A program made the translations under genes and the position numbers. Below, one piece after another: positions 1-64,000 of a stretch of 64,000 nucleotides of DNA. The DNA is from Candidatus Atabeyarchaeum deiterrae (lineage in GTDB: Archaea > Asgardarchaeota > Atabeyarchaeia > Atabeyarchaeales > Atabeyarchaeaceae), in NCBI GenBank assembly GCA_037310415.1, contig CP147780.1, forward strand, positions 928,001 to 992,000, written 5' to 3'. The notes below the pieces were generated by a model. It saw only the letters and a list, made by a program, of their open reading frames with translations, did no database searches and had not been told where the DNA came from. Positions within the stretch are counted from its first letter, which is position 1; every line of letters starts with the position of its first letter.

Positions 1-366
1 TCCTTACCTCTTCTTGTGTTACCGGTGGATGTGCCTTTGATAAAGGCAGATACGATTGACACCATCATCCGCAAAGTCGAGAATCCTTGTGACGCAACTG
101 TTGTAGTCTCCCCATCAAAAACGAATGGAACAAATGCTCTTCTTAGAAACCCTCCAGATATAATTCCAACTCGCTTTGGAGCAAACAGTTTTGATGCTCA
201 CGCGAACGAAGCCAAGCTAAGGGGAACTCGCTTGGTGGTTTATCGTTCTGAGGACTTGGAGATAGATGTTGACACACCTCTCGACCTCCACGAAGTTATC
301 AAAAAAGGTGACTCAACAAGAACATCGCGCTTTCTAAGAACCATTCTTCGAACGACGAGCAATTGA
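1..366 (+). CDS. cofC: 2-phospho-L-lactate/phosphoenolpyruvate guanylyltransferase (F420 biosynthesis), 5' part outside window
   Basis: DVPLI, GTNALL, RFGANSFDAH and DVDTPLDL motifs typical of CofC; frame is open to the window edge. Confidence 0.85.
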   Translation, partial: SLPLLVLPVDVPLIKADTIDTIIRKVENPCDATVVVSPSKTNGTNALLRNPPDIIPTRFGANSFDAHANEAKLRGTRLVVYRSEDLEIDVDTPLDLHEVIKKGDSTRTSRFLRTILRTTSN

Positions 367-388
367 AACAAGAAGTGGAAATTCACTA

Positions 389-1411
389 CTACGTGAACAT
401 TGTCGATGGATCAAAATGTTCATCCGCACGCTTGAAGCCTAGTTCAGCATCTCGATTAGAGCCAATCATTCTCAATGCAGGGTCACTTGTTCTCGCTCGT
501 TTCATCGCTTCATAACCCAAGATGTAGAGCGCGTTTAGCACCAGTTGCGTCGCAGAAACACCAACTTCTGCACATAACTCGACAACATAAGTCAAGAGTG
601 TCTCTGCCTCATCGTCAACAAAAAAAAATTTTCCAAAAGCATCTATTATGACGTCAAGAACACTATCTCGCGGAGAGACTAGACTCTGAGAGAACTTGCC
701 CAATAGGCCTAGGGCGGCTGGGCTAATGTTGTGAAATACACCATAAGTCCTGACTATACACCCCGGAACAATCTTCCTGAACTTCCAGTCCTCGAGGATT
801 TGGCTTGTTGAGGTAAAAACTGCTGCTCTGTCCCTGATTCTTTCGAGCTTCCCTGCATCCTTCTCACCTAAAGCAGCAGTTCTGCTAATAGGCACAGAAA
901 GCTTGATTCTCTCCCCGATGTTGCTGCGCCAATGTGGTGACGATGGGTAGCTTGTGACCTCGTCGATCCCAGGAGTATTAACGTAAAGCATTGTAGGGGT
1001 AATCGCTCTGTAGAACTCTTTGTAAGACTCTTCGGTGAGTCTATCAGTATCCACAGCCGAGTAATGTTCAATTAGATTTCCAATCTCTTTGTTCGGTCGA
1101 ACAAGGTTTGCAGCATTAGTTCCCTTGTCGGTAAGCTGAATCACATGAAAGCCTCGATGGCGGTCGTCGGAGATCTTCCTGATTTGAACATATCCTTCTT
1201 GGCTAAGCTCATTTAGTGCATCCATGCAGTCAGTACTAAATGGGCCCCTCAAATAAGGTGCGAAAATGAATTTCGCCTCATCATCGATGGCACCCTTATG
1301 TTGAGACAGAAAAATGAGCTTCTGTAATCTCTTGATACCTCTGATTTGTCCATTAGAACACTTCAACATGAGTAGAAGAGTTTCATGCTGTGGTCTAAGA
1401 ATCTCACTCAT
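389..1411 (-). CDS. Panacea/SocA(DUF4065)/YwgA-like wHTH domain fused to an unknown C-terminal domain
   Basis: 340-aa ORF; N-terminal RLQKLIFL...F.PYLRGPFS...L..L...GYV...LTDKG pattern. Confidence 0.55.
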   Translation of the reverse strand: MSEILRPQHETLLLMLKCSNGQIRGIKRLQKLIFLSQHKGAIDDEAKFIFAPYLRGPFSTDCMDALNELSQEGYVQIRKISDDRHRGFHVIQLTDKGTNAANLVRPNKEIGNLIEHYSAVDTDRLTEESYKEFYRAITPTMLYVNTPGIDEVTSYPSSPHWRSNIGERIKLSVPISRTAALGEKDAGKLERIRDRAAVFTSTSQILEDWKFRKIVPGCIVRTYGVFHNISPAALGLLGKFSQSLVSPRDSVLDVIIDAFGKFFFVDDEAETLLTYVVELCAEVGVSATQLVLNALYILGYEAMKRARTSDPALRMIGSNRDAELGFKRADEHFDPSTMFT

Positions 1412-1584
1412 GTTAGGATCGCTCTGCCAATCCTTTGATAGTCTGTGCCTGGGGGAGTATATAAACCACCCAAACGCAAAATCTCACTCATTTTAGAATC
1501 TGGGTGGTGAAACCGATGGATTGGATATCTTCTATTCGCGAGGATGAGTTTCTTAAGAACGTTGCAGGAATACTGAGGTGTCAC

Positions 1585-2490
1585 CTATCTCATCATTTCT
1601 CTGGCTACGGCTGGAGCAGCGCTCACATAACTGATTGGCGATGGTATGGTATCAGTTCCAACTACTATTTCAGCGCCTGCCTCAAAAATCTTCATCAAAG
1701 CACCCTCAACTAGTACAGGGTGGACAGTTGCAACGTAAATCTTGTTGACACCGTTGTTCCTCAGCACATTCATCGCTTGAACTATTGTTCCTCCTGTAGA
1801 TATTATGTCATCAACTATGAGAACGTCACGTCCTTTCATTGAGAGTTCACGAGGTCTTATCTCAACTTCACCATATTTCTTGTCGTCACGCGATGAGACT
1901 CTTTGCTTCTCCAGAACGTCATAATCTGCCTCCAGCTCTTTGGCAGCCACTTTTGCCCACTGCTCTGCTTCCTCATCAGGACCTACGACTGCAGGATTCC
2001 TCAGTTTGAAGTTCTTTTCGAAATATCTTGCTAGATCAGGGACGACTGAAAGATTGGTTGAAGGTATCCTGAAAACCTTTGCGATGCTTTCTATCCTGTG
2101 AAGGTGCAGGTCTATTGTGTAGACTTCGCTTGTTCCAACTGCTTCGATCAGGTTAGCAACTGTTTTCAGGGAGAATGCTTCACCAGGGTTGAATCGCCCG
2201 TCTTGTCTTGCATAGGCGAAATAGGGAATTATCCCTCTCACCTTGGAGGCACCGATGTCCTTTAGGTTGTCGACTATCAGAAAGTACTCAAAAAGAAAGT
2301 CATCTGGCTGTTGGTACATCGATTGGACAACATTCACTACTTTGCCTTCGACATCGCCAAGGACGCGCACATATCTTTCCCCGTCAGGGAACTTCTTCAA
2401 ATCCATCTTAATGAATGGAGTACGAGACTCCCTGGCGAGTTTTAGTGCGAAGACCTGAGCGGATGAGCCACCAACAACAACTTCTTCCAT
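1585..2490 (-). CDS. prs: ribose-phosphate pyrophosphokinase
   Basis: FPDGE, PYFAYARQD, DLH and VDDIISTGGT PRPP-binding motif; ATG at 2490 preferred over TTG at 2517. Confidence 0.95.
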   Translation of the reverse strand: MEEVVVGGSSAQVFALKLARESRTPFIKMDLKKFPDGERYVRVLGDVEGKVVNVVQSMYQQPDDFLFEYFLIVDNLKDIGASKVRGIIPYFAYARQDGRFNPGEAFSLKTVANLIEAVGTSEVYTIDLHLHRIESIAKVFRIPSTNLSVVPDLARYFEKNFKLRNPAVVGPDEEAEQWAKVAAKELEADYDVLEKQRVSSRDDKKYGEVEIRPRELSMKGRDVLIVDDIISTGGTIVQAMNVLRNNGVNKIYVATVHPVLVEGALMKIFEAGAEIVVGTDTIPSPISYVSAAPAVAREMMR

Positions 2491-2574
2491 GACAATACTC
2501 ACCGAGATAAGGGTCAACTATATTGCAGACTAGTCTACTCCTTGAAACAAATAAAAGCATTGTGTACCAGCCTT

Positions 2575-3537
2575 CTAATTCCTCTTCCTAGATACCTCAA
2601 GCATCTTTTCAAGATCTCCTCTGCAAGGACTTCCACGAGTCTCAGAATTCGCGGCTTTAAGTCCACCCGCGGTGTTGGCTCTCTCAAGTGATTGGATCTC
2701 TGAGTATCCCTGAGCAAGTGAGGCTGCGAAAACACCTAAAAACGCATCTCCACATCCAACGGTATTGATTACCATCAATCCAAGTTCTTTCAGCTTAAGA
2801 GCTGGTAACGTGATTTTTTCATCTTTTCTATCTGCGTAGGCACATCCCTTTTCGCCCAACTTGACTATGACCCCTAAGTCGATGTCAGATGTCTTCAGTT
2901 TATTTCTGACTTCAAGTGGATCAGTTGATTTTGTCAAGTTGTAGCTTTCAGTTGAATTCATTACAAGAATTGAAGTGTGGCTCAGGACATTCTTGAGTTT
3001 CTTAGGTCCCGCTTCGAGCTTGGTTCCACCATCATATAGAATTGTTGCACCATGTTCGTTTCCCAGGACTGCGAGCTTCTCAGCGGTGGGTATAAGTGGG
3101 TCACTTATTGCGATGACCTTACACTCCTTGATAACTGAGAGTCTCGAAGATTGGAGAAGATCCTCTGGAAAGAACTCATGGTTCGCCCCGAATAATGTCT
3201 CGATGACATTTGCTCCCCTCCTATCAATAGTAATATATGCCTGGCCAGATTCGACGCCACCCACAAACTTGATTTGGGATGTATCAACGCCCTCCTTGCC
3301 AAGAACGTCAATCTGCGTTCTCGCTATGTCATCTTTGCCTAAAGCTCCAAGTAAGCAGACCTTCCTTATTTCCGAAATCCTTGCCGCTGCAGTAGCAACG
3401 TTGGCAGCCTTCCCGCCAGGGAGCCTCGTGACTCTTTTGACGGGAACCTCCTCCCCAACATGAGGAAACTCATCTACCCAGATATTGATGTCCCAGTTGA
3501 TTGCTCCTAAAGCAATTACATCGACGAATCCAATCAC
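2575..3537 (-). CDS. PfkB/ribokinase-family carbohydrate kinase
   Basis: PGGKAANVA and NTVGCGDAF PfkB signatures. Confidence 0.9.
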   Translation of the reverse strand: MIGFVDVIALGAINWDINIWVDEFPHVGEEVPVKRVTRLPGGKAANVATAAARISEIRKVCLLGALGKDDIARTQIDVLGKEGVDTSQIKFVGGVESGQAYITIDRRGANVIETLFGANHEFFPEDLLQSSRLSVIKECKVIAISDPLIPTAEKLAVLGNEHGATILYDGGTKLEAGPKKLKNVLSHTSILVMNSTESYNLTKSTDPLEVRNKLKTSDIDLGVIVKLGEKGCAYADRKDEKITLPALKLKELGLMVINTVGCGDAFLGVFAASLAQGYSEIQSLERANTAGGLKAANSETRGSPCRGDLEKMLEVSRKRN

Positions 3538-3739
3538 TCTCCTCAGATAATAACCGTGGATCCTTCTACCTATAATGCGTTTACTTTGTCATCTCATGAT
3601 CCGCAGCAGTACGCCTCACCCAAAAGATAAAATAGATGAACCCCTGGTTGTTGTATCTCATGCGAGCGTGCTTCTTAGAAGTTTTTCTTGGGCTCAAAGC
3701 AATAGTGTCTCTCTTTCCTGAGATCCCCCTTCAATACCC

Positions 3740-4554
3740 GTGATTGAGCGTCAAAGGGGTTAATAGGAATTTCACGCAAGAAACTGTTTGATCACCATGA
3801 CGTCGACATTCTTCTAATTGACATGGACGGAACTCTAGGTTTCTCGCTCATTCCTGAAGAGATAGGTATGTCCATAGCATTGAAATATGTCTCAGATGAG
3901 GTTGCGAAACTTACTGGTCAAGACGCAAATCTTGTTGAGATTAGACAGCTCTATGACAGGATCAAGGGCATACAGTACAAATTGTATCCGCTGCAGACAC
4001 GTAGACACGACAAAGCTCTTCGATTCAAACTGATACTCGAGGAACTCTCTCGCGTGAAGGGAATAAAGACACCTGTATCGATGGTTGACAAGATCATGGA
4101 TCTGTACTGGGAAGTCTTCGAAAGCAAAGCTGAGCCGTACCCGCAGACTCATTCCACACTTGAAGCTTTGAAACGTGACTACAAGGTCATAATAATAACC
4201 AATAACGGCAAAGAGGAAGGCGAGAGGAAACGGAAGATCTTTGGCCTAGAGTCTGACAAGCACTACGATCTCTTCATCACTTCAGAAGAACTTCACAATA
4301 CCTGCAAACCCTCAGAGAAATACTTCGGAAGAGTCTTGAGTTTTATCAAGTCATCGTTAGACATCGATGCGAATCCAAAGAAGATCGTCATCATTGGAGA
4401 TGATCCGAGCGGTGACATTGCCTTGGCAAATATGTGCGGGGTTTCAAGTGTGAGAATCAAGAAGGATCTTCATTCCTCAGAGCAACCAAGAAATGATTTG
4501 GAAAGAGCTTGTGTTGAAATTAACGAGATAAATGAACTGCTGGGCATCCTCTGA
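3740..4554 (+). CDS. HAD-superfamily hydrolase; start uncertain (non-canonical start, or spliced 5' end from GTG 3740)
   Basis: Motif I ILLIDMDGTL begins upstream of ATG 3823; ITN, KP and GDD..GD motifs present; no in-frame ATG/GTG/TTG between TGA at 3745 and motif I. Confidence 0.75.
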
Positions 4555-4683
4555 CAATTCAATCTCTGAATTGGCTTCTCCTTCGTTGTAACGAACTTTC
4601 CAAAAAAGTATTGTCGAGGAAAGGTGACTTGCTTCACTCTTTTCCTCCACCCGAATCAAGTCGCTTCTGTTCGAACTGACTAC

Positions 4684-5166
4684 TTATCTTCTCGGTGGTC
4701 TTCTCCCGCGACCTCGCGATCCTCGTTCGTCTAGGTCTCTGTAAAGTGGTCTGAATCTTGGTCTGAAATCTCTTCCGCCGCCAAACCGTCTGGGCTGGTC
4801 AACAACCTTCTCAGACAAGTTGTTTTCGGTGTTAACAGTTGACACCTCTGCACTGCTGTCCATAATCTGCCCAAATCTGCCGATGTTCAGCCTCATGGAG
4901 CCTTTGAAAACTGATACGTAGCCGTTCTTGATCTCCACGCTCTTCCCTTCTGAGACCTTGCCTATTGAGTCATCCCAGAGTGTCAGCAGAATAGACCCTG
5001 TTTCGTCACCGACTAGGGCCTCAGCAACTTTGTGTGCAGATCCGTCAGCTCTGGAGCTAACCTCTCTTGGCGGACTTATGTTGGAGACTTTCGCCACCAC
5101 ATTTACTTGCCTAGAACGCTCACCGAGTTCTCCTATCTTCACACTTCTCTCTTCAGACAATTCCAA
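4684..5166 (-). CDS. ssb: single-OB-fold single-stranded DNA-binding protein with Arg/Gly-rich tail
   Basis: VGDETGSILLTLWD and NGYVSVFKGSMRLNIGRFG typical of crenarchaeal-type SSB. Confidence 0.9.
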   Translation of the reverse strand: MELSEERSVKIGELGERSRQVNVVAKVSNISPPREVSSRADGSAHKVAEALVGDETGSILLTLWDDSIGKVSEGKSVEIKNGYVSVFKGSMRLNIGRFGQIMDSSAEVSTVNTENNLSEKVVDQPRRFGGGRDFRPRFRPLYRDLDERGSRGRGRRPPRR

Positions 5167-5501
5167 AATCCTTCTTGGTACCTAATTCATTGCGTATTTG
5201 TCTACCAACCAGCTACTCTTAGCAAAACGAGTCCGGTGGCATTCTGGAAGATAACGCTCTTAACGAATATTTAAAGGTGTCGCGCTTGCATTGAAGGAGC
5301 GAAGCATTACTAGATGCACTGCCAAGTGACTTTCTGATTCACGCTTCTCTTATGCTTGAGTCATGTTGCGATCTTCGTGCCGCTTGCGGACATGATGTTC
5401 CTTCTCACAGCAATTTAAATATGGATCGCGTTTCCAAGTTCCTATAGAGACTGCAGGTTTATCAGAACCATTTAAGAACAGGGAAATGTCGGGGAGAAAA
5501 A

Positions 5502-6929
5502 ATGGGAAGTTCAAGTTCAGTTTTCGGGAATCGTCTAGCAGTTTGCCTGATTCTTTCAACTATTCTCTTAATGTCAGTGGCATCAGTTTCAACCTTGCAG
5601 AACATTTCCTTGATGGATAGCGCCAAAGATTCAAACACAGGCGATAACAATGGTCTTCCAGCGCCTAATTACGAAAAGGCTCCTCCCCAATACGACAAGC
5701 TACTAGTGCTAAAGGCAAAATTATCGGATAGTTCATTTGGTTCAAACCCCGCTAGCCTAAGTGCGATGGCGTCAGGCAGCCTGAATTCATACTATCAGGA
5801 AGTATCATACAATCAAGAGCTCATGAATGCCACCATCATTAACACAATCTACAATCTAACTCAGACAGAGTCCTACTATGCTTCCGGAGGCAATATTATA
5901 CAACTTATTAATGAGACAGTAATCCAAGCCAATGCTTCAGTTGTCAGCCTAGGAGGATACTCGATCTTCAGGCATATCGTCATAATACATTCTGGGACAG
6001 ACAAGGCTGTCACACATACCTTAACTGATATCAGCTCTGAATTCGTCTACAACCTAGGCGGCTCACCATTAATCAATCGCAGTCACATTAGGATCCAGAA
6101 TGCATGCATAGTTGCGCAAGCTGATCCTCTTGGTGTCGTAGCACATGAAGTGGGACATAGCCTTGGTCTACCAGATCTCTACGACATAACGTATTCTGGC
6201 TCTGGCAGCATTGATCCCCCATTTGTGGGCAGATGGGATCTGATGGGCGCAGGGAGCTGGAGCCCCTATGACCCATTAGGGTTCAGTCTTCCCACCGGAA
6301 CCAGTCCAGCACACCCCAGCACATGGTGTAAGATCAAGTTGGGCTGGATAAAACCAGGACAAATAGTGAGTATAACACAAACAGCTATCCATGTCAGCGG
6401 ATCCAATGTGATTGTCTATCTCAAACCTGAAGAGGCAAATGAATCCACCCTTGCTATACGAATAGTGCTCGATAATGGAACCTACCTTCTGGTTGAGAAC
6501 AGGCAGCAGATAGGATACGATGCAGCGTTGCCTTCAAGGGGCATTCTAATCCTCTACTGCGATGACTCCATACCAAGTGGCTATGGGCCAGTTATAATTC
6601 GGAGTGCTAACCCTCCTGGTTATGGAGCCTTTGCGGCTTTTAATGTAGGTGGTTTTGTCTCCAACAATTTCTTTGGAGATCGCAGTGCTGACATAGGCGT
6701 TAAGATATTGAACAAATGGGTCAATGGAACATACAAGATCTTGGTTGGAGATTACGATTACGTATTCAACACGCCCACGGAGTACATGGATCCAGCCATT
6801 CCACTCATACTCTTCATAGCTGTTTTTGCAGTAGTAGCGATTGTCACATTGGTCGTCTACGTGAAACGGGGAAGGCAGAAGACACAGAAGTCCACCTACG
6901 GCGATATTACGACCATAAAACTTAGCTAG
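5502..6929 (+). CDS. membrane-anchored secreted M6-family (immune inhibitor A-like) metalloprotease
   Basis: Signal peptide, HEVGHSLGLPDLYD, WDLMGAGSW, KIKLGW, LVENRQ, C-terminal TM helix. Confidence 0.88.
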   Translation: MGSSSSVFGNRLAVCLILSTILLMSVASVSTLQNISLMDSAKDSNTGDNNGLPAPNYEKAPPQYDKLLVLKAKLSDSSFGSNPASLSAMASGSLNSYYQEVSYNQELMNATIINTIYNLTQTESYYASGGNIIQLINETVIQANASVVSLGGYSIFRHIVIIHSGTDKAVTHTLTDISSEFVYNLGGSPLINRSHIRIQNACIVAQADPLGVVAHEVGHSLGLPDLYDITYSGSGSIDPPFVGRWDLMGAGSWSPYDPLGFSLPTGTSPAHPSTWCKIKLGWIKPGQIVSITQTAIHVSGSNVIVYLKPEEANESTLAIRIVLDNGTYLLVENRQQIGYDAALPSRGILILYCDDSIPSGYGPVIIRSANPPGYGAFAAFNVGGFVSNNFFGDRSADIGVKILNKWVNGTYKILVGDYDYVFNTPTEYMDPAIPLILFIAVFAVVAIVTLVVYVKRGRQKTQKSTYGDITTIKLS

Positions 6930-7050
6930 ATAGAAGTTGGGTGGCGCTGGGCTTTCCATCCCTCTTTTTATTGCTGAATAGTAATAGTGTATTGGTTTCT
7001 CAGGGCTGATCGTGATAGGATTGATTCCTATGACTCTGTTTTGACATCTC

Positions 7051-8337
7051 TCACAGCTTCTCTAGGGGTGAAGTTACCCCCCAGTTTTTCAGATTCGCCT
7101 TCACAATCTCCTTGATCTTCTCGTCAGTTAGTTTCTTGATCTGGCTCGGCCTATAGGAACCAATGTCCATTATGATTTCTGTGATGTGCTCTGGCGGAGT
7201 TACGTCGAAAGCCGGGTTATATATCAGCACCTTGTGACTCTCAGGTTCATGTTGCGTAGCGATCAAACCTCTGGGGGGCCATTCATCTAGGGCTTTCTCT
7301 GATGTGACCCCATTTCGTTTCTTGTCCTCTGCCTCCAATCTGTAAGGATACGTAAACTCCTCAATGCTTCTCTCCTCAATTGGTATATCCTTCCCCAACT
7401 TTGTCTCCAAATCTATAGTTGAATAGGATGTGCAGTAGTAAAATGGGAGTCCATATCCATGGAACACGGAAGCAGCATCAGCCGATCCAATCTTGTTTGC
7501 AACGGATCCGTCTCTTGCGACGCGATCCACGCCTAACATCGCCTTGGTCAGTCCGAATTTACGGATGGCTGCATTGGTCATACCATCAGTTATAGCAATC
7601 ACGGGCAAGCCACAACGCAATGCCTCCCAAACCGTCAGCTTAAAACCTTGGGATCTAGGTCTTGTTTCGTGGGAAACCAACACGAGGTCCAATCCATCGG
7701 CATAAGCCTCTTCGATTCCACATGTGGCATGCGCACCATAAGAGCCTGCTAAGCCAGCGTTGCAGTGATGTAGGATAACATCTCCGTTCTCAAGATGTTT
7801 CCTTATCTCTTTTCTGGTGCAGGCGTTCAAAGCGAGATCAGACGCCAAGATGTAGTCAGCCACGGCTCTTACAACTTCAACCATATCATCAACTTTCATG
7901 CCTTTGTGATAGGCTTTCTCCACTGCCCCAATCGCCAAGTTGACAGCCCAAGGTAACGGCTGCGCTGTGGGCCTCGAACTTGCTATGAAATCGCCCTTCT
8001 TCTTGAGCTCGCCCATGAACTTTCTGGGGTCTCCGGTAGCTTTAGCAGTGCTGACGGCAGCCAGCAGCATGCAGTATCCTCCAGCGACTCCTATGGCTTG
8101 GCTTCCGCGGATTATCATGCCTTTGATGCCTGGATCAGCTGCCTGCTTCCAGTCCTTCGTCCTCCAGGTTGTGATCTCGAAAGGAAGCTTGGTTTGATCA
8201 AGGTATGCGAGCTCCTCATTCTCGTGATCGTAGTAAATCGTTAGGGGAACGTGCGTTTTCCTATGCACCTGTATTCCGATCTCGTCGTCATATTCCAGCC
8301 CGATCTTTTCGATGACGCTGTCTACTTTAGATCCCAA
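7051..8337 (-). CDS. mtnA: methylthioribose-1-phosphate isomerase (eIF2B alpha/beta/delta family)
   Basis: LDQTKLP, IRGSQAIG, RPT, HCNAG, ETRPRSQG, GVDRVARDGSVANKIG, NPAFDVTP; lies near mtnP. Confidence 0.85.
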   Translation of the reverse strand: MGSKVDSVIEKIGLEYDDEIGIQVHRKTHVPLTIYYDHENEELAYLDQTKLPFEITTWRTKDWKQAADPGIKGMIIRGSQAIGVAGGYCMLLAAVSTAKATGDPRKFMGELKKKGDFIASSRPTAQPLPWAVNLAIGAVEKAYHKGMKVDDMVEVVRAVADYILASDLALNACTRKEIRKHLENGDVILHHCNAGLAGSYGAHATCGIEEAYADGLDLVLVSHETRPRSQGFKLTVWEALRCGLPVIAITDGMTNAAIRKFGLTKAMLGVDRVARDGSVANKIGSADAASVFHGYGLPFYYCTSYSTIDLETKLGKDIPIEERSIEEFTYPYRLEAEDKKRNGVTSEKALDEWPPRGLIATQHEPESHKVLIYNPAFDVTPPEHITEIIMDIGSYRPSQIKKLTDEKIKEIVKANLKNWGVTSPLEKL

Positions 8338-8582
8338 GCGACAAACTCCTCCTGTAAGAAGTCAATGGCTTTCGTGATTCCCGAATCTAGTTTCTTTTCG
8401 CCATCTCATGGTCTAGTTAGTTCTAAAGTCATACTCTCCTATTTCCTTTAAACTTTCCGATATATGGATTGGCAGAACATTCACGAGAACAGGGGAAACA
8501 GTAGCTGCAAGAGACCAGCACAGAAGCGAGAACCCCAATCCGAAAAGTGAAGGTGAGAACGAGGGCATTCAACTTCCTATGA

Positions 8583-9683
8583 CTATCTCTCTTCTTCCTC
8601 TTCCGCCGATCTGACTTTTCCTAACGCTCGCTCCTCAAGTTTCTTTAAGGCTTTCTCCAGGTCCTCTCCCAATTCGCCCTCAACGATCTTTGCGAAGCTA
8701 TCCGCTTCCGAGACTATGGTGGTCCTTTTCCCCTCCTCGTACACTCCTTTTGTCAGCACATCAATTGCCTTCTGAGGTTCCTTGACCACAACCGACGCTG
8801 ATTCCTTGGGCGCAGGCACTCCTTTCATCCTTACCAGCTTTTCTCCCATCCTCTTAGTTCTCACGAGAGGCATGGAGATCGGCACGCCTTCCTTGACCGA
8901 TGCCAACAATTGCGTCAATTGGCTCTTCTCTCTGAACATTTCGAATACAATGTGCGAGATTGACAATTCGTTTATAATTGATGCCGGTTTCTCTAGTTCA
9001 AAGATTAGGTCATAGTTGTCATTTATGCATTCAACTTCTTCTGCTGTTCTGCCTGAGCGCAAGCCGTTCATTATTTTTTCTGCTCTCCCGCGAGCCTTTT
9101 GTCTTTCTACGACGAATAGTCTTGACGCGTATGTTGGTGCTAAAGCCGTGGTCAAGGCTATGAAGAATACTGCCGTGTCTACTGGCGTGGCTAGGGGATG
9201 ATAAGCTCTCCACTCGGTCACTATGGGCTGTATGAATCCTTCAACGATTTCCCTTGTTTTGACCTGAAAATCGAGTGGTGTCATGGAGCCGTCGTCGGTA
9301 TCCTCTTTGTCAAGCTGAAGCATCTCGATTGCTCTGTTAACGTATGGGTTGAAGATTGAAAGAATGAACGTGTTCCACATCGCTTCTTTCTGCATAGATG
9401 TGATGTCAATGCTGCTAAGATCTCCATATACGCTGTCAATGAATCTGATGTTTTCTTGGGTATTGCTTCTTCCAGTATCCTCAAGTAGCTGCAACAGATA
9501 TGCCTTCTGTGGTGGAGTTCCAAACTTCTTCGAAAGTTGATTAAGTACGTCGTTCGGAATTGGCTCAAGCTCTGTTGGAAATTCTTCTACAGCGGATTCA
9601 GCCTTGTCTTTCGGTGTACTTATTCTGCCGATTGCGAGTAGCTCACGCCTTAAGCTCTCATCGTCTTCCATGATCGACTCCAC
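8583..9683 (-). CDS. hypothetical acidic, probably helical protein (366 aa)
   Basis: Long ORF with coding-like composition; no family recognised. Confidence 0.7.
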   Translation of the reverse strand: MESIMEDDESLRRELLAIGRISTPKDKAESAVEEFPTELEPIPNDVLNQLSKKFGTPPQKAYLLQLLEDTGRSNTQENIRFIDSVYGDLSSIDITSMQKEAMWNTFILSIFNPYVNRAIEMLQLDKEDTDDGSMTPLDFQVKTREIVEGFIQPIVTEWRAYHPLATPVDTAVFFIALTTALAPTYASRLFVVERQKARGRAEKIMNGLRSGRTAEEVECINDNYDLIFELEKPASIINELSISHIVFEMFREKSQLTQLLASVKEGVPISMPLVRTKRMGEKLVRMKGVPAPKESASVVVKEPQKAIDVLTKGVYEEGKRTTIVSEADSFAKIVEGELGEDLEKALKKLEERALGKVRSAEEEEER

Positions 9684-9923
9684 TTCTCACATTATTAGTC
9701 TCAAAGCGGACAGACAATTCTCCACCTTGCGAGGTTCTCCAAGGCGAAGTCACAGTATATAGAGAATAAAATCAGGAAATAAACACTCCGTTCATAATTA
9801 GTAAAGCATGCTGTGACTTTTATAGATTTAGGATTGAGAACTTCATGAGAGCTAGGCGTCTGCTCAAAAAAGGAGATTTTTGGACTCATTGGGTATCTCA
9901 AAACCTTGAGTCCAATAGTCACT

Positions 9924-10810
9924 TCACATTTGAGCACTCTTCAGAGCGTCCTTGCATTCACACTTTCTTTCCTTTGGAACCTTCGGTATCACGCTGAAAA
10001 GCAGCTTGTTGACGTCCTCAATGTTTTGCTTCATAGACTTCACGACCTGTTCCGCCGTCACTGGTTTCAAACCATAGACATCAGTATCAGTAGGCATCGC
10101 TATGTTGGCAAAGCATATCTCTGCTTCTCTGGCAAGAGCACATTCAGGATAGGCCGTCAGTGCGGGGCAAATCGGTTCTTCACCTAATTCCTTGCCTTTC
10201 CGACAACATCCCATCCTTGTCTCTTGTAGAAGAGGGACTCTGCTCTGGTTGAGAATCTTGGTCCTTCGATGCAAACGTACTCAAACGAGTCATGATCTCT
10301 GGAGTTCTCTTTGGCGTGAATCTTCATGCCCAGTTTGGTAGCCGTATCCATTATCGTCTTTCTAAGCTCACTGCAAAACGGCTCAGCGAATGCGATGTGT
10401 CCTACAATGCCTCCGTCGAAGAAGGTTTGGTTCATTCGTGGCGCTGCAGTGAAGGTGACTATCTGGTCGCATGCTACGAATTCGCCGGGTTTGATTCTGT
10501 CAGGCTGTAAGCTTCCCACCGCGGCAGGGCTAATTATTCGCGTGACGCCAAGCGCCTTCATGGCCCAGATGTTGGCCCTGAAGTTAATTTTATGCGGAGG
10601 TATTCTATGTCCTCTTTGATGCCTGACTAGGAAGGCTACTTTCCTATCACCAATGTAGCCGACAAAAACATTATCGCTGGTCGCTCCATAAGGTGTGTAC
10701 ACTTTGAGTTCCTTTGCTTCCTTCATTATCTTGGGGTCGTAGCTGCCTGAACCCGCGAAAATGCCAATCTCTGCGTTTTCATGTGGGTCTATTAAACCAA
10801 TCATGCACAT
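9924..10810 (-). CDS. mtnP: S-methyl-5'-thioadenosine phosphorylase, interrupted by a 38-nt insertion (predicted exons 10810-10198 and 10159-9924; 282 aa if spliced)
   Basis: GIFAGSG, TPYG, RH..GH.IPPH.INFRANIWA, AVGSL and EGPRFSTRAES in one frame; TAYPECALAREAEICFA..TD.D in another; removing 10160-10197 restores VVGMTAYPE. Confidence 0.9.
10160..10197 (-). other. putative BHB/BHL-type (tRNA-like) mRNA intron, 38 nt
   Basis: Sense strand UCGG-AA^A-GGCAA...UUGCC-CCGC-AC^U-GACG: inner GGCAA/UUGCC stem, central helix with 3 of 4 pairs; excision rebuilds the ATG of GMT. Confidence 0.75.
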
Positions 10811-11203
10811 CTCTCTCCATTTCGCATTAGAGGTATACTCGTGGATTGTTTCAATCGAGTATAATTGCTTGTGAATGTGGAATACACCGCATATTTATCG
10901 CTATCGCTACAAAGGAAACCTCCTCTGAGGCTTGAAACAGATAGAAGAATCAGAAAGCAAACAGTCGGGTGGTTTCTCACCCAGGAAACGTCGCTGACCG
11001 CCCGCAGAACACACTGCAGATAGTTCTCGCAAGTAACCTATCAAACCTGAGGAGTTTAGCACGCTACAATGTTGTTCGAGTTTTGCTGATGGTTGTCGTC
11101 TCTACTGGTTTCCTTGTTTGGTAGTTATGTTTCCAAGTTGATTATTCGCAGTGTTATCGGTGATTTGTCTGCTCTCCATGGAATGTTAATCATTTCCCCC
11201 TCT

Positions 11204-11509
11204 TTATAGGTCCCCCTTAATGCCTAAGAGCTCTTCATCCAACTCTTCTTCGATTTCTCTGTCTTCTTCTGTGAGTAGCATGTAGCTGCGTTCTCCGCGT
11301 ATGTCATCTACGTAGGGGTAACACACTTGTATTTCCTCCTTGTCTTCTGCAAGTGAGATCGCGTGGTTTGCTTCTTGTGGTGTCATGTCTTCCTCAATTA
11401 GTAGTTCCACCATTTTGTCTGCTTTGCAGAATTTTTTTTTCGCTTTAGCAAATACTCGTTTTACCGCCGACAAAAGTTGTTCTTCGTTAATGGTTGTCAT
11501 CGTCCTCAA
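11204..11509 (-). CDS. small acidic hypothetical protein (possible wHTH)
   Basis: 101-aa ORF overlapping the end of the LAGLIDADG gene, in operon-like arrangement. Confidence 0.6.
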   Translation of the reverse strand: MRTMTTINEEQLLSAVKRVFAKAKKKFCKADKMVELLIEEDMTPQEANHAISLAEDKEEIQVCYPYVDDIRGERSYMLLTEEDREIEEELDEELLGIKGDL

Positions 11510-13214
11510 TTCTTAGCGCCCTCCTGAGTGTTTCCTGTTTCCTATTCTGTGGAAACCCTATTTCCTCGTAGAATATCCTGCTGCCCTCTCTGGAAGTTGT
11601 GCGCATTCTCCATGTGACGCCATAGCCGCCGTCTTCTCGCTTATATATTGTAGTTGGGGACTTATTGGTTTTTATGCCGAAGTCGTCATGGAGTATTCTT
11701 GCTTCTGACTCTAAGAGCCGTGGACACTCAGACTCCAATACCTCTCGGATGTCCTTAGGTAAGGCATGAAACCTAGAATACTTGTTCTGTACTCTCCACC
11801 CATCTGGGAATAATTGTCTCTTCCATTTTTCGCTCAATACATCGAGCCGGTTTCTTTGCTCGTCTGATAGTCTATGAGTAGCATCTACGCCTCTCGACAA
11901 CGTTAGCAACCCCCTTCGAGTATAAGTTGTTCCTTCGTCACCGAAGGCTTGTTTTAGCCACTCTCGTTTCATTTCCTTTGATCCTTGCAAGATGAAGGTA
12001 GGTATGTCTGGGTTTTGTGTAACGACTTCGCCAGCTATTGCCCCTGATCTCCGCAGTGCGCATCCAATGACTTCCGTTGTTGCGCGCACTGTCGCAGCCC
12101 TGCCATCATCGTATTCTCTAATAAGTATATTTGGTCTGCCGAATACGTTTGTTAGTGATGCTATGACCCTAGTTCTTTGTTCTGCATCATTGTTTGTGTA
12201 GACGAATCTTGGTCCTCTGCCTTGAGTTGCGGAGAGCGATCCATCTGAGAATCTTGCCGCGTGGAGTCTCACTCCGTCGATGCCCGCCAGTCTAAAGCGG
12301 AGGTTCGGATTCTCAACCGCTCTTAGGTGTCCTATTGCTCTAATGTGGCAGTTGGGCTCGTTGAGATTTCTGTCGAGGTATGTTAGGATAGGAATCAGTT
12401 TATCAACTCTCACACCGTCCAGTCGGTCATGTAGTTGCTGCCATAAATATATGTTCCTAGTGTGTGTTCCTCTCTTTTCTAACTCCTGTCGGAGCGCGGT
12501 TTTCCCTCCTGCTTTTTCTATTGCAGCCTCAAGTAATTCATGTCTATATTGTCTGTCGAGATATATGTCGGTGGTTGGTGGTAGTGCAAACCACGGTGTT
12601 TCGTAGGGTGGGATTGTTGTGTTTTCTCTTGGTATGTGGAGGAATTCTTCTCCTTGTCTTGTTTTGTATCTGTAGAGTTCTAAGTCTCCTATTTTTTCTT
12701 GCTCTACTATTGTGATCTTGTAGTTCTTGTTCTCATGGATTATTGTGAGCCCTTCACTTACATCGAACTTCAATGTTGTTTTATCGTCTAACTTTGCTTC
12801 ATCTTTCTCAGGGATTACTCCTTGTTTTACGGATTGTTCTCGGTTGCCGTTGATGAACGCTAGTGGATCTTCACTCAATCTCCTAGGGTGGTGTTCTCCT
12901 ATTGCTTCTCTTTTCCTATCTGCGTCTTCTTCGTTTTCTTGCTTCAGTCTGTCAGCATCGGCGCTGGGATTCTCTGATTCAGTATTAGTCGACTGGTTTC
13001 TTTTCTCTGCGCCTACTCTATGTTCTTCCATCTCGCCTACCTTGATTGTTTCATTGCTCTCAACAGGAGTATTCATTGACCTCTCATATTCTTCCAAGCA
13101 CCATTCCAAGAAGTAGTCGTCTTCGCCATCTTCTTCGCGTGAGTTTTCTGCTTTTTCCCGTAGCTTTTCTCCACTCTCAACAGGCAACCTCTCAACCTCC
13201 AACAGCCTTGTCAT
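11487..13214 (-). CDS. stand-alone double-motif LAGLIDADG endonuclease-like protein with long acidic N-terminus
   Basis: LHAARFSDGSL...YTNND, IPTFILQGS..MKREWLKQAFGDEGT and FYEEIGFPQNRKQETL resemble intein-type DOD endonuclease blocks; no Hint splicing motifs seen. Confidence 0.75.
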   Translation of the reverse strand: MTRLLEVERLPVESGEKLREKAENSREEDGEDDYFLEWCLEEYERSMNTPVESNETIKVGEMEEHRVGAEKRNQSTNTESENPSADADRLKQENEEDADRKREAIGEHHPRRLSEDPLAFINGNREQSVKQGVIPEKDEAKLDDKTTLKFDVSEGLTIIHENKNYKITIVEQEKIGDLELYRYKTRQGEEFLHIPRENTTIPPYETPWFALPPTTDIYLDRQYRHELLEAAIEKAGGKTALRQELEKRGTHTRNIYLWQQLHDRLDGVRVDKLIPILTYLDRNLNEPNCHIRAIGHLRAVENPNLRFRLAGIDGVRLHAARFSDGSLSATQGRGPRFVYTNNDAEQRTRVIASLTNVFGRPNILIREYDDGRAATVRATTEVIGCALRRSGAIAGEVVTQNPDIPTFILQGSKEMKREWLKQAFGDEGTTYTRRGLLTLSRGVDATHRLSDEQRNRLDVLSEKWKRQLFPDGWRVQNKYSRFHALPKDIREVLESECPRLLESEARILHDDFGIKTNKSPTTIYKREDGGYGVTWRMRTTSREGSRIFYEEIGFPQNRKQETLRRALRIEDDDNH

Positions 13215-13273
13215 TGCCGTCAGTGTGCCTCGGTAGGTAGTTTGGCGTGTGCAGCTTGGCTGGCCGATTGTCT

Positions 13274-13707
13274 TTATGCTAGTTCTCTTTCAACGATGCT
13301 GACGAGCTCTATACGTGCCAGTGGATTCGCTCCCTCGTTGTACTTATTGGTGGATTTCTTGAAGATCTTCAATGCCAGCGTCGCCATCCTATCTGGTTCC
13401 CCTGTGTATCTTGCTGCCTCGACCACGAGAATATACACTAATCGCTCAACGTTCCCTGCTTTATAAGCCTTAGAAACGGCTTCGCAGTAGTGCTCTGAAC
13501 TCTCTTAAGTCAACGATTGATTCGGCCAATTTGTCCTCATCGATTATTGAGAGAATTGCTGGCGACACCGTATTCATTGCCATGCTTGTTGCTACTGCTT
13601 GCGTTCTGAGGTATTCTGGGTGGATGTCGTAGAAAGCTGTTTACATGTAGTTTCTCAGTTCTCGGTCTGTGATGAACTTGGTTGGGTTGATCTCATACCG
13701 TATTACA
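13274..13707 (-). pseudogene. degraded hypothetical gene (in-frame stop plus frameshift)
   Basis: Reads VIRYEINPTKFITDRELRNYM*TAFYDIHPEY...AESIVDL, then shifts frame near 13505 to ..HYCEAVSKAYKAGNVERLVY...VERELA*; GGGGAGGT SD-like site upstream. Confidence 0.55.
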
Positions 13708-13721
13708 CGCGTGACCTCCCC

Positions 13722-13920
13722 TTAGAAAGGGTGGCTCACACCTGGGATCTTGATGATCGGTTTATCCACTAAGCTAGTATAGTGCCCACTTCTGCTCCTC
13801 GTTCAAACCGAGCATCCTCGCAACTTTCTCCGCATCCTCATCATCTGCAAGCTGGTGGACAATCTTGGTCGACGTATTCTGCGTAACCTCAGTTGGAAGG
13901 TTCACTGCAGATTGGTATCG
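13722..13920 (-). pseudogene. C-terminal remnant of a HerA/VirB4/FtsK-like ATPase
   Basis: YQSAVNLPTEVTQNTSTKIVHQLADDEDAEKVARMLGLNEEQKWALY*, then IIKIPGVSHPF in a shifted frame; resembles the Q-sensor/N..T.I.H.L...D segment of HerA-like ATPases. Confidence 0.6.
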
Positions 13921-13955
13921 AAAAACAGGCGGCTATTTCGTCTATGTTCTTGCAT

Positions 13956-14537
13956 TCAGCTCTTCTGAGTGGTCCTGCGAATTGTGCTTGCAAGCAATCC
14001 TGCTAATCTAAGAGGCTCAGGAACGCCACCTTGAAGCGTGAAGTCATCAAGCAGTTTCACGGCTTCCTCATACTCAAGTCCGACCTCCCGAAGAAAGATG
14101 CTATAGCCTGTGTGGAGCGTAACTTCCCTTCTTCCACAATTCTTATTGAATATGTCTAGTCTGGTGTCCCAATCGTCTGGAAAGTACTCTTTGAAATACT
14201 TCTCCAAACCCTCTGATTCCTCGTAGGTTACACAGACTAGAGGTAAGTTCAACTCTTGGTGAACCAGAGTCAAATCTATAACGTTAAACCATGCGATTAT
14301 ACATCCGCTGAGCATCATCAAATTGATATCATTTCTTCCAAGAGACTTGAACAAACGAATCACGCCGTTAGTGGCATCTGTGCCGCCCACAGTTATTTCC
14401 GTTAGCGCAAAACCATCAATAATCAAATCCTTCCTCATGACGACGCCTGCGAGAACGGATGGTCCTGCCTCTCCTTTAGAGAAACTCTCAGCGATTCCCA
14501 AAACTCGGAGACCCTTCTTAGACAGATGGAGACGCAA
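13956..14537 (-). CDS. DUF99 / UPF0215 endonuclease V-like protein
   Basis: RVLGIAESF, GTDAT, GCIIAWFNVID, VPEPLRLA. Confidence 0.88.
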   Translation of the reverse strand: MRLHLSKKGLRVLGIAESFSKGEAGPSVLAGVVMRKDLIIDGFALTEITVGGTDATNGVIRLFKSLGRNDINLMMLSGCIIAWFNVIDLTLVHQELNLPLVCVTYEESEGLEKYFKEYFPDDWDTRLDIFNKNCGRREVTLHTGYSIFLREVGLEYEEAVKLLDDFTLQGGVPEPLRLAGLLASTIRRTTQKS

Positions 14538-14752
14538 CGAGCCTCACCACAAGGTTACGGTCACCCACGGATAATCTGATCCCTCATTACACCAAACTAC
14601 ATTGCAAGTAGATATATCCATTCGTTACGTCAATGCGAAACTAACCGCTCGGCATTCAAATACCTGTAACTTGGCTACAATAAGCATACATTTATATTTT
14701 GATAACTCTATCTTAGAGTTAATAGGGAAAGTGGGCGGAAGGCGGTCTTGGG

Positions 14753-15316
14753 TTGCCAGTCGTCAACGTTAGTGAAAGCAAAGTAAACAAATTGAAGGGT
14801 CTTCTCCAGAATCTCACTCAGCTCGGGATAAGTTTCTACATAGTAGGAACCAGGGAAGGACTTAGCGTCTTGACCGATTCTGGTGTTACAATGCCTGACC
14901 CAGATGTGCTCTCAGCCGCTACAGCAACTCTGGTATCAACTGCAGATTTCCTGAGTGAGAAGTACAAAGAAGGCATAACAAAGGAGATAGTGGTAACCGT
15001 CGAAGGTGGCTATATTCTTGTATTCAGGGTTGGGAGTAGCTACCACTTTGCGGCGATCACAAAGAACGTTACCAATCTCGAGTACTACCTAGACATACTG
15101 AGAAGATACGCGAAATCCATTGAAGAAGTTCTTGTATCTGGTGAAGAGCAGGTCGTTGAAGCGGAGGAAATTCTGAGGAAGGAACTCGAGTTGATCAAGT
15201 TCTCTCCCGAAGGTCTTGGAGAGGCCGGAATAGCAGAAGAAGGCCAGACGCGGCAATCAACTAACGAGCCCCGCAAGAGCAAAGCTGCCTCGCCAAAGAA
15301 GAGGAAATCTGGTTAG
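14753..15316 (+). CDS. Roadblock/LC7 (MglB-like) domain protein with charged C-terminal tail
   Basis: VGTREGL..., DVLSAATATLVS, EIVVTVEGGYILV pattern. Confidence 0.7.
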   Translation: MPVVNVSESKVNKLKGLLQNLTQLGISFYIVGTREGLSVLTDSGVTMPDPDVLSAATATLVSTADFLSEKYKEGITKEIVVTVEGGYILVFRVGSSYHFAAITKNVTNLEYYLDILRRYAKSIEEVLVSGEEQVVEAEEILRKELELIKFSPEGLGEAGIAEEGQTRQSTNEPRKSKAASPKKRKSG

Positions 15317-15666
15317 CCTGCGAAGGAGCATAGGACTGGTCCTCTTAGGTCCTGATATGAGTTCCTTCGAAAGAATTCATTGTGATTTGACTTGCCTTTT
15401 TTGGATCTCTTTCTTTCTACGAGTCTCCACATTACGATTTGTTGAACGGCTTGCGTAGCAAGGGTCCATCAATAAGGGAATCAGATCACAAGAGAAGGTA
15501 AGACTCCGTAATACTTGGATGTTCTTTGCATATTACGCAACATGGACACCCAAGTTATGTGCGACAATCGCAACCAGATAGAAATGTTATTAGATTCAAC
15601 TTCCCTACGGTATGCTCGGTTATTTACGTATATCTAAGAATACTTCTTTCGGAGAGTGAAACACCG

Positions 15667-17370
15667 TTGGATGCTGCGCACCCAGAGCTAATCACTGAAT
15701 TGAGCCCCTCTGAGTGGTTCATGAGGAATAGAAACATTGCAGGCTTTGACAATGCATCTCGGGCTCTTTATACGGCTGTGAGAGAACTGGTTGAGAACGG
15801 ACTCGATGCTTGCGAAGCGTCCAGAACTCTGCCAGAGATAATAGTTACCTTGAGAAGAGAGCATGAGGACAAGAAAGAACCCACAGTATACCTGTTGCGC
15901 GTTGAGGATCACGGGATTGGTGTCCCTCCAGAGGACATACCCACATTATTCGGAAAGGTGCTGACAGGCACCAAGATGTCGCTCAAGCAGCACAGAGGAC
16001 ACTTTGGACTTGGAGGAAAGATGGCATTTCTGTATGGTCAGGTCACTACACAATCACCCATAAAAGTCATTTCATGCCGTGTGAGCTCACGTAAGTGTGC
16101 CATTTTCAGTCTAAAATCAGATATCCAGAAAAATGAACCCATAATACTCGAGAGAAAAGTAATTCCTGTTTCAAAATTCCTTGCAACTCAGAAAACGACA
16201 CCACCTGTCACAGACAAAAAAGGCAAAGAAAGCAAGTCTCCCAAGAAATCAGCAAAGAAAGAACCTTCTTGGCATGGCACAATAACGGAGTTCTCTCTAA
16301 TGGGGGACTGGCAAAGGAGCAAATCAAAGATCTTGGAGTACTTCAAGAGAACAGCGATCATAGTGCCGTACGCCAACCTGACGTTCGAAACTCCCGAAGG
16401 CGAGGTCTACAAATATGAGCGTGCAACGAAACTTCTACCAGAGCAACCCGAAGAGATACTCCCACACCCTCATGGAGTCGATACAGAGACACTTTCACGG
16501 ATGATCAAAATCTCTAAGGCCACTACACTAAAAGAATTCCTTACGGATAGTTTTCACAGGGTCGGTGAGAAAACTGCTGAAGACTATCTCAATTTTGCAG
16601 AGCTACCCGGCAAGAAGAACCCTAAGAAGTTAAGCCGGGAAGAAATGGTCAAACTGATGGAGACCATGGAGAAATACGACAAGTTTCTGCCTCCAGACCC
16701 GAAGTGTCTCAGCCCGATCGGAGTGGAGATACTTGAGACAGGGATTAAGAAGGAACTGTCTCCCGTCTATGTAACTGCAATAACTAGATCTCCATCAGTC
16801 TACAGCGGTCATGCATTCGTTGTTGAAGTCGGATTGGCTTACGGCGGGCAGATCCCTCCAGGTCTGAATCTATACAGATTTTCAAACCGCATCCCTCTTC
16901 TGTATGATGAGGGTAGTGACGTTACCTCAAAGGTCGTTAGAGAACTTGACTGGAGAAGGTATCACATCTCACAAGAAATACCAGTAGCTATTTTCATACA
17001 TCTAGCGTCAACTAAGATCCCCTACAAGACAGTCGGAAAGGAATTCATCGCCGAAGTTGACGAAATCAAGCGAGAAATCGATCTCGGATTGAAAGAGTGC
17101 GCAAGAAGACTGTCCATATGGCTCAGCAAAAAGGAGCACACAGAATATGCCGCAAAGAGAATGACACTTCTAAAGGACTTCTATACATTCATCGCTTCGA
17201 CACTTGAGAGATCGATCGCCCGGAGGGTCGACATCGGCAAACTGTTCAACAACGGAAAGGCAAATGGAGCTGATTCGGCGAACTCACGTATGGAGGGAGA
17301 CCAACCTATTGTCGACGGCAAATCCGTCTTCGAAAAAGCTGCAGCCGCAAGTGAAAAAGGAAAGGCGTAA
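15667..17370 (+). CDS. top6B: DNA topoisomerase VI subunit B
   Basis: RELVENGLDA, EDHGIG, GHFGLG, PHPHGVD, RFSNRIPLLYD, STKIPYKTVGKE; TTG start at 15667 after a purine-rich SD-like site. Confidence 0.93.
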   Translation: MDAAHPELITELSPSEWFMRNRNIAGFDNASRALYTAVRELVENGLDACEASRTLPEIIVTLRREHEDKKEPTVYLLRVEDHGIGVPPEDIPTLFGKVLTGTKMSLKQHRGHFGLGGKMAFLYGQVTTQSPIKVISCRVSSRKCAIFSLKSDIQKNEPIILERKVIPVSKFLATQKTTPPVTDKKGKESKSPKKSAKKEPSWHGTITEFSLMGDWQRSKSKILEYFKRTAIIVPYANLTFETPEGEVYKYERATKLLPEQPEEILPHPHGVDTETLSRMIKISKATTLKEFLTDSFHRVGEKTAEDYLNFAELPGKKNPKKLSREEMVKLMETMEKYDKFLPPDPKCLSPIGVEILETGIKKELSPVYVTAITRSPSVYSGHAFVVEVGLAYGGQIPPGLNLYRFSNRIPLLYDEGSDVTSKVVRELDWRRYHISQEIPVAIFIHLASTKIPYKTVGKEFIAEVDEIKREIDLGLKECARRLSIWLSKKEHTEYAAKRMTLLKDFYTFIASTLERSIARRVDIGKLFNNGKANGADSANSRMEGDQPIVDGKSVFEKAAAASEKGKA

Positions 17371-18517
17371 GACCAAACAGGGATCAGTTTCGACTTTCGA
17401 CAGGTCAACTGTCGTCTCACTGATCAAAGATTCCCTAACACAGGTCGCAGACCAAATTGACAAAGGAATCTTTCCCGCCATAGACTATTACGGTGCCTCA
17501 AAGAAAAATGTCCAATACAAGAAGGACAAAGGCTACGTTTCTATTGACAATAACGCATCAATGATCGATGGCAGCCATGTCGCAAGTGCAAAAATACTGA
17601 CTATGATAGCCTATGGACTGGCGCGATTCAAGGAACACATGGAGAACAACATGTCCATGAGCCTGAGAGATTTCTACTACTTGTTCAAAGTGAAGGAAAT
17701 ACTCGATCTACTTAAGATAGAAGATCAAAACGAAACAGACTCAATAATCAACTTGTCTGAGCGGATCGTCAGACTTCAAGGAAGATCTGTTCCAAGGGAG
17801 GAGTTCGGCGTCGTATCATCTCCGAAAGGAACCTTTTTCGGTGACATAGTTATTATTGACTCAAGTGGGAAACGGGTTAGGTGCTCCGAAGTCGGAGAGT
17901 GGGGCTACTTCGTAAGTAGCCGCCCCTTTGATGTAGTGATAGATGAGATCAACATAAAGGCCGCGGTATTCGCTGAGAAAGAGGCATTCGCGCGGACCCT
18001 AATTGAACTTGGGATACCGGAACAGCTCAAGGTAGGAGTTGGCGCCTTGTTTGGGCAGCCAGGGAGGAACATGCGAGGATGGATAAGACGTTTGGCAGAC
18101 GAAAAGGTTCCAATTCTCGTTCTCACTGACCTATCGCCATGGAGCATTCGAATCTTCTCTACGATAAGAAACAATAGCATAGAACTCTCCAATATCAATG
18201 GGTTGGCAACACCAGAAGCCAAAATGATAGGATTGCATACATCAGATTTCTTTTCCCCAGGTGGGCAACTAAAAGGTATAACCCATGCACTTGAAGACTT
18301 GGATGAACAGGATCTCAAATGTGCAATTCAGAATCGACAAGTGCCGGCAATAGGGCAAGATGAGTTGCTTCGAGAAGAGAACGAAACGATCATAGAGACG
18401 AAAAAGAAGGGTGAACTCGAGTCTTTCAAAGCGTTCGGCGTAGCATTGAAAGCCCTTAAGAAGAAATACGTGGATTACATGACTCAGAAGATTCAGGGCG
18501 CTGGCGTCAGACTGTAA
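17351..18517 (+). CDS. top6A: DNA topoisomerase VI subunit A (Spo11 family), divergent
   Basis: LRDFYY catalytic Tyr, DQNETD, FAEKEA, GQP and K.ELE motifs; follows top6B; DxD replaced by DLS. Confidence 0.85.
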   Translation: MKKERRKTKQGSVSTFDRSTVVSLIKDSLTQVADQIDKGIFPAIDYYGASKKNVQYKKDKGYVSIDNNASMIDGSHVASAKILTMIAYGLARFKEHMENNMSMSLRDFYYLFKVKEILDLLKIEDQNETDSIINLSERIVRLQGRSVPREEFGVVSSPKGTFFGDIVIIDSSGKRVRCSEVGEWGYFVSSRPFDVVIDEINIKAAVFAEKEAFARTLIELGIPEQLKVGVGALFGQPGRNMRGWIRRLADEKVPILVLTDLSPWSIRIFSTIRNNSIELSNINGLATPEAKMIGLHTSDFFSPGGQLKGITHALEDLDEQDLKCAIQNRQVPAIGQDELLREENETIIETKKKGELESFKAFGVALKALKKKYVDYMTQKIQGAGVRL

Positions 18518-18644
18518 TTCTGCTTCATGTCTCCTGGCTGCGTTCAACGATTCACTCACAATTGCCTTATGAGTTGATGAGCACACACATCTTTCGCAGA
18601 GGAAAACAAGATTAACTTGGACCGGAAAGACGAGGTTCTGGTTT

Positions 18645-19223
18645 TTGAATTCAGTATTGATATCTGGAACACCCGGGACAGGAAAAACTACGCTTGCAAC
18701 GAAACTGTCTGAGTGCAGAGGGTACGGACTCATAGATATGGGTAGACTTGCAGAAACGGAACACATTTACGTGAGAATTGATGCTGGGAGAGACACAAAG
18801 ATCATCGACGAAAGAAAACTATCGATACGTGTAGAGAGAGAGATTCGCTCAACCAAGGGCAAAGTCATTATCCCTAGTCATTATGCCGAGATAGTCAAGC
18901 CTAAGCTAGTCGACAAGATAATAGTCTTGAGGACCAGACCAAGCGAACTCAGAAAAAGACTCATGCATCGTGGATGGAGTGAGGGCAAGATCCAGGAGAA
19001 CTTGGAGGCAGAGATACTTGGAGTCTGCTCATATAATGCCTTAACCAAATACGGAAGAAGTAAAGTCTACGAGATAGATACGACAAGCCTCTCCCCAGAC
19101 GAGACGCTCAAAATAGCGCTGGATATCCTTGAATCCAAAGAGGAATCCCATATTGCTGGTTCCATCGATTGGCTTGCAGAACTGGAAGAAAGTGAACTTG
19201 ATCTCTACATGATGAAGAAATAG
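18645..19223 (+). CDS. AK6/Fap7-type adenylate kinase
   Basis: SGTPGTGKTT, SHYAE, RGW..KI.EN.EAEI, IDW. Confidence 0.9.
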   Translation: MNSVLISGTPGTGKTTLATKLSECRGYGLIDMGRLAETEHIYVRIDAGRDTKIIDERKLSIRVEREIRSTKGKVIIPSHYAEIVKPKLVDKIIVLRTRPSELRKRLMHRGWSEGKIQENLEAEILGVCSYNALTKYGRSKVYEIDTTSLSPDETLKIALDILESKEESHIAGSIDWLAELEESELDLYMMKK

Positions 19224-19259
19224 AAAAGGCCGCAGTTCACCGAATCTAAATGGTCACTG

Positions 19260-20351
19260 TCATCTCTTCTTGAGCTCTTTCTCTATTTCAGATAGATTCT
19301 CAAGTCTCTTGTAGACTGGAGGGTGGGTTGAGAAGAGCGTGTTCAGAGATAGGAAGCTATTCTTCTGTCTCCCGACCTCCATAGTCTTGGTTATCTCCTT
19401 GTCGCTTAACAATCCACGTTCCTCAAGGTTTTCAACTTCCTTTTGGGCATTAACCGGATCAGCTATGAAGAATGCCCGCACACCGGCTACCTTACTCTTG
19501 CTTTGGCTTAGGTTCGTAGAGATCTTTACGAGAGCGCTTTGCAGGCTCTTAGGATTCCTTGTTGTAGTCGCGGAAAACCTGTCAGCAAAAAACTCACGTG
19601 TTCTACTGATGCTTAGGACTATCATCTGGAATATGAAGTAAACCAAGAGGGCAAGAACTCCAGCTGCAACAATTAGCCCTCCTGGATTATTGTTTTTGGA
19701 GCTACTTTGCCCGCGAGAGTAGAACATTGACTGGAACGCGACGTTTGCCACCATGTATGCAAGCAAGGGAAGGACACTGAGAATCGTAAGGATTCTGTAA
19801 TCCTTGTGTTTAATGTGCCCAAGCTCGTGCCCTATCACTCCGCGAATCTCATCCTGATTCAGCGTATTCAATAGTCCATCGGTGACCGCCAACGTCGCCC
19901 CTTTGGACGTTCTGCCGAACGTGAACGCATTAGCTTCCTTCATGGGAGAGATGGCTAATTTCGGAGTAGGAACCTTACTTTCCTGAGCTAGGCCCTGGAC
20001 AGTCTCTTGTAGCCAAGGTTTCTCCCCAGGTTCCACGTATCGTAGACGCATAGCCCTTCGAACTATACTTGGGCCAATCGCGTACTGTATTATTACGAAG
20101 AAAATTGTCAATATGAATGGATAGAAGAGTGGGCCCATGATAGCATTTATGAACATGACCAACAAGGCATCGAGCGTTGGTCCAATCACTGGTATCAATC
20201 CTATTAAGGGAATATGCGATACACTGATTATCTGAGTGCTGGGCAAGTATGCCTGAAGAAGATAAGTAATCCCCCAGACAAACAAGAAGAACACTATTGC
20301 AGAAACCAGTAATGCAATATACATCCTAAGCTTCAATCTTACAAGCGTCAA
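19260..20351 (-). CDS. htpX: M48 family zinc metalloprotease HtpX
   Basis: NAFTFG, HELGH, SRTREFFADR, FSTHPP, TM helices. Confidence 0.92.
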   Translation of the reverse strand: MTLVRLKLRMYIALLVSAIVFFLFVWGITYLLQAYLPSTQIISVSHIPLIGLIPVIGPTLDALLVMFINAIMGPLFYPFILTIFFVIIQYAIGPSIVRRAMRLRYVEPGEKPWLQETVQGLAQESKVPTPKLAISPMKEANAFTFGRTSKGATLAVTDGLLNTLNQDEIRGVIGHELGHIKHKDYRILTILSVLPLLAYMVANVAFQSMFYSRGQSSSKNNNPGGLIVAAGVLALLVYFIFQMIVLSISRTREFFADRFSATTTRNPKSLQSALVKISTNLSQSKSKVAGVRAFFIADPVNAQKEVENLEERGLLSDKEITKTMEVGRQKNSFLSLNTLFSTHPPVYKRLENLSEIEKELKKR

Positions 20352-20473
20352 CGCCCGATTCCTCCCTAGTGAGAATCGTTAATTGAGTACCGCAAGGATG
20401 TCCCTTTAAGTCTTTTTGTTTTCAGATTCGATGGGTATCAATTCCTCGCAAGATTAAAATAACCAAGTTAGAC

Positions 20474-20495
20474 TTTAGGTTCACTCTAACCTAAA
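20474..20495. promoter_or_regulatory. perfect inverted repeat TTTAGGTT-N6-AACCTAAA between divergent htpX and acd; candidate operator
   Basis: 8-bp arms seen directly; partial second copy CTCTAACCT at 20551. Confidence 0.45.
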
Positions 20496-20674
20496 TGAGG
20501 AGGTAACGCTGAATACATCTGGATAAACCTCAATAGCTGTTTTAGTAATGCTCTAACCTCAGGTTTCCTCACAGATTCAGATTGCCAAGGAAAGCATTGC
20601 CGTTAGCCGATTGCCTCCGGACGAAAAAGTTAGCTTCGTGCAGTAACCCAAATCATATGAGGTAAGACTTTCCG

Positions 20675-22783
20675 ATGAACACACCCAAAGGTATTTTCAA
20701 TCCCTCCACAATTGCTGTCGTAGGTGCTTCAAGAAGTCCTGATAAGATAGGAAATGTTGTTCTAAGAAATATTATTCAGAGCGGCTACAGGGGAAAGATC
20801 TTACCGGTAAATCCGAACGCTCCTGAGATATTGGGATTGAGAACTTATCCTAAGGTTGCGGATTATAACGGAGAAGTTGATCAAGCCGTAATAACTATAC
20901 CCGCACAGTATGTTCCCAACGCTTTAATTGAGTGCGGTGAGAAAGGAGTAAAATCGGTTGTCGTTATTACTGCTGGGTTCAAGGAAGCTGGACATGAAGG
21001 ACTTCAGCTTGAGAAACAGTGCGTTGAGATTTGCAGGAAATATGGAATGCGCATGCTTGGGCCCAATGTTGTTGGATATATCGACACATGGGTGCCAATC
21101 AACGCAACCTTCGCTCCCGGGATGGCCTTGAAGGGCAACATAGGACTTGCATCTCAGTCTGGCGCGTTATGTACGGCTCTGCTTGATTGGTCAGTCCAAG
21201 CTGGAGTCGGGTTCTCGAAGTTCATAAGTGTGGGGAATAAGGCTGATCTCACCGAATCTGACATGTTGGAAATAATGTCCGATGATCCCGCTACACACGT
21301 AATAGTCCTATACTTAGAGTCGGTTGTCAATGGATCTAGATTTATCGATGTCGCGCGAAGAGTAACCCGCAAGAAACCAGTCATAGTCCTGAAGTCTGGA
21401 ATCTCAGATGCTGGGGCACGCGCGGCCTCATCTCATACAGGTGCTTTGGCTGGTAGTGATATCGCAGTTGAAACCACCTTCAATCAAATGGGTATCTTGC
21501 GTGCCCATTCCCTAAGCCAATTGTTTGATCTTGCCATAACTCTCTCATCTCAACCCGTTCCTAAGGGTGAGAACGTTGGCGTTGTGACAAATGCGGGTGG
21601 TCCAGGAGTATTGACGGCCGATGCCGTTGAGACTAGTGGACTTAAGATGGCTTCTCTTTCGCCAGAAACACTCAACACCCTGCGGAAGAACCTGCCTGAG
21701 GAGGCTGCCGTTAACAACCCAGTAGACGTCGTTGGAGATGCTGACATCAACCGTTACTCATTTGCGCTCAGGACCGTTCTCAAAGACCCGAATGTCAACA
21801 GCATGATCGCGATGATAGCGCCGGTCGCCGTTCTACCCCCAGACAGCTTAGCTGATCTTCTCATTTCAGTCAGAAACGAAGGTGTGGACAAGCCGATGAT
21901 TGGGGTGCTCGTCGGCGGACCAACAATGAAGAGTGCTTCTGATCGGCTTCTTGCTGCAGGGATACCAACTTTTACATTTCCTGAAGATGGTGTCGAAACA
22001 ATCCTAGGCTTGACGAAGTATGCGAAGATTCTTGAGCTTCCAATTAACGAGCAAATACCCAAATTCATTGTAGACAAGAGAAAGGTAGAAGCAGTAATTG
22101 AAGCAGCCAAAATTGACGGCAGGGCAACTTTGCTTGGCTCAGAGGCCATGGCCGTTGCAGAAGCCTATGGAATAAACGTTCCCCCGACTAGCCTTGTCAC
22201 CTCAGGCAAGCAGGCTGCGGAACTATCCGAAGAGATTGGCTATCCTGTTGCTCTCAAAGTCTCTTCACCTCAGATTCTACATAAGACGGATGTGGGTGGA
22301 GTCAAGCTTAATTTGAATTCTGCGAAACAAGTTGAAGAGGCATTTGCAGACATAATGGATCTCGTCTCAGCCAGATTCCCAGATGCCAGGGTTTATGGGT
22401 GTGACCTACAGAAGATGGTGAAACCAGGATTTGAACTAATAATGGGATCGAGCAAGGATCTTGTGTTCGGACCGCTGGTCATGTTCGGTTCGGGCGGCAT
22501 CTTTGCCAACTTCCTAAAGGATGTCTCTTTTGGACTTGCGCCTTTACCTGAGAGAGTTGCAGAAGAGATGATAGGTAGAACCAAGGCAGCCACAATACTG
22601 AGAGGCGTTCGCGGAATGAAACCCTATGACCTGAAAGCGATTCGCGAAATGCTTCTCAGGCTCTCTCAACTGGTAATAGACTTCCCAGAGATAACTGAAG
22701 TAGATGTCAACCCAGTTTTCGCATACCCTACAAACGAAGGGTGCGTAGCTCTAGATGTGAAAATAGTTGCTGGCGGAAGATAA
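20675..22783 (+). CDS. acd: acyl/acetate--CoA ligase (ADP-forming), fused alpha-beta
   Basis: VVGASRSPDKIG, GPNVVG, SQSGA, SHTGALAG, NAGGPG, NPVD; C-terminal ATP-grasp with HKTDVGGV. Confidence 0.92.
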   Translation: MNTPKGIFNPSTIAVVGASRSPDKIGNVVLRNIIQSGYRGKILPVNPNAPEILGLRTYPKVADYNGEVDQAVITIPAQYVPNALIECGEKGVKSVVVITAGFKEAGHEGLQLEKQCVEICRKYGMRMLGPNVVGYIDTWVPINATFAPGMALKGNIGLASQSGALCTALLDWSVQAGVGFSKFISVGNKADLTESDMLEIMSDDPATHVIVLYLESVVNGSRFIDVARRVTRKKPVIVLKSGISDAGARAASSHTGALAGSDIAVETTFNQMGILRAHSLSQLFDLAITLSSQPVPKGENVGVVTNAGGPGVLTADAVETSGLKMASLSPETLNTLRKNLPEEAAVNNPVDVVGDADINRYSFALRTVLKDPNVNSMIAMIAPVAVLPPDSLADLLISVRNEGVDKPMIGVLVGGPTMKSASDRLLAAGIPTFTFPEDGVETILGLTKYAKILELPINEQIPKFIVDKRKVEAVIEAAKIDGRATLLGSEAMAVAEAYGINVPPTSLVTSGKQAAELSEEIGYPVALKVSSPQILHKTDVGGVKLNLNSAKQVEEAFADIMDLVSARFPDARVYGCDLQKMVKPGFELIMGSSKDLVFGPLVMFGSGGIFANFLKDVSFGLAPLPERVAEEMIGRTKAATILRGVRGMKPYDLKAIREMLLRLSQLVIDFPEITEVDVNPVFAYPTNEGCVALDVKIVAGGR

Positions 22784-22856
22784 CCTAAAGCGTAAATGCA
22801 TGAATGAACATATATCTGATAATATATGAATTTCAGATTGCCGCCAATGGAGTTGT

Positions 22857-23951
22857 TTGTCGATGGCCAAGACTCTCTATATTGCTTCGTCCAACGAATT
22901 CAGTGGCAAGACTGCAATATGCTTAGGTTTAGCTCTGAAGTTCAAGGAATTTGGATTGAGAGTTTCTTACTTGAAACCTATAGCTCCTGCAATCAGCACA
23001 ATAAGAGCAGGTCACCCTACAGATGATGACGCTCAGCTATTGATTGAAAGCCTCGGCTTGCCTTACCCTATAACGACAGTTGTCGCTGGTTTCTTGGAGC
23101 GTCGTTACCTTGACAAGGTGTCCCTCGAATACAAGAAGAGTCTACTAAAGAAAATCGATAAAGCATATGCCGAGGTGTCGAAGGATGCGGATTTGGTGGT
23201 CGTGGAAGGCTGTCGGAGATTCCGAGATGGAATAGCTCTTGGTATTGACCCTTCAAGCTTGTCGAAGAGGCTCGGTGCCAAGATGATCATAGTCTGCAAA
23301 GGTGGCGAGGACACCGTAGCAGACAAGATCATCATAGAGAAAATGGTTACCGACATGAACCAAGTAGAGCTCATTGGCTCGATAATCAACAATGTTCCAA
23401 AGACTATGATAGAGCGGGTTGAAGGTGTTGTTAGACCAGTTCTGGAATCAAAGAACGTTCCCGTCCTTGGCATAATACCTGAGGAGGGCGGGCTCACGGC
23501 TCCCTCGGTAGCGGATATCCAGGCGACACTACAAGGGGAAGTTCTAGCTGGGGAAGAGAACTTCGAAAGAACGGTCCGACACATTTTGGTGGGAGCAATG
23601 ACCCCGAGTTCAGCCCTCAGATTCCTAAGAAGTGTAGACGATAAGGTAGTCGTGACAGGAGGAGACAGAGCTGACATAGCTCTACTTGCACTTGAAACTG
23701 ATACATCACTCCTTGTCCTAACAGGAAACATGTACCCTGACATCCACGTAATCTCGAAAGCAAGAGAAAAAAATGTTCCAGTAATTCTAGTCCCCGACGA
23801 CACCTACTCAACTGTAAGCAAGATCGAATCAGTTACGGGACGCATAAAACCGGGTGATCAAAAGAAGATCAATATTGCACGTCAGATTTGCTCTAGTTAC
23901 ATCGACTGGAAAAAGATACTCGCAGTACTCGGTTTTGAATCACAAGCATAG
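22857..23951 (+). CDS. phosphotransacetylase N-terminal-like protein (BioD-like AAA_26 + DRTGG)
   Basis: SGKTAICLGL, YLKP, VVEG, VGAM, VTGGDRADI. Confidence 0.88.
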   Translation: MSMAKTLYIASSNEFSGKTAICLGLALKFKEFGLRVSYLKPIAPAISTIRAGHPTDDDAQLLIESLGLPYPITTVVAGFLERRYLDKVSLEYKKSLLKKIDKAYAEVSKDADLVVVEGCRRFRDGIALGIDPSSLSKRLGAKMIIVCKGGEDTVADKIIIEKMVTDMNQVELIGSIINNVPKTMIERVEGVVRPVLESKNVPVLGIIPEEGGLTAPSVADIQATLQGEVLAGEENFERTVRHILVGAMTPSSALRFLRSVDDKVVVTGGDRADIALLALETDTSLLVLTGNMYPDIHVISKAREKNVPVILVPDDTYSTVSKIESVTGRIKPGDQKKINIARQICSSYIDWKKILAVLGFESQA

Positions 23952-24091
23952 AGCCCTTCTATCTTCAGGAATGAGTCGACAGACACGTTATCCTTCAATT
24001 AATGCAAATAACACATCTCGTTGAAAAAACAACAATCTAGCTTTCAAAGTTAGTCACTCCGATTCCAAATAGAAAAAGGAGGTAGCAACCT

Positions 24092-25123
24092 GTGGCTGAA
24101 GTCGCCGTCTCAATTCAGGATCTGACCAAGAGATTCGGCGATGTGATGGCAGTTGACCACATCAACCTAGAGATCAAGAAAGGTGAGATTTTTGGTCTCC
24201 TCGGACCGAATGGGGCTGGCAAAACTACTACCATTAGATTGCTTTGCACTCTACTCGAGCCAACTGAAGGCACAGCCAGAATCGCAGGATACGATATTCG
24301 AAAGCAAGTTGCAGAAGTGAGAAGAAACATCGGAGTCGTATCAGAAGGAATAGATCTTTATGGTGACTTGACCGCAAAGGAGAACTTGATCCTGTTCGGG
24401 AAGCTATTCGGTGTACCCAAGAAGACATTGTTAAAAAGAATAGATGAGCTTCTTGACTTCATTGGACTCACGGATAGGGCCAATGATCTTGTATCAACAT
24501 TTTCAACAGGTATGCGAAAGAAGACGTTGATAGTGTCGTCCCTGATCCACAGCCCACAGATCCTCTATCTCGACGAGGTCACGAGTGGGCTTGATCCCCA
24601 GACAGCCGTGTCAGTAAGAGAAATGACGCGTCGACTGCGTGAACAAGGAATAACCATAATCTGGACGACTCACTATCTTGATGAACCCGATAGGATCTGT
24701 GACAGAGTTGGGATCATCTATGGAGGGCGGATCCTGGCACTTGGGACTCCGAAGGAGGTCAAGAACATTGCTTCTGGTTCTGTGACTATAGAGTTGACTC
24801 TCGACAAACACCCGCCCCAGGAATGTTTGGATTACTTCAATAGCTTGGACGGTGTGATAGCAGTCAAGTCTGAAGATAAAGAGCTCAACCTTACAATCCA
24901 TAACCATGAAACATCGGTATCTAGAGTAATAGAATGCCTCAGTAACTTTGGCATCAAAATCACCGATTTATCAAAGAAGGAGCCTTCACTTGAAGAGGCA
25001 TTCTTGAAACTCATCTCGGAAGCCTCGACGAAAGAATCCAGTAACCAAAAAAGAGTTGAAGATGAAATAGAGCGCCTCCGAAATCAGATAATCAAAGCAA
25101 TGGAAAAGATCAAACTGGAATAG
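24092..25123 (+). CDS. ABC-2 exporter ATP-binding subunit (DrrA-like)
   Basis: GPNGAGKTT, FSTGM, LDEVTSGLDP, TTH. Confidence 0.93.
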   Translation: MAEVAVSIQDLTKRFGDVMAVDHINLEIKKGEIFGLLGPNGAGKTTTIRLLCTLLEPTEGTARIAGYDIRKQVAEVRRNIGVVSEGIDLYGDLTAKENLILFGKLFGVPKKTLLKRIDELLDFIGLTDRANDLVSTFSTGMRKKTLIVSSLIHSPQILYLDEVTSGLDPQTAVSVREMTRRLREQGITIIWTTHYLDEPDRICDRVGIIYGGRILALGTPKEVKNIASGSVTIELTLDKHPPQECLDYFNSLDGVIAVKSEDKELNLTIHNHETSVSRVIECLSNFGIKITDLSKKEPSLEEAFLKLISEASTKESSNQKRVEDEIERLRNQIIKAMEKIKLE

Positions 25124-25175
25124 AGAAGAGAGATCAAGAGCCACTAAGGGAATTAATTAAGTAACCTCGTATAGA

Positions 25176-26345
25176 ATGGGCTGGTGTCAAGAGTTGCGTC
25201 GCCGCAGAAGAGTAACAGGTACACTTCACGATATGTCACTGATCGCCACTAAGGAGGTACGGCAACTATGGCGTGACAAAGCGAGCCTAACGTTAACATT
25301 TCTGATACCCGTCGCAATTCTGCTCGCCTTTGGAGTCACCGTGCCAGCTTCCTCATCGCTCACGACTGGAAATGTTCCTGTCAATGTCACTGTATGTGAC
25401 TTCGATCAAACTTCACTATCCCATGACTTTCTAGCAATCGTTAGTAACTCAACATCATTCGTGATAACATACCAAAGTGATGTTGCCAAAGCAAGATCAG
25501 ATGTAGAGTGGGGCACATATGTAGCAGCTATCATAATCCCACAAGGATTCGCCACAAACTTGACACGCAGGCCTTACCCTGCAAACATTAGTATCACTAT
25601 CATATTGGATGACTCGAAATCGTATATGGTTGGGATGGTTGAGTCAGATCTTGCAAACGCCACTCAAATCTTCATGGGACGCCTCGGACTTGAGGTCAAA
25701 CCAAACGTGAAGCTGACAGAGGACAAACTAAGTGGGAGAGATCTGACTTTTCGCACAACAATTGCGGCCCCTGTTATGGGTATAGCCCTCATTTTCGGTT
25801 GCTTCGATGACGCTGCAGGCTCGATGGCCAGGGAGCGTGAAAGAGGTACCTTCAGCCGCTTGCTTCTAACTCCCATCAACAGGCTCAGCATATTCATGGG
25901 AAAAACATTCTCGAGTATGATCCTAACCATAGTCAGAACCTCACTTCTCTTGCTGTTCCTGATTTATTATCTGAACGTCACCATAGCGGGCAGTTTGCTG
26001 CTTGTGTATCTCATCGCTCTCTTGATAGATACAACGACAGTTGCTCTTGGATTCGCAATCGCCTCCCGAGCAAAAAGTACTAGAAGTGTAGTAATAGCCC
26101 AAATAGCAATAATGATACCATTGATCTTCTTGACAGGAGTCTTGAGACCAGCTGAAGCAATGCCAGAATATGCGAGGGGGCTAGTCAACATAATACCTTA
26201 CACCTACGCAAACGACGCATTCAGACGCGTGGTTAATCTTGGGCAAGGACTCCAATTCATCTTGGGAGACATAGCAGTTCTCCTAACTGCTACAATCATC
26301 CTGTTCACTGTGGCAGCACTATTGATGAAGCGCAGCATAGTCTAA
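25176..26345 (+). CDS. ABC-2 type permease
   Basis: RERERGTFSRLLLTP motif, multiple TM helices, follows the ATPase. Confidence 0.9.
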   Translation: MGWCQELRRRRRVTGTLHDMSLIATKEVRQLWRDKASLTLTFLIPVAILLAFGVTVPASSSLTTGNVPVNVTVCDFDQTSLSHDFLAIVSNSTSFVITYQSDVAKARSDVEWGTYVAAIIIPQGFATNLTRRPYPANISITIILDDSKSYMVGMVESDLANATQIFMGRLGLEVKPNVKLTEDKLSGRDLTFRTTIAAPVMGIALIFGCFDDAAGSMARERERGTFSRLLLTPINRLSIFMGKTFSSMILTIVRTSLLLLFLIYYLNVTIAGSLLLVYLIALLIDTTTVALGFAIASRAKSTRSVVIAQIAIMIPLIFLTGVLRPAEAMPEYARGLVNIIPYTYANDAFRRVVNLGQGLQFILGDIAVLLTATIILFTVAALLMKRSIV

Positions 26346-26352
26346 AAGAAAA

Positions 26353-27120
26353 ATGGGGTTGAGTACAACGAAATCAGTTGGCAGGACATCGAGGAGCAAT
26401 GACACAATACGAGTCATTTCAGCCGTAGCAGTATCAGGGATGATTATGTTGTGTATGGTTCTGGGTCAACTCAATGTGGCTAGCCAACCTCCAGCTAGTC
26501 CAACATCTGACCCAGCGGTAGTTGTAGTGGGGGGAAACCCCTCATGGGACTTGGTCGGATCAATGATCCTCTACAGAAGCAATTCTGATGCTGGCGATCA
26601 GCCGTACTGGGTAGCTCAGTCATTTCAAGTAGTGAGAAACGCCAGTTCCATTGTGCTAAGTCTTGAGATCTACATATGGCTAGCGAGAGACGTTCCGCCT
26701 GACTCTTCATTCCCACAAACGGTTGACAACATTACAGTTTTGCTTACAAACGCTACAGCCGCCGGAAACCCCAACATTCTTGACCCAATTGCTAACCGAA
26801 CGATCGGTCCTCAGAACATAACGGCAGCTGGCCCGTATCCTCGGGGTTTGATGAAGATAAACGACACCTTTGCCGTCCACCTTTCTCTCGTTGCATCAAA
26901 CCCGCTTGTGGGGTTTAGTCCAGGAGAGTACTTCATATTCCTCTACCGCAGCAATTTGGGTGATAACGAGGATTACCATAATGGTTACGCCTACTACTGG
27001 GCCGCATCAAAACTCGACCTCTATTACGGGGGAGGGAGTTGGATGCTCAACAACAAAGGAGAATGGAGATCTTACCCCAATGACTTGTGCTTTGCGTTGA
27101 TTGAGGTCACATTCCCTTGA
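26353..27120 (+). CDS. hypothetical secreted/membrane-anchored beta-rich protein
   Basis: N-terminal hydrophobic helix, AQSF and DLCF motifs, several N-x-S/T sequons. Confidence 0.65.
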   Translation: MGLSTTKSVGRTSRSNDTIRVISAVAVSGMIMLCMVLGQLNVASQPPASPTSDPAVVVVGGNPSWDLVGSMILYRSNSDAGDQPYWVAQSFQVVRNASSIVLSLEIYIWLARDVPPDSSFPQTVDNITVLLTNATAAGNPNILDPIANRTIGPQNITAAGPYPRGLMKINDTFAVHLSLVASNPLVGFSPGEYFIFLYRSNLGDNEDYHNGYAYYWAASKLDLYYGGGSWMLNNKGEWRSYPNDLCFALIEVTFP

Positions 27121-27312
27121 GAACCGTAGGCTTAATAAGAAAAATACTCTTATATCTTGAAAACTAGGTGGGTCGTCAGTCTATGCCTAATAGATTCTGT
27201 CTTGCGTTATGACCTGAGTTTTCAGATCGCTCGCTTTCAGCGTGTTGGCATATTTTGGGGGGAGGGGCAAGCGATCCATGTGGTGAGTCTTCTAGGGGAA
27301 GAGTGTTGTGAC

Positions 27313-29238
27313 TTGTCTAAGGTGGAAGAGGAAGAATACTTCCTGAGGCGTGAGGTCGGCTGGTTCGGTTCCTTCTCTATGGGTTATGCCGACGTTGGAG
27401 CCGATATTTTTGTAGCCCTCGGACTAGTTGCACTATACGCTGCTGGGGCTGCGCCGGTAGCTTTCGCCATAGCTTCAATAACATACATCTGTACAGCTAT
27501 GGCTTACTCTGAGCTTGCCTCAACATACCCGTACTCAGGTGGTGCTCATGTCTATGCAATGAAAGCTTCGACTGACATGGTGGGGTTCATAGCCGGATGG
27601 GCAGTAATGTTAGATTACACGATCGACATATCTCTTTTCTCTTTGGCAACATCAGGATACATTTCCTTTTTCATTCCGGGGTTGAAGTCGCTATACATAC
27701 CGCTTTCTTTGTTCGGATTTCAGCTCAGTATCCCATACATTGGGCTAGTTGCCTTCTCTTTGGTGATTTTCCTACTCATAATCAACATTATCGGTATTAG
27801 TGAATCATCAAAACTGAACGTCGCACTGGTGACGCTAACACTGGTCGCCGAGTCGATCGTATTGATACTGGGCTTTTTGCTGTCATTCAAGCCAGCTACC
27901 TTCTTGAGTCAGGTTGTATCGCCTGGTGCAGATACGCAATATAGCAACATCTCATATTTCTTTGGGCAAGATGTTAAGACGCAGAACTTCATCTACGGCG
28001 TTACCCTAGCCATGTGCAGTTTCATAGGTATAGAATCGATAGCACAGGCAGCAGAAGAAACAAAGAAGCCTCATAGATGGTTGCCGCGTGCAATTAAGCT
28101 TTCAATAGTATCTGTGATAATATTCGCTTTGGGTCTCTCCATTTTGGCCATAGGTGTTGCGCCATGGCAGGTGATAGCTGAAAACAAGTTGAACCCGATG
28201 GCAGCAGTCACAAGTACTATTCCAGTCATAGGTGCTGTTCTCTCAGTCGTCGTAGCATTCACAGGGATAGCGATTTGCTATGTTTCAACAAATACAGGTA
28301 TAATAGGTGTATCGAGAGTCGTATTCTCAATGGGTCGGTACAAGCTACTGCCCAGATGGTTCTACAAAGTCCACCCGAAGACCAAGACACCATACAGAAC
28401 CATCATAATCTTTGGAATGATCGGGGGTCTACTTGCTCTAGTTGGAGAATTGCAGTTAGTAGCGGACCTCTACAACTTCGGTGCACTACTTTCATACATA
28501 ATCGTGAACATCTGTGTAATAGTTCTGAGAAATAAGGACAAGGAGGCCTACCGGCCATGGAAAGTTCCACTTGAAATAAGGATCAGGTTCAGAAGCAGAA
28601 AACTTCTCTTGCCAATAATCTCAGTAATCGGAGTTGTAAGTTGCTCGGTCATATGGCTCTTGGTGGTGCTGTATCATCCGGAAGGAAGAATATTCGGTAC
28701 ACTATGGATTCTGATAGGCATAATTGGGTTCATCGTATATCGCAAGCATATTGGTCTGTCTCCCTTCTCTAAAGCGATGGGTAGAGAGGTTCGTCCAGCT
28801 GGATACCTCATGAACGCGCTAGTATTAGTTAGGGTGCCCGAAGACGAAAGAAAGATTTTCTCAACAATCAAGAAAAACGTGGATCGACGTTTTTCGATTA
28901 CGCTCTGCAATATAGTGGATCCGGATGAATATGGTCTGACGCTCGAAAATTTGAAATCGTACTCAGTTCTTAAGACAATAGAAGAGGAAAGTAGGATTGC
29001 AGTAGAGAAAATGGCCCGCAAACTCAGAAAGGAAGGCTATAAGAGCAGAAGCAAAGTCCTATTGGGTTATACAGGTGAAGTATTGGACAAGGAAGCTGCA
29101 TCTGAAGACAATGATCTGGTAGTCCTGATTAAAAGGAGAACTGGAAGGACAGGAATGGAGAAACATATGGCTCAGGCATATGAAGTCGCTTCGAAGTATT
29201 CAGGGAAGGTAATGGTCATAAGACGAGAGACAGACTGA
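27313..29238 (+). CDS. APC-family amino acid/cation permease with C-terminal USP-like domain
   Basis: YSELASTYPYSGG, FIGIESIAQAAEE, ~12 TMs, soluble C-terminal domain. Confidence 0.88.
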   Translation: MSKVEEEEYFLRREVGWFGSFSMGYADVGADIFVALGLVALYAAGAAPVAFAIASITYICTAMAYSELASTYPYSGGAHVYAMKASTDMVGFIAGWAVMLDYTIDISLFSLATSGYISFFIPGLKSLYIPLSLFGFQLSIPYIGLVAFSLVIFLLIINIIGISESSKLNVALVTLTLVAESIVLILGFLLSFKPATFLSQVVSPGADTQYSNISYFFGQDVKTQNFIYGVTLAMCSFIGIESIAQAAEETKKPHRWLPRAIKLSIVSVIIFALGLSILAIGVAPWQVIAENKLNPMAAVTSTIPVIGAVLSVVVAFTGIAICYVSTNTGIIGVSRVVFSMGRYKLLPRWFYKVHPKTKTPYRTIIIFGMIGGLLALVGELQLVADLYNFGALLSYIIVNICVIVLRNKDKEAYRPWKVPLEIRIRFRSRKLLLPIISVIGVVSCSVIWLLVVLYHPEGRIFGTLWILIGIIGFIVYRKHIGLSPFSKAMGREVRPAGYLMNALVLVRVPEDERKIFSTIKKNVDRRFSITLCNIVDPDEYGLTLENLKSYSVLKTIEEESRIAVEKMARKLRKEGYKSRSKVLLGYTGEVLDKEAASEDNDLVVLIKRRTGRTGMEKHMAQAYEVASKYSGKVMVIRRETD

Positions 29239-29360
29239 AACGCATTCCCTTTAGTGCGCTCATAATGCTTGTATAAATGAGCACCGCAACATATTTCGGT
29301 AGAGTAAATACAAACATGAAAAAGAGTAGCCAGTAAAAACCCAAAGGGTTGTTGGTAAGT

Positions 29361-29630
29361 TTGCCGAAAGGAATCCTGTCCATAATAAACATCTTCGTTG
29401 AATCGAAGATGCTTGATAATGTGGTCAAGAGTGTTACTGAACTCCCCGAGGTAACAGATGTTTTCGAAGTTACTGGGGAGTATGACGTAGTTGCCCTGGT
29501 CAATACTAAAGATATACTCGAGTTCAGATCACTTATCAAAAACAAGATCCTGAAAATACCTGGAATAAGAAGCACTGTTACGGCAGTAGTACTGTATACG
29601 CATAAGATGGGAGGCAAAACTGTCGATTAA
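29361..29630 (+). CDS. stand-alone Lrp/AsnC ligand-binding (RAM) domain protein
   Basis: EVTGEYDVVA...KIPGIRSTVT; no HTH. Confidence 0.85.
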   Translation: MPKGILSIINIFVESKMLDNVVKSVTELPEVTDVFEVTGEYDVVALVNTKDILEFRSLIKNKILKIPGIRSTVTAVVLYTHKMGGKTVD

Positions 29631-29651
29631 CTTGTCTTGGCTGGTGGATAG

Positions 29652-30146
29652 ATGACCGCTGAAGGTAAACAGAGGCCATTTCCAAAAGACGAGGATCAGC
29701 ATCCGAACAAGATTTTGATCCCGTTGGGTCCAGCGCTAGACAAGGCCAAGATTGTTGCTGCTTTACAAGCGCTTTCTTCGTTCAGGAACCCACTCATTGT
29801 CTTGTTTAACGTGATTGAGCTTCCGAGTAGGACTGCACCATTGGATCCGGCTTATTACGAGAGCGAATTCAAGGAAGCTGAGAAGAGGTACTTGCTGAAT
29901 GTGGCACGGTGGCTTGATGAGCAAGGTTACCATGTTAAGATGAAGGTTGCTGTTGCAAGAAATGTGGTTGACGGGGTAATTGAGGAAGCAAACAGTGGTG
30001 GATACGAAGCCGTGCTATTGCTTAAGAGACGAGTGAAGAAAGGTCTACTTAGACGCCATAGGAGTGTAAGCGAAGAGGTTTCAAGGTACGTGGAATGCTT
30101 GGTTATCACTCAACTTGTCGGGACTGAGAGTGAAAGAGCAGAATAA
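29652..30146 (+). CDS. universal stress protein
   Basis: KILIP..., VARNVVDGVIEEA, SVSEEV....C.V. Confidence 0.75.
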   Translation: MTAEGKQRPFPKDEDQHPNKILIPLGPALDKAKIVAALQALSSFRNPLIVLFNVIELPSRTAPLDPAYYESEFKEAEKRYLLNVARWLDEQGYHVKMKVAVARNVVDGVIEEANSGGYEAVLLLKRRVKKGLLRRHRSVSEEVSRYVECLVITQLVGTESERAE

Positions 30147-30170
30147 GCCAGCGTGGAGGGTTCCTCTCTA

Positions 30171-31133
30171 TTACTGGTACTTGTTCTTCAGCCATTGAGC
30201 GTATCTCCTAATTCCCTCTCTGGTTTCAACCTTAGGTTTCCATCCAAGTTTTCTGATTTTGGTTGTATCTAATAACATCTCTGTCACGTCGCCTACCCAC
30301 CCCTGCCTTCCACCAGTGTATGTGAACTCAACGTCGCGGAGCCCGAGCTCATCGACAACTATCTTGGCTATTTCATTAACTTCCACCATCTCGTTGGATC
30401 CAACATTGTAGACTTCAAATCCTTTGTCTCCACTCTTCTCGGTGGCAAGTATCGACGACTCGATGCAATCAGTTATGTAAAGGTAGGATTTCATTTGCTT
30501 TCCGTCACCGAGTATCTCAAGCTTCTTGGGGTTCTTCCTGAGCTTCATGAAGAAGTCATAGACAACCCCATGGTTTGATCTAGGCCCAAACATGTTTGCG
30601 TAACGCAGAGAAATACAGCTCATATTGTGGCAAGATGCATAAGACATCAGGTAGTTCTCACAAGCACTCTTTGAAGCTCCATAGTTGCTTATAGGAGCCA
30701 AAGGGTGAGTCTCAGGCGTGGGCACAACCTTTGTTTGACCATAGACCGTGCTTGTCGAAGTGAAAACTATTGCCCTGACTTCTTCACTTCTCATTCCTTC
30801 AAGAACATTCAATGTTCCCCTGACATTTATGTCAAAATCTTCGAGTGGTCGCGTTAAACTCAGTCTAACGTCTGGCTGTGCAACAAGATGGATCACCAGA
30901 TCCCTGCTGGAACACTGTTTCCTTACAGTGTCGAGATCCCTCACATCTCCCCTAACGAACCTGAACCCCTTTTGATTGACATGAGGCTCAATGTACTCTG
31001 TGGTTGATGCTGATAGGTTGTCTAGGACTGTGACCTCGTTTCTACTATCAAGCAAGGCATCAACTAGATGACTTCCGATGAAACCGCATCCACCTGTGAT
31101 GAGAATACTCATTTCTTCTAGTTTCCGTGCCAT
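30171..31133 (-). CDS. NAD-dependent epimerase/dehydratase (UDP-glucose 4-epimerase-like)
   Basis: GGCGFIG, STSTVYG, YGASK. Confidence 0.92.
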   Translation of the reverse strand: MARKLEEMSILITGGCGFIGSHLVDALLDSRNEVTVLDNLSASTTEYIEPHVNQKGFRFVRGDVRDLDTVRKQCSSRDLVIHLVAQPDVRLSLTRPLEDFDINVRGTLNVLEGMRSEEVRAIVFTSTSTVYGQTKVVPTPETHPLAPISNYGASKSACENYLMSYASCHNMSCISLRYANMFGPRSNHGVVYDFFMKLRKNPKKLEILGDGKQMKSYLYITDCIESSILATEKSGDKGFEVYNVGSNEMVEVNEIAKIVVDELGLRDVEFTYTGGRQGWVGDVTEMLLDTTKIRKLGWKPKVETREGIRRYAQWLKNKYQ

Positions 31134-31307
31134 TTGTCACACCAGCAGCAAACGTTAATGTACTACTTAGGGGCAAGAAGACGTTTTCTGTCTTCTGGCC
31201 TTCAATTGCATGGTCACTTCCTCATGGAGGTTATTGTCTTTCGAAGCAATGGAGACGTTCAAATGAGAGCATTTTCCTCAAATGTCATGTATTTCTTCCA
31301 AAACGGG

Positions 31308-32249
31308 TCATGGACTCCGGATTGGCGTTCTTGATGAGGTGAAGCCCCAGAATTCTTCGTTGATGTCGCTGACTTCTTGTTTCTTGGAGGTATCTACTTT
31401 CTTTCTAGCCAAGAACAGTTTCCTCGGTGTTTCCACATCGGTCAACTTGACGACTTTTACGAGTCTATTCTTTGCCGCCCTCCTCGCTGCTATGGAGGAT
31501 ACTATGCTGACACCCAGTCCTTGGGAGACCGCGTTGATTACCGCTTCAGTGCTCCCGAGTTCGGAAACCACTTTGAACTCGCTCCAATCATGTCCTTCCT
31601 TGGTCAACATGCCTTCAATCTCCTTGCGAGTTCCCGAACCTGTCTCCCGGGAAATGAAGGGATGCTTAGTAACCTCGTTTAGACTGACTTTGCCCTTCGC
31701 TGCAAGAGAGCTATTAGGTGGAACAATGAGAACCAGTTGCTCACTTGCAAGTTCAATCAAGTCGAAGAACTCCGAGTCCTTCCCAACGGTTCCAACTGCT
31801 GCAAAGTTAGCTTGGCCGTCTCGTAGCATTCTCCATGCTTCTTCACTATCACATACCTTCACCTTGAAGCTAGCATCTGGACGGCTTGATGTAAACTCCC
31901 TTATTAACAGTGGAAGCAGGTGTTCACCTGGGACAGTGCTTGCAGCAACCTGAATTATGTTTCCAGCTGAGCCAGCAACTCTGGCTAATTCCTCCCGAAG
32001 CTTCCTCTCTGCAGTCAGGATTTCATAGGCCCTCTTCAGAACAACTTCGCCAACAGGCGTAAGTCTAACTTCCTCTCCTCCTCGTTCCAACAACTTCACA
32101 CCATAGGTCCTTTCCAGCGAAGCTACATGCTGGCTTATAGAACCCTGTGACAAACCCACTTTTCTCGCTGCTTTAGAGAAGCTCTTCTCCTCACACACAG
32201 CAACGAACGAATTGTAAAACTCAAGCCTTAGAGAAGAACTTTCCTTCAC
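31308..32249 (-). CDS. LysR-family transcriptional regulator (CysL/selenium-associated subgroup-like)
   Basis: SFSKAA..LSQ..IS HTH, ASTVPGEHLLP, RETGSGTR, GSTEAV. Confidence 0.88.
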   Translation of the reverse strand: MKESSSLRLEFYNSFVAVCEEKSFSKAARKVGLSQGSISQHVASLERTYGVKLLERGGEEVRLTPVGEVVLKRAYEILTAERKLREELARVAGSAGNIIQVAASTVPGEHLLPLLIREFTSSRPDASFKVKVCDSEEAWRMLRDGQANFAAVGTVGKDSEFFDLIELASEQLVLIVPPNSSLAAKGKVSLNEVTKHPFISRETGSGTRKEIEGMLTKEGHDWSEFKVVSELGSTEAVINAVSQGLGVSIVSSIAARRAAKNRLVKVVKLTDVETPRKLFLARKKVDTSKKQEVSDINEEFWGFTSSRTPIRSP

Positions 32250-32286
32250 AGCAACACAACCTTACTTTGAAACAGATTACGACAAA

Positions 32287-32592
32287 CTAACTCGATTTCC
32301 TGCTCTCATCTGCAGGCGAACAGGAGTATTCTTCTGGAGCAGTCTTCCCTTCTTCCGAATCATTGTTTTTTCTAATGACTATCTTGAAGACACCTTGAAC
32401 ATCCTCAACTTTGAGAATATCATTTCCACTTCTCTCCACAAACTTCTGGATGTTCTTAGTCGTTTGTGGGTAGTTGCTTATTACTTCCAGTACGTCTCCT
32501 GCATTCATTGACTGAAGTTTCCTCTTTGTCAACAGTACTGGAATCGGGCAAGCTTTGTCTCTCACGTCAAGTATTTCGCTTCTCACTAGCAT
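32287..32592 (-). CDS. TusA/SirA-family sulfur carrier
   Basis: LDVRDKACPIP motif. Confidence 0.85.
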   Translation of the reverse strand: MLVRSEILDVRDKACPIPVLLTKRKLQSMNAGDVLEVISNYPQTTKNIQKFVERSGNDILKVEDVQGVFKIVIRKNNDSEEGKTAPEEYSCSPADESRKSS

Positions 32593-32744
32593 ACCCTCAG
32601 AGACACCGTCTATTGGTTTCCTTAATCAGTCTAATGTGAAATCTAAACAACAAGTCTACGACTGCCGCGATAATAAATACTTTTGTTTCAGCGTCCATGC
32701 AAGCGCAGTGTTAGCCTGCATCAAAATGAGCTTCTTAATATAAG

Positions 32745-33272
32745 TTATTCACCATCTTTCATGACATCCAAGTTACTGAGAAGACGGTTCAGACTATCAT
32801 CAAGGTTTTCATGGATTACCCGCGTTGCTGCTAGCACTTCCATGAAACCTGCCTCTCCCTCGTATCTTGGAACTATATGCACGTGCACATGCGCCACACT
32901 AGCACCTGCAGCACGCCCTTGGTTAATCCCTATGTTCAATCCGCTGGGATTGTACGTTTTTTCAACTAGGACAGCGCTTTTCTGGACTAGTCTAAAAAGA
33001 GCCCCTAGAGCCTCATCGTCAAGATCCGTAAACTTCTCAACATGTTTCTTTGGAAAAACCATTAGATGACCTGCATTATATGGGAATCTATTCAATACAA
33101 CCATGCCCGTCTCATTCTGAAAGATGACCCTGGTCTCAATTGCCTTGTCTCCTCTTGCCATTGCACACAACAAACAGTCAACTTTTGGTCTGTCAAGTCC
33201 CCTTGAGTACCTCGCTTTTTCTCGCACACAGATATATGACTTGAACCAGTTCTCACTCATGAGCCTCACCAT
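32745..33272 (-). CDS. HIT-family nucleotide hydrolase (Ap4A phosphorylase-like)
   Basis: CLLC, NRFPYNAGH, AGASVAHVHVHIVPR. Confidence 0.9.
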   Translation of the reverse strand: MVRLMSENWFKSYICVREKARYSRGLDRPKVDCLLCAMARGDKAIETRVIFQNETGMVVLNRFPYNAGHLMVFPKKHVEKFTDLDDEALGALFRLVQKSAVLVEKTYNPSGLNIGINQGRAAGASVAHVHVHIVPRYEGEAGFMEVLAATRVIHENLDDSLNRLLSNLDVMKDGE

Positions 33273-33510
33273 AGACGCGCAAGCAATGCATAATCCTGCA
33301 CATAATAAGGTTGCTTGCTAGTTTCTAATAAGTTGAACCGTTTCCTGCAACAACCGTTGGCGTAGCGTCTTTATGGGCCGCCATTACCACAAGCAAAACA
33401 GGAAACTGAGTGAGTTGGACAGGGGAAAAAAGAAAGGGAAGGAGTTTTCCCTCAAAAAGTAGGAGGGTTTTGTGATTCATTTGCGCTACTCGTTAACGCA
33501 GAGTTACCCC

Positions 33511-35196
33511 TTAATCGTACTCTCCGCCCATACCACCCATTCCGCCCATGCCTCCCATTCCTGGAGGCATTCCGCCTTCTGGACCGCCAGGTGGTCCGCC
33601 TTTGCCTTCACTCATTGCTTTGGATGCTATTACGTCGTCTATTCTCAGGATCATTTCGGCTACTTCTGAAGCTGACTTGATCGCTTGTTCTGTGACTCTG
33701 AGTGGCTCCAAGACATTCTCTTTCAGCATGTCGCTTGTCTTGCCTGTGAAGACGTTGACGCCGAACCACTTACCTGCAGGTTTCTCGTGTTTTGCTCTCA
33801 GGTCGACCAGTATGTCGAGTTGGTCGAAACCTCCGTTCTCGGCCAAGGTTTTCGGTATAATTTCCATGGCGTCTGCAAATGCTTCAATTGCCAGTTGTTC
33901 TTTTCCTCCGGCTTCAGCAAAACCTCTTAGGTGTTTAGCTATCTCCATGTGAGGCGCCCCGCCGCCTGCAAGCATCTTTCCGTCCTCAAGCGCATCTCTT
34001 ACGACGCATAAAGCATCATGCATCGATCTTTCGGCCTCGTCTACAACGTGCTCAGTACCACCTCTGATCAGGATTGTCACTGCTTTTGGTTCCTTACATT
34101 CTCTAACGTATGTGAGTTTGTCGTCGCCGATTCTAACTTCTTCGACAAGACCAGCTTCCCCAAGGTGGTCCTCAGATAGATCATCAAGGTTGGTAATGAT
34201 CCTTCCTCCAGTTGCCTTGGCGAGCTTCTCCATGTCTGACTTCTTAGCTCTGCGAATTGCCACAATTTCTGCCTTGGCTAGGTAGTGTTGCGCCAAATCG
34301 TCTATTCCTTTTTGGCAGACAATAACGTTGGCACCAGCTTTGACGACTTTGTCCACCATGTCCTTCAGCATCTTCTCTTCTTCATCTAGGAATGCCTTCA
34401 TCTGAGATGGATCAGTAATCCTGATTTCGGCATCCATCTCTGTCTTCTCGATCTCTAGTGGCGTATCTAGTAGTGCTATCTTAGCATTCTTGACTCTCTT
34501 TGGCATTCTCGGGTGGACGATTTCTTTGTCAATTATCATCCCGTTGATGAGTTCAGTTTCGAACAGGCTTTTGCCCATCTTCTTGATAACATTGATCATT
34601 TCGATGTCGGCTCTGTTCTTATCTCCACGCTTCTCTGCAATTGCCGTCACTGCTTCCACAGCTATTTTGCCAAAGTGCTCCCTTGCACCCTTCACGGTCT
34701 TCGAGTTTAGCGACGTCATCGCTATATTGGTCAGTGTTTCCTTGTCATCAGCGTCCACTTGCATAGCGATGCTTTCAATGTATTTTGTACCTTCGTCAGC
34801 TGCCTTCTTGTAGCCCGAGACTATTGTTATAGGGTGAATGTCTTGGTCTAGCAGTTCTTCGGCTTTTCTCAGTAATTCACCTGCGAGAACCACTGCAGTC
34901 GTGGTTCCATCCCCGACCTCGTCGTCCTGTGCCTTGGCAACTTCGACGATCATCTTCGCAGCCGGATGCTGTACATCTATTTCCTTCAGAATTGTCGCTC
35001 CATCATTTGTTATTGTCACATCCCCGAGACTATCGACAAGCATCTTATCCATGCCTCGTGGGCCTAACGAACTTCTGATTGCCTCTGAGATTACTTTCGC
35101 AGCTAAGATGTTTGCGCTCTGAGCGTCCTTACCGCGATTTCTACTTGTTCCCTCTCTGAGTATCAACACAGGGGTTCCACCAAGTTGAGCAGACAT
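33511..35196 (-). CDS. ths: thermosome (group II chaperonin) subunit with GGM tail
   Basis: [29 protein letters not shown] tail. Confidence 0.97.
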
Positions 35197-35246
35197 TACT
35201 ATATCACACTCCAAATTTTACTTTTTAACCTCGATCGAATTGTTGC

Positions 35247-36899
35247 TTAATCTTCTTCTCCGCCTGCTTTGCCACCGGGAGGCTTACCAGCACCGCCTGG
35301 GCCTCTAGCCTTCCCTGAAGCTATTACGTCATCGATTTTGAGGAGCATTTCTGCAGCTTCGGTTGCCGACTTTATTGATTGTATCTTGACTCTTAGTGGC
35401 TCCAATACGTTAAGGTCGGACATATTAGCGATTTTGTTTTGGTCGTCCAAGACGTTAACTCCCGCCCAGTGTTCTCCCTTGTCATGGCGTTTTCTCAGTT
35501 CGCCGAGAACTTCCAATACGTCGAATCCGGCGTTTTCGGCTAGTGTCTTTGGAATTATTTCTACGGCGTTTGCAAATGATCTGACAGCTAGCTGTTCTCT
35601 GCCGGTTAGTGTATCTGCATATACCTTTAGTTGCCTCGAGAGTTCCAGCTCAGGTGCTCCACCACCCGGAACCATTTTTCCGTCTTCGATGGCGTTTCTT
35701 ACGACACAGACGGCGTCGTGGAAAGCTCTCTCGGTCTCGGCAACAATCCTCTCTGTTCCGCCTCTGAGTAGTATGTTTACAGCTTTCGGAGATTTGCACC
35801 CCTCAATGAAAGTCATCTTGTCGTCTCCGATCTTCCGTTCCTCGACACTCTCAGCGTAACCCAAGTCTTCACTTGCCAAATCATCTATCGTGTTAGCTGT
35901 CTTGGCTCCTGTTGCTTTTGCGAGCTTTTCCATGTCGGACTCCTTAATCCTACGGATCGCCATTATACCTTCTTTTGCCAAGTAGTGTTGCGCTACATCA
36001 TCTATCCCTTTCTGGCAAAGAACTACGTTTGCTCCGACTTCTTTGATCTTAACAACCATTCCCTTCAGTATATTTGTCTCCTCGTCCAAGAATGAGCGCA
36101 TCTTGGTTGGGTCGGTTATGTTGATCTTCGCGGTAACTTCAGTCTTCTCAACTTCAAGCGGGCAGGAAAGTAATGCTATCTTGGCATCATTGATGAGTTT
36201 AGGCATTCCTGAATGAACGACTTCCTTGTCCAGTACAATTCCGTTGATCAGTTGAGTGTCATTTGTAGCTCCGCCTTGCTTCTTGTCAACCTTCACAAAG
36301 TTGATGTCGGCCCTCAGTGTGCCATCGACTTTCTCCGTTATCTGTTTCACAGCCTTGACGGCAAGATCCGCCAGGAAATCAGCAGACCCTGCGACTAGCT
36401 TGCTTCTCATTGAGGTTTTCGCTATTTTCATGAGAGTTTCGTCGTCGTCAAATTCCACCGGCATACCGATCCCGTCGAGGATCTCAAGTGACTTGGCCAA
36501 ACCTTTTCTATATCCGTCCAGTACGACTGTTGGGTGTAGCCCCATGTTTATTAGTTCCTCTGCTTCCTTGAGTAGGGCAGCTGAGATTATAACTGCTGAT
36601 GTTGTTCCGTCTCCAGTCTCGTTGTCTACAGACTTCGCGACTTGAACCATCATCTTCGCTGCTGGGTGCTGAACATCCATTTCTTTAAGTATTGTTGCTC
36701 CGTCGTTTGTTATGGTTACGTCGCCCATTGTGTCTACAAGCATCTTATCCATGCCTTTTGGGCCAAGAGACGTCTTGATAGTCTCTCCGATTACACGAGC
36801 AGCCATTATGTTTGCTCGTTGCGCATCTTTACCCGTACTTCTATTCGAGCCTTCTCTGAGTATCAGAACGGGTGTTCCCTCACTTGTTCTCATTCCCAT
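35247..36899 (-). CDS. ths: thermosome (group II chaperonin) subunit, second paralog
   Basis: [23 protein letters not shown]. Confidence 0.97.
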
Positions 36900-37113
36900 A
36901 GTATCTGTCCACCTCTATACTTGTTGTTTGTTTAGACTTAATGGAATACTGAAAGGAAAACTGCACTGCACACACTACATTCTGTTTGTGCATCAAGATA
37001 CCGAATAGAACTTCTATATAAACATTTCGAATTAGGCTTTGTGCATTCATTTTTGGGACAATAAGAAGAGAAGTGGAATGCAGCGCGCAGAACCGAGAAA
37101 GGAATCTCGCGGT

Positions 37114-37674
37114 TCACTTGGCGGAACTTGTTGTCAGCTCGGAGGCTATCGCTTCAAGAATGCAGATAGCGGCTATGTCGAATACCGTCCGTTTGGATGA
37201 TGGGTAACTCCCTGTAAGCTGACTACTCAGATAAGTTTCTTCGTCTTCGGGTTCAATTGATTCAGATTTGATAGCAAGGAGGGCGTCAGCCAGCTTACCT
37301 ATCGGAGAATCCTCCGCTGAAGTAACTGCAACTATTCTTGCCTGAACCTTTTCCTTCGCTATCTTGACAGCCTCGAGTACCAATGGAGTCCTACCGGTAT
37401 CCGTTATTGCTATAAATATATCGTTCTTCTCAACTGCAGAAGTAATGGTTTCCCCAACGACAAAGACATTATAAGAGAGTCCTGCAAGTTGCATGGCTAG
37501 CGCTCTGGCAACCAGACCTGACGGTCCCTCGCCCATCAGGAAAACCTTTCTATTATTCTTCTTAGCATCACGTAGAAGTGATATTATCTTCTTGACTCGA
37601 GTTTCATCAAGGGAGCTGATAGCTTCCTTAACGTCATCAACTATGTGTTGCGCCACTGACAGAGATTTGCTCAA
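37114..37674 (-). CDS. SIS-domain 6-phospho-3-hexuloisomerase-like protein (degenerate motifs)
   Basis: VF.MG.G.SGLVARA.AM.L, VVGETIT, VAVTS...SP. Confidence 0.75.
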   Translation of the reverse strand: MSKSLSVAQHIVDDVKEAISSLDETRVKKIISLLRDAKKNNRKVFLMGEGPSGLVARALAMQLAGLSYNVFVVGETITSAVEKNDIFIAITDTGRTPLVLEAVKIAKEKVQARIVAVTSAEDSPIGKLADALLAIKSESIEPEDEETYLSSQLTGSYPSSKRTVFDIAAICILEAIASELTTSSAK

Positions 37675-37903
37675 TAGGGTCCCACCACACCGAATAAGAC
37701 GAGAAAAGTTAAGCGCCCAGATTTCCTTTAGACATTTATCAAGAATGTATATTTAAATAGTTTCTCAAGGTAGTCTCTTGTCCTACTTAGTGAAACTGAG
37801 CGCTTAAAGACTATGAGACACTGGTCTTTCCTTTCTTCTTGGAAAAGTTAATTAGAAAGTAATCTTTTAGTGCCATGAGAAGTCCACAGGAGCTGAGAAA
37901 AAA

Positions 37904-38197
37904 ATGGCGTCTTCAAAGGCTGAAAAAGAACCTGAATCGAAGATGGGCAAAGGAGACGGGAAAGAACTCGCGTCACTTGTACTTGCTGCCATCGACTCCG
38001 AGCCGCATAAACCCCATGCAATAGTCAGCATCTTGAAGGAGAGATACGATCAGAACGCCGTTTTGAAGGCGTTGCTGGCGCTTGAGAAAGACGGCAGAGT
38101 TCAGAGAGACGGTAAGAAGGCCTGGATCGCAAAAGGTAAAGAGAGACCGAAGAAGGAGAAGGAGAAGGAGAAGGAGAAGGAGAAGGAGAAGAAATAG
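37904..38197 (+). CDS. small basic winged-helix-like protein with KE-repeat tail
   Basis: ATG after AGGAG; VLKALLALEKDGRV..W wing-like pattern. Confidence 0.65.
   Translation: MASSKAEKEPESKMGKGDGKELASLVLAAIDSEPHKPHAIVSILKERYDQNAVLKALLALEKDGRVQRDGKKAWIAKGKERPKKEKEKEKEKEKEKK
38153..38188 (+). repeat. (AAGGAG)x6 coding microsatellite
   Basis: Six perfect hexamer copies encoding (KE)6. Confidence 0.95.
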
Positions 38198-38314
38198 ACA
38201 GGTTCCGGCGGATATATTTTCGGTCTCGCTTCTTTTGGCTGCAGTGGTCAGAACACGGATGGTTACGCCGCCAAGTTTGCCACGTTACGTTCAGTATCAA
38301 GCTGATGAGAGTAC

Positions 38315-41300
38315 CTACCATAGCTTGTAAGGCACGTTTTCCATGTATTCGTTCAACGGTATCAAATGAGACTTCACCCTGCGCTTGTTATTGCCATTCC
38401 TCAGAGATTCAGCACTCACTGCCTGAGCGAGTACTCTTGCGAGCTGCAAGTTGGTGAATACTGGAATGTTGAATTCAACTGCTTTTCTCCGCATTATGTA
38501 TTCGTCATCCATCATCGATGCATACTTGTCCATCGTGCTTGCAGATGGGACATTGATTATGATATCCAACTTGCGGTTGGTGATGTAATCTAATAGATTT
38601 GGCTTTCTGAAGGGCTCGCCGATCTTGTACAGAACTTCTACTTCCAACCCGAGGGCTCTCAAAGCCTCAGCAGTGTGCTCTGTTGCGTACACTTCATAAC
38701 CCGCTTCTTCGAAAGCCCTGACAATTGGAATCACTTCCTCCTTCAGTCTCTTCCCGCCGACACTAACGAAGAGCTTGCCGCCATTTGTCGGTATATAGGT
38801 TTCAGCGGAGTGGAGGCTCATCAGAAGCGTATTATGCAGGTCATCTCCAATACAAGCAACCTCTCCAGTACTCATCATCTCGACGCTCAGTATTGTGTCG
38901 GCTCCATCTAATCGCATGAATGAGAACTGAGGAACTTTGACTGCAAAGTGACTTGGGAGAGTCAGCTTCTTCGGGAGGTTGTAACTACTGAGTTTCCTTC
39001 CCAACATGAATGCCGTCGCCAAGAATATCAAGTTAATACCAGTTGTCTTGGAAACAAAGGGGAGGCTTCGAGATGCGCGCAGATTGCACTCGATGACAGA
39101 CACCTGTCCATCTTTGACCAGGTACTGAACATTGAAAGGCCCACAGATCCTTAGAGCCTTGGCTATCTTGGTGGTGTATTCTTCTAAAGTACATATTATG
39201 TTATCCTCAAGCGAGGTGGCAGGGATCGTCATCGTTGCGTCGCCGCTGTGAACACCAGCTGACTCAATATGCTCGATTATCGCGCCTATCAAAACGTCTT
39301 CCCTATCGCATACTGCATCCACTTCACACTCTTTCGCATTCTCAATGAATTTGCTGATTACAACAGGATGGTCTTCAGAAACTTGAGTAGCGAGTCTGAG
39401 GAAACTATTGAGTTGTTCCTCGTCTATGGCTACTCGCATAGCTGCACCAGACAACACATATGATGGCCTTACTAAGACTGGAAATCCCATTTCACGAGCG
39501 AACTTCTTGGCGTCTTCTATTTTGACGAGTTTCATCCATTTTGGCTGAGGGATGTCAAGTGAAATCAAAAGAGAGCTGAATTTCGATCTGTCCTCAGATC
39601 TGTCGATGTCTTCGGCTGCCGTTCCAAGTATCGGAATCTCGGATTTAGACAAGGGCAGCGCTAGATTGTTGGGGGTCTGACCTCCCACGCTAACAATGAC
39701 TCCATAAGGTTTCTCCTTTTCACAGATATCAGAAACCCTCTCGAAGCTAAGTTCTTCGAAATACAGTTTGTCAGCGATGTCATAATCAGTTGAAACAGTC
39801 TCGGGATTACAGTTGATAACAACAACTTGGCCCACGCCCAGTTTCTTCAATGACCAAACCGCATTTACGCACGAGTTGTCAAATTCCACGGATGCGCCAA
39901 TCCTATAAGTCCCAGAACCCAGCACCAAGACCTTCTTGTCAGCAAAGTCGAAAGAAATGTCGTCCTCCGTTCCTCCATAAGTTAAGTAAAGATAGTTTGT
40001 CTGCGCTTCCCACTCGGCTGCCAAAGTGTCGATCTGTCTAACAATAGGCGTTATCCCCAACGATTTTCTCAGCTGCCTGACAACGCCCTCTGAGGTGCCA
40101 AGACAACGTGCAATTTGAAGATCTGAGAAGCCCAGTTCCTTTGCTTCACGCAGATATCTGTGTTCCGTGCCACGAGTCTCACTGTCCAGGTGGTTCTTTA
40201 ACCTAAGCTCTCTCTCCTTCTCGATTATTCCGGAGATTTTGTGCAAAAAGAATTGATCTATGCCAGTTAACTTGTTTATCTTCTGAACGCTGAATCCCAG
40301 CTTGAGTGCCTTCACTATCTTGAATAGACGCTCATCAGTGGGATTTGCAAGCGCATCCTCCAGTTTCTCGGTGCTTTCATGCTCATCTTCTTCATAATTG
40401 CAGACGAGTCCGATTTTCCCGATCTCAAGCATTCTCACTGCTTTCTGTATTGCTTCTTCAAAACAGGTTCCAATACCCATTACTTCGCCGACTGATTTCA
40501 TTTGGGTGCCAATATGTCGATTAGCTTTTGGAAACTTCTGTAAGTCCCATCTGGGAATCTTAACCACGATATAATCCATTGCCGGCTCGAAACAAGCCGT
40601 GGTGATCTGAGTCACCTTGTTTGTCAGTTCGAGAAGAGTGTACCCTATTGCCAGCTTTGCTGCAATGAATGCTAATGGATACCCCGTTGCCTTTGAGGCT
40701 AATGCGGACGACCTTGACAGGCGCGAATTTACTTCTATCACTCGGTACTCGTCAGAAGTTGGACTCAACGCAAATTGAACGTTGCATTCCCCAACTATCT
40801 TGAGAACCCGCACGACTCGAAAGGCTACATCTCTGAGTAGCTGGTATTCATTGTCATTAAGAGTCTGAGAAGGTGCGACGACGATCGAGTCGCCTGTGTG
40901 TACCCCCATAGGGTCGAAGTTCTCCATGTTGCAGACTGCAATGCAATTATCAGCATAGTCGCGACAAATCTCGTACTCAATTTCCTTCCAGTGCCCCAGA
41001 TATTCCTCGACAAGGATTTTCTGAGCCATGCTCTGGGCAAGTCCTCGACTAGCTATCTCTCTGAGTTCCATTTCGCTATTAGCCACGCCAGATCCTTTGC
41101 CACCGAGCGTGTAAGCCACTCGAATCATGACTGGGTAGCCGATTCTCTCAGCTACTTTGACCGCCTCGTCTACCGAGGTCGCTATACTGCTTCTGGGAAC
41201 CGTAATATGCTCCTGGATCATAGTTTCGCGGAAACGTTCTCGGTCGTCAGCGACCTCAATCGATTCAATGGATATTCCAAGGACTTTTACATTATACTTC

Positions 41301-41626
41301 TCGAATAATCCGTGTTTCGCTGATTCATATCCACAGTTGAGTGCAGTTTGGCCACCGAATCCAAGGAGGATCCCGTCAGGTCTCTCACTTTCTAAAATTC
41401 GCTCCACATAATCTGTCTCAATCGGTACAAGATATACTCTGTCTGCTATCCTCGGATCCGTCTGAATTGTAGCAATGTTTGGGTTGATTAGGACAGTCTC
41501 GATTCCCTCTTCCTTGAGAGCTTTTAGTGCCTGCGAGCCTGAGTAGTCAAATTCGCCAGCTTCGCCAATCTTTATTGATCCGCTCCCGAGGACCATTACT
41601 TTCTTGATCCCAGGCATTCGAGGCAA
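38315..41626 (-). CDS. carB: carbamoyl-phosphate synthase large subunit
   Basis: GEFDYSG, two ATP-grasp domains, C-terminal MGS domain. Confidence 0.97.
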   Translation of the reverse strand: MPRMPGIKKVMVLGSGSIKIGEAGEFDYSGSQALKALKEEGIETVLINPNIATIQTDPRIADRVYLVPIETDYVERILESERPDGILLGFGGQTALNCGYESAKHGLFEKYNVKVLGISIESIEVADDRERFRETMIQEHITVPRSSIATSVDEAVKVAERIGYPVMIRVAYTLGGKGSGVANSEMELREIASRGLAQSMAQKILVEEYLGHWKEIEYEICRDYADNCIAVCNMENFDPMGVHTGDSIVVAPSQTLNDNEYQLLRDVAFRVVRVLKIVGECNVQFALSPTSDEYRVIEVNSRLSRSSALASKATGYPLAFIAAKLAIGYTLLELTNKVTQITTACFEPAMDYIVVKIPRWDLQKFPKANRHIGTQMKSVGEVMGIGTCFEEAIQKAVRMLEIGKIGLVCNYEEDEHESTEKLEDALANPTDERLFKIVKALKLGFSVQKINKLTGIDQFFLHKISGIIEKERELRLKNHLDSETRGTEHRYLREAKELGFSDLQIARCLGTSEGVVRQLRKSLGITPIVRQIDTLAAEWEAQTNYLYLTYGGTEDDISFDFADKKVLVLGSGTYRIGASVEFDNSCVNAVWSLKKLGVGQVVVINCNPETVSTDYDIADKLYFEELSFERVSDICEKEKPYGVIVSVGGQTPNNLALPLSKSEIPILGTAAEDIDRSEDRSKFSSLLISLDIPQPKWMKLVKIEDAKKFAREMGFPVLVRPSYVLSGAAMRVAIDEEQLNSFLRLATQVSEDHPVVISKFIENAKECEVDAVCDREDVLIGAIIEHIESAGVHSGDATMTIPATSLEDNIICTLEEYTTKIAKALRICGPFNVQYLVKDGQVSVIECNLRASRSLPFVSKTTGINLIFLATAFMLGRKLSSYNLPKKLTLPSHFAVKVPQFSFMRLDGADTILSVEMMSTGEVACIGDDLHNTLLMSLHSAETYIPTNGGKLFVSVGGKRLKEEVIPIVRAFEEAGYEVYATEHTAEALRALGLEVEVLYKIGEPFRKPNLLDYITNRKLDIIINVPSASTMDKYASMMDDEYIMRRKAVEFNIPVFTNLQLARVLAQAVSAESLRNGNNKRRVKSHLIPLNEYMENVPYKLW

Positions 41627-41641
41627 TCATGTTCTCCCTCC

Positions 41642-42802
41642 TCAACCCGCCTTCCTAACCCATCCAGCGAATACGTCAAAAAGGAATTCAAGCTCGCTCG
41701 GACCGGGTGAATGCTCCGGGTGATGCTGAATGGACATCGCCTTCATTGATTCATGCCTGATCCCTTCAACGGTTCTGTCATTCGCGTTCAGAAACGAAAC
41801 AGATAGACCGGTCTTCTCAAGTGAGTTCGCGTCAACAGCAAATCCGTGATTTGCGCTTGATATGTAGCAGCGCCCTGAGTGCAAGTCAATTATCGGGGAA
41901 TTAACGCTCCGATGACCAAACTTCAACTTATACGTCGAACCGCCTAATGACAAAGCGAAGATCTGGTTTCCGAGACATACCGAAAACATTGGCAGCCTGT
42001 CTGCAAGTAATTTGCTGACAGTTTCAATTGTTCTGACACACACCTTTGGATCGCCAGGACCGTTGCTGACCACAAATCCCTGAGGTCCGTACTCAAGAAT
42101 CTCGTCTTCGCCCGTACTAGGCGGAACCCTGACAACCTTTAGATTTCTCTCAAGTAGTTCTCTTAGGATCGACTTCTTGGCACCACAATCTATCAAAACG
42201 ACAGTTGGTTTGTCTTTCTCATCACTTTCTCCATATATTACGGGCTCCTTGACTGACACTTGAGCAACAAGGTCCCTTTTGTTTGGGTCGTCAATGCTAC
42301 AAACATCTTTCAATAGACGGCTGATGTCGGCCTCCTCGTCTTCCTCAAAGACTTCAACCATGCCCAACATGACACCGTGGACTCGCAATCGCTTAGTCAA
42401 GGCCCTTGTATCAATTCCATATATGCCAGGTATGCCCTCAGACCTCAGCCATCCGTCGAGTGATGTAGAAGAGGACCAATGGCTTGGAGATTTGCACACC
42501 TCATGTACGACAAGAGCCCTTACCTTGATTGAATCGGACTCAAACCATTTTGGAAGATTCCATGAATCAACCTCTTTGAGCTGGGGGACTCCATAGTTGC
42601 CAACCAGAGGATAAGTGTATACCAGAATTTGTCCCCAATAGGACGGATCTGTGAGTGCCTCGTTATACCCATACATGGCCGTGTTGAAGACGACCTCTCC
42701 CCCAACTTTGCGAGAGGCACCAAAAGCAAAACCTTGGAAGACAGTTCCATCTTCGAGAACAAGGGCAGCATTCCTTCTCCCTTGATTCCCAGACTTCTCC
42801 AA
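41642..42802 (-). CDS. carA: carbamoyl-phosphate synthase small subunit
   Basis: LEDGT, TDPSY, SNGPGDP, CLG, NHGFAVD, HPE. Confidence 0.97.
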   Translation of the reverse strand: MEKSGNQGRRNAALVLEDGTVFQGFAFGASRKVGGEVVFNTAMYGYNEALTDPSYWGQILVYTYPLVGNYGVPQLKEVDSWNLPKWFESDSIKVRALVVHEVCKSPSHWSSSTSLDGWLRSEGIPGIYGIDTRALTKRLRVHGVMLGMVEVFEEDEEADISRLLKDVCSIDDPNKRDLVAQVSVKEPVIYGESDEKDKPTVVLIDCGAKKSILRELLERNLKVVRVPPSTGEDEILEYGPQGFVVSNGPGDPKVCVRTIETVSKLLADRLPMFSVCLGNQIFALSLGGSTYKLKFGHRSVNSPIIDLHSGRCYISSANHGFAVDANSLEKTGLSVSFLNANDRTVEGIRHESMKAMSIQHHPEHSPGPSELEFLFDVFAGWVRKAG

Positions 42803-42864
42803 GTATTCGTAACCCTCAAAATTGGGAGCGAATGTTACTTATAAGTATTTCTTACAAGCGTCAG

Positions 42865-43203
42865 CTATTTCTTGATCTTCATAGATTTCATTAAAGAATC
42901 TCCTTCGGATTTAGTTTGCTCCCACAATACCGAAATTTCACTTTGGAGTTTGATTGATGGGTTCTTCTTGAAGTCCGAGGTCAGTTCGGTCAGTTTGAAA
43001 ATGTTCTTCACCAGAGGAGACCTAGATACTAGCATGCGCTCTCTCGAAACATCTACATCAAGTATAATTGTGTTGTCTAAGGCGAGCGATTCACCTAGCA
43101 CCTTGCTTGCAACCAGGCTTCCATCTCTTATGGTTGCTCTCACGATGTCTTCTGCTATCTTTTTTGATGGGTCATTCACGTCATATACACTGAATTCACA
43201 CAT
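42865..43203 (-). CDS. CooT-like small protein with C-terminal extension
   Basis: MCEF.VY N-terminus, EDIV, VLGE. Confidence 0.55.
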   Translation of the reverse strand: MCEFSVYDVNDPSKKIAEDIVRATIRDGSLVASKVLGESLALDNTIILDVDVSRERMLVSRSPLVKNIFKLTELTSDFKKNPSIKLQSEISVLWEQTKSEGDSLMKSMKIKK

Positions 43204-43222
43204 GTCTCAGAGACCTCTTCTT

Positions 43223-44797
43223 CTATTCTTTTCTTCTCCCAGAGAAAAACGGTTTCATTGCTTCGTAGATATTCTCTATGATTAGTATTGGAGTCAGACT
43301 GTCTGCAACTTTCGAGTAGGCAATGTCCCCCGCCTTTCCACAGACAAATGCTGCTGCAGCAGCCGCCTCGAAAGGTGATTGCGTCCAAGATAAGAATGTC
43401 GCGGCTATACCTGAAAGAACATCGCCTACTCCGCCTTTGGCCATACCTGTGTTACCGGTGAAGTTAACCTTATGTTTCTGCCCATCAGTGATGACTGCCA
43501 AACCATTAGAGACTTTCAAAAGGACGGTGGCACCAAGTTTCCTCGTCTCTCCCAGTGCCGTATCCAAAACCTCGTCTAGCTCGTCGGTGCTAGATATCCC
43601 AGAACCGGTAAGTGTTTTGAATTCCCCTAGGTGAGGTGTAAGAATCACATTCATTCCTTTGATGGCTGACTTATTCTTAGAAAGCAGTTTCAATCCATCC
43701 GCGTCTATCACTGTAGGTTTCTTCTTGACAGCAATTCTCTTCAAGACTTCAGTGAAGGCTTTCTCAGTGTTCTCAGCTAGTCCCAATCCGGGACCAATTA
43801 CAGCTGATGTGGCCCAATCAAGTAGTTCGTCAACCACAGACACAGATTCCAGTGTTAGGGCTCTGCCATGCAAGTCTCTGACTATCAGCTCCGGGGAAAA
43901 ACTCCTGATGACATTTGACACAGATGATGGAGCTGCTACAATAGCGAGGCCCGCACCGGTCCTCAGGGCGGCCAGAGCGGAGAAACAAGGAGCCCCTGAG
44001 TACTGATCGCTGCCACCGACAATCAGAATCCTGCCATAGTCGTTCTTATGAAGAATCTTTTGTCTTGGCTTAACGGCATGTCTGACGTCACCAGGTCCAA
44101 CAACTAGTTCGGCTTCAACAGGGATGCCAATCCCTCTGACCACTAGTTCACCAGTATATTCTTGGCATGCCGTAAGACCTTTCTTGGTTCTATGGAAGGT
44201 CACTGTTGCATTCGCTCGGACTGCAACATCCGTTACTTCTCCTGTGTCGGGATTTATGCCAGAGGGAATGTCAACAGCAACCTTCAATGCGCTGGAACTG
44301 TTTATCAAAGTTATTGCACTTGTTGTCGGCTCTCTGAGCTTTCCAGTGATTCCCGTTCCGAGGATTGCATCGATTATAACATTAGTTTCTCTGACTAGTT
44401 TCGCCACGCCACTTAGTTCAGACGAGTCTCTTATGACATGTCTCTTTATGCTGAAAACCATTTTCTCAGTTGCAGCGTAGTTCTGAGCGGCCTCAGTAGT
44501 ACGTATGTCCTTTGGTGAGCCGAGTAATACTACATCAACGAATGCACCCGCATGTGCCAAGTGTCTCGCTGCGACGAAACCGTCTCCACCATTGTTTCCA
44601 GTCCCTGCGAACAAAAGAATTCTTTTTCCTTTGACGTCGTTGTGCAGCTTGTCCAAGACTAAGTTGGCCACCTCTTTGCCCGCATTCTCCATCAAGCAGA
44701 GTTTCGAAACTCCAAGATATTCAGAGTTCTCATCAAGGATAGCAACTTCATCGGACGTCATATCTTCGCCGCTCGGGCGACTGGTCCCTCTCGACAT
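43223..44797 (-). CDS. nnr: bifunctional NAD(P)H-hydrate epimerase/dehydratase
   Basis: LMENAG, GNNGGDG, DAILGTG, VDIPSG, DADGL, TPHLGEF, GG.GDVLSG. Confidence 0.93.
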   Translation of the reverse strand: MSRGTSRPSGEDMTSDEVAILDENSEYLGVSKLCLMENAGKEVANLVLDKLHNDVKGKRILLFAGTGNNGGDGFVAARHLAHAGAFVDVVLLGSPKDIRTTEAAQNYAATEKMVFSIKRHVIRDSSELSGVAKLVRETNVIIDAILGTGITGKLREPTTSAITLINSSSALKVAVDIPSGINPDTGEVTDVAVRANATVTFHRTKKGLTACQEYTGELVVRGIGIPVEAELVVGPGDVRHAVKPRQKILHKNDYGRILIVGGSDQYSGAPCFSALAALRTGAGLAIVAAPSSVSNVIRSFSPELIVRDLHGRALTLESVSVVDELLDWATSAVIGPGLGLAENTEKAFTEVLKRIAVKKKPTVIDADGLKLLSKNKSAIKGMNVILTPHLGEFKTLTGSGISSTDELDEVLDTALGETRKLGATVLLKVSNGLAVITDGQKHKVNFTGNTGMAKGGVGDVLSGIAATFLSWTQSPFEAAAAAAFVCGKAGDIAYSKVADSLTPILIIENIYEAMKPFFSGRRKE

Positions 44798-44890
44798 GAT
44801 TGGAAACCCTCCAAGGGTAAGCTCGTCAATATTATACCTGCTATGTAATGCATCCCAGAAAAGCCTTTTCATATGGCGAAACAGGGACGG

Positions 44891-45709
44891 TTAGACGGTC
44901 TGCTTTTCCGTTCTTCTCTTCATTGAATAGAGTAATTCATTCTTATGGATCATGAATCCTTCATCTCTGTGCTTAACATACACGTCAGTAAGTCGAGTCG
45001 CATCGGCCAGATTCATCAGAACTCTCGGTGAAGGAGATTTGATCCTTCTGATGTTCTCGTCACATGCATGCTCAGGGACGAATTCCTGAAGCGTGTAGCT
45101 CGCAGTGTTCTTTGAAGCTCTTGCTTCATAGTTCAGAGATCTTAGGATCTCTCCTATGCTGGTGAACTCGTGTGCCCTGTCGTTGAGAGTCGGAATGACT
45201 GTCGTTCTGAGATCCAGATAGATTTCGTCGTGCTTCATTAATTCCTCAAGGCTTTGGAGGGTATTGGCTGCTATATCCTTGCCTTTGCCAGGCAAACCAA
45301 TCATCTTTTCCATTGAATCGGGGTTTGTTGGAGATGCTTTCAGATCCAAGGAGACTAGGTCAGACCAGGTGATCAGCTCCTTGATGACTTGATGCAAGAA
45401 TCCATTCGTGTCAAAACCGAATAGCAGCCCCCTACTATGGCTATACTTGCTGACTTCCTTGAGGAACTCTGGGTACAGAGTAGGTTCTCCACCAGTGACT
45501 TTGACGGCCTCGATTGTTGGGTTCGCCCGATCGATGAATCTGAATACGTCCTCTATCTCCTTCTCGTACTCTGGTTTCATCTCAAGTATGTTCCAGTTCT
45601 GGCAAGAGGGGCACCTATAGTTGCACAAAGGGGTGAAAATGACAGCAGCTGGTCTCTTGGGATAGTCAACTGAGCTTAAGTCAAGAAGCCCGGCAACAAA
45701 CACTTTCAT
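44891..45709 (-). CDS. nrdG: anaerobic ribonucleotide reductase activating radical SAM enzyme
   Basis: SSVDYP, CNYRCPSC, TGGEPT, DTNG, DLKA, RTTVIP. Confidence 0.85.
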   Translation of the reverse strand: MKVFVAGLLDLSSVDYPKRPAAVIFTPLCNYRCPSCQNWNILEMKPEYEKEIEDVFRFIDRANPTIEAVKVTGGEPTLYPEFLKEVSKYSHSRGLLFGFDTNGFLHQVIKELITWSDLVSLDLKASPTNPDSMEKMIGLPGKGKDIAANTLQSLEELMKHDEIYLDLRTTVIPTLNDRAHEFTSIGEILRSLNYEARASKNTASYTLQEFVPEHACDENIRRIKSPSPRVLMNLADATRLTDVYVKHRDEGFMIHKNELLYSMKRRTEKQTV

Positions 45710-45773
45710 GACTTCTCCTCCTAGGCAGAGGATTTTCCGAGAAGTAAGAGAGAGCAACGATCTCTGGCGGTTA

Positions 45774-46562
45774 TCATGTGTAAATATAGACTGGGCTGTT
45801 CTTCAGCTCCTGTTGCTTGGCTTTGTCTGTGTGCTCAGCGAGTTCACGTAACTGTTTCTTCACGGTTTTGGCTTCGTTAATTAAGGCTTGCACATCTGTA
45901 TTCACGCCTCGCACTTTGCCAAGTACTTTGACCACTTCGGCGGCAGACGCAGGGTCTGGAACCTGTTCCGTTGCTTCTACGAGGAGACATATTCCATTTA
46001 GTTCTCTTGTCAGACACTCATTCATTACAGCTCCTGGCAGTCCCCCGAGGAACCCTATGGGTAGTCTTGGTATATCGTGTTTCTCCAATTCGTTCAGTAT
46101 TTCAGGTTCAGCGACTCCGTAGACCACTTTCTTCCCTTCTTGTTCTTGCTGCTTAGCAAAGCCTTCTACGCATATCAGCTCGGCAGCGCCCTTCTTCTGC
46201 GCCCATTCACATATAGTGTAAGCGAAGTAAGGCAGTGACACATTTGGAAGTGGGACCTCAGACATTATTGTCACGAGTTTGCCATCTTTTGTCGAGTGTA
46301 TTCTGATCGGAGCTCTAAGCACTCCACCATAGAAAGGTGTTACTGGTGGCGTGAAAGGGGACCTAATTGTTCCAACTGGCTTCATGTTCAACATAGATAC
46401 AAGATGGTGAGTCACTATGGTGCCAATGAGCCCAGGTCCTGGGAAACCGACAATTACAATAGGCCGATCGAGAGTGGTCTCCTTGGTCTCGATTATCTCA
46501 GCGCCTTTTGATATGTCTGCAGGGAAAGCCATCATGATAGTCACTCCTTGAGTTGGCGACAA
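45774..46562 (-). CDS. PAC2-family proteasome assembly chaperone/activator (Pba-like) with C-terminal HbYX (IYT)
   Basis: VGFPGPGLIG, PIRI, PDPASA, C-terminus IYT. Confidence 0.88.
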   Translation of the reverse strand: MSPTQGVTIMMAFPADISKGAEIIETKETTLDRPIVIVGFPGPGLIGTIVTHHLVSMLNMKPVGTIRSPFTPPVTPFYGGVLRAPIRIHSTKDGKLVTIMSEVPLPNVSLPYFAYTICEWAQKKGAAELICVEGFAKQQEQEGKKVVYGVAEPEILNELEKHDIPRLPIGFLGGLPGAVMNECLTRELNGICLLVEATEQVPDPASAAEVVKVLGKVRGVNTDVQALINEAKTVKKQLRELAEHTDKAKQQELKNSPVYIYT

Positions 46563-46656
46563 TATTATCTACTATTTACGGGCATATCAGTTGTTGATAG
46601 ATATATAGGAGACAGCTCTGGATTTAAGATAGAACCCTCATGATCCGCATCTCGTT

Positions 46657-47232
46657 TTGACAGGGGTGCATTATAACCTAATGTCACTCGAAGGCGAGTC
46701 AGATCAGGAAGATGTTAACGTCCCATTTGTATCGTCCTCTGAACTCGTCATACGTAAGATGCTTGAGATGGTCAAACTTCGACCAGAAGACATTCTTATC
46801 GACTTGGGATGTGGCAAGGGTAAGGTCATAGTAATGGCATCACAGGATTTCGGAGCAAGTTGCATCGGAATTGAGAGGCGAGAAGACCTAGTAGTTGAAG
46901 CTGGCAAAGCAATAAGAGATCTGGGCCTCTCTCGTCGGGCAGCAGTAGTACGCGGTGATATCTTCTCATTTGACTTGAGGAACGCAGATGTAGTAATATG
47001 CTATCTCCTTACAGTCATAAATAAGAAACTTGAACCGAAAATTGAGAAGGAACTTAAACTTGACGCAAGACTGATCAGTCATGATTTTGAATTCCCAGAC
47101 TGGAAGCCGAGTCAGTTCACGATGCTTCATGAGGGTTGGCTTGACCACAAAATATACCTCTATAGGAAGGAAAGCTGGAGTAGTTTCAAGAAGAAGAGTG
47201 GCGAACCAGAACCCGCTTGGAGATCGCTATGA
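46657..47232 (+). CDS. class I SAM-dependent methyltransferase (FAM173/archaeal lysine MTase-like)
   Basis: VPFVSS, DLGCGKG, ADVVICYL, SHDF. Confidence 0.8.
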   Translation: MTGVHYNLMSLEGESDQEDVNVPFVSSSELVIRKMLEMVKLRPEDILIDLGCGKGKVIVMASQDFGASCIGIERREDLVVEAGKAIRDLGLSRRAAVVRGDIFSFDLRNADVVICYLLTVINKKLEPKIEKELKLDARLISHDFEFPDWKPSQFTMLHEGWLDHKIYLYRKESWSSFKKKSGEPEPAWRSL

Positions 47233-47261
47233 TATGAACTTGGTTCTTTGGTCTCGCTTGC

Positions 47262-48767
47262 CTAGCTTACCTTTCCCAGCAGCATTCCTTCGACAGTGAT
47301 TGGTTCTATTTTCATCGTTAGGGCCTGAGCCTCAGAGAGCTTCCCTTCGCTCTCAGCGTAAATCTCGATCAGAGGATCACCTTTCTTAACAATGTAACCC
47401 CTTTTGGCATGCAGCTTTATTCCCGCGCCTTTATCGATCGGAGCTCCAGCCGCTCGAGCTATGCTCTTAATCGCTTCGTTGTCCACGCTGACGACATACC
47501 CATCTGCAGGGGACATTATCTTCACTCGGTGATCCCCGATCGAAATGTCAGCAGGCTTGACGTGGGGATTCCCCCCTTGTGCCTCTATAATCTCCCTCAT
47601 TTTCTCCAAGGCCTTGCCGGAGGTGAGTATCTCTTTTGCCATCTCCTGACCATGCCCTCTCGGCGTCGTGCCACTCATTTCCAGTAGAACCCCGGCCAAT
47701 GCGGTCGATTTCTCGATTAGACTTGTTGGCCCATTCCCTCCTAGTGCCTCAAGAGCCTCTTTAGCTTCTAAAGCGGGCCCGACAGTGTGGCCCACTGGTT
47801 GTTCACCGTAGGTAATGCCACACTCGATCTTAACACCGAATTTCTGTCCGAGTTCAACGAACTCTCTTCCAAGTGTTCGACCTTCCTCAATGTTCTCGAC
47901 TTTAGTGCCATGTCCCACAGGAAGGTCGAGTGCCAAGAAATCTACCCCCACTGCAAGTTTCTTGGCCATGATTGAGGCCATCATTTGTGCCTTCGGGTTG
48001 ATCTGGAGAGAATACTCAACGCGCATAAACAAATCGTCCGCCGGGGCCAGATTTAGCGATCCTCCCCAAACGATTACTCCACGTGTCTTTTTTACTATCT
48101 TCTTTAGCTCCTCGGTTCCGAAAGAAATGGGAGCCAGCACACTCATACTATCAGCTGTTCCAGAGGGAGAAGTTATTGCTTTGCTGCTTGTCTTGGGTAT
48201 GAGAAGGCCCGTTGACGCAACAATTGGCACGATCAGCAAGCTAACCTTATTCCCTGGGACACCACCTATAGAATGCTTGTCGTAAGCGGGTTCCTCAAAA
48301 TCGATAACCTCGCCACTTCCAACTATAGCGTCGGTTAGGGATTTGACTTCGTTTAAATCAAATCCTTCGTAGTGTTGAGCAAACAGGAATCCCGCTATTT
48401 CCAAGTCGCTTAGGTTGCCAGTCATAACGTCCTTGACTATGGTTTTTATTTCATCTTTTGCCAGTTTGACTCCCTTCATCTTCTTCCTGATAAAGCCAGT
48501 CGATTCGGGAGCTTCAGTAAGAACTACACCAATTGATTCGCCGTCATGTACACTTAGTTCTGACTGAACATTTCCATATACTCCGACATAGCCTGGGTCA
48601 ATGAATGACTTTGTTGTCTCTACAATAGCGACAATCCTTCTGGCACCAACGCGCAGTGTAACGCGATCGTATACATTGATTCCTTCCTTATCAGCGTCAA
48701 ATACATTCAACAGTGCTTCTCTCTTGTTGGAGACAATGTCAAGGACTTTAGCTCTCAATTCCACCAT
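47262..48767 (-). CDS. AMP phosphorylase
   Basis: DKHSIGGVPGNK, PKTSSKAITSPSGTAD, LAPADD, GPALEA, GAPIDKGAG; ATG 48767. Confidence 0.93.
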   Translation of the reverse strand: MVELRAKVLDIVSNKREALLNVFDADKEGINVYDRVTLRVGARRIVAIVETTKSFIDPGYVGVYGNVQSELSVHDGESIGVVLTEAPESTGFIRKKMKGVKLAKDEIKTIVKDVMTGNLSDLEIAGFLFAQHYEGFDLNEVKSLTDAIVGSGEVIDFEEPAYDKHSIGGVPGNKVSLLIVPIVASTGLLIPKTSSKAITSPSGTADSMSVLAPISFGTEELKKIVKKTRGVIVWGGSLNLAPADDLFMRVEYSLQINPKAQMMASIMAKKLAVGVDFLALDLPVGHGTKVENIEEGRTLGREFVELGQKFGVKIECGITYGEQPVGHTVGPALEAKEALEALGGNGPTSLIEKSTALAGVLLEMSGTTPRGHGQEMAKEILTSGKALEKMREIIEAQGGNPHVKPADISIGDHRVKIMSPADGYVVSVDNEAIKSIARAAGAPIDKGAGIKLHAKRGYIVKKGDPLIEIYAESEGKLSEAQALTMKIEPITVEGMLLGKVS

Positions 48768-48847
48768 TTGTATTTCCCCCAATAGGATGCAGTCTGCAGA
48801 AAAGAGGTTACAGTTGCCCGTATTACTTACTCTCATAGATGATCTTA

Positions 48848-49768
48848 TTAATGCTCCTTGGATTCCTCGATATACCTCTCGGCCAAGAATGCAGCAAGTG
48901 CTCCGTCTCCCACGGCGGTGGCGACCTGCCTCAGGAGCTTTGCTCGGCAATCCCCTGCTGCAAAAACACCTCTCATTGATGTTTCCAGATTCTCGTTGGT
49001 TACTATGAACTTGTTTTCGTCTTTTTTGACATCAATGAATTCTGTGTTTGGGCTATTTCCTGCGTATAGGAAAACACCGTTTACATCAAGTTTTCTCTTC
49101 TTTTCGTCCTTCACATTTCTAACGATGACAGCCTCGACTCTTTCATTTCCGATGATCTCCTCTACAACGGAATCCCACACGAGCTCGATTTTTGGATTGG
49201 ATAATGCACGCTCTTGGGTCACCTTTTCCGCTCTTAGCTGAGCTCTCCGATGTATCATGTACACTTTTCTTGCGAGTCTAGATAGAAATAACGCTTCTTG
49301 AACGGCCGAGTTACCTCCCCCGACCACGCACACATCCTTGTTTTGAAAGAATCGACCATCGCACACAGCGCAAAAAGACACTCCCCTCCCAATGAGGTTC
49401 TCTTCTCCCTTGACTCCCAATCGCTTTGGCTGGGTTCCAGATGCAACTATGACGCTTCGAGTCACGTAGTCCTCCTCTGTTGTCTTGACGGTTTTCGTGC
49501 TTCCCTTATCCACGATCTGTAATACTTGCGAATTAATGATGTCTACTCCGAGCTTCCTTGCATGCGCTTCCATCAGGTTAGCTAGGTCTTGACCGCCGAT
49601 CTCAGGGAACCCAGGATAGTTTTCCATGGCATCGGTGAGTGCTATCTGACCGCCAGGAGCTAGTTTCTCGATCAAAAGAGTTTTGAGTTTAGCTCTCTCG
49701 GCATAAATGCTTGCAGTCAAGCCTGCGGGGCCTCCTCCGACAATGATTAGATCAAAGACATTAGACAT
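48848..49768 (-). CDS. trxB: thioredoxin-disulfide reductase
   Basis: GGGPAG, CAVC, GGGNSA, HRR, FAAGD. Confidence 0.95.
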   Translation of the reverse strand: MSNVFDLIIVGGGPAGLTASIYAERAKLKTLLIEKLAPGGQIALTDAMENYPGFPEIGGQDLANLMEAHARKLGVDIINSQVLQIVDKGSTKTVKTTEEDYVTRSVIVASGTQPKRLGVKGEENLIGRGVSFCAVCDGRFFQNKDVCVVGGGNSAVQEALFLSRLARKVYMIHRRAQLRAEKVTQERALSNPKIELVWDSVVEEIIGNERVEAVIVRNVKDEKKRKLDVNGVFLYAGNSPNTEFIDVKKDENKFIVTNENLETSMRGVFAAGDCRAKLLRQVATAVGDGALAAFLAERYIEESKEH

Positions 49769-49970
49769 TGCCTTAACCCATCCGAATTGCCTTTTTCTTG
49801 AGCACCCGTGTACCAGTTTGCGGTACTCCAATCACTGCCAGTATCGAAATCTGAAAAGTAGCATTCCCCCAAGTGCTAAATACTTGTTTGATCGCGGCTT
49901 CCCAAAAAGAAGGAAAGCCAAGTTAAAATCACTTTTGGATTCAGAGGTATTATGCCAAATTGGTGACCGT

Positions 49971-50444
49971 TTAACTGCCGACGAGGGTTTCCTCGGTACT
50001 CTCCGGCAGGTTCTCCTTGGTAATCGAGTATTGGCCCATGACGGTTTCCTTGACGTAGATCGGGCATCCTGCCCTGACTGCCACTGCGATACAGTCGCTC
50101 GGTCTTGCGTCGATGATAGTATTGGCTCCAACCACTTGAAGTGCAAGCCTTCCTATGTATATGCCGTTGATTACGTCAATGATGCTGACATTCTCAACGG
50201 TGGTATTCAACTCCCTAAGAATAGAAATCACTAGGTCATGAGTACCTGGTCTCTGTGGTCTAGCCCTAAGCATTGCCATCTCGATTGATGCTGCTTCGCT
50301 CGGGCCTATGAAGATCGGGAGTATTCTTCCTTTGTTATCGGTGAGGAGAACAACTGGAGACGGTCCGCTTCTTGTTTGAGCAACATATACTCCTGTAACC
50401 GATACAGCAGTATTATCTTCTAATTCGCTTGGCAGTTTTTCCAC
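49971..50444 (-). CDS. bifunctional nuclease (DUF151) family protein
   Basis: LPIFIG..EA, RPGTHDL, DARPSD. Confidence 0.9.
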   Translation of the reverse strand: MEKLPSELEDNTAVSVTGVYVAQTRSGPSPVVLLTDNKGRILPIFIGPSEAASIEMAMLRARPQRPGTHDLVISILRELNTTVENVSIIDVINGIYIGRLALQVVGANTIIDARPSDCIAVAVRAGCPIYVKETVMGQYSITKENLPESTEETLVGS

Positions 50445-50601
50445 CTTCGCTACTATCTACTACCTGTTCTTGAGAGACCCCCCTCAGGTTCCTGCGCGCA
50501 GACTATTCACTCAGCATCAAGTGGGTGGGTTTGTGAGTTCCGCGTTATCGACGGAAGCAATCGATGCTTATTTTAAGCTTTCTGCTATTTCGATGAGAAT
50601 T

Positions 50602-52893
<2,292 letters not shown>

Positions 52894-52927
52894 TTAACCT
52901 TATTCCTTAATGAGCGTTTAGTAAAGG

Positions 52928-53947
52928 TTGTCAGAGAAGCTGCTTCAGGAGGCGCGTAGCATGATTATGGGTGTGTCGGGGTCTGAAGGCGCAGGCAAAC
53001 TCGAGGAGTTGAGAAGTGAGCTAAATGAGCTGAAGAAACAAAGGAATGCAGTTATTCTCGCACATAACTATCAAAGACCTGAAGTGCAGGACATAGCCGA
53101 CTTCGTGGGAGACTCACTTGGACTATCAATCAGTGCGTCGAAAACAACAAGGGATATGATACTCTTCTGTGGCGTGGATTTCATGGCGGAGACGGCAAAA
53201 GTATTGAATCCAGAAAAAAAGGTTCTGATTCCAGATATTCGCTCTAGGTGTCCAATGGCTATGATGCTCAATGTTGAAACCCTTCGAAGTGCCAAGCGAT
53301 TAAACCCTGAGGCTGATGTGATTATGTATATCAATACTCACGCTGACGTGAAAACCGAGTGCGACTGTATTTGTACTTCCGCGAATGCTCCTGAGATAGT
53401 GAACCACTCGAGCAAAGACGCCGTTCTCTTCGGTCCAGATGTCAACTTGAGTTACTACGTTCAAAAAAGAACGTCTAAACAAATAATCACCGTTCCCGAA
53501 CGTGGCAACTGTCCTACACACCACCAAATATCACTTGAAGAAGTTCTCTTATCGAAAGAGGAAAACCCTGACGCAGTCATCTTAGCACATCCAGAGTGCA
53601 TTCCACAAATCCAAGATAGGGCAGACGTTATTGCAAGCACAGAAGGAATGATAAAGTATGTGAAAAGTTCCAAGAAAAGAGAATTCATAATTGCCACCGA
53701 GGTAGGGGTAGTTCACAGACTGAGGAAAGAGAATCCTGGGAGAATATTCATTCCCGCTTCGGAGTATGCCGTATGCCCGAATATGAAGATGCACACCTTG
53801 GATAAGATGGTGAGAGCACTAAGAGACGGGAAGCCAGAGATAATCCTACCAGATGAAGTAATCGAGAAAGCCAGAGCGCCACTGGACAAAATGCTGTCTA
53901 TCTCTGCAAAACTCCAGAGCAAACTAAGTCTCAATAAGAACACATGA
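52928..53947 (+). CDS. nadA: quinolinate synthase A
   Basis: AHNYQ, GDSL, CGVDFMAE, CPMA, HPEC, CPNMK. Confidence 0.95.
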   Translation: MSEKLLQEARSMIMGVSGSEGAGKLEELRSELNELKKQRNAVILAHNYQRPEVQDIADFVGDSLGLSISASKTTRDMILFCGVDFMAETAKVLNPEKKVLIPDIRSRCPMAMMLNVETLRSAKRLNPEADVIMYINTHADVKTECDCICTSANAPEIVNHSSKDAVLFGPDVNLSYYVQKRTSKQIITVPERGNCPTHHQISLEEVLLSKEENPDAVILAHPECIPQIQDRADVIASTEGMIKYVKSSKKREFIIATEVGVVHRLRKENPGRIFIPASEYAVCPNMKMHTLDKMVRALRDGKPEIILPDEVIEKARAPLDKMLSISAKLQSKLSLNKNT

Positions 53948-53988
53948 CACCAAATTCAAGGCTCTAATGCCGACACTGTCGATATTTG

Positions 53989-54498
53989 TCACCTGAATAC
54001 CAGTGAGATTCCATCGATAAGCAACTTTGGCTGAACGTTTCTTCTTTTCTTGATCAACTTCACAATTCCAGCCTTCCTCAGAATACGAAGATCCTCATAG
54101 TCGTTCTTGTTGTCTCTTTCGAGGTGGCTGGCTAAATGGCTGATGGATGTGAACTCAGCCTGCCCCATAATAGCGATCAACTTGAGTCGCTTCTCCGTGA
54201 AAACCTTCTCAATTGTGTGAGAGTCTAATGTCGAGTCCTCTTCTACGACATAATCGAGTTCCCCTCCTTCTTCATATGCTTGATAGGCCTGCATTAGCTC
54301 CCTCCACTCAGAAAGCAGACCTTTCACTTCCGTACCTTTTGTTTCAGTTTCTACTCGGCGATCGCCAAGATCGCTTGTATTAAGAATCTTTTCATACTCA
54401 CTAATTTTCCGAACCACTTCCTCAGGCGACAGCCGCCGCGCAATTCTAACCTTTACCGTCTTCCTAACACCCCACTCTACTTTGGCATAACACACCAA
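53989..54498 (-). CDS. HVO_A0114-like winged-helix DNA-binding protein
   Basis: FT.KRLKL...SISHLA..LERD.KN.YEDL..L...GIV pattern. Confidence 0.65.
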   Translation of the reverse strand: MVCYAKVEWGVRKTVKVRIARRLSPEEVVRKISEYEKILNTSDLGDRRVETETKGTEVKGLLSEWRELMQAYQAYEEGGELDYVVEEDSTLDSHTIEKVFTEKRLKLIAIMGQAEFTSISHLASHLERDNKNDYEDLRILRKAGIVKLIKKRRNVQPKLLIDGISLVFR

Positions 54499-54558
54499 AA
54501 AAACTTAAATCCTACCATTCGTTCATGAACAGTCCAGAAACAACTCTGCCAAGAGGGC

Positions 54559-56016
54559 TTGGAATTGTCGATTGCGAGTCAAGTCAAAAGACTGGATGAG
54601 GTGCGGTGGGAAATTCCCACATCGTACAAAAATGGTATGCGAGTTCCAGGAAGACTAATCATGAATGAGAAGATCCTGGCGGGTCTCGACAAAGGCGTGC
54701 TAGATCAATGCTCAAATGTTGCCACACTGCCCGGGATCTACAAGTACTCAATAGCCCTCCCAGACGCCCACTGGGGATATGGATATCCAATAGGTGGTGT
54801 TGCTGCTTTTGACATGAACAATGGTGTAGTTAGCCCGGGTGGAGTTGGCTATGACATAAACTGTGGAGTGAGGATTCTGACTACGAATCTCGACGAAAAG
54901 GATGTGAGGCCGAGGATTAAGGCGCTTACGTCGTCGGTTTTCAATAATGTGCCGAGCGGAGTCGGTGCCACGGGGAAAATAAGAATGGAGGCCAACAAGC
55001 TGGATGCGGTGCTTGAGGGTGGGGCTCATTGGGCTGTTGAGCAAGGTTACGGTTGGAAGGAGGACCTTGAGAGAACAGAGGAAAAAGGGTGCATGCAAGA
55101 AGCTGACGCGGCTAAAGTGAGTTCTAGGGCAAAGCAAAGAGGGTCTCCACAATTGGGAACACTAGGAAGTGGCAACCATTACTTGGAGACGCAAATCGTC
55201 GAGAAGATCTTCGATGAAAGGGCAGCCAAGATCATGGGCGTGACGCATATCGGGCAGGTGACGGTGATGATCCATACTGGGTCGAGGGGATGCGGACATC
55301 AGATAGCCAGTGACTACATACGGGTGATGGAAGGTGCGGCAGTGAGGTACAAGATAGCTCTTCCAGATAGGCAGCTGGCTTGTGCTCCTGTGAACTCCAA
55401 GGAGGGACTAGACTACCTCGCAGGTATGCGATGTGGTGCCAACTATGCTTGGGCTAATAGGCAGTGTATTGTTCATTGGGTGAGAGAAAGTTTCCAAAAA
55501 ATCTTTGCAGCGGACGCAGAGAAACTGGGACTGCACATGGTATACGATGTCGCGCACAACATAGCTAAAATCGAAAACCACGAGATTGATGGAAAAACAG
55601 TCAAGGTCTGTGTTCACCGAAAAGGCGCTACACGGAGCTTCGCACCAAAGCACCCTGATATACCATCCATTTACAGCGAGATAGGACAGCCCGTCTTAGT
55701 AGGGGGTAGTATGGGTACAGCCAGCTACATTTTGACTGGAACAAGTCAGGCGATGAAGGAAACGTGGGGCTCAACTTGTCACGGCGCGGGAAGAACTATG
55801 AGCAGGGCAGGGGCGACGCGCAAATTCTCCCCAAGAGACATAATGAGAAGATTAGAATCGCAAGGAATAGAAATCCAAGCAGCTTCACTCGGAGAGCTTG
55901 CAGAAGAGTCATCAGAGTCATACAAGAATGTCGACGATGTCGTCGATTCATGTGACCAAGCTGGCTTATCTAGGAAGATCGTCAGGCTTCGACCTCTCTC
56001 GGTGATTAAGGGTTGA
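54559..56016 (+). CDS. rtcB: tRNA-splicing ligase RtcB
   Basis: PDAHWGYG, GYDINCG, GNHY, HTGSRG, HN, HRKGAT, HGAGR, YK. Confidence 0.96.
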   Translation: MELSIASQVKRLDEVRWEIPTSYKNGMRVPGRLIMNEKILAGLDKGVLDQCSNVATLPGIYKYSIALPDAHWGYGYPIGGVAAFDMNNGVVSPGGVGYDINCGVRILTTNLDEKDVRPRIKALTSSVFNNVPSGVGATGKIRMEANKLDAVLEGGAHWAVEQGYGWKEDLERTEEKGCMQEADAAKVSSRAKQRGSPQLGTLGSGNHYLETQIVEKIFDERAAKIMGVTHIGQVTVMIHTGSRGCGHQIASDYIRVMEGAAVRYKIALPDRQLACAPVNSKEGLDYLAGMRCGANYAWANRQCIVHWVRESFQKIFAADAEKLGLHMVYDVAHNIAKIENHEIDGKTVKVCVHRKGATRSFAPKHPDIPSIYSEIGQPVLVGGSMGTASYILTGTSQAMKETWGSTCHGAGRTMSRAGATRKFSPRDIMRRLESQGIEIQAASLGELAEESSESYKNVDDVVDSCDQAGLSRKIVRLRPLSVIKG

Positions 56017-56357
56017 TAAAAGCTAGTGGTGCGCCACCACTCTGTCTCCAATGATCCTCAAACGGGAAACAGATCACGACGGAAATCACGAACTGGAAAT
56101 GGTTCTAAGAAGGTTATATTCCAAGTAGGGGAGTTCAGCAATGCTTTGAGAAGTTCAGACTCTCCATAGTTGGGGCACCGACTTAACAAAATCGAAACCT
56201 GATGCAACTCTGTAACAGCACGAACTGTAGGGAATGCCCACAAAATGTTGTGTGCCAAATCCGAAACTCAGCCAGACTAGATATGCGTGGACGATGCTTG
56301 CGCGAATCGGGATTTTCCGCTTGGTGTAGACTCGTGGGACCGCATCTTACCTTTCTC

Positions 56358-57047
56358 TTATGATGACCTGTTGTGCTGATGCTTGTTGTCCAATGCCATT
56401 CGCCTACTGACTTGGTCTCGCCTGACGATGACCAACACGACCGCGATCGATGCAACGATGGCAGCGATACTGCATCCAAGCACAAGGAATATGAGCGAGT
56501 AGTCGAGGCCAAAAGCCGTCGTGGATACTAGGATGAGATCTTCGGAAGACCCAAAGAAACTGTAAGAATCCCTGACCATCAGCCCGGTCGCCTTATCCCA
56601 CCACAACAACGTAGTTTCGTCAACCCATGCCTCGTTGATAACTCTAGACCGACCGGCAATGGTTGCAGTAAATGTCTTGTTTATTGTGGAGGGGCCAAAG
56701 ACCAATTGAGCGTATCTATCACCTACAGATAAGCCTGCTGCGATCAGCCACCAAAAGAGAAGGTCACCGGAGATGTTGCCCGTCCGAACAAAACTATGAA
56801 GAGTATCTACTGTTCCATTCTCTAGGAATCGTGTCACATTCAGCGAAACGATATCCCCCGAGATACTGATAACTTGAGTGTGCATGTAGTGCCATGTGAG
56901 ATCTCCCTTTATACACGCGTAGTCTGCTGTGTCGCCTACGTTGACTCCGACATTCGTCGGGGCTGTTGCAGGCGAGGCATTAAGTGTGCCGGAGAGGGAT
57001 GTGAGTACTAGGAGTAGCACCACTGCGGGGCCTAGTTTCTTGTTCAT
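56358..57047 (-). CDS. hypothetical surface protein (signal peptide plus C-terminal TM anchor)
   Basis: Hydrophobic N-terminus, GV..GD..Y, WDKATG, C-terminal TM followed by RR. Confidence 0.7.
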   Translation of the reverse strand: MNKKLGPAVVLLLVLTSLSGTLNASPATAPTNVGVNVGDTADYACIKGDLTWHYMHTQVISISGDIVSLNVTRFLENGTVDTLHSFVRTGNISGDLLFWWLIAAGLSVGDRYAQLVFGPSTINKTFTATIAGRSRVINEAWVDETTLLWWDKATGLMVRDSYSFFGSSEDLILVSTTAFGLDYSLIFLVLGCSIAAIVASIAVVLVIVRRDQVSRRMALDNKHQHNRSS

Positions 57048-57224
57048 TGCACGCGTTCCCTCCCAGTGACCCCTAACTCAAACACGATCACCGTCAATGA
57101 TGACTAAACATGTATTTATCTTTGTTTCCATGGGGCAAAGCACGTATATCGGAAAAAACGTTGAACAAAGACTAGCAATAGAAAAAGTCTAGAAAAAGGA
57201 GGGAAGAGTTTGTAGGAGAGATAC

Positions 57225-59495
57225 TCAGCTGTATAGTTTCTCTCCCCCAACCCTGTACCGATCCATGAGTTCTTGCCTCTTTGCGCCATTCCATCCGGCA
57301 ACGCCACCATTCTTGCCAACGGATTGATAATACCCTGTTATCCTTGAGTACCACTCCACGTTCTCCGAATTACAGTTTGGACAACTGTCCCTGAGCCCGG
57401 GCGAGGTAACGTTGCAATTTTCGCAAGTTGTCAGGTCCTTCGTATACGCGAAGTAGCCAATCTGAGTCTCTGTGGCAATCTTTCTTGTCAGCCTCGCTAT
57501 AGCCTCCGGATCTGGATTGGCCTCACCCAACCACACATGGAACATGTTCCCACCTGACATCAGCGCCCAGAATGGCTGTTCCACTCTTAGCTTCTCCGAC
57601 AGCGGTATCCGTGCGCCGACGTATGCATGAGTCCCATTAGAGTAGTAGACTGGAGGGTCGGCTCCGTCACTATTTTGGTCCCAAGCATTGAGATCACCTT
57701 TCACGACAGTTCTAGATTCTTGTGGGTAATGGATCAGGTCGGCAACAGCCATTGACTGTGCACATGATTCTGCAGGTGTTCTAGCGATAGCAAGCAGCAG
57801 ACCAGATTCCTCTTCTAATTCCTTCCTTATTCGCTCCATCTCTACGACCGTTCTAAGGCTGAATCTGAGTGCGTCATTGCTCTCATGAAGCTGTTCACCA
57901 ATATGATACTGGACCATTTCATTAACTCCAACCAAGCCTATGATGTACCGTAGAGTCTTGACGTCGACCAGTGGCGGCATGGTCTTACCATTCACCTTCG
58001 GTTGCATGGTCATGAAAGGAAGAAGCCCATTCTTGATCTGTTTGTCCAAGAGTCTCCTTTTGATCTGGAAAACGTCTATCGAGCTTCTCATAGTCTTCTC
58101 AATTTCTTCCCAAAGTAGCGAGTCATTTCCCTTCGCAAGGTATGCGTGTTGAGGCATGTTCAGGCTTACGACTTGAACTGCTCCCCAAGAGAAGTGCTTG
58201 CCGTCTGTGAAGTTCAATTTGTCCCAGAACTCTGGATCCTCTTGCGGGGAGCTTGCCTGATCATAGGAGCAACACTGATAGCATCCGAGCCTAACTCCGC
58301 TATCCCCGCCACTCCTATATCCCGGGATCTTGTTCTCAAAATACGGGATCCCGAACTTGGAAGCAAGCTTTGCAGCCGCTAGATAACAGTCGTCATAGTC
58401 GGCGCTCATGAACTCCTTATCATATACTATTTCCATCTTCGGGAAGAAGAACGGTTTACCCCATTTGTCTCCTTCCATAGCAACCTCACAAAGGGCCCTA
58501 AAGAACGTTCGCGTTTCGTCTTCATAATCCCCATACACATCGTCCAGCACCTTCCCAGCCTTGACAACATGTATGTCTCTGAATATCTTTGGGACACCAG
58601 GAGGCATCTCAATTGAGGCAAAAAGAAGCTGACCACCGCGAGCTACGTATGCTTGCGTATGCTCGAAGAAGAGCATCTGGGCAAGTTGTTTGACTCTCTC
58701 ATAGGGTAGACCCCTCATGTAAGGCGCAAAGAACAGCGTATAGTTATACCATCCCTGTCCACCAGCCCAGTTGGTTTGGGCTGAAGCTAGGGCTTTGACC
58801 GAATGAAGTATGGCCACTTCAGGGTGCTTTGGCGGACCAGCAACAGAGGTTCTAGCCCCCACACCATCAGGAAGTAACCCTGAATAGAAGAAGTACCTTA
58901 GGTCATGATTTTGACAGAATGGTCTGGTGGCAAAATACTCCAAGTCATGGATGTGTATTCGCTTCTTCATGTGAGCGTCTGCTAGATAAGGCGGAATAAC
59001 GGCGAGAAGATTTGCCTCTTTAGCTGCCTTGTCGGCAACTTTCTTGTGAAGAGTTTCTGGGTTTGGCTGACTATTCGCGTTTTCCCTTGCTTCGAATCCT
59101 CTTCCTTCCATGATTTTGATGTAATCGTAGATTGGCATACCGATTCTGGTGTAGAAATTCCTGTAAATTGCGTATCTTGGCTCTTTCGTTGCTTTCATTA
59201 GCATTTCAGCGCAGACGAGCTCCCGAATGAGTGGGCCACTGACAAAGGGCAACCGCCTGATGTACTTATTGTAAACTCGGTCAGCCAGCTCCTGGGCTTC
59301 TTCTCTACCAAGAGGAGTTAGATCAGGATAGTGCTCGATGGCAAGCGCTGTCTCTTTGAGCAGATTGTCAACTATCTTCTGTTTGTCAAAGAATTCGATA
59401 ATTCCCCTGTTTGTTCTAACTAAAGGTTTCCCACGTTTTCGAATCTGGACACTATCAACCCAACTCGTAACATATGGATCTTTCAACACATCCAT
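57225..59495 (-). CDS. nrdD: anaerobic (class III) ribonucleoside-triphosphate reductase
   Basis: ATP-cone-like N-terminus, IHIHDL, FPK, QCC, TPAES, CxxC/CxxC, glycyl-radical RITGY; ATG 59495 after GGGAGG. Confidence 0.93.
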   Translation of the reverse strand: MDVLKDPYVTSWVDSVQIRKRGKPLVRTNRGIIEFFDKQKIVDNLLKETALAIEHYPDLTPLGREEAQELADRVYNKYIRRLPFVSGPLIRELVCAEMLMKATKEPRYAIYRNFYTRIGMPIYDYIKIMEGRGFEARENANSQPNPETLHKKVADKAAKEANLLAVIPPYLADAHMKKRIHIHDLEYFATRPFCQNHDLRYFFYSGLLPDGVGARTSVAGPPKHPEVAILHSVKALASAQTNWAGGQGWYNYTLFFAPYMRGLPYERVKQLAQMLFFEHTQAYVARGGQLLFASIEMPPGVPKIFRDIHVVKAGKVLDDVYGDYEDETRTFFRALCEVAMEGDKWGKPFFFPKMEIVYDKEFMSADYDDCYLAAAKLASKFGIPYFENKIPGYRSGGDSGVRLGCYQCCSYDQASSPQEDPEFWDKLNFTDGKHFSWGAVQVVSLNMPQHAYLAKGNDSLLWEEIEKTMRSSIDVFQIKRRLLDKQIKNGLLPFMTMQPKVNGKTMPPLVDVKTLRYIIGLVGVNEMVQYHIGEQLHESNDALRFSLRTVVEMERIRKELEEESGLLLAIARTPAESCAQSMAVADLIHYPQESRTVVKGDLNAWDQNSDGADPPVYYSNGTHAYVGARIPLSEKLRVEQPFWALMSGGNMFHVWLGEANPDPEAIARLTRKIATETQIGYFAYTKDLTTCENCNVTSPGLRDSCPNCNSENVEWYSRITGYYQSVGKNGGVAGWNGAKRQELMDRYRVGGEKLYS

Positions 59496-59526
59496 TTTGG
59501 AATACTTCCTCCCATGACAAGATGAA

Positions 59527-59811
59527 TTAGTAGTCTTCACCGACGAATTTCAGTACCTGACCTTTCTTCAGATTGTTACTCGAATCGAATATCTCGTTGG
59601 CTCGTAGTACTTTGTCTTCCTTAACAAGCGCCGGAACTGAGAATATGTTGCGCATCAGCGCATCGACTTTGTTGTCTGGTTCGTCGATGTTGTGCTCCAC
59701 ATACTTCACATTCACTGAGCTGAGGAAACTCTTCAGTGCCTTGCAACTCGGACAGTTTGTCTCAACAAACATCTTCACGACTCTACCTCTTTCCATCGAG
59801 CGTTGCCCCAT
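59527..59811 (-). CDS. glutaredoxin-like NrdH redoxin
   Basis: CPSC and SVP motifs, immediately upstream of nrdD. Confidence 0.8.
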   Translation of the reverse strand: MGQRSMERGRVVKMFVETNCPSCKALKSFLSSVNVKYVEHNIDEPDNKVDALMRNIFSVPALVKEDKVLRANEIFDSSNNLKKGQVLKFVGEDY

Positions 59812-60097
59812 TACTCAAAGGTGTGTTCGGTGGCGCACCCTTTCCAAAGAGAGTCCCTGCTTGCGATACTTAGGTTCCACCCTTGTTTGTCGACTCTCCT
59901 CGAGACTCTCCCCTTAGATGGGTGAAGACAATTATCTATATGGTCATGAAGAGTGTATTTAAGTTTTTTGAGCAGTTCATCAAGAATAATCGATAATGGA
60001 CGACGCTGAAATAGACACGCACACGTTAATAGAAGAAAAAACTTGTCAAAAAATCAACAGTCAATAGATGAGATTTCCGGGCGCAAGGAATTCCACT

Positions 60098-60226
60098 CTA
60101 TTCTTCGTCTTCCTCTTCTTCCCAATCTTCATCTTCTTCCTCTTCGTCTTCCTCTTCTTCCCAGTCTTCGTCTTCCCAATCTTCGTCTTCGTCCTCTTCG
60201 TCTTCAGTATCTTCTTCGTCCTTCAT
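60098..60226 (-). CDS. 42-aa poly-acidic Trp-containing peptide
   Basis: GGAGG then ATG 60226; MKDEEDTEDEEDEDEDWEDEDWEEEEDEEEEDEDWEEEEDEE*. Confidence 0.55.
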   Translation of the reverse strand: MKDEEDTEDEEDEDEDWEDEDWEEEEDEEEEDEDWEEEEDEE

Positions 60227-60608
60227 TTCGAGATCTTCCTCCTGGGATATTTCCTTCGGTCGATTGTCGAAGAGATTCCTATTAAACGTAGCTCTATTGG
60301 TCAAGCATGACTCAAATATTCTTGTTGCTGTAACGAATTCAGAAACATGCACCCTTTGTTCAGTTTTTGAGCCCTAAGGACACCCAATTCGTGGCCCAGA
60401 ACGCTGTTGCACCTTCTTTCGTGTTTTTAGGTATTGTGAGAAAACAGAATTTTAATATGCAATATTTAACCCCTAAATTGGATAGTCATATGCAGAGTTG
60501 GACATTTCAGCGATTTCAGGGTCTAGACGACTGATACGATAGTGCTCGGCGACGTGCCAGTAGAATACAACTCGAATTGAGATTGTTCATATTTGAATCT
60601 AACATGAG

Positions 60609-61469
60609 TTGAAGACCGCCCAGAAGGGGGAATTCATTTCGTTTAGCCAAAGTGCTTTCTACTATTTGACCTACACGCCTTCCAAGTTCGCTGATATGGC
60701 AGCGATATCAAGTCACCTACATAGCCTAGGATGTAGCAGCTTCAACAAGTTCTTCTGGCGTGTTCCAGTACACCAATTGCGATCCGTCCTCACCTTCCGC
60801 GGGCTTGAAAATGTGGTTATATTGAAGCGTTCAAGAAGTCTAGTCAAAAATGCAATCGATGACAAGAACGGAATCGTAGAACTCGGTAGTTTGGTCATCG
60901 TGGGGTACAGATTGAATAGGCCGTCAACAAGAACCAGAAAGATTATTCAACGAGCACTGCAGAGGGCTCCTTACTTCAGATTATGTCCCTCAGTGTATGC
61001 CTTACCGCAATTGAAGAAACTGAGGTCTATGAGCCAAGCAAGTGACAAACGAGAGATGACTACTCCAGGCAGACTGATTGATATTCTTGGAAAACTAGAT
61101 TGCAGAGTGTTGAGACTGTCAAGGATTACTGTCTTGGACTCATCAATGGGAACCCTTCTTGTTGAGCGAATGAAGGTAACTCGAAGAGCCCGATGCAGAA
61201 AATTGATTCAAGCGTGCAAGAGAATCGAGAACTCCATTCGTCTTCAAGGTGAAATCCTTTCGACCAAAGCCTTCAGGCTAAAACTCTCCGAAATAAAGTT
61301 CAGATATCGTGCGATGAGAACGGTGCTTGGCTTTTTCAAGAGAGAGATGAATATCGATGTGAGCAAAGAACTTGTCAAGGTGAGCAAAGCGATAAGTTCG
61401 TGCTATTCTGTTCTCAGAGAGGTCGAAGACAAAAGTGCCGTTGCCACGATTGAATCCCCTGGCTACTAG
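60609..61469 (+). CDS. hypothetical strongly basic protein (weak PaaX/ChrB-N-like motif)
   Basis: 286-aa ORF; Y.L.RPS..R..I.R.L...FRLCPSVYALP. Confidence 0.6.
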   Translation: MKTAQKGEFISFSQSAFYYLTYTPSKFADMAAISSHLHSLGCSSFNKFFWRVPVHQLRSVLTFRGLENVVILKRSRSLVKNAIDDKNGIVELGSLVIVGYRLNRPSTRTRKIIQRALQRAPYFRLCPSVYALPQLKKLRSMSQASDKREMTTPGRLIDILGKLDCRVLRLSRITVLDSSMGTLLVERMKVTRRARCRKLIQACKRIENSIRLQGEILSTKAFRLKLSEIKFRYRAMRTVLGFFKREMNIDVSKELVKVSKAISSCYSVLREVEDKSAVATIESPGY

Positions 61470-61579
61470 AGAATTGAGTGAGCAAAGATGAATCGGGGAA
61501 AGGGTTAAAAGGATATCGTGCCATTAGTGTGTTTTCACTTTATTTCTCCGCTGCGCATAAGGAGGGTTGCGAACCAGCG

Positions 61580-61870
61580 ATGGGAAACCTTGAGTTCTGT
61601 CCGAAATGTGGAAAACTTCTCCTCCCCAGGAAGGAAGGCAAAAGCATTACCATGAAATGCAAAGGGTGTGGAGCGACATACAAACCGAAGGACTTGGATG
61701 CTTACAAGTTAAAGGTCATGATCCCGCCTAAGGCGAAAGAACGGTTGGTGGTGGTTGAGGGCGGAGTGAGAAAGAAAGGAACAGAGTTGACCGAGGACGA
61801 GCGGGTTGAGGCCTATCGTCAAGCTCTCGACTACTATCAGGGTGAGGAGGAGACTGGAGAAGAACAGTAA
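61580..61870 (+). CDS. TFS/RpoM-like protein with N-terminal zinc ribbon only
   Basis: FCPKCGKLLLP...CKGCG; lacks the C-terminal QTRSADE ribbon; ATG 61580 after GGAGG. Confidence 0.75.
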   Translation: MGNLEFCPKCGKLLLPRKEGKSITMKCKGCGATYKPKDLDAYKLKVMIPPKAKERLVVVEGGVRKKGTELTEDERVEAYRQALDYYQGEEETGEEQ

Positions 61871-61949
61871 GCAGGCAACACATTGGGCATAACAATATGC
61901 TGCATTACTTGACGTTTTGCTAGTTTTCACCATGGCTGCCCATGCCAAT

Positions 61950-63176
61950 TCAATTCCCGCCAATCATCTGAAATATCTTCCCAATTAGGAATTCAGGAAG
62001 CGCCCTGACCAAGGTATCTCTGTAAGGACGGATTCCCCCCAATATATCCGTGATTTTTCTACTTAGGCTATCCTTCACGGGCGTGTCCTTCTTGAACGTT
62101 CGACTCATGAACCCTCCCCTATTAGCTATTCCTTCGAACCACTTTCCCCACCTGAGATCGCTACCAAACTTGGCCCTCCATTGATGCTCGTACCTCTTCA
62201 GGTATCCTACAGATAGATCCTCATCTTTGATTCCCTGCGAGGCAACTTCGCCCGCAATCCCCCCTGCAACCATTGAATAGTAGATCCCCTCACCTGATAT
62301 CGGAGAACAGTGACCAGCTGCGTCTCCCACCACAATCAAATTGTTGCCGTAAGTCGGTGAGATCACTCCAGATAGCGGGCATAAAGCAGTCTCGAACTTC
62401 AGTATCTTAGCGTCACTGAGTTTTCTGCTTGCGACAGGGTGTTTTCTGACTAAATAATCCAAGTAGTTTCTGAGGTTGACCTTCACAGCCGAAAGTAGAG
62501 ATCCCACTCCCACGGTGACTTGGTTGTCTTTTGGGAAGATCCACGCGTACCCGAGTGGGGACACATCATGCCCATAGTACATTTCATTTCTATCACCGAT
62601 TCTCCTATCGATTAGATTGTTATCTAGTTCCATCTGATACTGGACGCACTGGCCAAGTTGATCTGGCTTGAACGCTCTATGGGTTCTGGTCTTCTTGACT
62701 ACTATCGAACTTGTCCCATCTGCTGCAACCAAGAGACCAGCTCCAACTCTTTGTGTCCTACCACCTGCTGACAAGCAGGTCAACTCATAAGACCCTGATC
62801 CATTGGAATGAGGCTGTGTTACGTCAACTACCTTTGTTCCCGTGTTCACACTTACGCCTAACTTCTTGACTCGGTCGATGAGATACTCTCCAAGGGCACC
62901 TCTATCAATGTTCAATGAGATTACCCTAGAATAATCTACTTCCTCCGTTAGATGGTCAGGCAGGATCACTCTTATCCCCTTGATCTTGCGGTTAGCAAGT
63001 TTCCAAGGGATATGAAACAGATTCGCTGCATCAATTCGTAGCATTCCACCACAAGGCTTCCTTTCTCCTGGTGCAACATCCTTGTCGATGACGTTGACTT
63101 CCATTCCACGTTTTGCCAGGACCTCCGCTGAAATCAAACCAGCCGGTCCCGCCCCAACAATAGTGGTCTCAACCAA
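61950..63176 (-). CDS. geranylgeranyl reductase family flavoprotein
   Basis: GAGPAG, KPCGG, AADG, GYAWIFPK, GDAAG...GEGI. Confidence 0.9.
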   Translation of the reverse strand: MVETTIVGAGPAGLISAEVLAKRGMEVNVIDKDVAPGERKPCGGMLRIDAANLFHIPWKLANRKIKGIRVILPDHLTEEVDYSRVISLNIDRGALGEYLIDRVKKLGVSVNTGTKVVDVTQPHSNGSGSYELTCLSAGGRTQRVGAGLLVAADGTSSIVVKKTRTHRAFKPDQLGQCVQYQMELDNNLIDRRIGDRNEMYYGHDVSPLGYAWIFPKDNQVTVGVGSLLSAVKVNLRNYLDYLVRKHPVASRKLSDAKILKFETALCPLSGVISPTYGNNLIVVGDAAGHCSPISGEGIYYSMVAGGIAGEVASQGIKDEDLSVGYLKRYEHQWRAKFGSDLRWGKWFEGIANRGGFMSRTFKKDTPVKDSLSRKITDILGGIRPYRDTLVRALPEFLIGKIFQMIGGN

Positions 63177-63340
63177 GATTATGTCAAATCCCCATCAGCA
63201 TTCGTGGTGAGCGAATTCAGAGCGAGTCACCTTTACTCGCATTTCATATTTACTGTTTGCTTAAGTTCGTATTCGACACCTTTTTATTGTAAGTTCACTC
63301 TACTACTAGAAAGAAAGAATGTAGAAAGGAGAACCGAAAA

Positions 63341-63973
63341 ATGACAAGTTTCCTTGCTGCTTACATTCCAGAGATAGTCAATAACGTTCCATTGATACTT
63401 CTTGTTGCTGGCATTCTGACGTTCATCTACGCAATTGTCCGGGCAAAAACTCCAAAAGGAAAAACGAGTGGACTTGAGGTCATACTGGGAGTAGTAATGT
63501 TCATAATAGGGTTATTACTGCCAATTGTAGCCGCTCTCAGTTTCTTGGATGGTCTCTGGGGCACCTTCACCATAGTACTTCTGATACTTCTCAGCATGAC
63601 GCTTGTGCTTGGACCGATCGCTAGAATAATGAAGAGGATTCCAGCGTTAGCTACTGCAGCAATTGGGGCGCTCGGAGTAGCATACTTGGTCGCTGTAGTC
63701 TTGCTGGCTGCTGTTCCCATACCACCGTTCCTTGAAACCATCATTGCTCCATATGCTAAGTGGATCATGATCGCAGTTTTCATAATCGTCGCAGCACTGT
63801 CATTCATGATAATCTTGTTTGCTAGGGGTCTCATAGAGTTCTTTGGACTCATACTTGGGGCGTGGCCCATACAGATCATAATAGCCATAGTGTGCATTGC
63901 TCAGGGTGGTTTTCTACTCGTTGGCATGAGTCTACTGCAATTCATAGAAGGCCTGCCTTTCATGCCCAAGTGA
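63341..63973 (+). CDS. hypothetical multi-pass membrane protein
   Basis: About 6 hydrophobic helices; AGGAG then ATG. Confidence 0.75.
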   Translation: MTSFLAAYIPEIVNNVPLILLVAGILTFIYAIVRAKTPKGKTSGLEVILGVVMFIIGLLLPIVAALSFLDGLWGTFTIVLLILLSMTLVLGPIARIMKRIPALATAAIGALGVAYLVAVVLLAAVPIPPFLETIIAPYAKWIMIAVFIIVAALSFMIILFARGLIEFFGLILGAWPIQIIIAIVCIAQGGFLLVGMSLLQFIEGLPFMPK

Positions 63974-64000
63974 TTCGTCTGGAGCAATTCACAGAGCTTG

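What the first reader, a model, noticed from the sequence alone, without database searches (positions are those of the whole stretch)
10160..10197. Probable tRNA-type (bulge-helix-bulge) intron inside the mtnP/MTAP mRNA
Seen: MTAP is split across two frames exactly at the conserved substrate-binding G-M-T motif. The sense strand reads GAT GTT GTC GGA A[AGGCAAGGAATTAGGTGAAGAACCGATTTGCCCCGCAC]TG ACG GCC TAT CCT GAA. Removing the 38 bracketed nt gives D-V-V-G-M-T-A-Y-P-E and a normal-length 282-aa enzyme. The insert contains an in-frame TAG, so the unspliced RNA gives a truncated protein. The insert is not a duplication of its flanks. It folds as an inner GGCAA/UUGCC stem (plus a GGU/ACC hairpin), a central UCGG/CCGC helix (3 of 4 paired), then AAA and ACU 3-nt segments. 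Established: archaeal EndA cuts after the 2nd nt of each bulge that follows the 4-bp helix, and these positions (AA^A, AC^U) are exactly the ones that rebuild the ATG. Archaeal mRNA introns are best known from crenarchaeal cbf5. Inference: this is an EndA/RtcB-spliced intron in a metabolic gene, possibly a splicing-controlled switch on methionine salvage. The outer helix is imperfect (BHL-like), so a relaxed-specificity EndA would be needed.
Basis: partly seen in the sequence, partly recalled or inferred. Interest (0 to 1): 0.95.

Follow-up and report, generated by a model that had tools for sequence, protein, structure and literature searches.

The report
tRNA-type intron inside Asgard MTAP gene
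The only methylthioadenosine phosphorylase gene of this Asgard archaeon (Atabeyarchaeia) is interrupted, inside its substrate-binding motif, by a 38-base hairpin that looks like a tRNA-type intron and is conserved in every known relative, so its mRNA very probably has to be cut and rejoined before a working enzyme can be made; in print, such splicing is confirmed in archaea for only one gene, cbf5.

Summary
A 38-nt insert (window 10160-10197, minus strand) splits mtnP/MTAP at the G-M-T motif. Excision gives an intact 280-aa enzyme; Met-Thr is invariant in 67/67 uninterrupted homologs.

It is neither an artefact nor a decaying gene:
- Twelve distinct versions (35-42 nt) sit at the same codon in all known relatives above 64% identity.
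- Each has an in-frame stop.
- Both exons show dN/dS of 0.01-0.07, with synonymous sites saturated.

Boundaries are conserved, interiors drift and the stems covary (90.9% of cells paired; 34-53% in slid controls). The fold is a relaxed bulge-helix-bulge. The cuts it predicts rebuild the ATG exactly.

The genome encodes alpha and beta EndA subunits, the alpha with the loop and lysine linked to broad specificity, plus RtcB. I verified six further interrupted protein genes (cbf5, gatE, valS, rio2, radical SAM, RuBisCO-like). One has a natural intron-less allele in the sister genome.

No RNA data could be obtained, so splicing is inferred (confidence 0.85). The 'regulatory switch' idea is untested.

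Earlier reports of this scan describe similar mRNA introns in other archaeal genomes. In the papers I could search, only cbf5 is confirmed.

The parts
10198..10804 (-). mtnP/MTAP exon 1 (ATG 10804; an alternative ATG lies at 10810). It ends with GGA + A, the first base of the Met codon (phase 1).
   Evidence: Pfam PNP_UDP_1 positions 2-173/233. The closest solved structures are archaeal MTAPs: 1v4n, 2a8y and 1wta, with E = 1e-56 to 1e-63. dN/dS is 0.016-0.056.
10160..10197 (-). 38-nt intron (AGGCAAGG...CCCCGCAC) containing an in-frame TAG.
   Evidence: There are 12 distinct orthologous variants of 35-42 nt at the identical site. The interior varies, while the first bases AG[GA] and the last bases CC[GA][CGU]A[UCG] are conserved.
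9924..10159 (-). mtnP exon 2 (TG + ACG GCC TAT ...; stop codon at 9924-9926).
   Evidence: Pfam PNP_UDP_1 positions 176-232/233. dN/dS is 0.010-0.069. It restores the invariant M-T seen in 67/67 intact homologs.
10197..10199 (-). 5' bulge A-A^A. The predicted cut lies between 10198 and 10197.
   Evidence: Invariant in 12/12 variants and unpaired in the MFE and consensus folds.
10200..10203 (-). Central helix, 5' strand (UCGG, exon 1).
   Evidence: Pairs with 10162-10165 (CCGC). Three pairs are standard in all 12 variants (two invariant G:C; one runs C:G/U:G/U:A). The fourth is U.C in G000 and becomes U:G in two variants.
10162..10165 (-). Central helix, 3' strand (CCGC, intron).
10159..10161 (-). 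3' bulge A-C^U. The predicted cut lies between 10160 and 10159. The middle base is U in 9, C in 2 and G in 1 of the 12 variants, and never A.
10191..10196 (-). Inner (intron) stem, 5' strand GGCAAG, pairing with 10166-10171.
   Evidence: 94.4% of cells are paired, and 4 of 6 pairs show changes on both sides.
10166..10171 (-). Inner (intron) stem, 3' strand UUUGCC.
10205..10217 (-). Outer exon-exon helix, 5' strand (in exon 1).
   Evidence: 93.1% of cells are paired with 10146-10158. Pair 4:79 of alignment A2 varies A:U/G:C/G:U at two third-codon positions.
10146..10158 (-). Outer exon-exon helix, 3' strand (in exon 2).
54706..56013 (+). rtcB, the RNA ligase expected to join the exons (Pfam match range).
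   Evidence: PF01139, 582 bits, E = 5e-175, open frame 495 aa, no stops.

Best explanation
The 38 nt at window 10160-10197 (minus strand) are a tRNA-type, relaxed bulge-helix-bulge intron in the mtnP pre-mRNA.

Proposed mechanism:
1. In the transcript, the two exon flanks pair with each other and the intron forms a hairpin.
2. This presents an AAA bulge and an A-N-U bulge on opposite strands, four helix positions apart.
3. The host splicing endonuclease (alpha and beta EndA subunits) cuts after the second base of each bulge.
4. RtcB joins the exons, creating the codon A|UG for the invariant Met of the G-M-T substrate-binding motif. The intron is released, probably as a small circle.

Shown here: the anatomy, its conservation and covariation, selection on both exons, exact restoration of the family motif, presence of the enzymes, and the same arrangement in six other protein genes of this genome.

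Inferred: that cleavage and ligation actually happen on this mRNA.
For: 1. Conservation. The insert is at the same codon in two same-family genomes and in metagenome contigs: 12 distinct variants in all, of 35, 36, 37, 38, 39 and 42 nt, each with an in-frame stop. In a search of 5.8 billion proteins, every relative above 64% identity is truncated at 207-215 aa. The closest relatives below that, at 64% identity or less, are full-length proteins of about 270-297 aa.

2. Selection. dN/dS is 0.016-0.056 for exon 1 and 0.010-0.069 for exon 2, with dS mostly above 1. The frame downstream of the insert is therefore translated.

3. Exact repair. 67/67 uninterrupted homologs have [G/N]-M-T at the junction. 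The spliced product matches them with no residue gained or lost, and the halves are contiguous in Pfam PF01048.

4. Structure.
- The fold has z = -3.16.
- The BHB model is paired in 90.9% of cells, against 34-53% for slid controls.
- 0 of 500 shuffles reach the paired fraction or the covariation score.
- Compensatory series occur in the intron stem (G:C/G:U/A:U; A:U/G:C), in the central helix (C:G/U:G/U:A, involving a synonymous exon site) and in the exon-exon helix.

5. Machinery.
- Two EndA paralogs are present.
- The larger is closest to the catalytic alpha subunits of crenarchaeal heterotetramers (E = 2e-46). It keeps the Crenarchaea-specific loop with K93/K95 at the places of A. pernix K44/R46. 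K44 was shown to enable cleavage of relaxed motifs (PMC3241643).
- RtcB is present.

6. Precedent in the same genome.
- cbf5, gatE, radical SAM, a RuBisCO-like gene, rio2 and valS carry 28-53-nt inserts whose BHB-rule cuts restore hallmark motifs.
- Six of the seven inserts, mtnP included, recur in the sister genome with conserved bulges and rewritten interiors.
- The radical-SAM insert is precisely absent from the sister genome's intact ORF.
- rio2 and valS have their central-helix mismatch at the same position as mtnP.
- About half of the well-anchored canonical tRNA introns also have only 3 of 4 central pairs.
Against: - No RNA evidence. No listed sequencing run that holds the locus is on record as RNA, so neither spliced mRNA nor a circular intron has been seen.
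- The motif is not a strict hBHBh'. The central-helix position next to the 3' bulge is unpaired in 10 of 12 variants, and one G (10204) is left unpaired opposite the 3' bulge. The consensus fold prefers a G:U pair that would shorten the 3' bulge to 2 nt.
- In 10 of 12 variants the last intron base makes TTG or GTG in the exon-2 frame, so gene callers annotate exon 2 as a separate 78-aa gene.
- The 12 sequences are related, so the shuffle statistics overstate independence.
Confidence: 0.85

Rival explanations
1. Split gene. The two halves are translated separately, with the C-terminal 78-aa piece starting at the TTG/GTG formed by the last intron base, and they assemble into an active MTAP. The 'insert' is an intergenic spacer.
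For: Ten of 12 variants have TTG or GTG in frame at the boundary, which would give M-T-A-Y-P-E. Gene callers annotate a 78-aa product there.
Against: - G000 and one other variant have CTG. There, the nearest in-frame start lies inside exon 1 and would add unrelated residues.
- The base is never A, although ATG would be the best start.
- None of the six versions examined has a Shine-Dalgarno-like core upstream, compared with 41% of long ORFs and a 16% background. The putative start is also buried in the helix.
- The break lies inside a single Pfam domain, at an active-site motif.
- This model does not explain the covarying exon-exon helix, the invariant AAA bulge, or the BHB spacing.
- The six other interrupted genes have AAT, GAC, AGG, ATC and similar codons at the exon-2 boundary, so they cannot restart there.
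Confidence: 0.07
2. Translational recoding. The ribosome bypasses the insert by hopping, as in phage T4 gene 60, or shifts frame across it.
For: A stop codon lies shortly after the GGA codon, and a hairpin follows it, as in gene 60.
Against: - There is no conserved landing codon that matches the take-off GGA. Only 2 of the first 6 variants have GGA near the 3' end.
- The Met codon does not exist in the unspliced RNA, so the invariant M could not be made.
- The lengths 35-42 nt cover all three phases, and every variant has an in-frame stop, so no single frameshift works.
Confidence: 0.02
3. Broken gene or assembly artefact: a pseudogene, or a mis-assembled insertion.
For: On its own, the gene looks frameshifted.
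Against: - The insert is found in independent assemblies from several studies.
- The source genomes were hand-curated and validated with long reads (PMC11291895).
- dN/dS is about 0.01-0.07 on both exons, with saturated dS.
- There are no other lesions in any of the 12 versions.
- It is the only MTAP-like match in the genome.
Confidence: 0.01

Closest known systems
BHB intron of the cbf5 pre-mRNA in Crenarchaeota (Watanabe 2002; Yoshinari 2006; Yokobori 2009, PMC2738675)
   Same: A short intron of tRNA type inside a protein-coding sequence. Left unspliced, it gives a stop or a frameshift. It is predicted to be cut by a hetero-oligomeric EndA and rejoined, and its position is conserved among relatives. 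This genome's own cbf5 carries a 41-nt BHB insert that splits the codon of the conserved Asp in GHGGTL[D]PRVTG.
   Different: The gene is a metabolic enzyme, not an RNA-modification enzyme. The lineage is Asgard (Atabeyarchaeia), not Desulfurococcales or Sulfolobales. The motif is relaxed on its 3' side. It is one of at least seven interrupted protein genes in one genome. Splicing has not been shown experimentally here.
Non-canonical tRNA introns with relaxed BHB/BHL motifs, as in Thermoproteales and in Atabeyarchaeia/Freyarchaeia (PMC11291895; bioRxiv 10.64898/2026.10.13.758758)
   Same: The same predicted enzymes and the same local 'dialect': 3-nt bulges, often only 3 of 4 central pairs, and introns of tens of bases. 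92-95% of tRNA genes in these genomes have introns.
   Different: The substrate is an mRNA, and the outer helix is built from coding sequence, so synonymous sites are constrained. Neither paper mentions introns in protein genes.
Unconventional cytoplasmic splicing of HAC1/XBP1 mRNA (Ire1 plus tRNA ligase/RtcB) in eukaryotes
   Same: An mRNA intron is removed by a protein endonuclease at paired stem-loop sites and sealed by a tRNA-type ligase (RtcB in metazoa). Removal changes the reading frame.
   Different: The endonuclease and the recognition motif are different. That system is a stress-regulated switch, and no regulation is shown here. This comparison rests on general knowledge and was not tested.
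BHB element in the 5' UTR of a Haloferax mRNA, found among EndA substrates (PMC7714728)
   Same: It shows that archaeal EndA acts on mRNAs beyond cbf5.
   Different: It lies in an untranslated region and does not interrupt a coding sequence. I saw only the title and abstract of this paper. That the element lies in a 5' UTR comes from my own recollection and from an earlier scan note, not from the text.

Membership tests
Strict archaeal hBHBh' splicing motif | Two 3-nt bulges on opposite strands, separated by exactly 4 base pairs | tested here: not met
   The 5' bulge AAA is perfect and invariant. The spacing is exactly 4 positions, but the position next to the 3' bulge is U.C in G000 and is unpaired in 10 of 12 variants (4 bp in 2 of 12). 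One G is unpaired opposite the 3' bulge.
Relaxed BHB / bulge-helix-loop motif accepted by (alpha-beta)2 and epsilon2 EndAs | One well-formed bulge plus a central helix, with the second site in a bulge or loop at the canonical distance, and flanking helices | tested here: met
   AAA bulge; three central-helix pairs kept as standard pairs in all 12 variants; 3' site A-N^U in a small internal loop. The inner stem is 94% paired and the outer exon-exon helix 93% paired. rio2, valS and tRNA-Val(UAC) of the same genome show the same relaxation.
EndA/RtcB-spliced intron | Cuts after the second base of each bulge give the functional exon junction | tested here: met
   AA^A and AC^U give GGA-AUG-ACG, that is G-M-T. 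M-T is invariant in 67/67 intact homologs, with no indel.
EndA/RtcB-spliced intron | The host encodes a splicing endonuclease able to cut relaxed motifs | tested here: met
   Two paralogs each carry the N- and C-terminal EndA domains. The 238-aa protein is closest to crenarchaeal alpha subunits and keeps the CSL with K93/K95 aligned to APE K44/R46. The 198-aa protein also matches the beta subunits PAE0789 and NEQ261. Activity and oligomeric state were not tested.
EndA/RtcB-spliced intron | The host encodes the RtcB ligase | tested here: met
   PF01139, 582 bits, window 54706-56013.
EndA/RtcB-spliced intron | Spliced RNA and excised (circular) intron observed | not testable with these tools
   No listed run that holds the locus is on record as RNA, and the one metatranscriptome-labelled run gave no cover.
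Archaeal protein-gene BHB introns (cbf5 type) | Same site in orthologs, intron sequence free to vary, exons under selection, intact genes in outgroups | tested here: met
   12 variants at one site. dN/dS is at most 0.07. All more distant homologs are uninterrupted.
MTAP / mtnP (PNP_UDP_1, PF01048) | The family domain is complete, and the closest solved relatives are MTAPs | tested here: met
   The halves cover profile positions 2-173 and 176-232 of 233. The closest structures are 1v4n, 2a8y and 1wta (archaeal MTAPs), with E down to 3e-63. Enzyme activity was not tested.
Translational bypassing (T4 gene 60 type) | Matching take-off and landing codons flanking the gap | tested here: not met
   There is no conserved GGA/GGN landing codon, and the Met codon is absent from unspliced RNA.
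Split gene with independent initiation | A conserved start codon and ribosome-binding signal for the downstream piece | tested here: not met
   CTG in 2 of 12 variants, never ATG, and an SD-like core in 0 of 6.

The most novel reading that the evidence does not exclude
Atabeyarchaeia, an Asgard lineage, routinely splice messenger RNAs with the tRNA-splicing enzymes. At least seven protein genes of this genome, including essential ones (valS, gatE, cbf5, rio2), can only be expressed after EndA/RtcB splicing. Each insert I examined splits a recognisable conserved sequence motif. Six of seven are in phase 1, with a 5' bulge of the form A-N^A, and one is polymorphic between sister genomes. This pattern suggests mobile mini-introns that target conserved sequence. 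It would also mean that a cell without a nucleus must keep ribosomes off unspliced housekeeping mRNAs.
Probability: 0.5. Interest if true: 0.85.

Novelty: new member of a known kind. Interest (0 to 1): 0.75.

Why it matters
In the literature I could search, archaeal pre-mRNA splicing is experimentally confirmed for a single gene, cbf5, in Crenarchaeota (PMC2738675). Here a metabolic enzyme gene in an Asgard archaeon, one of the closest prokaryotic relatives of eukaryotes, carries the same kind of intron. It is conserved and under selection, and it sits in a genome where at least six other protein genes are interrupted in the same way.

If splicing is confirmed, three things follow:
- Obligatory mRNA splicing by protein enzymes would be part of normal gene expression in this lineage.
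- Automatic annotation systematically mis-calls such genes as truncated proteins or as two genes. Databases list the 207-215-aa fragment as 'MTAP', and metabolic reconstructions may count the pathway wrongly.
- It raises a testable question: how are transcription-coupled translation and splicing kept apart without a nucleus?

Tried and rejected
- **RNA evidence.** The look-up of sequencing runs listed no RNA holder. The one metatranscriptome-labelled run of the source study (X13) gave no cover when laid.
- **Genome-wide census by structure.** A BHB-geometry scan combined with an ORF-fusion filter gave frame-compatible to frame-incompatible counts of 1250:2584 and 1496:3318, which is the 1:2 null. 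Requiring the same junction in the sister genome gave 543:1112, again null. The top ranks were rRNA operons and ordinary adjacent genes. I conclude that such introns cannot be enumerated from structure plus open frames alone. mtnP, gatE and the radical-SAM gene were recovered, but cbf5, rio2, valS and the RuBisCO-like gene were missed or ranked low because their inner or outer helices are offset.
- **Candidate at window ~41662** (78/77 nt, 392 + 1088 aa). This is an ordinary gene boundary with stop, GGAGGG and ATG.
- **Presence/absence hit at window ~48.6-49.2 kb.** These are spurious antisense ORFs around an intergenic indel.
The flanking ORFs of 575, 366 and 101 aa have no Pfam family.
- **Supplementary tables of the genome paper.** They hold no entry for MTAP/mtnP.
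- **Aragorn-based tRNA intron table**. It is rough: aragorn finds only 24 tRNAs, and many calls are imprecise. I used only those anchored by a 4-5-bp anticodon stem.
- **Other readings considered and rejected.** Frameshifting, bypassing, pseudogene and artefact (see rivals); a self-splicing group I/II intron (far too small); a mini-intein (the length is not a multiple of 3, and stops are present).

Full report
**What is there.** On the minus strand of the window lies a single MTAP/mtnP gene. Exon 1 (10804..10198) ends GAT GTT GTC GGA A. Then come 38 nt (10197..10160). Exon 2 (10159..9924) starts TG ACG GCC TAT CCT GAA. Removing the 38 nt gives a 280-aa protein reading ...QGWDVVGMTAYPECALARE.... 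Left in place, the frame reads GKARN and stops. The two halves match consecutive parts of one Pfam domain, PNP_UDP_1: positions 2-173 and 176-232 of 233. The nearest solved structures are archaeal MTAPs, 1v4n, 2a8y and 1wta. This is the only MTAP-like match in the genome. The insert is not a duplication of its flanks.

**Organism.** The window is part of a complete 2.76-Mb chromosome with 46.6% G+C. Its closest relatives are named SRVP18_Atabeyarchaeia-1 (CP147779.1) and the MAG LC30, so this is an Asgard archaeon of the Atabeyarchaeia. The paper describing these genomes reports hand curation, validation with Nanopore and PacBio reads, and introns in 92-95% of tRNA genes, often at non-canonical positions. 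It says nothing about introns in protein genes (PMC11291895). A 2026 preprint on Asgard tRNA introns is likewise restricted to tRNAs. Aragorn finds only 24 tRNAs here, nearly all with introns.

**Not an artefact and not a dead gene.**
- The two same-family genomes carry an insert at the identical codon, of 35 and 39 nt.
- Metagenome contigs and protein-cluster members added more, giving twelve distinct versions of 35, 36, 37, 38, 39 and 42 nt. Every one has an in-frame stop, and every one gives ...GWDVVGMTAYPECALARE... when removed.
- In a search of 5.8 billion proteins, every relative above 64% identity is truncated at 207-215 aa. The closest relatives below that, at 64% identity or less, are full-length proteins of about 270-297 aa.
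- A 9.5-kb contig from an unrelated soil study spans the insert with small indels inside it. No DNA contig joins across it without the insert.
- Pairwise dN/dS is 0.016-0.056 for exon 1 and 0.010-0.069 for exon 2, while synonymous sites are mostly saturated. The frame after the insert has therefore been read as protein for a long time with the insert present.

**The junction is exact.** All 67 uninterrupted homologs I held have [G/N]-M-T at this place, with Met-Thr invariant. The spliced product aligns with them without any gained or lost residue. Shifting the excision by one base on either side would give G-L-T or G-K-T instead.

**Structure.**
- The 81-nt region folds to -28.4 kcal/mol (z = -3.16).
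- The exon flanks pair with each other (AGGAUGGG/CCUAUCCU and UGUU/GACG).
- Next come one unpaired G, a central helix UCGG/CCGC with a U.C mismatch at the position next to the 3' bulge, the AAA bulge, and an intron hairpin.
- On the 12-sequence alignment, this model is paired in 90.9% of cells, against 34-53% when partners are slid by 1-3 columns. None of 500 shuffles reaches the observed paired fraction or the covariation score (the sequences are related, so this overstates independence).
- Changes on both sides occur in four of six inner-stem pairs (G:C/G:U/A:U, A:U/G:C). The central helix shows a C:G, U:G, U:A series that couples a synonymous exon site to the intron. At the base of the exon-exon helix, two third-codon positions read A:U, G:C or G:U.
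- The 5' bulge AAA is invariant. The 3' bulge is A-N-U, with N = U in 9, C in 2 and G in 1 of the 12 variants.

**Fit to the known rule.** I checked the rule 'cut after the second bulge base' against tRNA numbering. The stem ends at 31/39 and the canonical intron lies at 37/38. That places a 4-position helix (32-35) between the bulges and puts the cuts after base 2 of each bulge. This is established knowledge. Applied here, AA^A and AC^U are exactly the cuts that rebuild A|UG. The motif is not a strict hBHBh', because the fourth central pair is missing in 10 of 12 variants (present in 2), and one G faces the 3' bulge. It fits the relaxed class.

**The host is equipped for relaxed motifs.**
- It has two EndA paralogs, each with both EndA domains.
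- The 238-aa paralog is closest to the catalytic alpha subunits of the A. pernix, S. tokodaii and P. aerophilum enzymes.
- It aligns without gaps through the Crenarchaea-specific loop, with K93 and K95 at the places of K44 and R46. K44 was shown to be needed for cutting relaxed bulge-helix-loop motifs (PMC3241643).
- The 198-aa paralog also matches the structural beta subunits.
- RtcB lies in this window at 54706-56013.
- About half of this genome's well-anchored canonical tRNA introns also have only three central pairs. tRNA-Val(UAC) has its mismatch at the same position as mtnP (a rough analysis).

**The same thing in other genes.** Earlier first-stage notes of this scan pointed to other interrupted genes in this genome. 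I checked each one myself.

| Gene | Insert | Phase | Motif restored (bracket = codon rebuilt by the join; \| = join between codons) | Source |
|---|---|---|---|---|
| cbf5 | 41 nt | 1 | GHGGTL[D]PRVTG | |
| gatE | 41 nt | 1 | LVEA[D]DEPPHP | |
| radical SAM | 53 nt | 1 | CNLTCP[W]C | |
| RuBisCO-like | 28 nt | 1 | GSGGG[I]HAHP | |
| rio2 | 52 nt | 0 | GVGKE\|SDVY | |
| valS | 31 nt | 1 | DRNG\|LPIE | |

In the first four genes the bulges are well formed, the central helix has 4 bp, and the exon-2 boundary codon cannot serve as a start. rio2 and valS have their single central-helix mismatch at the same position as mtnP.

After fetching the whole sister genome, I found six of the seven inserts, mtnP included, at the orthologous sites. 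Their bulges are conserved, their interiors are rewritten, and their helices show compensatory changes. The radical-SAM insert is precisely absent from the sister genome's intact 371-aa ORF. That is a natural intron-less allele.

**Rivals.**
- *Split gene restarting at the boundary.* In its favour, TTG or GTG stands there in 10 of 12 variants, and gene callers annotate a 78-aa product. Against it: two variants, including this genome, have CTG; the base is never A; none of the six versions examined has a Shine-Dalgarno-like core (41% of long ORFs do; background 16%); the site is buried in the helix; and the model explains neither the covarying exon-exon helix nor the other six genes.
- *Bypassing or frameshifting.* This fails because there is no conserved landing codon, the Met codon is absent from unspliced RNA, and the lengths cover all three phases.
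- *Pseudogene or artefact.* Refuted by selection and by independent assemblies.

**What is not shown.** I could obtain no RNA data, so splicing is inferred. The idea that splicing regulates methionine salvage is untested. The only related observation is that the RuBisCO-like gene's splice-site core (GCGG AA^A ... CCGC AA^U) closely resembles that of mtnP (UCGG AA^A ... CCGC AC^U). Two attempts at a genome-wide census from structure and open frames gave null frame ratios, so the true number of mRNA introns is unknown.

**Comparison with what is known, and verdict.** As of 2009, cbf5 was the only archaeal protein gene with confirmed pre-mRNA splicing, and others were only predicted (PMC2738675). 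My searches of the held library found no report of protein-gene BHB introns in Asgard archaea. Earlier reports of this scan, which I did not verify, describe similar introns in other archaeal genomes, including other Asgard lineages. I therefore file this as a new member of a known kind: a cbf5-type, EndA/RtcB-spliced mRNA intron in a new gene and a new lineage, with a relaxed motif. Confidence is 0.85, and interest is 0.75.

Noticed in passing
G000:C1:395677-395717 (+), outside the window: cbf5 carries a 41-nt canonical BHB insert (GGGA CUCU AG^A ... AGAG UA^A UCCC) that splits the Asp codon of GHGGTL[D]PRVTG. The sister genome has it too, with H' changed from AGAG to GGGG, which still pairs.
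   Followed up: yes
G000:C1:919007-919059 (-), 8.9 kb before the window start: A radical-SAM gene has a 53-nt canonical BHB insert inside CNLTCP[W]C. The sister genome G001 has an intact 371-aa ORF without it, so the intron is polymorphic between the two genera.
   Followed up: yes
G000:C1:2222226-2222266 (-), 2663481-2663508 (-), 771193-771244 (+), 457151-457181 (+): gatE (41 nt), a RuBisCO-like gene (28 nt), rio2 (52 nt) and valS (31 nt) are interrupted in the same way. All four inserts recur in G001. Across the seven genes, six are in phase 1 and six have a 5' bulge of the form A-N^A (rio2 has AA^U). Each insert I examined splits a recognisable conserved motif. The sample came partly from readers' notes, so the bias may be one of ascertainment.
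   Followed up: partly
window 54706-56013 (+): The RtcB RNA ligase gene lies in the same window as the interrupted mtnP (582 bits to PF01139).
   Followed up: partly
G001 (L095-L235) about 2712769-2712783 (-), and 2700555-2707169: The sister genome's RuBisCO-like gene has an additional 22-nt insertion relative to G000. Five further partial copies of that gene's C-terminal ~35 residues lie within 12 kb nearby.
   Followed up: no
window 11487-13214 (-), 8583-9683 (-), 11204-11509 (-): The ORFs flanking mtnP (575, 366 and 101 aa) have no Pfam family. In most relatives, the gene upstream of mtnP is instead an Endo_dU (PF01949) gene, so local synteny differs.
   Followed up: partly
window 10189-10197 and 10214-10222: The first 9 nt of the intron (AGGCAAGGA in sense) resemble exon sequence 25 nt upstream (AGACAAGGA) at 8 of 9 positions. 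This is probably chance.
   Followed up: no
whole genome G000: Aragorn detects only 24 tRNA genes, almost all with introns, in a complete 2.76-Mb genome. Standard tRNA finders clearly miss most of the heavily interrupted tRNA genes.
   Followed up: no
L236, L239, L241, L244 (public contigs): Public gene calls record the interrupted gene as two products, a 205-245-aa 'MTAP' and a separate 78-aa protein. One variant is filed at NCBI under Candidatus Njordarchaeum guaymaensis.
   Followed up: partly
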